Below, in pieces: positions 1 through 24,569 of a stretch of DNA of 24,569 bases. The notes below the pieces were generated by a model that saw only the letters and a list, made by a program, of their open reading frames with translations, made no database searches and had not been told where the DNA came from. The DNA lies in assembly GCA_965662175.1 (NCBI GenBank), contig CBFIGT010000009.1, positions 1-24,569 of the forward strand. The letters are read 5' to 3'. The stretch is from Arcobacter sp. Lineage in GTDB: Bacteria; Campylobacterota; Campylobacteria; Campylobacterales; Arcobacteraceae. The position numbers and the translations under genes are program-made. Numbering within the stretch: the first letter of the stretch is position 1; every line of letters starts with the position of its first letter.

Positions 1-365
1 TCACCTTTAAATCCACCTTTTTTAGGAACAGAACCTGTTGCTAATAATACTGATTTTGCTTCTTGTTTTGTCCCATCAGCTAAAATAACTGTAAAAACAT
101 CACCCTCTTTTGTTACTTTTGCAACTTGGTTCATTTCATGCTTTAAACCAAATCTCATTGCTTGTTTTGGCCAAGATTCCATTAAATCCATACCACTTAC
201 AATTTCAACTTGTCCTGGGTAGTTTTCTATTTCACTACTTCCTGTGATTTGACCACCTGGCATTCCCATTTCATACATAGTAACATTTTTAAGGCCACCT
301 CTTGTAGCATATAACCCAGCCGTAAGTCCAGCAGGTCCTCCACCAATAATTGCTAAATCTAACAT
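1..365 (-). CDS. trxB: Thioredoxin-disulfide reductase; 5' part only, continues past the window start
   Basis: Not in the ORF track. Manual translation from ATG at 365 gives [24 protein letters not shown]...[15 protein letters not shown] (FAD-binding GxGxxG and TrxB ENYPG). An AAGGA SD lies upstream and trxA is adjacent. Confidence 0.95.
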
Positions 366-603
366 ATAATTTCCTTTTTTTGTTTTTATACTAAAGAAAC
401 AATTACACAACTAAAAAAGTTTTATAAAGCCAATATGATACTAAATTTTTATTAAGTATTAGGTTAATCATATGAACTTTAAATAAATATTCAAAGGATA
501 ATTTTTTTCTTTTAATATATTTTATCGTATTAAACAATAAGAATTATGAATTTAAAATAGATATATTTTTTACTTTTATATTTTTATATATATTTAAGAA
601 AAT

Positions 604-638
604 AAAAAAGGCAAGACCTAATAAAGTCTTGCCTTTTT
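604..638 (-). terminator. Intrinsic terminator downstream of trxA (bidirectional shape)
   Basis: Inverted repeat aaaaaggcaagac (605-617) / gtcttgccttttt (626-638), with A/T runs on both sides. Confidence 0.85.
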
Positions 639-664
639 ACTTTTATCTTAAAACTATAAATTTA

Positions 665-982
665 TTATAATAATGAGTTAATTTTATCTGCAAATGCTTG
701 TTTAGAAGCAGCACCAATCATTTGGTCAACAACTTCTCCATTTTTCATAAACACAATTGTAGGGATAGATCTAACACCAAATTTTACAGCTAAATCTTGC
801 TCTTCATCAGTATTTACTTTACAAATATTTGCTTTTCCATCAAACTCAACTGCTAATTCATCAATTACAGGAGCTAACATTCTACAAGGTCCACACCATG
901 GAGCCCAGAAATCTACCATAGAAATTCCCTCGTTAACTGTTGCATCAAAATTATCTTGAGTTAGTTCAATATATTTACCCAT
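665..982 (-). CDS. trxA: Thioredoxin
   Basis: 105 aa with WCGPC active site, DFWAPW and SIPT cis-Pro motif. Confidence 0.98.
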   Translation of the reverse strand: MGKYIELTQDNFDATVNEGISMVDFWAPWCGPCRMLAPVIDELAVEFDGKANICKVNTDEEQDLAVKFGVRSIPTIVFMKNGEVVDQMIGAASKQAFADKINSLL

Positions 983-1124
983 TATTTATCCTTTTTTCCA
1001 TATAAAAATTTATGTAAATTATACAGACTTAAACTTAAATAAACTTGTGCTTTTTAATAATATAATCTTTAATAAATTTTATTTTAGATAAAATAATTCT
1101 CTTAAATTATAAATGGATATTTTT

Positions 1125-3680
1125 ATGGACATTAGAAAAGAATACTTAGAGTTTTTTAAAAGCAAAGGGCATGATATTATTTCATCTATGCCTTTAGTAC
1201 CGGACGATCCGACACTGTTATTTACAAATGCAGGAATGGTTCAGTTTAAAGATATTTTTACAGGTGCAATTCCAGCGCCTGTAAATAAAACAGCAACTTC
1301 TTGTCAATTGTGTATACGAGCTGGTGGAAAACACAATGACTTAGAAAATGTAGGATATACAGCACGTCATCATACACTATTTGAGATGTTAGGGAATTTC
1401 TCTTTTGGGGATTACTTCAAAAAAGATGCCATTGCATATGCTTGGGAGTTTATAACTGTAAACTTAAGCCTTCCAATTGATAGATTATGGGTTACAATTC
1501 ATGAAAGTGATGATGAAGCATTTGAGTTATGGAAAAATCACATCAGCCCTGATAGAATTAAAAGATTTGGAGATAAAGATAACTTCTGGTCTATGGGAGA
1601 TACAGGTCCTTGTGGTCCTTGTAGTGAGATTTTTTATGATCAAGGTAGTGAAAACTTTGGAAGTGATGAAGATTATTTAGGTGGAGAGGGTGATAGATTC
1701 TTAGAGATTTGGAACCTTGTATTCATGCAATATAATCAAGCAAAAGATGGAACAAGAACAGCATTACCAAAACCATCAATTGATACAGGTATGGGACTTG
1801 AAAGAGTTATTGCTATTAAAGAGGGTGTTTTTAATAACTTTGATTCTTCAAACTTTAAACCTATTATTGAAAAAGTTGCAAAACTTTCAGGGAAAAAACC
1901 TACAAAAGAGACAATTGGTTCATATAGAGTTATAGCTGATCACCTAAGAGCTGTTTCATTTATGCTAAGTCAAGGAATTTTATTTGGAAATGAGGGAAGA
2001 CCTTATGTAAATAGAAGAATCCTAAGACGTGCTGTAAGACATGGTTATTTATTAGGTTTTAGAGAAGCATTTATGGCTGAGCTTGTTGATGTATTAATCA
2101 ATATTGTTGGAAATCATTATACAGATTTAAAAGAGCAAAGTGCATTTATTAAAGAGCAACTAACTCTTGAAGAGGCTAGATTTTTCAAAACAATAGCAGC
2201 TGGAATGACACTATTTAATGATGAGCTAGAAAATACTAAAGAGTTATTCTCAGGTGAAATTGCTTTTAAACTATATGATACTCACGGTTTCCCTTTGGAT
2301 TTAACTGAAGATATGTTAAGAGATAAAGATTTAAAAGTTGATTTAGAAAAATTTGATGAACTTATGAATGCACAAAGAGCTAAGGCTAAAGCTGCTTGGA
2401 AAGGTAGTGGAGATGAAGCAAATGATGGTGATTTTAAAATTCTTTTAGAAAAATATGGTGTAAATGAGTTTGTAGGATATGAAAATACCTCTTACAAAAG
2501 TAAAATTGTTACAATTTTAGATGAAAAATTCAATGAAGTAAGCTATTTAGATAAAGGTAAAACTGGTTGGATAATGCTAGAGAAAACTCCTTTTTATGCC
2601 ACAAGTGGTGGACAAAGTGGAGATATTGGAGCTATTGAAGATAAAGAGCATATTGCTATTGTTGAAGAGACTTCAAAATTTCATGGAATTAATTTATCTA
2701 AAGTAACTGTTGAAAACTCTAACTTAAAAGCTGGGGAAGAGGTAGATGCAATAGTTGTAAATAGATATGAAATTGCAAAACATCATAGTGCAACACACCT
2801 TTTACAAAGTGCCCTTAAGATGGTTTTAGGTGATACTGTTTCTCAAGCTGGTTCTTTAAATGATGCTTCAAGATTAAGATTTGACTTTACCTATCCAAAA
2901 GCTGTGACAAATGAGCAAATTGAAGAGGTTCAGGATTTAGTTAACTCTATGGTTACAAGAGGACTTACAGGAACTGTTGAAGAGTTACCAATTGAACAAG
3001 CAAAAGAGAAAGGTGCTATTGCTATGTTTGGTGAAAAATATGGAGATATGGTTAGAGTTGTAAACTTTGAAGATGTTTCTGTAGAGTTTTGTGGAGGAAC
3101 ACATGTACGAAACTCAAGTGATATTGGAAGCTTTTATATTATAAAAGAGTCAGGAGTTAGTGCAGGTGTACGAAGAATAGAGGCTGTTTGTGGATTATCA
3201 GCAATTAAATATACGAATGCTGTAATTTCTAAAATGACTGAAATTGAAAATGAGATTAAAAACTCTGATGTAATATCTGGAATTAAAAAATTAAAAGAGC
3301 AAATTAAATCTTTAAAACAAGAGTTAAACGAAGCTCAAAGTGCAAGTGTAACACCAATAAAAGAAGAGATGATTGGAGATACAAAAGTTATTGTTGATAT
3401 TGTTCCAAATGGAGATATCAAAAAAATCGTTGATGATGCAAAAAATGCAAATGAGAAACTAGCTATTTTATTAATCCAAGCAAAAGATGACAAAGTTATG
3501 TTAGTTGCTGGGTCTAAAAATACAAATATCAAAGCTGGAAACTGGATAAAAGAGATAGCACCAATTGTAGGTGGAGGTGGAGGTGGAAGACCTGACTTCG
3601 CACAAGCAGGTGGAAAAGATGTAAGTAAAATTGATGAAGCTAAAGAGAAAGCTTTAGCTTATGTAAAAGAGAATATATAA
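1125..3680 (+). CDS. alaS: Alanine--tRNA ligase
   Basis: Motifs [38 protein letters not shown], editing HxxxH (HHSATHLL) and CGGTH, and C-terminal [14 protein letters not shown]. Start placed at the second ATG (MDIRKEYL), which has GGA upstream; the ORF track starts at 1113. Confidence 0.97.
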
Positions 3681-3685
3681 GGTAA

Positions 3686-4168
3686 ATGATGAAAGAGATT
3701 TTTTTATCAATGCCTGGCTTAATAGTTTTTTTACATGTAATAAGTGCTGTTTTATGGGTAGGTGGAATGTTAGCAATTAGATTTGCCGTTCACTACTCTA
3801 TGCAAAATATAGAAGAGCCAAAGATAAAACTTGGAAGAACTTTAGAGAATCTAAAAAGATTTTTTTCTATGGTTATTCCAGCTATTTTAATTTTACTTAT
3901 AACTGCTATTATGATGATTTTAGGACTTGAGTTAAAAGCAAGTCCACTTTATAGTTATGCACTTATTAAAGAAGTTATTTGGACTGTTATGACTTTGATT
4001 TTTATTTATATTTATATTAGAAGAAATCAGGCTCAAAAACATTTTGACAAGGGAGAACTTCCCCTTGCAAAAGCAAAACTAGAACCAATTGCTAAAATAT
4101 TTATTCCCATAAATATAATATTAGGAGTTGTAGCTATTTATTTAGGAGTAACACTTAGAGGATTTTAA
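3686..4168 (+). CDS. Four-TM membrane protein, CopD/DUF4149-like
   Basis: LHVISAVLWVGGM motif and 4 hydrophobic segments. Starts 5 bp after alaS with an AAGG SD. Confidence 0.6.
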   Translation: MMKEIFLSMPGLIVFLHVISAVLWVGGMLAIRFAVHYSMQNIEEPKIKLGRTLENLKRFFSMVIPAILILLITAIMMILGLELKASPLYSYALIKEVIWTVMTLIFIYIYIRRNQAQKHFDKGELPLAKAKLEPIAKIFIPINIILGVVAIYLGVTLRGF

Positions 4169-4185
4169 TCCTCTTTACTCTTTTC
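4157..4185 (+). terminator. Probable terminator overlapping the stop codon of the alaS-linked gene
   Basis: Stem agaggat (4157-4163) / atcctct (4168-4174) followed by a T-rich tail. Confidence 0.55.
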
Positions 4186-4209
4186 TATTTTTTTGATATA
4201 TTTATAATT

Positions 4210-4716
4210 ATGAAAAAAATATTTATACTTATTCCCATCTTTTCAATATTTTTCTTTAGTGCTTGTTCTATTAGTACAAACTCTATTACAACAAATAAAA
4301 AAGATATCTCTTCTTATAAAAACAGTAAAACATATAAAAATATCAATATTTCCGATGCCTTATTATCTCACTATAAAGAGTGGGAAGGTGTGCGATATAA
4401 GTATGGTGGAAATACAAAAAATGGAATTGATTGCTCTTTTTTTGTAAAAGATAGTTTTATAAGTTTAAATAAAAAACTTCCAAGAACAACTTATTTTCAA
4501 GCAAAATCAGGAATTCCTATTTCAAAAAATGAGTTAAGACTGGGTGATTTGGTCTTTTTTATAACAAGTAAAAAAGGAACACGTCATGTGGGAATATATC
4601 TTGATGATGGAGATTTTATGCATGTTTCAACATCAAGGGGCGTAATGATATCAAGTTTAGAAAATCCCTATTGGAAAAGACACTATTGGAAAGCAAAAAG
4701 GGTTTTACTTGACTAA
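4210..4716 (+). CDS. NlpC/P60 (C40) peptidoglycan endopeptidase lipoprotein
   Basis: Lipobox FSAC; YKYGG...GIDCS (catalytic Cys); LPRTT; GDLVFF; HVGIY and MH catalytic histidines; YWK tail. Confidence 0.93.
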   Translation: MKKIFILIPIFSIFFFSACSISTNSITTNKKDISSYKNSKTYKNINISDALLSHYKEWEGVRYKYGGNTKNGIDCSFFVKDSFISLNKKLPRTTYFQAKSGIPISKNELRLGDLVFFITSKKGTRHVGIYLDDGDFMHVSTSRGVMISSLENPYWKRHYWKAKRVLLD

Positions 4717-5642
4717 AACCCTCCATACCAAAAAATATAAAGTGGAATTGTAATAACAGAAACAACTGTACTTAAAAATACAGCCAAACTAGCTTTTTCA
4801 GGTTTTGCATTTAATAAAACAGCTAAAGTAACTGTATTTCCAGCAAGTGGAACTATTGCAAATAAAAATAATACCTTATATAAATCTTCATTTAAAATAA
4901 ACAAAAAGTTTTTATCTAAGTAAATTACACCTAAAATAGCCAATGGCCAAAAAATAAATTTTAGAAAAAATGTAATTGAGATAAATTTCATATCAAAATT
5001 ATCGGGTTCACCCTTTAAGCCAATTAATCCCATACCAAGCATCATCATACCTAATATCCCATAAGCTCCCTTAAACTGTCCCGTATAAGAGCTAATAGTC
5101 TCAGGTATTTCAAAACCAGCAATATTTAAAATAATACCTAAAACAAAGGCATAAAGTATTGGAAGTCTTGACATCTTTTTTAAAGCTTGAGCAACTGTAA
5201 AATTACCCTTTGCTGTTACATAAAATCCACTTGTGCTTTCATATAATAGTGATGCTAGTACTGTAAAAATATAAATATCAGCTAAATGGGGTGGAAATAA
5301 AATTATAGCTAGTGGAATACCAAAAAAGCCCGTATTTCCAGTGCCTGCACTAAAAGATAGAATATTTCCTGTTGGGTCTTTCCAAGAGTTTTGAAAAAGT
5401 GCTAGGGAAATAAAAGCAATAATTGAGCAAAAAATAAATAAAAATATTGGAAGAATTGCAACTGCAAAATCTATTTTTACACTAAGTGTTGCTGAAAATA
5501 CAACAATAGGCCCTAAGATATAAATAAGTAGTGTTGCTATTGATTCTCGTTTTACATCCAATATTTTTGAAGATAAATATCCTAAAATAACATTAATATA
5601 AATTGGAAAAACTTTTAAAAGAATTACAAAAAAAAGGCTCAT
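4713..5642 (-). CDS. AEC (auxin efflux carrier / membrane transport protein) family transporter
   Basis: 309 aa with ~10 TMs, GNTGFFGIPLA motif, RLPILYA and C-terminal FLSTVVSVITIP. Confidence 0.88.
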   Translation of the reverse strand: MSLFFVILLKVFPIYINVILGYLSSKILDVKRESIATLLIYILGPIVVFSATLSVKIDFAVAILPIFLFIFCSIIAFISLALFQNSWKDPTGNILSFSAGTGNTGFFGIPLAIILFPPHLADIYIFTVLASLLYESTSGFYVTAKGNFTVAQALKKMSRLPILYAFVLGIILNIAGFEIPETISSYTGQFKGAYGILGMMMLGMGLIGLKGEPDNFDMKFISITFFLKFIFWPLAILGVIYLDKNFLFILNEDLYKVLFLFAIVPLAGNTVTLAVLLNAKPEKASLAVFLSTVVSVITIPLYIFWYGGF

Positions 5643-5686
5643 CTAATATTTCCTTGAGGAGAATCCAAAAACAAGTGAGCCTTTTT
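5631..5686 (-). promoter_or_regulatory. Attenuator-like hairpin covering the AEC start codon
   Basis: Perfect 11-bp inverted repeat (5631-5641 / 5676-5686). The SD lies in the loop, and the GC core of the stem is followed by U8 in the mRNA. Confidence 0.5.
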
Positions 5687-5782
5687 ATGAGGAATAACGA
5701 TTTTATAGAAGAGTTTAAATTGCAAAAAGGAGTCAGAAAGGTACAATTTAAAGTTTGATTTAATAGTATATTTTAATTTCAA
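5639..5782 (-). CDS. Putative 47-aa leader peptide / small ORF coupled to the AEC transporter
   Basis: TTG start 6 nt after an AAGGA SD. Open frame MKLKYTIKSNFKLYLSDSFLQFKLFYKIVIPHKKAHLFLDSPQGNIR. Its TGA overlaps the transporter ATG (ATGA). Confidence 0.55.
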   Translation of the reverse strand: MKLKYTIKSNFKLYLSDSFLQFKLFYKIVIPHKKAHLFLDSPQGNIR

Positions 5783-5800
5783 TGCTATTCCTTGAGTAGA

Positions 5801-5822
5801 ATTATATATTTATCATATGATA
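5801..5822 (-). promoter_or_regulatory. Putative sigma70 -10 box with adjacent palindrome for the leader/AEC unit
   Basis: TATAAT on the minus strand (5806-5801) and perfect palindrome TATCATATGATA (5811-5822). Confidence 0.35.
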
Positions 5823-5836
5823 TAATTATGACATTT

Positions 5837-7123
5837 TTATTTTACTATAAAATTATCTAAAATAAATAATGATATTACAGAAAAAATATAGATTTTAATA
5901 ACATATGGTAAATTAAGCAATAAAATCTCTTTTGCACTTATCTTATACCTTGATTGCATAGTAAGACTTAAGCCACTAAATGGCGAAGTTGCAACTGTTG
6001 TTGACCATGCAAGTAAAAAAGTTATAGCCAATAAGGTATGATTAAATTGACTCATTATATCACCAATAATTGCAATTGCAATAATTGGATGTATTCCAAT
6101 AAAAGATAATAGTATAAATATAAATAATGTAATTGAAGCCTCTTGCCAACCATAGTTTTCAAAAGGTACCTCAATATTAAATCCTGATAATAAACTACTA
6201 ACTGAAACTCCAAACATACCAGCAACTATAAATAAAGAGAGTTCCATTTTCATTTTTGGAAGTTCATTAAAATGATAATCTTTGAAAATATTTACTGTAT
6301 TTTTTATACCATTTTTAAATATTACTACAAATAGTGTTATTAAAAAAGAGTATAAAGCTACTATAATTATAACTTTTAGATTTTCGTTAATATAGTGGGT
6401 AAGAAGTGTTAAAACAGCTAAAAGAAAAGGTAAATATAGTGTTTGAAAACTAATTGGATATCCAACAAAACTATCTATGTCAAATTTTGTTTTAGCATCA
6501 TAAAAGGTGATTAAAAAAGCTAAAAATGCAAAAAACAAGCCATTTATTAAAATAGTAGATTTATCAAAATTTGGAACATATGTCAAAGCTGCTGCAAATG
6601 CTACAAAAAATGGTGACCAAAAGGCATCTGAAGCAAAAGCTCTTGATAAAACAATAATTTGAAGAGCTTTTAACTCCCCTTTTTTATACATTTTATCAGC
6701 AACTAAAACCAAGGAAAGTAAATTTAATACAGAACCAAATAGATGTATTCCTAAATATGTTTTAAAAAATGAGTTCCAAGATGAACTATTTTTATCAACA
6801 CTCTCTATTTTAGGAGTTGCTATGATTTTTAAATATCCAACACCTATTAATAGACTAAAAAGAAATTGATTTATAGTAAATACTTTTATGAAATTTATTT
6901 CAAAACCATAATAAATAGCTATTAAAAAATTTATAGCACTTAAAACTAATAGTATTACAATAAGACCCCGTCTAACTAGAGTTTTAAATAAAAGAATAAA
7001 AGTTAACCAAGCAAAAATTCCTGCAAAAATAAAAATATCATTATTAAAAAAGTATGCAATATTTGTAAAAACAAATGATAAAAATATTAAAACTCCTGAA
7101 ACTTTTTCTAAACTATTTTTCAC
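5837..7123 (-). CDS. Uncharacterised multi-pass membrane transporter (ion-transporter-superfamily-like)
   Basis: 428 aa with >=12 hydrophobic segments and RAF...WSPFF and GIHPII motifs. GTG start overlaps the upstream DMT gene. Confidence 0.6.
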   Translation of the reverse strand: MKNSLEKVSGVLIFLSFVFTNIAYFFNNDIFIFAGIFAWLTFILLFKTLVRRGLIVILLVLSAINFLIAIYYGFEINFIKVFTINQFLFSLLIGVGYLKIIATPKIESVDKNSSSWNSFFKTYLGIHLFGSVLNLLSLVLVADKMYKKGELKALQIIVLSRAFASDAFWSPFFVAFAAALTYVPNFDKSTILINGLFFAFLAFLITFYDAKTKFDIDSFVGYPISFQTLYLPFLLAVLTLLTHYINENLKVIIIVALYSFLITLFVVIFKNGIKNTVNIFKDYHFNELPKMKMELSLFIVAGMFGVSVSSLLSGFNIEVPFENYGWQEASITLFIFILLSFIGIHPIIAIAIIGDIMSQFNHTLLAITFLLAWSTTVATSPFSGLSLTMQSRYKISAKEILLLNLPYVIKIYIFSVISLFILDNFIVK

Positions 7124-8006
7124 TATTTCTCTTTTTTAAAAAAATTGATAAATATATTCCTAAAGCTATAAATAAAACCCCAATTAAATGATAAAACTCT
7201 AAGCTCTCATCCAAAAACAGAAAAGCTAAAAATGAACCAAAAATAGGCATAAGATGAGTAAACTGCCCTGCTTTATTAGCACCAACTTCAACAGTTGCAA
7301 TATTCCAAAAATAAAAAGATAAAATTGATGGAAAAACAGCCATATAAAGTAGTGAATATAAAACACTATCATCTTTAAGAAAAATATACTCTAATTTAAA
7401 ATCAAAAAATAGAATAATCAAAAATAAAAATAAAACACCAATAAAAGTAATAATAGAGAGAAAATCAAAAGCACTTATCTCTTTTGGTTTATATTTTAAA
7501 TAAATAGAGTAAATAGCCCAAGAGATACAAGCTAAAATAATCCATAAATCATATAAAGAAAACTCCAAATTAATTAAAGCATTTATATCACCTTTTAAAA
7601 TAAGAAATATAACACCAATTGTAGATAAAACAACTCCTAAAACTTGTATTTTTGTAATTTTTGTTTTAAGTATTATTGCCGATAAAAGTATAATAAATAT
7701 TGGTGTTGAAGAGTTTATAAGTAGGGCGTTTGTAGCACTTATATAATCTAAACCAAAATATACAAAAGTATTATAAGCACTAACACCTAATAAAGCAAAA
7801 AGAGTATATAAATAGGGATTTTTTTTAAAAATTTTTATTAGTTTTTTGTGATTAATTATAATATATGGAGATAAGATTAATAAAACAAAAAACCATCTAA
7901 AAAAAGATAACTCCATTGCTGAAATTTCAGCTGATACAAATCTTCCTAAAACAAAATTTCCCGACCAAAAAAGAACAGCCAAAATTAGATAAAAATAGTA
8001 TTTCAT
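7113..8006 (-). CDS. DMT/EamA family transporter
   Basis: 297 aa, 10 TMs in two EamA repeats. Motifs FWSGNFVLGR, ISATNALLINSSTP and GANKAGQFTHLMPIFG. Confidence 0.92.
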   Translation of the reverse strand: MKYYFYLILAVLFWSGNFVLGRFVSAEISAMELSFFRWFFVLLILSPYIIINHKKLIKIFKKNPYLYTLFALLGVSAYNTFVYFGLDYISATNALLINSSTPIFIILLSAIILKTKITKIQVLGVVLSTIGVIFLILKGDINALINLEFSLYDLWIILACISWAIYSIYLKYKPKEISAFDFLSIITFIGVLFLFLIILFFDFKLEYIFLKDDSVLYSLLYMAVFPSILSFYFWNIATVEVGANKAGQFTHLMPIFGSFLAFLFLDESLEFYHLIGVLFIALGIYLSIFLKKRNSEK

Positions 8007-8122
8007 TTTTTTATATCTTGAAAAAGAGTTAAAAGATTAAATTTTATATTTTGATTCATTTGCGTAAAATAACATAATTGTATTAAATTACTATTTAATA
8101 TATAAAATTAAAAGGATTTTTA

Positions 8123-8668
8123 GTGATAAGACTTGGTTCAAATTCAGAAACTAGAGCAAAAATATTGAAAGAGCATAATATAGAGTTTATACAAAATGGT
8201 GGAGAGTTTGATGAGGACTCAATAAAAACAACAAATCCAAAGAGTTTTGTATATGAAGCAACTTTAGGAAAGTTTAATGAATTATATAAAAAATATGGTA
8301 TTGGTGATTATCCTCTTTTAGTTGCTGATTCAGTAGTTACAGCTAATGGAGAGCTTTTAAGAAAAGCAAAAGATTATAATGATGCAAAAAGAATGTTAAA
8401 TCTTCAAAGTCAAAATCAAACATCTGTAATTACATGTATGAAATATAAAAGTAAAGATATTGAGTTAATTGATATCTCAATTACTACATATATCTTTGAT
8501 AAATTTGATGAAAATGAATTAAAAAAATATTTAGATTCAAATGAGTGGAAAGGTAAGGCAGGGGCTATTATGGTTGAGGGTTTTTGCAAACCTTATATAA
8601 AAAATGTAATTGGCTATGAATCAACAGCAATGGGACTTTGTGTTGAAAAACTAATAACTTTTAAATAG
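8123..8668 (+). CDS. maf: Maf family nucleoside-triphosphate pyrophosphatase
   Basis: LGSNSETR (LAS.S.RR-like), FDE, VADSVV, WKGKAGA and VIG...MGL motifs. GTG start with AAGGA SD. Confidence 0.9.
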   Translation: MIRLGSNSETRAKILKEHNIEFIQNGGEFDEDSIKTTNPKSFVYEATLGKFNELYKKYGIGDYPLLVADSVVTANGELLRKAKDYNDAKRMLNLQSQNQTSVITCMKYKSKDIELIDISITTYIFDKFDENELKKYLDSNEWKGKAGAIMVEGFCKPYIKNVIGYESTAMGLCVEKLITFK

Positions 8669-8676
8669 TTATTTTC

Positions 8677-8789
8677 TAATACTTTTATAATACTATTTAA
8701 AATTTAATTTATTATTAGATTTTAAATAGCCTATATAAAAGGCTTCATAAAAATTATTTCATTTTGAAAATAGTATCAGAAAAGTATTA
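8677..8789. repeat. Pair of 22-bp inverted repeats upstream of the tad promoter, each with 11-bp-spaced ATACT direct repeats
   Basis: taatacttttataatactattt (8677-8698) matches the reverse complement of 8768-8789 (taatacttttctgatactattt) at 20/22 positions. Confidence 0.6.
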
Positions 8790-8815
8790 TTTTAATATTA
8801 TTTTAAGTTTACTAC

Positions 8816-8824
8816 TGTCATAAT
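8816..8824 (+). promoter_or_regulatory. Putative extended -10 promoter (TGtCATAAT) of the tad operon
   Basis: TGn plus a near-consensus -10 hexamer. The predicted TSS (~8831) falls just before the riboswitch. Confidence 0.5.
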
Positions 8825-8832
8825 TTCAATAT

Positions 8833-8915
8833 ATAAAATGTTAAGCCAAACTTATCGTGAGGTAAGGACGGAAAGCCACGGGTCTTTGTTTGTAAGATAG
8901 CCGGGTTACAAAATC
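8833..8915 (+). ncRNA. c-di-GMP-I (GEMM) riboswitch aptamer
   Basis: G-CC-AAA-[cttatc-GTGA-ggtaag]-GAC-GG-AAAGCC...GGGTCT...AGATAGCCGGGTTAC fits the GEMM consensus. It has a GNRA-capped P2 and a CC/GG covariation at the base of P2. Ligand-contact equivalents are G20 (8845), A47 (8872) and C92 (8909). Confidence 0.93.
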
Positions 8916-8993
8916 TACTAAAATTCTTTTTGTACCCTATGCAATTTTCCCAACATTTAAATTTATTTTATCTATAACTTTAAGGAGTATAAG

Positions 8994-9179
8994 ATGTTTG
9001 ATTTTATTAAAAGAAGATTACAAAGTGATAGAGGTGCTATGGACAAAATTTTAGTAACTCTGCTTTTAGTTGTTGTTGGAATTGGTGCTGTTGTTGGATT
9101 AAGTACATGGATGAGCGGACAATCTGATGAAATTAAAACTGATGCTGAAACTACAGTTGATGCATTAAAAAATAACTAA
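8994..9179 (+). CDS. flp: Flp-type major pilin (atypical; no E+5/Y+6)
   Basis: 61 aa with a basic leader ending SDRG, then a hydrophobic helix. Strong AAGGAG SD. First gene of a tad cluster, next to a prepilin peptidase. Confidence 0.85.
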   Translation: MFDFIKRRLQSDRGAMDKILVTLLLVVVGIGAVVGLSTWMSGQSDEIKTDAETTVDALKNN

Positions 9180-9187
9180 CAAGAGAG

Positions 9188-9207
9188 TGTGAGCTTTTAA
9201 GCTCACA
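9188..9207 (+). promoter_or_regulatory. Intergenic stem-loop after flp
   Basis: tgtgagct / agctcaca 8-bp stem with a 4-nt loop and no U tract. It ends 6 nt before the tadV ATG. Confidence 0.65.
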
Positions 9208-9213
9208 ATCCTT

Positions 9214-9648
9214 ATGTTTAGTATAAGTTTCTATATTTTTTCACTGTTTTTGTCATATATTGATTACAAGAGTTTTAGAATACCAAATATAATTATTGCC
9301 ACAATGGCATTTTTCCTAATTGTATTTGGTATTTTTGAAGAGAAGATAGAGCTATTTTCATTTGTAATGCCTATTTTGGTTTTGCTATTTTTTATAGCTT
9401 TATTACTTTTAAATAAAAATGCTTCAGTTGGTGGTGGGGATATAAAGTACTATATGGTTATAGCACTTTATTTAAACCCTTTTTTGTTTGCAATTTTTTT
9501 GATTGTAACAGGATTGATGCAAACACTTGCATTGATTTTTAGACAATTTTTCCAAAAAAGAAGAGTTGTGGCTATGGGACCTGTAATTTTTGCTTCTGTA
9601 ATTATTACTGAGTTTTTAAACTATTTAGGAGTTATACCTAAGTTTTAA
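9214..9648 (+). CDS. tadV: Prepilin peptidase A24 (TadV/CpaA)
   Basis: Both catalytic Asp motifs are present (IDYKSFRIPN and GGGDIK). Short (144 aa), with no N-terminal Zn/methyltransferase domain, as in TadV. Confidence 0.9.
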   Translation: MFSISFYIFSLFLSYIDYKSFRIPNIIIATMAFFLIVFGIFEEKIELFSFVMPILVLLFFIALLLLNKNASVGGGDIKYYMVIALYLNPFLFAIFLIVTGLMQTLALIFRQFFQKRRVVAMGPVIFASVIITEFLNYLGVIPKF

Positions 9649-9665
9649 GTTATAAAGGTTGTATC

Positions 9666-10673
9666 ATGAAAAAAGCATTTATTGACCAAATTCTTCTTGG
9701 CTTTGTACTTTTTTCAGGAATATTTATCCTAATTGCTACTGTAAGTGATGATACAACTGTTAGAAACAAATACTATAACTTAAAAAAACTAAGTGACAAT
9801 GCAGCTTTATTTGCAGCAAATCATTATAATAAAAATGAAAATACCCAAGATGCCCAAGAGCTTGCAAAAGATATGTTAAGGGAAACTGCTCTTGGTTTAG
9901 AAGTTGTTGATAAAATTGATTTTATTTGGGATTTTGATAATTTACCAAATAGTGTGATTGCGAGAATTACAAATTATGAAGAAAATCTATTTTGGTATAG
10001 ACTTTTATCTCTAAATAGTTTTAATTTTGAAAATATTGAATCAAAAGCAAATATAACAAAAAGAGTATTAACAACTACTAGCAACTTTGCACCACTTGCA
10101 ATAAATAAATGTAATAGAGATGATTTAGTTGATCAAGCTGAACTTAGTTTTGAGTTTCATAGTTATAGTGAATTTTCAAACTATGATTTAAAAGCTTTTT
10201 ATGGGGTAACTAGTGAATGTACAAATCCAAGTGGTAACTCATTTTTTGCACACTATAAAAATATTTTTAATAATCCTACATTTGATGAGAATAATAACTT
10301 TTTTTCTGATTATAGTTTGGATGTTGAAGAGAGTGCTTTATGTTTGCCTGAAACAGATTTTGAAAATCCAAATACTGTTGACCCAAAACAACTTTATGAC
10401 AAACTAAAAAGATTTCCTATTGGCTCAAAAATGCAAATTGCCCTACTTGATTGTGATTCACTTGCAAGTAATATTAATGTAAATGAACTAATAACTGTTG
10501 AACTTTTAAGTGAGGCTTCTTGTACACAAGGATATTGGTCAAATAGTGAAAACTGGTTAAATAGAGTTTGGAATGAACAAAGTAATAGCTGCAATGGTGG
10601 AAACTATGATTATAAGTTATTAAAATTGGATTTAAAAATAGTTGATGAAAAGAAAATTATATTGGAATATTAG
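9666..10673 (+). CDS. TadG-like minor pilin / candidate adhesin
   Basis: Pilin-like N-terminus MKKA|FIDQILL, then a TM and LKKLSDNAALFAA (resembles the Tad-domain LQxAADxAALAAA). C-terminal domain has 6 Cys. Confidence 0.7.
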   Translation: MKKAFIDQILLGFVLFSGIFILIATVSDDTTVRNKYYNLKKLSDNAALFAANHYNKNENTQDAQELAKDMLRETALGLEVVDKIDFIWDFDNLPNSVIARITNYEENLFWYRLLSLNSFNFENIESKANITKRVLTTTSNFAPLAINKCNRDDLVDQAELSFEFHSYSEFSNYDLKAFYGVTSECTNPSGNSFFAHYKNIFNNPTFDENNNFFSDYSLDVEESALCLPETDFENPNTVDPKQLYDKLKRFPIGSKMQIALLDCDSLASNINVNELITVELLSEASCTQGYWSNSENWLNRVWNEQSNSCNGGNYDYKLLKLDLKIVDEKKIILEY

Positions 10674-10681
10674 GAAATATT

Positions 10682-12268
10682 ATGGAACTAAATGATTATA
10701 AATATATTTCAGATGTAAAAAAAGAGCTTCATTGCCAAGATGAGAGTATTCTTGAAATATTAAAACTTTTTGTATTGGTATCAAAACTACCTAAAATTGC
10801 CTTTTTAAAATATGATTCAAAATATAAATCTTTTAATTATAAATATAGTTTAGACTCAAATAAGATTTTAGAAGAGGATATATCATTAATAAATGCAAAA
10901 TATTCAAAAACACTCCAAATCGATGATATTATTTATGGAAAAATCGTATTTAATGAAGAGTTAGAAGAGACAATACTTATTAGCCAATTTTTAGAAAAAA
11001 TTACAAATGCTTTAAAAAAAGGTTTTGATATTGAAAATAGAATTTTATCAGAGGATGTTCCCCTTGATATTTTTATAGTTTCAGATAAACAGACAAAAGA
11101 TTTTTCAAAAAAACTAAAAGATAATTTACAATTAATTTTAAATGCTGAGATAAAAATAATATCTTCAATAGATGATATAAAAGAAAAGCTAAAAGTAAAA
11201 AATAGCAAAAGTCATATTATATATTGTGTAAAAAATGATGAACTTATAAAAGAGGACGAAATATATTTAAACTATTTAAATGAGTTTGTTATGGTAATAG
11301 GTCCAAATAATCATGCAATTTCACTAATTTGTGGGAAACTAAATATTCAAAAATATCTATCAATTGATGAGTTTTCTCCTCAAAAAGTAAAAGATATATT
11401 AATAGAGTATAAAAATACTATTTTAAATAAAGATAAACAAAAACATAAAATCATCTCTATAAATGGAATTTCAGGAGGAGTTGGAACTACAACAATAGCC
11501 ATGAATGTTTCTGATATGATTGCAAGTAATAATCCACAAAATAATGTGCTTTTTATTGATTTATCAACAACAAAAGCTGTGAGTAATATTTTTCTAACAC
11601 AAAATCCTTTACCTGATAAAACCATAATTGATTTAGTAAATATTGAAGAGTTTTCTATTCCTAAATATTTGGATAATGGATTAATGAAAATCAGTGAAAA
11701 CTTTTATAGTATAAATGGAATTCAAAAACATATTGATAGGGATTTAATGGAACAAGAGGTTTTTATAGAAAAACTTCTAAACTTTTTACTAAAATCAACT
11801 GAGTTTTTTAACTATATTATAATTGATACAGGTGAGGCTGATGCCTCAGCACTTAAAAGTACAGTTTATGATGTAGTTGATGATATTTGGGTTACTTTTC
11901 AAATGAATCTTCCACATATTTCAAAACTTAAAACATTTTATTCCCTTATAAAAAGAGCTGGACTTAAAGATAAACTGCTTTTTATGGTTAATAGATTTGA
12001 TTCTCAAAATGCCCTTTCAGTCACTGATGTTCAATCTATTTTAAATACCTCAAAAGATGATGATTTAAATTTTGAATTAAAAATACCAAATGATTATGAA
12101 AACTTAGGAAAATGTTGGAACTACTGTGAATTAGCAACAAAAAGTGCAAAAGACTCTATTTTTGTAAAAAAATTAGAGGAGATACTAGTTAAAAGAAATT
12201 TAATTATCAAAAATGAAAATGAGAAAAAAGAGAGATCAATATTTTCATTTTTTAAAAAGGATAAGTAG
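10682..12268 (+). CDS. tadZ: TadZ/CpaE-like pilus localisation ATPase with N-terminal extension
   Basis: ParA/MinD-like domain with degenerate Walker A GISGGVGTTT, VLFIDL, YIIIDTG and MVNRFD. Directly upstream of tadA. Confidence 0.8.
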   Translation: MELNDYKYISDVKKELHCQDESILEILKLFVLVSKLPKIAFLKYDSKYKSFNYKYSLDSNKILEEDISLINAKYSKTLQIDDIIYGKIVFNEELEETILISQFLEKITNALKKGFDIENRILSEDVPLDIFIVSDKQTKDFSKKLKDNLQLILNAEIKIISSIDDIKEKLKVKNSKSHIIYCVKNDELIKEDEIYLNYLNEFVMVIGPNNHAISLICGKLNIQKYLSIDEFSPQKVKDILIEYKNTILNKDKQKHKIISINGISGGVGTTTIAMNVSDMIASNNPQNNVLFIDLSTTKAVSNIFLTQNPLPDKTIIDLVNIEEFSIPKYLDNGLMKISENFYSINGIQKHIDRDLMEQEVFIEKLLNFLLKSTEFFNYIIIDTGEADASALKSTVYDVVDDIWVTFQMNLPHISKLKTFYSLIKRAGLKDKLLFMVNRFDSQNALSVTDVQSILNTSKDDDLNFELKIPNDYENLGKCWNYCELATKSAKDSIFVKKLEEILVKRNLIIKNENEKKERSIFSFFKKDK

Positions 12269-13854
12269 TGAGAAGTTTAAGAAAACTAATAGAGGAAGAA
12301 GAAGATAAAATCATTATAAATGAAGATGAGAATTTAGAAAACTCTATAAATAAAACAGAAGAGAAAATAAATAAAATCAAACAAAAAAGTTTTAGATTTG
12401 AGCTAAATTTTCCAGAGCTTTATCTTGATGAAAAACTATTAAATATTGCATATGTTATAAATGATAGTTTTATGCTAAACCTAAAATCTGATAAAAAAAT
12501 CACTAAAGAGAGTTTAGAAGAGGTTCTACCAGAATTTATTCTAACTTTTCCTGAAACAAAAAAACTCTCTAAAAATATATTAGAAGAGATTAAAAATTTT
12601 ATCATGAATAATCTAATTGGATATGGTCCTATTAGCACTATTTTTGATATTGCAAAAAATGGTTTAAATGATGTTATTGTAAATACAAAAGATTATATTG
12701 ATATTATTTATAATGGTAAAACAATACAAACACCATTTACTTTTAGAAGTGAAGAGGAGCTTAGAAAAGTTATTGATAAAATGCTTTCAGAAAATAATAG
12801 AAAAATAGATGAGGCTCATCCAATAATCTCTAGTAAATTAAATGATGGTTCTAGGGTTGAAGTTCAAATTCCACCAATTGCTGCAAATGATGGTTCATGT
12901 GTGACTATTAGAAAATTTAATGACCTTCCACTACTTTTAGAGTTTTTAATAGAGTCTGGTCAATTAGATTATAAAATGGCCTATTTTTTACTAAAAGTTG
13001 CCAAAGGAAAATGTAATATCATCGTCTCAGGTGGAACATCAAGTGGTAAAACAACATTTTTAAATGCAATAAGTAGATTTATTGATGACAATGAACAACT
13101 TATGGTAATTGAAGATACAAGAGAGATGCAACCTCAAATGCCCTGCCATAGTATTAGACAATATGAGTCTAGAATGGCAAATGAAGAGGGGAAAGGTGCA
13201 ATTACTCTTGATTTTTTACTCCGTTCTGCACTTCGGTCAAGTCCAAGAAGAATTATAGTTGGAGAGTGTAGAGGTCCTGAGATTGTCGTTATGTTAAATG
13301 CAATGAATACAGGACATCCAGGTTCTATGACTACAATCCATGCTGATAATACAAAAGAGGCAATAGTTAGGGTTGAAAATATGTATTTAGAAGCCAGACC
13401 TAGCTCAAACATAGGATTTATTAGAGCTCAAATAGCCTCAGCTATTGATTTAATAATTCAGCTTGTTCGTTTTCCTGATGGTAGTAGAAAAGTTATAAAA
13501 ATCTCTGAAGTTGAAAAAAGAATAGAAGATAATGGAGTTATGTCTTTAAATAATATCTTTGAATTCAAAAGAGATACAAGTGATATGAAAAAAACAAAAG
13601 GAACTTTTGAAATAGTTTCAACTCCAACTAGAACTATTGAGCAAATGAATATGTTTGGTGTAGATATTGATACAAGAGTATTTGACCCAAAATTTGAGAT
13701 GACAAAAGCTATGTTAATTGAGGAGTTAGAAAAAGATTTACCTGATAAGATGTGTGGATGGAGAGATGAGTTTTTAAATATATTTTTAGAAAAAGATCCA
13801 TCACTTCTACATAAATGGCCACATTTCCAAAATATGAAATTTTCAAGGGCGTAA
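12268..13854 (+). CDS. tadA: TadA/CpaF pilus assembly ATPase
   Basis: GYGPI, Walker A GGTSSGKTT, IEDTRE, Walker B RIIVGECRG and AMNTGHPGSMTTIHA. GTG start overlaps the tadZ stop. Confidence 0.95.
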   Translation: MRSLRKLIEEEEDKIIINEDENLENSINKTEEKINKIKQKSFRFELNFPELYLDEKLLNIAYVINDSFMLNLKSDKKITKESLEEVLPEFILTFPETKKLSKNILEEIKNFIMNNLIGYGPISTIFDIAKNGLNDVIVNTKDYIDIIYNGKTIQTPFTFRSEEELRKVIDKMLSENNRKIDEAHPIISSKLNDGSRVEVQIPPIAANDGSCVTIRKFNDLPLLLEFLIESGQLDYKMAYFLLKVAKGKCNIIVSGGTSSGKTTFLNAISRFIDDNEQLMVIEDTREMQPQMPCHSIRQYESRMANEEGKGAITLDFLLRSALRSSPRRIIVGECRGPEIVVMLNAMNTGHPGSMTTIHADNTKEAIVRVENMYLEARPSSNIGFIRAQIASAIDLIIQLVRFPDGSRKVIKISEVEKRIEDNGVMSLNNIFEFKRDTSDMKKTKGTFEIVSTPTRTIEQMNMFGVDIDTRVFDPKFEMTKAMLIEELEKDLPDKMCGWRDEFLNIFLEKDPSLLHKWPHFQNMKFSRA

Positions 13855-13856
13855 AA

Positions 13857-14789
13857 ATGTTTGATAATACTATTCTAGCTTTAATATTTATTATTCCAAT
13901 ACTATTTATAGTAACAGCATTTTTCATATATCAATATTATGACAAAATGAATAAACAAAAAACAATAATAAATATTTTATCTGAAAATAGTAATGAAATA
14001 ATTGATAAGAAAAAAAATAGAAAAATAGAGAGTAATATAGAGTTAAGTTGGCTCTCTAAAAAACTTCTTTCAGCAGGTTTTACCTCTTCATATGCTCAAA
14101 ATATCTTTATATTTATCTCTATAAGCTTTGGTTTATTAAGTGGAGTATTTGCCTTATATATTATAAAATCTCCCATTGCTTTTATTTTAATATTTATAAT
14201 ATTTTCATTTTTTCCTCTTTTACTTATAAAAAAACTTATTGCTTCAAGGGAAGAGGAGTTTAATTTTGGATTAAAAGCAATCATAGATAAAGTTACAAGT
14301 ATGATGAAAAGTGGAGTTGGATTTGAACAGGCTTTAAAAAAATCTGTTTTAACATCACGTTCAAAACTAACTAAAGATATTTTCAATATTTATTTAAATG
14401 AAAAAGATGTAATAGGTGAACAAAAAGCATTTGAAAAAATGTTTAAATTAATCCAATCAAAAGAGTTGAAAATATTTTATCTAACTATCTCAATAGGAAG
14501 ACAATCAGGTGGTAAATTTTCTAATACCTTAGAAAAACTAAGAAAAACACTTAGAGACCAAGGTGAAATAAAACAAGAGATTACCTCATCAACAAAAGAG
14601 ATAAAAATAGGAAGTTATATGATTATTGCTCTACTTATTTTTATTTATATTATGATGAATAATGCACTTGATGGAGCAATTCATCATCACTTTTTTACTA
14701 CAGCAAGTGGAAAACTTCAAATGTTATTTATAGTTTTATGGGTTAGTTTAGGTCTTTTTGTTAACTCATTAATGACAAAGGTTAAATGA
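13857..14789 (+). CDS. tadB: TadB (T2SSF-domain) inner-membrane platform protein
   Basis: Motifs MKSGVGFEQAL and GRQSGGKFSNTLEKL. Start placed at ATG 13857 just after the tadA stop; the ORF-track start 13815 overlaps tadA. Confidence 0.88.
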   Translation: MFDNTILALIFIIPILFIVTAFFIYQYYDKMNKQKTIINILSENSNEIIDKKKNRKIESNIELSWLSKKLLSAGFTSSYAQNIFIFISISFGLLSGVFALYIIKSPIAFILIFIIFSFFPLLLIKKLIASREEEFNFGLKAIIDKVTSMMKSGVGFEQALKKSVLTSRSKLTKDIFNIYLNEKDVIGEQKAFEKMFKLIQSKELKIFYLTISIGRQSGGKFSNTLEKLRKTLRDQGEIKQEITSSTKEIKIGSYMIIALLIFIYIMMNNALDGAIHHHFFTTASGKLQMLFIVLWVSLGLFVNSLMTKVK

Positions 14790-15622
14790 TGAATATATTT
14801 ATAATATTATTACCAGTTATTTTGGTTATTTTTTCACTTCTTGTTTGGTTTATCTATGATAGACAACAAAAACAAAAAAATATAATCTTACTATCAAAAC
14901 TAGATAATTTAACAATTATTGATAAACAAAATGAAGAAAAAAAAGAGAATAATGTTAATTTTAACCTAAAACTAATACAAGCTGGAATCACTTATAAAGA
15001 GTATAACGAGGGCAGATTAGCATTTTTAGTTTTGGGTTTAGTTTTGATTTTTGCTCTTCCAATATTTTTTAGTTTTACTATTGGTTTATTTGGAATTTTT
15101 ATTGGACTAATCTCTATTTTTTTTGGCGGAAAAATATATCTTATGATTTCAAAAGCAGAAAGAGTTGAAAAAATCAATAAAGACCTAGGTGTATTCTTGG
15201 ATTTAATCAATGTAATTTTAGAAGCAGGTGGTAGTTTAAAAAATGCATTTTTCCAAGTTTCAAGACGAGCCCATGGAATTATTGATGAAGAGTTATTAAA
15301 AGAGATAGCTATTTTAGAGTATGAAATGACAAACTACTCTACAAAAAAAGCTTATGAAAATCTCAAAAAAAGAGTTGACTCTGAGGATATGGACAAAATA
15401 GTTGACTTTTTGATTTTAAGTGAAGAGACGGGGATTGGTGTAAAAAATATTTTTTCAACTCAAAGTGAAGAGATGAGACAAGAAAAATTTTACCAAATAA
15501 AAGGAAAAGTAAATACATTAAATATGTATCTTATGGTTATTATTTTTGTATTTGTACTTCCAGCTTTAGGAGCATTTATAGTGTTTCCTATGATGGCTGG
15601 TAATTTAAAACTTGGAATTTAA
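14786..15622 (+). CDS. tadC: TadC (T2SSF-domain) inner-membrane platform protein
   Basis: Motifs LIQAG, FLDLINVILEAGGSLKNA, SEETGIGV and FVLPA. ATGA overlap with tadB. Confidence 0.88.
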   Translation: MMNIFIILLPVILVIFSLLVWFIYDRQQKQKNIILLSKLDNLTIIDKQNEEKKENNVNFNLKLIQAGITYKEYNEGRLAFLVLGLVLIFALPIFFSFTIGLFGIFIGLISIFFGGKIYLMISKAERVEKINKDLGVFLDLINVILEAGGSLKNAFFQVSRRAHGIIDEELLKEIAILEYEMTNYSTKKAYENLKKRVDSEDMDKIVDFLILSEETGIGVKNIFSTQSEEMRQEKFYQIKGKVNTLNMYLMVIIFVFVLPALGAFIVFPMMAGNLKLGI

Positions 15623-15632
15623 AGGATTTAAA

Positions 15633-16793
15633 ATGAGATTTAATAAAAACTTAGCAATTATTATGGTTTTAGTTTCACTACTACTATCAGCACTTATGCT
15701 CTCTTTTTATTTATATAACTTAAATAAAAAAACTGCTCAAAAAAACAATCAATTAGTTAGTGTTTATATTGCAAAAACTGATATTGAGAAAGACTCTATT
15801 ATAAAAGAGGAAAATCTCTCACAAACACAAATCGCAAAACAGTTCTTGTTAAATAAACCTCTTACAAAAAATGAGATTTTGGCAAAATATACAAAAGAGA
15901 AAATCTATAAAAATGAGATTTTTATAAAAGAGAAATTATCAACAAAAATAGAGCATGAAAAATCATATTTATTGGATTATAAATATAGCTCTTATAATAT
16001 GCCTTTTACTCTTTTTCAAAATCCAAACTATACTTTAAATCCAAATGATAAAATCAATATCGTTTCTGTTTATGTAAAAGAGAATACTCAAATAAAAAAA
16101 GATGAAACAAATCAATATAGTGTTCAATATATAGCTTCAAATATAAATGTCTTAGGTTTTATTAGAGAGGGGAAAGCTAGTGATAAAACAATTGAGAGAC
16201 GGCTTATTAAAAAAGTTGTTAAGAAAAAAGTTATAGAAGAAGAGATAGAGATAAAAGCTGAAGAGCTTGTATTAGACCTGCCTAAAAAAGTTTTATTAAA
16301 TATTTTAAATGATTATAATAAAGGGAAACAACTTTGGATGAGTATTGCAAAAGATGGTACTCCTAACACTAATATTGAAAATAAAAAAACTGAAGAAACT
16401 CCAAAAAAAGAGATAGTTGTTAAAAAAAGTTCAAAACCAAAAAACTATCCAATAATTTGGTATAAACCTCAAAATAACTATATAACTAAAACAGCCACAA
16501 TAGAGTATGCAAATGACCCAAAACTTAAAAAATCAAAAACAACTACAATAAAAAATAGTTTAGAAAATAGTTGTTCTCAAAAAGAAAAACTACTGCTTGT
16601 AAAATCATTTAGAGCAAATATAAGAAATGGTGCTTCTTTAGAGAGTGAGATTTACAAAACCGTATCAAAAAACTATGTTTTACCATATATTTATAAAATA
16701 GGTTCTTGGTATAAATTGTGTGATAATAGATATATTCATAAAAATATTGTTAATGAAATATCTTTAATGGACTTAAATAAAAAAGAGAAATAA
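15633..16793 (+). CDS. rcpC: RcpC/CpaB alignment protein (SAF + RcpC) with C-terminal SH3b-like domain
   Basis: N-terminal TM, SAF-like VYIAKTDIEKDSIIKEENL, RcpC-like LNPNDKINIV...NINVLG, and tail ANIRNGAS...GSWYKL...YIH. ATG 15633 follows an AAAGGA SD. Confidence 0.75.
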   Translation: MRFNKNLAIIMVLVSLLLSALMLSFYLYNLNKKTAQKNNQLVSVYIAKTDIEKDSIIKEENLSQTQIAKQFLLNKPLTKNEILAKYTKEKIYKNEIFIKEKLSTKIEHEKSYLLDYKYSSYNMPFTLFQNPNYTLNPNDKINIVSVYVKENTQIKKDETNQYSVQYIASNINVLGFIREGKASDKTIERRLIKKVVKKKVIEEEIEIKAEELVLDLPKKVLLNILNDYNKGKQLWMSIAKDGTPNTNIENKKTEETPKKEIVVKKSSKPKNYPIIWYKPQNNYITKTATIEYANDPKLKKSKTTTIKNSLENSCSQKEKLLLVKSFRANIRNGASLESEIYKTVSKNYVLPYIYKIGSWYKLCDNRYIHKNIVNEISLMDLNKKEK

Positions 16794-17230
16794 TGAAAAC
16801 AGAAAAAAATAGTACAAAAGCTGCTTATGTAGAAAATATCATTTTATGGATTGTTCTATTTGTAGGATTTGTAACACTATTCTTTTTTATTGTTGAGTAT
16901 TCTGTTACAGTTAAAGTAATAGATAAAACTGATTCATTAAGTGATTATGGAGCTAGAGCTATATCTTTAGGAAATAGTGAAAGTGATGTAGTAAATGGTT
17001 TAAATCAAATAAAAGGTGATAGTTTTAACACTATTACTATTGATAATTTAACATGTAGTGAAAATGTAGGAGTTGAAAACTATCAAGTTATTTTTAATAC
17101 TTATACAACGTATGCAAACAATTTTTTAGTTGGTCAAGGGGAAAATAACATTCATGCAAAAAGTGTTGTTTTTAATGAAACAAGCAGTACTGAAAAAGTC
17201 TGTAATTTATATATTACTATTGGAAATTAG
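16793..17230 (+). CDS. TadE/TadF-like minor pilin
   Basis: KAA|YVENIIL plus TM, then SDYGARAISL (TadE GAR motif). Two Cys. TAATG overlap with rcpC. Confidence 0.72.
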   Translation: MKTEKNSTKAAYVENIILWIVLFVGFVTLFFFIVEYSVTVKVIDKTDSLSDYGARAISLGNSESDVVNGLNQIKGDSFNTITIDNLTCSENVGVENYQVIFNTYTTYANNFLVGQGENNIHAKSVVFNETSSTEKVCNLYITIGN

Positions 17231-17239
17231 GAGTTTATC

Positions 17240-18511
17240 ATGAAAAATTTATTTAAAATACTATTTGGTCTTTTTATACTTAATATTTTTATTTTTGCAA
17301 ATACAAATATTATAGAACAAAAAGATTTTGAAAATAGTACCATCTCAATATCTTCAAATTCTTATAAAATATTGGAGTTTAAAAAAGAGATAAAAAATAT
17401 CAAACTTACTGATAGTAATAAAATATTGGTAGAGTTTATAGAAAAAACAGCTAAACCTTTTAGCCTTTTAAAAGTATTAGGAAAATTAAGTGGAAATGCC
17501 AATGCATTTATAACTTTTCAAGATAATTCAACTATGCAAATAGATTTTAATGTAGTTCCAAATCTAAAAAGCCTTATTAATTTAACACAAAAAGAGTATC
17601 CAAATATTAAAATTTCTCAAATTGATGACTCTATTATATTAAAAGGAAGTGTTGAAAATGAAAAAGAGAAAGAGAGTATATTTGATATTTTTAGAAAAGC
17701 AAATATAGATTCAGATAAAAAAATCATAAATTTATTAGATATAAATAATCCAACAAAAATGGTAAAAGTAAAACTTTATGTTGTTGAAATCAACAATAAA
17801 AAAGGTAAAACTATCAAAAACAACTGGTCTTTAACAGGAAGTAATAGTTCTATCTCCACATCTATAAGCTCAACTATGCTAAGTGCTGTAACCTTAAGTG
17901 GAGGAATAACAGCCGTTGCAAATAGTTTAGGTGGTGATTTTAATGTAGGACTTACATTAAAATATCTAGAAAATAATAATGTAGCAAAAATTCTTGATGA
18001 AACCACATTAATTACCTTAGAGAAAAACAAATCTCAATTCCACTCAGGTGGAATTTTAAATGTAAAAGTTTCATCAACTGATATTACAAGTTTAGAAAGA
18101 ATAGAGTATGGTTTAAAAATGGATATAAATGTACAAGAGATTTTAAATAATAGATATATAAAACTTCTTGTTCGTACTGAATCATCAGTTTTAGATACAT
18201 TAAATGTAGTTGATGGAATCCCCTCAATAAAAAATAAAACAGTGGATACAAATGTTATAGTTGGAGATAAATCAACTGTTGTATTAGGTGGTTTAGTGAA
18301 TATTGAAGATACAAAAATAGAAGAAAAAGTTCCTTTATTAGGTGATATTCCTGTGATTGGAAATATATTTAGAAGTACAGATAAACACTCAGATGATGTG
18401 GAGTTAGTCTTTTTTATAACACCTGAAATAATAGACCCAGCTAACAATAATCAAAAAAATATTTTAGATGAAAAAAGTGAATTTAGAAAAAAAAGAGTTT
18501 TAGAAAAGTAG
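17240..18511 (+). CDS. rcpA: RcpA/CpaC outer-membrane secretin
   Basis: Sec signal peptide, N-domain, BON-like IILKGSV...IINLL, and secretin C-terminal VLGGLV...KVPLLGDIPVIGNIFRS...ELVFFITPEII. Confidence 0.93.
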   Translation: MKNLFKILFGLFILNIFIFANTNIIEQKDFENSTISISSNSYKILEFKKEIKNIKLTDSNKILVEFIEKTAKPFSLLKVLGKLSGNANAFITFQDNSTMQIDFNVVPNLKSLINLTQKEYPNIKISQIDDSIILKGSVENEKEKESIFDIFRKANIDSDKKIINLLDINNPTKMVKVKLYVVEINNKKGKTIKNNWSLTGSNSSISTSISSTMLSAVTLSGGITAVANSLGGDFNVGLTLKYLENNNVAKILDETTLITLEKNKSQFHSGGILNVKVSSTDITSLERIEYGLKMDINVQEILNNRYIKLLVRTESSVLDTLNVVDGIPSIKNKTVDTNVIVGDKSTVVLGGLVNIEDTKIEEKVPLLGDIPVIGNIFRSTDKHSDDVELVFFITPEIIDPANNNQKNILDEKSEFRKKRVLEK

Positions 18512-18540
18512 AGAAGATTATTTAATCTTTTCTACTAATT
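18504..18540. terminator. Hairpin spanning the convergent rcpA and dxs stop codons
   Basis: 13-bp stem agtagagaagatt (18507-18519) / aatcttttctact (18524-18536), with one G-U pair on the + strand. Confidence 0.6.
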
Positions 18541-20320
18541 GATGAGGCAATAATCCAAGTGATTCTTCCACTACTTTTGTATCCCCATGACAAATAAAAT
18601 CATCTTCATACTCAAAAGAAGTTAGAGAGATATAAATTCTTTCATCATTTAAAAACTCTAAAATAGCAGAGCCAACTCCACCTTGTTTTTGTGAGTCAGA
18701 GAAAACATACCAATCATTATAAGTTTTTGATAACTCTTTTAAGGTTTTTTTATCAAGTGGTTTTACAAATCTTAAATCCAAAATTGCAATATCTTCATCA
18801 TGTAAAGCTTCTGTTTCAAAAGCACGTCCAACAGCTGCCCCATAAGCTATAAAAAGTTTTTTAGATCTTCCCTCTTTTAAAAGTTCCGCTCGTCCAAGCT
18901 CAAAAGGAGTAGCTTTTGCATTAAACTCTTTATAAGCACCTCTTGGATATCTAATTGCACTAGGACCTTCACATGTATAAGCAAAATCAATCCCAAGTTT
19001 TAATGTTTCATTACATCTTGGAGCAAACAAAATCATATTTGGAATAAATCTTAAAAAAGAGATATCAAAAGCACCTTGGTGAGTTTCACCATCATTTCCT
19101 ACAATTCCAGCTCTATCTATTGCAAATACAACAGGTAAATTCATCAAAGATACATCATGTATTATTTGATCAAATCCCCTTTGTAAAAAGGTTGAATAAA
19201 TAGTAATAAAAGGTTTAAAACCCTCTTTTGCCATAGCAGCCATTGAGGTAACTGCATGTTGCTCAGCAATTGCAACATCCCAAAATCTATCAGGAAATTT
19301 TTTCATAAGTTTATCAATTCCTGTACCACTTGGCATTGCAGCTGTAACACCTACTACATTTTCATGTTTTGAGGCTAAATCACTTAAAGCATCAGCAAAT
19401 ACAGCAGTTGCTGCTTTTGGTGCCTCTTTTTTTACAAATGCACCATCTTCTACATTAAAAGGACCAACACCATGCCAATGTTCATGTTGACCCTCAGCTA
19501 TTTTATACCCCTTACCTTTTACTGTTCTTGCATGAACAATAACAGGTTTTTTCATAGCTTTTGCTATTTGTAATGTATCAATTACCTCTTCTAAATCATG
19601 GCCATCAATTGGACCTATATAATCAATTCCCATCTCTTCAAATAAAATTCCAGGAGTTATAAGCTTCATAGCCTCTTCCATTCTTTTTGCTATATATGTA
19701 GTTCCCTCAGGCATATTATTTTTAATAAATTTATCAACTTTTGCTTTAAAGCCTTGATAATATTTCCCAGCTAATAGTTTTGAAAGATATTTTGAAATAG
19801 CTCCAATTGGTTTTGCTATTGACATCTCATTATCATTTAAGATAATTACAACAGGAAGTTTTAAATCACCTAATTCATTTAAAGCTTCATAAACCATACC
19901 AGCTGTCATAGAGCCATCACCTATCATAACAACAGGAACCCTATCCTCTTTTTTTAGTTTAATTGATTTTGCAGCACCAACTGCAAGTGAAATAGAAGTT
20001 GAACTATGACCTGCTACAAAATAGTCACACTCACTCTCTTTTGGTTTTGTAAATCCACTTAAACCATTAAACTGTCTAATAGTTTCAAACTCTTCCCATC
20101 GTCCTGTTATTAGTTTATGGGGATAACACTGATGAGATACATCAAAAATAAATGGATCTTCACATGAGTCAAATACATAATGCATACCAACAGTTAATTC
20201 AACCGCACCTAAAGTTGAAGAGAAGTGTCCACCTTTTCTAGATACTACATCAATAATCCTATCTCTTATTCTTTGACTTAACTCTTCTAGCTCTTTTAGT
20301 GACCGATTTTTTATTTTCAT
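18518..20320 (-). CDS. dxs: 1-deoxy-D-xylulose-5-phosphate synthase
   Basis: GGHFSSTLGAVEL, DVSHQCYPHK, TPP motif GDGSMTAG...NDN, IAEQHAV, DRAGIVGNDGETHQG and IRYPRG. Confidence 0.98.
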   Translation of the reverse strand: MKIKNRSLKELEELSQRIRDRIIDVVSRKGGHFSSTLGAVELTVGMHYVFDSCEDPFIFDVSHQCYPHKLITGRWEEFETIRQFNGLSGFTKPKESECDYFVAGHSSTSISLAVGAAKSIKLKKEDRVPVVMIGDGSMTAGMVYEALNELGDLKLPVVIILNDNEMSIAKPIGAISKYLSKLLAGKYYQGFKAKVDKFIKNNMPEGTTYIAKRMEEAMKLITPGILFEEMGIDYIGPIDGHDLEEVIDTLQIAKAMKKPVIVHARTVKGKGYKIAEGQHEHWHGVGPFNVEDGAFVKKEAPKAATAVFADALSDLASKHENVVGVTAAMPSGTGIDKLMKKFPDRFWDVAIAEQHAVTSMAAMAKEGFKPFITIYSTFLQRGFDQIIHDVSLMNLPVVFAIDRAGIVGNDGETHQGAFDISFLRFIPNMILFAPRCNETLKLGIDFAYTCEGPSAIRYPRGAYKEFNAKATPFELGRAELLKEGRSKKLFIAYGAAVGRAFETEALHDEDIAILDLRFVKPLDKKTLKELSKTYNDWYVFSDSQKQGGVGSAILEFLNDERIYISLTSFEYEDDFICHGDTKVVEESLGLLPHQLVEKIK

Positions 20321-20330
20321 AGTTCTTTTC

Positions 20331-21437
20331 TTATTTTAATTTCTCTAGTACTTCGTCTAATACTTTAAAAAGTCTCTCATTTTGACTTTTTGTTCCAATT
20401 GTAATTCTAATTGCATTAACACCATAAGAGGTTAAGTCTCTTACAATAACTCCTCTTTGTAGAAGCTCTTGGGCAACTGCTTTAGAAGAGTAGTTATCAC
20501 CCATTTTCATAGTAATAAAATTTGTGTATGAATCTATATAATCAAAACCTTTTGATTTTGCGTAATCTTCATAAGATTTCATCTCATCAAAGTTTTTAGC
20601 AATACATTCATTTACAAACTCTTCATCTTTTAAAGCTTCAATTGCAGCTGCTAATGTTAAGTTTGTGATATTAAATGGAGGTCTAATTTTATAAAAAGTA
20701 TTTATAATATCAACTTGACCTATACCATATCCAACTCTCATACCACCTAGGGCATAAGCTTTTGAAAATGTTCCAAGATATACAGCATTTGGGAATTTAG
20801 AGATTAAATCACTTGGACATATTTTTTTCTTTTCATCTTTATATGAAGCATACTCTTGATAAGCTCCATCTACTACTACTAATGTATCTTTATCAACTGT
20901 TTCTAAAAAAGCATAAACATCATCTTTATCTAAACATTCACCCAATGGATTATTTGGTAAACATAAGAAGATAATATCAGCACCCTCTTTTTTATAAAGT
21001 TCAGAAAACTGAGCTAAATTATGCTCATCATCAGGAGTTTTTATAATCTTAGCACCTGTTTGTTTTCCATAAATTTCATACATAGCAAATGTTGTTTTAC
21101 TCATAAGAATTTTTGAGTTTTCATCACACTTTGCTTTTACACAAAAATCAATAACCTGATCAGAACCTGCTCCAATAATTATATTTGCTGATGAAACAGC
21201 AAATTTTTTTCCTAAGGCATCTTTTAATTCATACATAGAATCATCAGGATACATAAACATATTTTTTGATATATCAGCTATTTTTTGTGCTACTTTTGGA
21301 CTTGTTCCATAAGGATTCTCATTTGATGCTAGTTTTATAACATCTTTTGGATCAACACCATACTCACGAACTACAAGCTCAATTGGTTTTCCAGCTTCAT
21401 ATATTTTTAAGTCATCTAAAACACTATTAAATTTCAT
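20331..21437 (-). CDS. hisC: Histidinol-phosphate aminotransferase
   Basis: KLASNENPYG, PNNP, DGAY, PLP lysine in TFSKAYALGGMRVGY, and IRITIG. Confidence 0.95.
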   Translation of the reverse strand: MKFNSVLDDLKIYEAGKPIELVVREYGVDPKDVIKLASNENPYGTSPKVAQKIADISKNMFMYPDDSMYELKDALGKKFAVSSANIIIGAGSDQVIDFCVKAKCDENSKILMSKTTFAMYEIYGKQTGAKIIKTPDDEHNLAQFSELYKKEGADIIFLCLPNNPLGECLDKDDVYAFLETVDKDTLVVVDGAYQEYASYKDEKKKICPSDLISKFPNAVYLGTFSKAYALGGMRVGYGIGQVDIINTFYKIRPPFNITNLTLAAAIEALKDEEFVNECIAKNFDEMKSYEDYAKSKGFDYIDSYTNFITMKMGDNYSSKAVAQELLQRGVIVRDLTSYGVNAIRITIGTKSQNERLFKVLDEVLEKLK

Positions 21438-21452
21438 ACAAATTTTCCTTAA

Positions 21453-22568
21453 TTATAATTCAAAGTCATTAATAAACTTTTCAAAACTACCTTTTTTTGC
21501 AAAATTTATTTCATATATATTTTCATCAATTTTATCAATTCTAACAGAATCAATCCCATATAAATCTAAAAGTTCATTTGTAACTAAAGTACCCTCTTTC
21601 AATTTAAACACATCCCTTAAAAGCCATTTCCCTAAATCTTTATTTGGATTTGACATTAATGCTTTTTTATTTTCTTGACATATTTTAGCTTCAATCTTTC
21701 TCTTATTTGGTAATTTTAAAGTGAAAATTATATCTTTATTTGGGAAAAAGTTAGGTTTATATTTATAAAATTTACTTGGTATAGGAATATAAACTTCATC
21801 AGCATTTCTAGCTCTTCCTTTTGCATTCCATTGATTTAAAGCACTATTTGTATATACCTTACCTTTCAATCCATATAAAGGTAAATATACTGTTTCAATT
21901 TTTCTTTTCTCTGTTGCTTTATTTGAGTTAATTAAAGAATATAATTCTTCTAAAGGATCTGCTAAAACTTTTATTTCAAATTCATCTAAAAAGCTATCAG
22001 TTAAAAACCTTTTCATTAATGTACTTTTTGACAAAGAAAATGAATACTCATAATTACCATCTTCAAATAATATTGAAGAACTATTTTTTTTAATAATCTT
22101 AATACTATTAATATCAATTGCTTTTATATTTTCTTCAAAAATCAAAAATTTATTTTCATCTCTTACAACACAATGATATAAAAAATCATTCAAACCATAT
22201 AAATTATTTGTAAACTCTAATCTTTTATTTCTTAATTCCGATATTTTTATAATTTTTTCTTTATCTTTTAAATCTTTATATGATAATAAGTCTTTATTAA
22301 ACTCTGCAATTTTTTGAATAGATTTATTATTACCTCTTAAAAAAGTTTTTAAACCTATTCCCAAAGTATCCTTATAAGCGTCATATGAAACATCACTTCT
22401 TGATAAGTCATCAGCTAAAAATGCTTTACAAAACATTTTTTCAGCTATTCTATAATATAAATAAGGTGTTGTAGAATCTGAAAATAAATTAGATAAACTT
22501 CCAACTATTTGTAAATATTCTTTATACTTTAAAATATGATTATTATCTTGTGATTTATAAAATGACAT
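21453..22568 (-). CDS. Type II restriction endonuclease (PD-(D/E)xK-like N-domain plus NgoFVII/B3-like C-domain)
   Basis: Coupled to the m5C MTase by a TAATG overlap. SD..YDA...GLKTF...KIAEF nuclease-like motif and C-terminal LNQWNAKGRARNADEVYIPIP...KALMSNPNKDLGKW. Confidence 0.75.
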   Translation of the reverse strand: MSFYKSQDNNHILKYKEYLQIVGSLSNLFSDSTTPYLYYRIAEKMFCKAFLADDLSRSDVSYDAYKDTLGIGLKTFLRGNNKSIQKIAEFNKDLLSYKDLKDKEKIIKISELRNKRLEFTNNLYGLNDFLYHCVVRDENKFLIFEENIKAIDINSIKIIKKNSSSILFEDGNYEYSFSLSKSTLMKRFLTDSFLDEFEIKVLADPLEELYSLINSNKATEKRKIETVYLPLYGLKGKVYTNSALNQWNAKGRARNADEVYIPIPSKFYKYKPNFFPNKDIIFTLKLPNKRKIEAKICQENKKALMSNPNKDLGKWLLRDVFKLKEGTLVTNELLDLYGIDSVRIDKIDENIYEINFAKKGSFEKFINDFEL

Positions 22569-23542
22569 TATAATATAGCCTTTTTAATATTTATTGCAAT
22601 TGCTTCAATAACACTTACAGTAACAGAATTACCAATTTGCTTATACAAATGAGAATTGGCTATATTTGGTAATACAAAATTTTCATCATAACCCTGAAAT
22701 CTTGCACATTCACGTGGAGTTAATTTTCTAATATCCTTATTATCAATTATTAAAGGTACATTGTGTCCACCCGTTCCCATATTTGCTGTTAAAGTCGGAC
22801 ATAAATTACTTTTATTTTCTCTTACATAAACTCTTCGCCATTGATAAATAGTTTTTTTATTTTGCATTTCTTCTTTTAATTGATTATAATATTTACTGCT
22901 TGTATAGTAAAACTTTTCTTCTACTTCATCATCTATAAAATCTTGTATCTTTTTTGACAAAATGATAGGTTTGGGAAACTGAAACTTATCATACTGCTGT
23001 TTATTTAAAAAGCCTACAATATATATTCTTTCTCTATTTTGAGGAATATTACCATATTCTGAAGTATTTAAAACTTTGTATTTTAAAAAGTACCCTCTAG
23101 ATTTTAATTCATTTTTAATAACTTTAAAAGTATTTCCAATATCATGATTTTGTAAATTTTTTACATTTTCAAGAAATATAATTTTAGGTTTTAAATCATC
23201 AATAAATCTTAATATCTCAAAAAAAACGTTTCCTCTCTCATCATTAAATCCTTTTCTATGTCCTGCAATTGAAAAAGCTTGACAAGGAAATCCTCCTGTT
23301 AATATATCAATTTTCTCAACTTCACTAGTACATAAATCTTTTAAGTCTTTCTCAAAAAGTTTATGTTTATGATTTGCACGATAAGTTATTGCAGCATTCT
23401 TATCAATTTCATTAGCCCAAAGAGTATCAAACCCAGCTTTTTTAAAACCTAATTCAATTCCTCCTATTCCTCCAAAAAGTGCACCAATAGTATAATTTAC
23501 TTTTTTATCATATAGATTGTTAATTGGTTGATTAATACTCAT
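22568..23542 (-). CDS. DNA (cytosine-5) methyltransferase, Bsp6I-like target recognition domain
   Basis: Motifs I (FGGIGG), IV (GFPCQ), VI (ENV), VIII (PQNRER), IX (RKLTPRE) and X (YKQIGNSV). TRD YQWRR..VRENK..CPTLTANMGTGGHNVP. Confidence 0.96.
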   Translation of the reverse strand: MSINQPINNLYDKKVNYTIGALFGGIGGIELGFKKAGFDTLWANEIDKNAAITYRANHKHKLFEKDLKDLCTSEVEKIDILTGGFPCQAFSIAGHRKGFNDERGNVFFEILRFIDDLKPKIIFLENVKNLQNHDIGNTFKVIKNELKSRGYFLKYKVLNTSEYGNIPQNRERIYIVGFLNKQQYDKFQFPKPIILSKKIQDFIDDEVEEKFYYTSSKYYNQLKEEMQNKKTIYQWRRVYVRENKSNLCPTLTANMGTGGHNVPLIIDNKDIRKLTPRECARFQGYDENFVLPNIANSHLYKQIGNSVTVSVIEAIAINIKKAIL

Positions 23543-23612
23543 AAATTCTCCTTTTTTGCACTATTTTACAGAACTTTTTATCCAACAATAAAATATATTG
23601 CAATATGAAATA

Positions 23613-24569
23613 TTATATATCATCTATCTCTTTTACATAAGAACCTAAGAATTTAATAGATTCATTATGTTTTTTAAATATCTTTTGCACATTTTCATCA
23701 TCTTTATGTCCATCAAAATCTATAAAGAATATAGAGTTGCCCTCTACGATATGAGATTTTATCTTAGTTAAATTTATTTTTTCCTTATCAAAATCAGTTA
23801 AAAATTCAACAAGGGCTCCAGGAGTGTTTGGTAATTTTGCTAAAATTGATGTTTTATCATTTCCACTTTGGGCATTTTCAAAATCACTTACAATAAAAAA
23901 TCTAGTTTTATTGTTATCTTTATCCTCAATATTTTCAAACAAAATTGGAAGATTATAGATTTTTGCTCCAACATGAGAACAAATTGCTGCACTATTTGGC
24001 TCTTCAAGAGCATATTTTGCAGCTTTTGTTGTGGACTCAACAGGTATATGTTCAACCTCGTCAAGACCAAAATTTTCTAAAAATCTACTACACTGTTCAA
24101 AGGCTATATCTTTTGTATAGATTTTTTTAATATCACTTACTTTATCACAAGTACTAGCTAGAGTATGATGTATATTTAAAACAACTTCAGCAATAATTTT
24201 TAGATTATAGCTACTTAAACAATTTATTGTATCACTTACAATTCCATTTGATGAGTTTTCAATTGGAATAACTCCAAATTTTGCTTTTTTAGTGCTAACT
24301 TCTCTAAATACACCTTTTATAGAACCAATTGAAATATATGAACTCATAGCTCCAAATCTAGCCTCAGCAGCTTGGTGAGTAAAACTTCCCTCAGGTCCTA
24401 AATATGCTATATTCTCAGGTAATTCAAGATTTCTTGATATGGCAAAAATCTCTAAAAAAAGTGCTTCAATTGCAGCTCTATTTAAAACACCTTTATTTTG
24501 CTTTTCAAGTCTATCAATAAGAGCCTTTTCTCTCTCAGGTCTATAAATAGCTCCGCCACTTTTTGCTTT
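23613..24569 (-). CDS. pheA: Chorismate mutase / prephenate dehydratase; 5' end outside the window
   Basis: Frame stays open to the window edge: IYRPERE (CM), IAYLGPEGSFTHQAA, PIENS, NKTRF and ACT domain PGALV. The ORF-track start at 24347 is internal. Confidence 0.95.
   Translation of the reverse strand, partial: KAKSGGAIYRPEREKALIDRLEKQNKGVLNRAAIEALFLEIFAISRNLELPENIAYLGPEGSFTHQAAEARFGAMSSYISIGSIKGVFREVSTKKAKFGVIPIENSSNGIVSDTINCLSSYNLKIIAEVVLNIHHTLASTCDKVSDIKKIYTKDIAFEQCSRFLENFGLDEVEHIPVESTTKAAKYALEEPNSAAICSHVGAKIYNLPILFENIEDKDNNKTRFFIVSDFENAQSGNDKTSILAKLPNTPGALVEFLTDFDKEKINLTKIKSHIVEGNSIFFIDFDGHKDDENVQKIFKKHNESIKFLGSYVKEIDDI

Follow-up and report, generated by a model that had tools for sequence, protein, structure and literature searches.

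A probable Tad/Flp-type pilus operon behind a c-di-GMP-I aptamer in Arcobacter sp.

Positions 8994 to 18511 of a 24,569-nucleotide stretch of Arcobacter sp. DNA (the window) very probably form a single operon encoding a Tad/Flp-type (type IVc) pilus, located behind a c-di-GMP-I aptamer. Ten co-oriented plus-strand ORFs fill this region, separated by gaps of no more than 34 bases or joined by small overlaps (Table 1). Their order, flp-tadV-tadG-tadZ-tadA-tadB-tadC-rcpC-tadE-rcpA, is that of the original prediction, and all ten of its gene calls stand, several of them only via profile, structure or language-model evidence. Judged from gene content, the cluster for such a pilus is complete. Profiles directly identified the A24 prepilin peptidase, the MinD/ParA-type protein, the T2SSE ATPase, two T2SSF proteins and the secretin. 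Identification was indirect for the 61-aa pilin (position, size and an invariant G/A site), the TadG-like ORF (ESM-Atlas) and the TadE-like ORF (weak PF13400). Pfam and NCBIfam profiles found no TadD/RcpB outer-membrane accessory lipoprotein among the ten ORFs of the locus; TadD and RcpB are accessory in TXSScan-type definitions.

Table 1. Features of the pilus locus and its leader (window coordinates)
Feature	Position	Strand	Remarks
Candidate extended −10 promoter element TGT-CATAAT	8816..8824	+	By eye; about 11 bases 5' of aptamer
c-di-GMP-I (GEMM-I) riboswitch aptamer	8835..8914	+	RF01051 64.4 bits, cut-off 35
Alternative hairpin, candidate expression platform	8900..8943	+	Aptamer 3' strand 8903-8913 pairs with 8927-8937
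Flp-like major pilin, 61 aa	8994..9179	+	First gene, directly 5' of prepilin peptidase; predicted cleavage after G14
8-bp palindromic stem-loop in the pilin-peptidase intergenic gap	9188..9207	.	Self-complementary stem; scan listed minus strand
TadV/CpaA-type prepilin peptidase, 144 aa	9214..9648	+	PF01478 1.8e-9
TadG-like minor pilin or adhesin carrier, 335 aa	9666..10673	+	No Pfam family
TadZ/CpaE-like MinD/ParA-family protein, 528 aa	10682..12268	+	AAA_31 2.1e-7, residues 256-384
TadA/CpaF ATPase, 528 aa	12268..13854	+	T2SSE 2.3e-45
TadB (T2SSF platform protein)	13857..14789	+	PF00482 2.6e-9
TadC (T2SSF platform protein)	14786..15622	+	PF00482 1.5e-8
RcpC/CpaB homologue with added C-terminal SH3-like domain	15633..16793	+	Model matches solved RcpC
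TadE/TadF-like pseudopilin, 145 aa	16793..17230	+	PF13400 weak in 11/30 orthologues, best 2.4e-4
RcpA/CpaC-type secretin, 423 aa	17240..18511	+	PF00263 3.4e-34

Components of the pilus machine

The 61-aa protein probably works like an Flp pilin, because its size, position, basic leader and hydrophobic core fit this role; its mature form would be 47 aa in length. All 20 homologues examined keep G14, A15 and D17 unchanged, the G/A site included. The Flp pilin processing motif is G/XXXXEY, whereas the window site reads G/AMD, with a D at +3 and without E-Y. PF04964 (Flp) matched neither the window pilin nor any of the 20 homologues at E≤1, and the NCBIfam Flp models did not match the window pilin. 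Both aspartate motifs of the peptidase were seen in its translation (D17; GGGD76IK), and it is of the short A24 type lacking a methyltransferase domain, the form expected of TadV/CpaA. We propose that this TadV-type peptidase cleaves the small prepilin behind G14, and the stem-loop between the two genes may set the ratio of pilin to machine by terminating part of the transcripts.

The original prediction had assigned the ATPase to TadA as against conjugative VirB11/TrbB proteins, and comparison with solved structures upheld that assignment: the score was 232.9 bits for CpaF, as compared with 116.5 for archaeal GspE, 110 for FlaI and 95 for VirB11. Among NCBIfam models, the TadA-family TIGR03819 matched best (223 bits), short of the equivalog cut-off of 373, and public records name the orthologues "CpaF family protein" or "Flp pilus assembly complex ATPase". 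As in Tad systems, the ATPase gene is directly followed by those of two distinct T2SSF platform proteins. Given that orthologues align from about residue 15, the true start of tadB is likely 13857 and not the longest-ORF start at 13815. The TadZ-like protein precedes the ATPase as expected, and its Walker A motif, SGGVGTTT, has other residues at the positions of the two usual lysines. All 30 orthologues showed CbiA and BcsQ matches, and the N-terminal half (about 250 aa) matched no family in any of the 30. The 528-aa protein matched no TadZ-specific model, its matches being to the P-loop domain only. The CpaF-type ATPase and the TadB/TadC platform would polymerise pilin at the inner membrane, with the TadZ-like protein helping.

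For RcpC, the structural model (pLDDT 85.6) best matched solved RcpC 9gzr (Foldseek E 1.5e-6, probability 1.00), and its C-terminus matched bacterial SH3 domains. SAF was found in 29 of 31 orthologues and SH3_3 in 13 of the 31; TIGR03177 matched at 6.8e-6, below its cut-off. Orthologue alignments begin at 15633, slightly after the longest-ORF start, and the former is therefore the likely start of rcpC. The best solved match of the secretin was RcpA 8odn (71.2 bits), barely above PilQ (66.8). An RcpC-type alignment protein would then pass the filament through the RcpA-type secretin.

The N-terminal 30 aa of the TadG-like ORF are homologous to those of the TadE-like ORF (hhalign 94.8%, E 4.9e-8). 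All matches to the pseudopilin families PF07811 and PF13400 fell below threshold, and type IV pilin folds reached a Z of 5.2-5.6, the guide value for noise being 8. The TadG-like ORF is linked to these families through the shared N-terminus and its ESM-Atlas neighbours alone. The nearest ESM-Atlas clusters of the TadG-like ORF are PF13400 TadG-like (0.94), and its structural model consists of a 56-residue N-terminal helix and an alpha/beta head (pLDDT 80.7). This gene is the most variable part of the locus, with an exchangeable head, and homologues of 784-846 aa bear Big_9, He_PIG and cadherin-like domains. The TadG-like protein would be the larger pseudopilin with a variable head, replaced in relatives by Ig/cadherin adhesin modules. 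Priming or capping of the filament is the probable role of the two pseudopilins, which have the N-terminal motif in common.

Such variability and the adhesin domains of relatives, along with the atypical pilin, raise the question of whether the machine is mainly an adhesive pilus or instead a short pseudopilus exporting or displaying the TadG-like protein, or a DNA-uptake pilus. Cases in which type IV filament machines were co-opted for secretion and DNA uptake are known. However, every part fits the Tad set best (CpaF, RcpC, RcpA, PF13400), and Pfam and NCBIfam profiles found neither a competence-type DNA receptor nor a T2SS GspC/L/M-type gene in the locus. We consider a mainly non-adhesive machine improbable and retain the Tad-type pilus as our reading. 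The family-specific features of the locus are the pilin without the Flp E-Y signature, the RcpC-SH3-like fusion, the long TadZ and the TadG-like protein with swappable adhesin modules.

The aptamer and its leader

By sequence and covariation, 8835-8914 is a real c-di-GMP-I aptamer, as originally called. The RF01051 match is full-length (model positions 1-87) and is the only one in the whole genome, which also contains 34 GGDEF-domain matches. Compensatory changes occur in 5 of 20 aptamer pairs across 16 homologous aptamers. In the covariance-model alignment, the ligand-contact positions, which we take to be G20, A47 and C92 in Vc2 numbering, are occupied in the window by the canonical G (model position 10), A (37) and C (3' junction). 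Among the 16 homologous aptamers, G11 and A38 are invariant and the contact C is kept in 15. The same RNA also exceeded the gathering score of RF03167, the c-di-GMP-I-GGC variant, in cmscan (63.6 bits, 4.6 above the cut-off of 59), and c-di-GMP-I variants of this sort reportedly may recognise other signalling molecules. The Rfam label implies such a variant with another ligand, but this is highly improbable: RF01051 equals or outscores RF03167 (64.4 versus 63.6 bits), and the intercalating nucleotide that marks the variant (model position 37) is G rather than A, while the window and all 16 homologous aptamers have A at this point. The remaining two contact positions in the window are G and C. 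Judged from these sequence comparisons, the "GGC variant" label is a near-tie artefact.

Transcription probably starts just 5' of the aptamer. Inspection of the printed sequences by eye revealed a TGTG..A(C/T)AAT-like motif 20-30 bases 5' of most homologous aptamers; the TGT-CATAAT element of the window is absent from the consensus promoter scan, which gave 4 promoter-like sites against 4.2 expected. The alternative hairpin and the folded aptamer are mutually exclusive. The energy of the alternative duplex (−11.7 kcal/mol) was reached by none of 300 shuffles, the duplex is also present in the MFE fold, and a comparable alternative partner was found at p≤0.07 in 8 of the other 15 homologous leaders. 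Ligand binding would lock the aptamer and thereby prevent this hairpin on its 3' strand. Because it has a 14-base loop and no adjoining U tract, the hairpin makes a poor intrinsic terminator, and the terminator scan found nothing on the plus strand. Forcing the aptamer hardly altered the predicted Shine-Dalgarno accessibility in the window (0.63 against 0.58) and produced no consistent shift across the 16 leaders.

We lean slightly toward c-di-GMP turning the operon on, which, if true, fits surface attachment at high c-di-GMP. The same operon could instead be under an OFF switch, with high c-di-GMP lowering its transcription or translation, if the folded aptamer frees the spacer (8915-8985) or allows a downstream element; we regard this as possible but doubtful. 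The spacer is visibly C-rich and G-poor when read from the sequence, as Rho-binding sites tend to be, and by eye the leaders L108, L118 and L122 of relatives have a separate hairpin and U run directly 3' of the aptamer. Moreover, the competing hairpin is unconvincing as a terminator, so that the usual ON logic is presumptive. By contrast, an anti-terminator/terminator pair is not definable in the window, the predicted Shine-Dalgarno accessibility is alike in both states, and high c-di-GMP usually favours attachment structures.

Distribution and history of the locus

Orthologues of the ATPase are present in 60 of 184 Arcobacteraceae species genomes, and the gene order is the same in all 36 loci fully covered from tadZ to rcpA. 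The architecture is thus widespread inside Arcobacteraceae, which weakens the suggestion of the original prediction that the pilus is novel and lineage-specific. Its statement that no characterisation was known agrees with our literature searches, which found no paper characterising this Arcobacteraceae Tad locus.

The operon is adjoined by dxs in 15 loci and by maf in 7, and the maf-dxs location recurs in several genera. Within the genus, one of eight genomes has the operon, and the presence of the riboswitch follows that of the operon. In five of five congeners the maf-dxs site is empty, with the two genes 450-970 bp apart, and RF01051 found no match in any of these five. We propose that Arcobacteraceae have long carried the locus at the maf-dxs site and have lost it repeatedly, the sampled congeners included. 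The single occurrence among eight genomes and the joint presence or absence of riboswitch and operon could also result from a recent gain, in which recombination brought both in from another Arcobacteraceae genus, instead of from inheritance with loss in congeners, and the conserved flanks would permit homologous replacement. However, the window ATPase stands alone on a long branch (0.46) with no supported nesting inside another genus, and its best identity to any tree row is 79%. The insertion site is identical across genera, and on plain inspection the borders showed no evident integrase or repeat. Recent gain therefore appears rather unlikely to us, and we favour old residence followed by repeated loss.

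An RF01051 match lies on the same strand, 2.3-4.3 kb 5' of the ATPase, in 15 of the 59 other orthologue-bearing genomes. Among 39 testable loci, about 12 have the aptamer before the operon and 27 lack it. Overall, the operon has an aptamer in front of it in roughly one quarter to one third of cases. Given the 27 loci without an aptamer, the pilus does not require it. The direct wiring to c-di-GMP proposed originally would be optional, as only about 12 of the 39 testable loci have the aptamer.

Comparison with known systems

The Tad machine and its c-di-GMP RNA control are both of well-known kinds. The part list (small pilin, TadV/CpaA, TadZ/CpaE, TadA/CpaF, TadB, TadC, RcpC/CpaB, RcpA/CpaC and TadE/F/G-type proteins) is that of Aggregatibacter actinomycetemcomitans tad, Caulobacter cpa and Pseudomonas aeruginosa rcp-tad, and in structure or sequence the corresponding window proteins come closest to the solved CpaF, RcpC and RcpA. 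Model Tad systems have rcpC and the secretin gene directly after the pilin and peptidase genes, whereas in the window these two lie at the end of the locus. The window also differs from the model systems in its pilin, unmatched by Flp profiles and with D at +3 in place of the E-Y pair, in the extra SH3-like domain of RcpC, in a locus without a TadD or RcpB gene, and in the exchangeable head of its TadG-like protein.

Two loci of a sister Campylobacterales family (f15; L129 and L130) encode an ATPase 56-58% identical to that of the window and share the core order tadV, tadZ, tadA, tadB, tadC, rcpC, rcpA. Unlike in the window, their pilin gene follows the secretin gene; their TadZ has 397 aa, the window TadZ being about 130 aa longer, and no c-di-GMP-I aptamer was present in the 18 kb examined at these loci.

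GEMM upstream of the pilus genes cpaA, pulF and hofQ is tabulated in Table 2 of Weinberg et al. 2007, and to the extent of that table the pairing of riboswitch and pilus is not new. The window aptamer shares the two-hairpin architecture, covariation and canonical contacts of the RF01051 type example, Vc2 of Vibrio cholerae, and the leader differs from RF01051 systems in a platform not recognisable as a terminator or Shine-Dalgarno sequestering helix. In Clostridioides difficile, a c-di-GMP-II riboswitch before pilA1 (type IVa pili) is said to be an ON switch. That riboswitch is of another class, and the pilus subtype and the Gram-positive host differ from those of the window. Nevertheless, both cases place a cyclic-di-GMP riboswitch directly before a type IV pilin gene, which would tie the messenger to the pilus without a protein regulator.

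Composition of the operon and its neighbourhood

The observation is confirmed, and it is sound to read the locus functionally as a Tad-type pilus operon with a c-di-GMP-I riboswitch at its head. The gene order of the original prediction, flp-tadV-tadG-tadZ-tadA-tadB-tadC-rcpC-tadE-rcpA, proved correct, with three of these names weakly supported; Pfam names six of the ten ORFs directly. Against solved structures the ATPase encoded by the fifth gene scored 232.9 bits with CpaF, 116.5 with archaeal GspE, 110 with FlaI and 95 with VirB11. A VirB11/TrbB affiliation was rejected on the distance between the CpaF and VirB11 scores, which removes the earlier worry that the enzyme might be conjugative. 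In public records, cultured strains of Halarcobacter, Poseidonibacter and Arcobacter have orthologues annotated as 'CpaF family protein' or 'Flp pilus assembly complex ATPase'. The secretin found RcpA as its top solved match (71.2 bits), with PilQ barely behind at 66.8 bits. PDB profile searches gave no match for TadB and only a P-loop match, to Wzc, for TadZ.

Features of the window and of its genome
Feature	Position	Strand	Remarks
428-aa ORF	5837-7123	-	no Pfam family
maf	8123-8668	+	upstream neighbour of the operon
c-di-GMP-I aptamer	8835-8914	+	ahead of the pilin gene
Alternative pairing	8903-8913 with 8927-8937		aptamer 3' strand with downstream partner
Ten-gene Tad operon	8994-18511	+	genes no more than 34 bases apart, or slightly overlapping
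Stem-loop	9188-9207		perfect 8-bp palindrome
A24 prepilin peptidase	in operon		Pfam 1.8e-9
MinD/ParA-type P-loop protein	in operon		Pfam AAA_31, 2.1e-7
T2SSE ATPase	in operon		Pfam 2.3e-45
Two T2SSF proteins	in operon		Pfam 2.6e-9 and 1.5e-8
Secretin	in operon		Pfam 3.4e-34
dxs		opposite to operon	downstream neighbour; stop 6 bases past last operon gene
Restriction-modification pair	21453-23542	-	flanked by aminotransferase and pheA genes
Second T2SSE-family ATPase	contig C10 of the same genome (G000), 11768-12823	-	407 bits to PF00437

The second T2SSE-family ATPase of the genome is unrelated to the Tad one, and therefore the Tad operon is not the sole type IV filament or T2SS-like machine of this bacterium. 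The stem-loop separates the pilin and peptidase genes and might serve as an attenuator or as a processing site, so that pilin mRNA stays more abundant than that of the machine. Elsewhere in the window, the restriction-modification pair consists of an endonuclease of NgoFVII type, with a B3-like domain at its C-terminus (3.1e-12), and a C-5 cytosine methyltransferase (8.1e-90), and the DNA of the 428-aa ORF together with the adjoining EamA gene is about 70% conserved in five congeners.

Pilin and the RcpC-, TadE- and TadG-like proteins

The product of the first operon gene is 61 residues long and has a basic leader, a Gly14-Ala15 junction, Asp17 and a hydrophobic core, the junction and Asp17 being invariant in 20 homologues. 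Its size and operon position are those of an Flp pilin. Neither this protein nor any of its 20 homologues is hit by an Flp model, and its predicted mature end lacks the Glu-Tyr pair that the Flp pilin motif includes. Many related loci (L053, L055, L058, L059, L072, L076, L091, L093, L097, L099 and L101) carry two flp-like genes where the window has one; the copies are mostly adjacent at the operon head, but lie on either side of tadV in L097, and in L058 the second copy follows the secretin gene.

A structure model of the eighth ORF, built from 31 orthologues (pLDDT 85.6), had the Tad alignment-complex protein RcpC as its top PDB match (9gzr, E 1.5e-6), while its C-terminal 60-70 residues matched bacterial SH3 domains; among the orthologues, a SAF domain is matched in 29 of 31 and SH3_3 in 13 of 31. 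For the 145-aa TadE-like ORF, PF13400 (the TadE/G-like family) was weakly matched in 11 of 30 orthologues, 2.4e-4 at best, and a PDB profile search with the alignment found no match. This ORF and the 335-aa TadG-like one have their first 30 residues in common (hhalign 94.8%, E 4.9e-8). In the model of the 335-aa protein (pLDDT 80.7), an N-terminal helix of 56 residues leads into an alpha/beta head, and the closest language-model neighbours of the protein are TadG-like PF13400 clusters (0.94). Foldseek returned no match to this model at E<=0.001, and VIA-align placed inositol monophosphatase N-domains on top (Z 7-8.3) and pilins at Z 5.2-5.6, all within the range of common arrangements for that tool. 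Conservation of the 335-aa ORF is confined to its N-terminal 120-185 residues, and TadG-like forms of 784-846 aa in relatives bear Big_9, He_PIG and cadherin-like domains. The gene is absent from 2 of 36 loci and in 2 more lies behind the secretin gene on the other strand.

The aptamer and its expression platform

The cmscan label for bases 8836-8914 is the c-di-GMP-I-GGC variant, at 63.6 bits (cut-off 59), while RF01051 scores 64.4 bits on the same bases (cut-off 35), its sole match in the genome; Rfam clan competition reports the variant family despite the equally high score of its parent. We rejected the variant label because the printed alignment places an A at model position 37, where the GGC variant has its diagnostic G, and because the RF01051 score is as high. 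This A, together with the G and C at the other two contact positions, is kept in the homologous aptamers; we take the three to be the equivalents of G20, A47 and C92 of Vc2. Judged by these bases, the RNA is a canonical class I aptamer, and automatic 'GGC variant' annotation of these Arcobacteraceae aptamers would mislead. Over 16 homologous aptamers, compensatory changes occur in 5 of 20 pairs, with pairing broken in 1 of 320 cells. One of them (L110:145-226, genome G089) has T in place of the putative C92 contact (GGGTTGT rather than GGGTTGC), where the other 15 have C, and its ligand preference might be altered. The genome holds 34 GGDEF-domain matches, and the ligand is therefore plausibly made in the host.

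The 3' strand of the aptamer can alternatively pair with a downstream segment in a duplex of -11.7 kcal/mol, a value matched by none of 300 shuffles. Among the other 15 homologous leaders, a comparable partner is present in 8 (p<=0.07) and weak or absent in 7; read by eye, base changes in the aptamer strand are mirrored by partner changes in the window and G089. The loop of the alternative hairpin is 14 bases long, no U run adjoins the hairpin, and a terminator scan of 8600-9300 found no intrinsic terminator after the aptamer on the + strand. Forcing the aptamer hardly changed the predicted accessibility of the ribosome site (0.63 to 0.58), and the shift was inconsistent over 16 leaders, on which ground a platform that sequesters the Shine-Dalgarno sequence was rejected. 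With a hairpin unlike a terminator and flat accessibility, ON and OFF control cannot be told apart from sequence; on biological grounds only, we lean slightly towards c-di-GMP turning the operon ON. Among 22 sequencing runs listed, no RNA run contained the stretch. In one genus (L108, L118, L121 and L122, from G146, G147, G149 and G155), the leader spans 185-237 bases rather than about 50-110, and in L108, L118 and L122 a hairpin and U run directly follow the aptamer, indicating that the expression platform varies by lineage. As a clean set in which no terminator is obvious, the 16 homologous leaders could help explain how such c-di-GMP-I platforms act.

In 15 of the 59 other genomes with an ATPase orthologue, RF01051 likewise matches 2.3-4.3 kb upstream of the ATPase gene and on its strand. 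A pattern search of flanked loci placed the aptamer in 12 of 39 testable ones, counting the window and, by hand, L075 and L079, whose matches adjoin a contig end. Most genomes behind one count also underlie the other, which leaves the two non-independent. G008 and G010 have no aptamer upstream of flp, even at E<=1. The proposed direct wiring of the pilus to c-di-GMP is thus optional, and riboswitch control is not general. Placed on the ATPase tree, the aptamer requires 6 state changes, at least 4 of them forced by well-supported branches. The aptamers are very alike across loci and constant in placement, which fits an ancestral element that would have been lost several times.

Distribution, origin and relation to known Tad systems

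Orthologues of the ATPase occur in 60 of 184 Arcobacteraceae species genomes, spread over 13 of 22 genera, with 67-83% identity for those of full length; none of the seven other genomes of the window's genus has one. We took 53 related loci with their flanks, of which 17 are broken by contig ends and 36 span tadZ to rcpA, all 36 in the gene order of the window. A mobile island, suggested by the first three relatives without the maf and dxs flanks, was dropped once 15 loci had shown dxs behind the operon and 7 had shown maf ahead of it, and the site had proved cleanly empty in the congeners: all five complete congener genomes have maf and dxs spaced by 450-970 bp within the same outer neighbours, and none of the five has an RF01051 match. 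In the ATPase tree the window's sequence stands alone on a long branch, not nested in another genus, which makes an old locus with repeated loss the simpler reading; acquisition by transfer through flank recombination is a less simple but admissible alternative to this repeated loss.

Arcobacteraceae include bacteria from the environment and from animals as well as emerging ones spread by food and water, and the factors that they use for attachment are ill-defined. The operon, which about a third of species have, offers a concrete candidate for an attachment organelle, and the simple presence/absence polymorphism and variable adhesin-like part make for easy genetic testing. For an Arcobacter laboratory it would repay study, though as an ordinary target, and it opens no new class of system. 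Tentatively, Arcobacteraceae and a sister family might possess a Tad subtype of their own, in which an invariant Asp +3 replaces E-Y, the TadG-like protein is a tip adhesin with swappable heads (from a 200-aa domain to 800-aa Ig/cadherin arrays), and an ancestral gating c-di-GMP-I riboswitch was lost or uncoupled many times. If so, maf-dxs presence/absence and head type would decide the surfaces or hosts that a strain colonises.

In the full-text literature searched, mostly outside subscription journals, we found no study of an Arcobacter Tad, Flp or tight adherence system, among the papers listed none pairing a c-di-GMP riboswitch with Flp pili in Campylobacterota, and no paper pairing a GEMM riboswitch with tad; a TAD pilus cluster is mentioned in one paper, for the genome of a Sulfurospirillum epibiont. 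In the sister Campylobacterales family (f15), the ATPase is 56-58% identical and the core order the same, but TadZ has 397 aa, the pilin gene comes last and there is no aptamer in the 18 kb covered. A CpaF-like gene 39-43% identical is present in 8 of 276 sampled genomes of two other Campylobacterales families; in L127 (G505) and L128 (G378) the ATPase is about 41% identical and shorter (420-440 aa), with the secretin gene upstream as in classical tad loci. The locus does not represent a novel type of system, and the pairing of riboswitch and pilus is already established context, GEMM ahead of cpaA, pulF and hofQ having been tabulated by Weinberg et al. in 2007. What is specific to Arcobacteraceae is a pilin without the Flp motif, an RcpC-SH3 fusion, a long TadZ, a modular TadG-like protein, a gene order with the secretin last and the presence/absence polymorphism between maf and dxs.

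Follow-up and report, generated by a model that had tools for sequence, protein, structure and literature searches.

The closest described counterparts of the system considered here are the Cpa/Tad pili of Caulobacter crescentus (PilA, CpaA, CpaF) and the Flp1/TadV/TadE/TadF pili of Aggregatibacter, in which a CpaF-type ATPase, two T2SSF proteins, a two-Asp A24 peptidase, TadZ-like and CpaB-like proteins and a secretin accompany minor pilins and a major pilin of ~60 aa without a globular head. The available portion of PMC10191384 describes the class III leader as ending in Gly or Ala, with the cut right after that residue, and gives G/A preceded by K/R as the accepted leader end. Two further reports, in their accessible parts, describe Glu5 as absolutely conserved among bacterial type IV pilins (PMC10710030) and the Glu/Tyr pair as an assembly device universal to Tad pili, one that at +5/+6 is required for Tad assembly and dispensable for processing (PMC11067988). 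The two sources part ways over archaea. A preliminary description of the present locus had stated that archaeal pilins lack E+5, which agrees with PMC10710030, but PMC11067988, in the text available, reports Glu as conserved there in archaeal type IV pilins. The Gram-positive "Flp-like" pilins, likewise small, encoded in tad loci and off the Flp motif, differ from Flp by missing Tyr+6 according to the accessible text of Imam et al. (2011, PMC3244431), whereas the Arcobacter pilins below carry an acid at the predicted +3. Literature searches on Arcobacter Flp/tad, Campylobacterota Tad pili and Epsilonproteobacteria Flp pili turned up no account of the motif or locus type reported here; the supplementary alignments S1 of PMC11067988 and PMC10710030 may show further exceptions. 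One paper mentions a TAD cluster in a Sulfurospirillum, and no more than that.

The window analyzed here is a stretch of 24,569 nucleotides from an Arcobacter sp. genome (Arcobacteraceae), and its region 8994-18511 carries a bacterial Tad (type IVc) pilus operon that is divergent yet complete, with the same machine parts as the Caulobacter and Aggregatibacter systems (Table 1). The elements by which Tad/type IVc loci are recognized are all present: a CpaF/TadA ATPase, TadB-like and TadC-like proteins encoded by two separate, adjoining ORFs with a single T2SSF domain each, a short two-Asp peptidase, and a secretin together with CpaB/RcpC and TadZ/CpaE components. The ATPase is of the CpaF type, with Caulobacter CpaF as the best of its solved relatives (232.9 bits, E 6e-68), scoring well above archaeal and VirB11 relatives (archaeal 2oap, 116.5; FlaI, 110). 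In the peptidase, D17 and the run G73-G74-G75-D76 are invariant across 29 orthologues, and both catalytic Asp residues are kept; the family has no match among solved structures at E ≤ 10. No TadD-like lipoprotein was seen within the window.

Table 1. Features of the Tad pilus operon and its upstream region, in window coordinates.
Feature	Position	Strand	Details
c-di-GMP-I-GGC type riboswitch aptamer	8836..8914	+	Rfam RF03167, 80 nt upstream of flp start
Flp-like major prepilin, 61 aa	8994..9179	+	G14 at 9033-9035, D17 at 9042-9044, hydrophobic helix I19-W39
Short prepilin peptidase, TadV/CpaA-like, 144 aa, without methyltransferase domain	9214..9648	+	Peptidase_A24 E 1.8e-9
Large minor pilin, "TadG-like", 335 aa	9666..10673	+	A4 at 9675-9677, D7 at 9684-9686
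TadZ/CpaE-like ParA/MinD-type ATPase	10682..12268	+	AAA_31 E 2.1e-7, residues 256-384
TadA/CpaF extension ATPase	12268..13854	+	T2SSE E 2.3e-45
TadB-like platform protein	13815..14789	+	T2SSF E 2.6e-9
TadC-like platform protein	14786..15622	+	T2SSF E 1.5e-8
CpaB/RcpC-like periplasmic protein	15612..16793	+	TIGR03177 pilus_cpaB E 6.8e-6, under curated cut-off
Small minor pilin, "TadE-like", 145 aa	16793..17230	+	A11 at 16823-16825, E14 at 16832-16834
Secretin, RcpA/CpaC-like	17240..18511	+	Secretin E 3.4e-34

Three pilin ORFs with an acidic residue at +3 had been pointed out in the preliminary description, and we recover the ORFs and their N-termini exactly as given there, within one Tad operon. 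The Flp-like protein begins MFDFIKRRLQSDRG-AMDKILV (junction DRG↓AMDKILV, the arrow marking the predicted cut), the large minor pilin MKKA-FIDQILL (KKA↓FIDQILL) and the small minor pilin MKTEKNSTKAA-YVENIIL (KAA↓YVENIIL), and a hydrophobic stretch of ~20 residues comes after the motif in each. Read from the sequence, all three have the shape of a class III signal peptide, that is, a hydrophilic leader, a Gly/Ala and 20-25 mainly hydrophobic residues. Unlike the Caulobacter and Aggregatibacter pilins, they do not show G↓xxxxE-Y/F; the acid stands 3 residues past the G/A and is followed by K/Q/N rather than by Tyr/Phe. We scanned the genome in stop-to-stop frames of at least 40 aa with a loose pattern ([GA]-x-hydrophobic-[DE]-polar-3 hydrophobic, together with an uncharged hydrophobic stretch), which occurs in 6 of 15,497 frames. 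Half of these are the pilin ORFs of this one operon, and the remaining three occurrences are internal, without a K/R-G/A leader. The presence of the motif in three ORFs of one operon exceeds chance.

The acid is also conserved among relatives, as counted on dereplicated N-terminal segments from about 40 related Arcobacteraceae-type loci. In the Flp-like family (35 distinct segments of 51 ORF matches), D/E is found in 34 of 35, with G at -3 from the acid in all 31 that have a leader, and G14, A15, D17, V21, L23 and W39 are invariant (42 sequences). The large-pilin family (39 distinct of 43 matches, with 4 matches not anchored and 2 rows cross-matching the small-pilin family) has A/G in 39/39 and D/E in 35/39. 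Both positions are kept throughout the small-pilin family (40 distinct of 41 matches; A/G 40/40, D/E 40/40), which also has two invariant Cys. Conservation of D/E in homologues, whose absence would have spoken against the preliminary description, is borne out, and the near-invariance of the acid in three separate gene families over ~40 loci indicates strong selection. Where a locus holds all three families, the acid is present in every copy in 27 of 32; in four of the others N or G replaces it in the large pilin, and in the fifth N occurs in a leaderless second Flp.

A sister clade with the same machine parts lacks the acid altogether. In its four loci (L074-L077), which belong to a different family within the order, the TadA proteins are 56% identical and the Flp-like and TadE-like proteins are related to those of Arcobacter, yet none of the four has the acid in Flp, in the small pilin or in the TadE-like protein. 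The pilin N-termini there read KG↓MSGVLV, [GA]↓SAA[IL]VP and G-x-[GPA]-Q-I-M, with one residue fewer from the G to the helix core; flp is located after the secretin gene, and a ~90-aa pilin plus a 550-590-aa Sec-type protein stand in place of the large minor pilin. Because the acid is present or absent together in all pilins of one locus, it is a property of the whole system, and the proposal of a co-evolved pilin subclass fits this pattern. The acid may at the same time be nonessential for this type of machine, since the sister clade seems to manage without any. Canonical Tad loci elsewhere in the phylum have Flp with G↓VTAIEY and minor pilins with E+5, and their TadA is only ~40% identical to the Arcobacter one. 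A quick TadA tree groups the acid-bearing and acid-less types in a single clade (SH-aLRT 100), from which these canonical loci are separate; as the tree does not fix the position of the acid-less clade inside the group, it gives no direction of change (acid loss versus gain).

Standard models pass over these pilins, as had been anticipated. The Flp_Fap, TadE and Class_III models have no match to the three window proteins at E ≤ 1, and scans with Pfam and NCBIfam assign the three to no pilin family. PF04964 (Flp_Fap) matches nothing genome-wide and none of the 42 Flp-like family members at E ≤ 10; across the phylum, this model recovers canonical Flp from 8 of 401 genomes. Tested against PF07811 and PF13400, the window proteins are again without a match at E ≤ 1 and without E at +5; PF13400 does give weak matches in 13 of the 41 small-pilin family members (best E 2.4e-4), the window's copy not among them. 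NCBI names some orthologues "TadE/TadG family", and the Flp-like and large pilins are "hypothetical protein" in public records.

When the Flp-like profile is aligned with canonical Flp of the same phylum, G pairs with G, a 2-residue gap follows, and D pairs with E and K with Y, which is the two-residue shift that the preliminary description had proposed; the alignment is not significant (Prob 0.67%, E 0.084), so that homology between D+3 and E+5 is no more than suggested. Among solved structures, the Flp-like profile best matches the hydrophobic helix of the archaeal pilin Iho670 (3j1r, E 5e-4), a pilin without such an acid, and the profile also picks up three proteins of the G/A-I-S-P-I-L type (E about 1e-4). 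With Iho670 and Pilin_N pilins, the Arcobacter proteins share the [K/R]-G leader end, the lack of Glu5 and a similar hydrophobic helix ending T/Y-W, but the archaeal proteins have S-P at +2/+3 where the Arcobacter ones have hydrophobic-acid, and the Arcobacter machinery is bacterial and includes a secretin. For the minor pilins, the AF2 models show the type IV pilin architecture of a long N-terminal helix on a beta-sheet head, namely, helix 9-58 plus a 4-stranded sheet in the small pilin (pLDDT 90.2) and helix 2-57 followed by a beta-rich head in the large one (pLDDT 83.6). Neither has a Foldseek match among solved chains at E ≤ 0.001, and in VIA the best Z is 5.5, with pilins at only Z 3.8-4.0 and none above background; the "TadE/TadG" labels hence come from architecture, context and the weak PF13400 matches.

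Our preferred reading, to which we assign a probability of roughly 65%, is that of a divergent Tad operon whose three pilins have the class III form [K/R]-[G/A]↓x-hydrophobic-[D/E]-[K/Q/N]-I-hydrophobic, are cut after the G/A, and carry an acid-polar pair that replaces Glu5-Tyr6/Phe6. The prepilins would insert with the basic leader staying in the cytoplasm, and the operon's own short A24 aspartyl peptidase would cleave directly after the G/A, so that the mature subunit would start two residues closer to the acid than in canonical Flp/TadE. The acid and the polar residue beside it (D-K in Flp and D/E-Q/N in both minor pilins) would then take the part of the canonical pair: as the CpaF-TadB/C machine assembles the pilus, these two residues would form polar contacts that link N-termini inside the filament core. 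On this sequence-based picture, filament packing could plausibly be altered. The position of the cut, and with it the label "+3", is predicted from the sequence. A cut two residues upstream of the G/A would return the acid to +5, but nothing speaks for it except a preference for the canonical E+5 rule, and we regard it as highly improbable: position -1 would be occupied by E/D/Q/N in Flp and by K in the minor pilins, residues that are not accepted there by any known A24 peptidase as far as the available part of PMC10191384 goes, and many minor pilins would be left with a leader of just 2 residues. Leaderless Flp relatives (25 of 115 representatives), with stop codons upstream in the 3 loci examined, start at M-D/E-K and so place the functional N-terminus at that point and not four residues before the acid; under the upstream cut they would miss those four residues of the mature protein. 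These same paralogs begin precisely at the Met that would be exposed if Flp were cut after the Ala (G-A↓M-D-K); Flp would then have its acid at +2 and the minor pilins theirs at +3, with no single exact register. That Ala is accepted at -1 (PMC10191384, accessible text), that almost every Flp relative has a small residue (A/S/G) after the G, and that the acid-less relatives read K-G↓M-S-G, two leaderless ones starting M-S-G, all lend this variant some weight. We nevertheless think it unlikely, as the three families align gap-free with the G at -1 (x-hydrophobic-acid-polar-I), a conserved Met codon is the easiest site for a truncated start to arise, and one relative reads G-L-V-D, in which L is impossible at -1 and only the G can hold that position. 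A later cut is impossible in the minor pilins, given the bulky residue (F/I/Y/V) that comes after the A. A special peptidase specificity, also put forward in the preliminary description, is not needed; the interpretation given in that description is, as a whole, partly supported.

A different view of the acid would make these archaeal-like, Glu5-less pilins in which it serves as a lineage-specific polar cap at the membrane interface, neither a displaced Glu5 nor a need of assembly. The sister clade without acid in all its pilins, the Iho670 helix as best solved match, the G/A-I-S-P-I-L type proteins reached by the Flp-like profile and the archaeal-pilus-like packing of Tad pili described in the available text of PMC10710030 would all suit such a cap. 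It must contend, however, with an acid that is near-invariant in three gene families and with machinery that is clearly bacterial and CpaF-type; matches confined to a helix are prone to composition effects, and the archaeal Pilin_N model (PF07790) finds neither the window Flp nor any of its 42 relatives at E ≤ 10. On balance, we consider the cap doubtful. Equally tentative is a broader proposal, in which a separate Campylobacterales Tad lineage gave up the Glu5-Tyr6 core, one branch having an acid-polar pair 2-3 residues from the N-terminus and the sister branch no acid, with part of the lineage using leaderless Flp that enters the pilus without a peptidase step. If it were true, neither the filament register nor the Glu/Tyr hydrogen-bond network called "universal" for Tad pili would be universal, and peptidase-independent pilins would exist.

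On the preferred reading of a displaced acid-polar pair, the acid would lie some two residues closer to the predicted cut than in any studied Tad pilus, bending a supposedly universal rule of bacterial pilins. A CpaF-driven lineage with a displaced acid, together with its acid-less sister, offers natural variants for testing the role of the acid in platform docking, charge neutralization and filament register. The family searches also mean that standard models under-annotate pilins of the Arcobacteraceae type.

Finally, the aptamer upstream of flp matches RF03167 over the full model (1-80) with 63.6 bits (gathering threshold 59, E 4.3e-13), and a match to the c-di-GMP-I clan lies just upstream of flp in 3 of 9 related loci tested. 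The locus couples a c-di-GMP-type riboswitch with a Tad pilin gene, and animal-associated bacteria and marine surface colonizers are among the members of the group concerned.

The window is low in G+C (about 0.23-0.33), and between 8994 and 18511 it carries ten tightly packed ORFs in the same orientation, which are listed in the table together with nearby RNA elements. This stretch is a bacterial Tad (type IVc) pilus operon, as judged from three features: its gene set, its T2SSE ATPase, and its peptidase. The nearest solved relative of the ATPase is Caulobacter CpaF (232.9 bits, E 6e-68), whereas the matches to archaeal relatives are much weaker (2oap, 116.5 bits; FlaI, 110 bits), and both catalytic aspartates of the peptidase are intact (D17 and GGGD76, without variation across 29 orthologues). 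The riboswitch aptamer lies 80 nt upstream of flp. An aptamer of the c-di-GMP-I clan is present at the equivalent site in three of nine related loci tested (L010, L013, and L031); the other six (L003, L007, L012, L018, L041, and L074) gave no match that reached the gathering score. The stem-loop separates flp from the genes downstream and may act as a transcript-stabilising or attenuating hairpin.

Features of the pilus operon in the window and leaderless second Flp-like paralogs in related Tad loci
Feature	Sequence	Position	Strand	Size	Remarks
c-di-GMP-I-GGC variant riboswitch aptamer	window	8836-8914	+		RF03167, 63.6 bits, E 4.3e-13
Flp-like protein	window	8994-9179		61 aa	ORF 1/10
Stem-loop	window	9188-9207			perfect 8-bp stem; just past flp stop codon; no T tract on + strand
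Peptidase_A24 protein	window			144 aa	ORF 2/10
Large minor pilin	window	9666-10673		335 aa	ORF 3/10; hydrophobic helix at N-terminus
ParA/MinD-type ATPase	window				ORF 4/10; AAA_31
T2SSE ATPase (TadA)	window				ORF 5/10
Two T2SSF proteins	window				ORFs 6-7/10
CpaB-like protein	window				ORF 8/10
Small minor pilin	window	16793-17230		145 aa	ORF 9/10; hydrophobic helix at N-terminus
Secretin	window				ORF 10/10
Leaderless Flp-like paralog	L003	2170-2313			in-frame stops just upstream; Shine-Dalgarno (AGGAG before ATG)
Leaderless Flp-like paralog	L051	2138-2293			in-frame stops just upstream
Leaderless Flp-like paralog	L048	2391-2528			in-frame stops just upstream

The preliminary description had given the N-termini of the three pilins as DRG|AMDKILV (Flp-like), KKA|FIDQILL (large), and KAA|YVENIIL (small), each with an acidic residue three positions after G/A, and the sequences read exactly as written there. 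The observation of a shared N-terminal motif is right and robust. None of the three pilins matches Flp_Fap, TadE, Tad, Class_IIIsignal, or Pilin_N at E<=1, nor any NCBIfam pilin model, and PF04964 has no match anywhere in the whole 2.6-Mb genome or, at E<=10, in 42 Flp-like relatives. Genome-wide, 6 of 15,497 frames contain a loose form of the motif followed by an uncharged hydrophobic stretch. Three of them are the operon's pilin ORFs; the other three, all internal, are not convincing.

Searching with TadA as query yielded 56 loci, of which 53 belong to Arcobacteraceae-like genomes (67-83% identity). When every ORF in these loci was compared with the three pilins by BLAST, there were 51 (Flp-like), 43 (large), and 41 (small) matches. 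For counting, N-terminal segments were anchored on the acid and then dereplicated; four large pilin matches could not be anchored, and two rows are cross-matches to the small pilin family. D or E is found in 34 of 35 distinct Flp-like segments, 35 of 39 large pilin segments (with three N and one G), and all 40 small pilin segments. Three residues before the acid stands G in 31/31 leader-bearing Flp-like segments, A (38) or G (1) in the large pilin, and A (38) or G (2) in the small one, and the acid is followed by K/R in Flp (33/35) and mostly by Q/N in both minor pilin families. Every copy carries the acid in 27 of the 32 loci that have all three families; in the other five, its position is taken by N or G in the large pilin (L004, L030, L035, and L041) or by N in a second, leaderless Flp (L048). 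We note that L009/L010 showed no gene for the large minor pilin between peptidase and tadZ, that this gene lies elsewhere in the locus on the opposite strand in L028/L032, and that its product is ∼800 aa in Halarcobacter-type loci versus ∼340.

We favor cleavage directly after G/A in the three pilins on the basis of their sequences. According to a passage in a review (PMC10191384), Gly or Ala is the last residue of a class III leader, and cleavage follows immediately. G/A with K/R before it is the best conserved part of the leader in each of the three families, which align without gaps if G/A is taken as -1, and the bulky residue that follows G/A in the minor pilins argues against a cut further downstream. 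Natural leaderless Flp-like paralogs begin M-D/E-K; those of L003, L051, and L048 begin M-E/D/N-K-I/V-L-V, and with stops just upstream the functional N-terminus therefore lies at or beside this point. Leaderless paralogs may be pilins independent of the prepilin peptidase. Their starts speak against a cut two residues earlier, raised in the preliminary description as restoring the acid to +5, which would also need E, D, Q, N, or K at -1. The same starts are compatible with a cut at G-A|M in Flp, as are acid-less relatives that read G|M-S-G, but one Flp relative with G-L-V-D favors a cut right after G. The +3 label holds only as far as this inferred cleavage site does; in Flp the acid could instead be at +2.

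Two readings of the acid itself can be considered. D+3 may be a displaced E+5: hhalign of the Flp-like family against the phylum's canonical Flp aligns the two glycines and, past a two-residue gap, matches D to E and K to Y, but at a Prob of 0.67%. Alternatively, the Flp-like pilin may be akin to an archaeal Iho670-type pilin, whose hydrophobic helix is the best solved match of the Flp-like profile (E 5e-4); much of this match could be due to composition.

Loci in a second family of Campylobacterales (L074-L077, TadA 56% identical to that of the window) contain the same parts as the window in another order, flp following the secretin gene. In their Flp the sequence is K-G-M-S-G-V-L-V-A-L-L-L, in a ∼90-aa pilin encoded after the peptidase R-[K/N/R]-[G/A]-S-A-A-[I/L]-V-P-L-L, and in a TadE-like protein G-[M/L/F]-[G/P/A]-Q-I-M-A; all three are free of acidic residues near the N-terminus in 4/4 loci. 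The ∼90-aa pilin is followed by a protein of 550-590 aa that carries a Sec-type signal. The phylum's canonical Tad loci (TadA about 40% identical) have Flp G|VTAIEY and TadE-type proteins with E five residues past G; those of two other families (L098-L101) comprise tadV, rcpC, secretin, tadZ, tadA-C, a lipoprotein, and tadE/F/G with E+5. Canonical and variant loci never occur together in 401 sampled genomes. In a quick TadA tree, the acid-at-+3 and acid-less loci group together (SH-aLRT 100), apart from canonical loci and three outgroups; the order inside the group is not settled. Co-variation of the acid is the most informative of these results: its state is fixed per system, not per gene, as co-evolution among the pilins, or with a shared partner, predicts. 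The joint presence or absence of the acid across a locus's pilins supports the co-evolved pilin subclass proposed in the preliminary description.

In the relevant part of a study of Caulobacter PilA (PMC11067988), Glu and Tyr at +5/+6 form a hydrogen-bond network, and the two residues are described as crucial for assembly, not processing. By analogy, a co-evolved partner would more probably be sought in the filament or the platform, with the peptidase the less likely one, and there is no need to invoke a special peptidase specificity. The same part describes both residues as conserved throughout the Tad pilins, "implying a universal mechanism"; the review passage has Glu5 present "often, but not always" (PMC10191384), and Gram-positive Flp-like pilins without Tyr+6 are on record in a portion of another paper (PMC3244431). 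Our literature search found no account of the motif, nor of Tad pilins in Arcobacteraceae. The system is a variant of a known Tad pilus type.

Among 1.84 billion proteins, no more than 115 representatives match the Flp-like profile at E<=0.001. A leader followed by G/A-x-hydrophobic-D/E is present in 62, and 28 are leaderless (25 starting M-D/E, three without acid); the others read K-G-[M/I/L]-[S/N]-G-V without acid (14), archaeal-looking G/A-I-S-P-I-L (3), K-G-Q-I-G-Q (1), or carry other N-termini (7). The family occurs in 9 of the 401 sampled genomes of the phylum: the window's genome, 3/23 others of its family, and 5/34 of the second family of the same order, against 0/343 in the twelve remaining families. 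None of the three other sampled species of the genus yielded the locus, so its distribution is patchy and it looks like an accessory operon. Canonical Flp (PF04964) occurs in 8/401 genomes (6/118 and 2/158 in two other families) and was never found in the two variant-carrying families of this sample.

AlphaFold2 models of the minor pilins, built on family alignments, show the small pilin (pLDDT 90.2) as a predicted helix (9-58) with a sheet of four strands and the large one (pLDDT 83.6) as a predicted helix (2-57) with a beta-rich head; neither matched a solved structure above background. C88 and C137 are invariant in 41/41 small minor pilin sequences (alignment A4), acid-less clade included, and probably form a disulfide in the head domain. 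NCBI names some small pilin orthologues "TadE/TadG family type IV pilus assembly protein", Flp-like and large pilins stand in public records as "hypothetical protein", and one acid-less Flp is labelled "Flp pilus assembly pilin Flp" by JGI.
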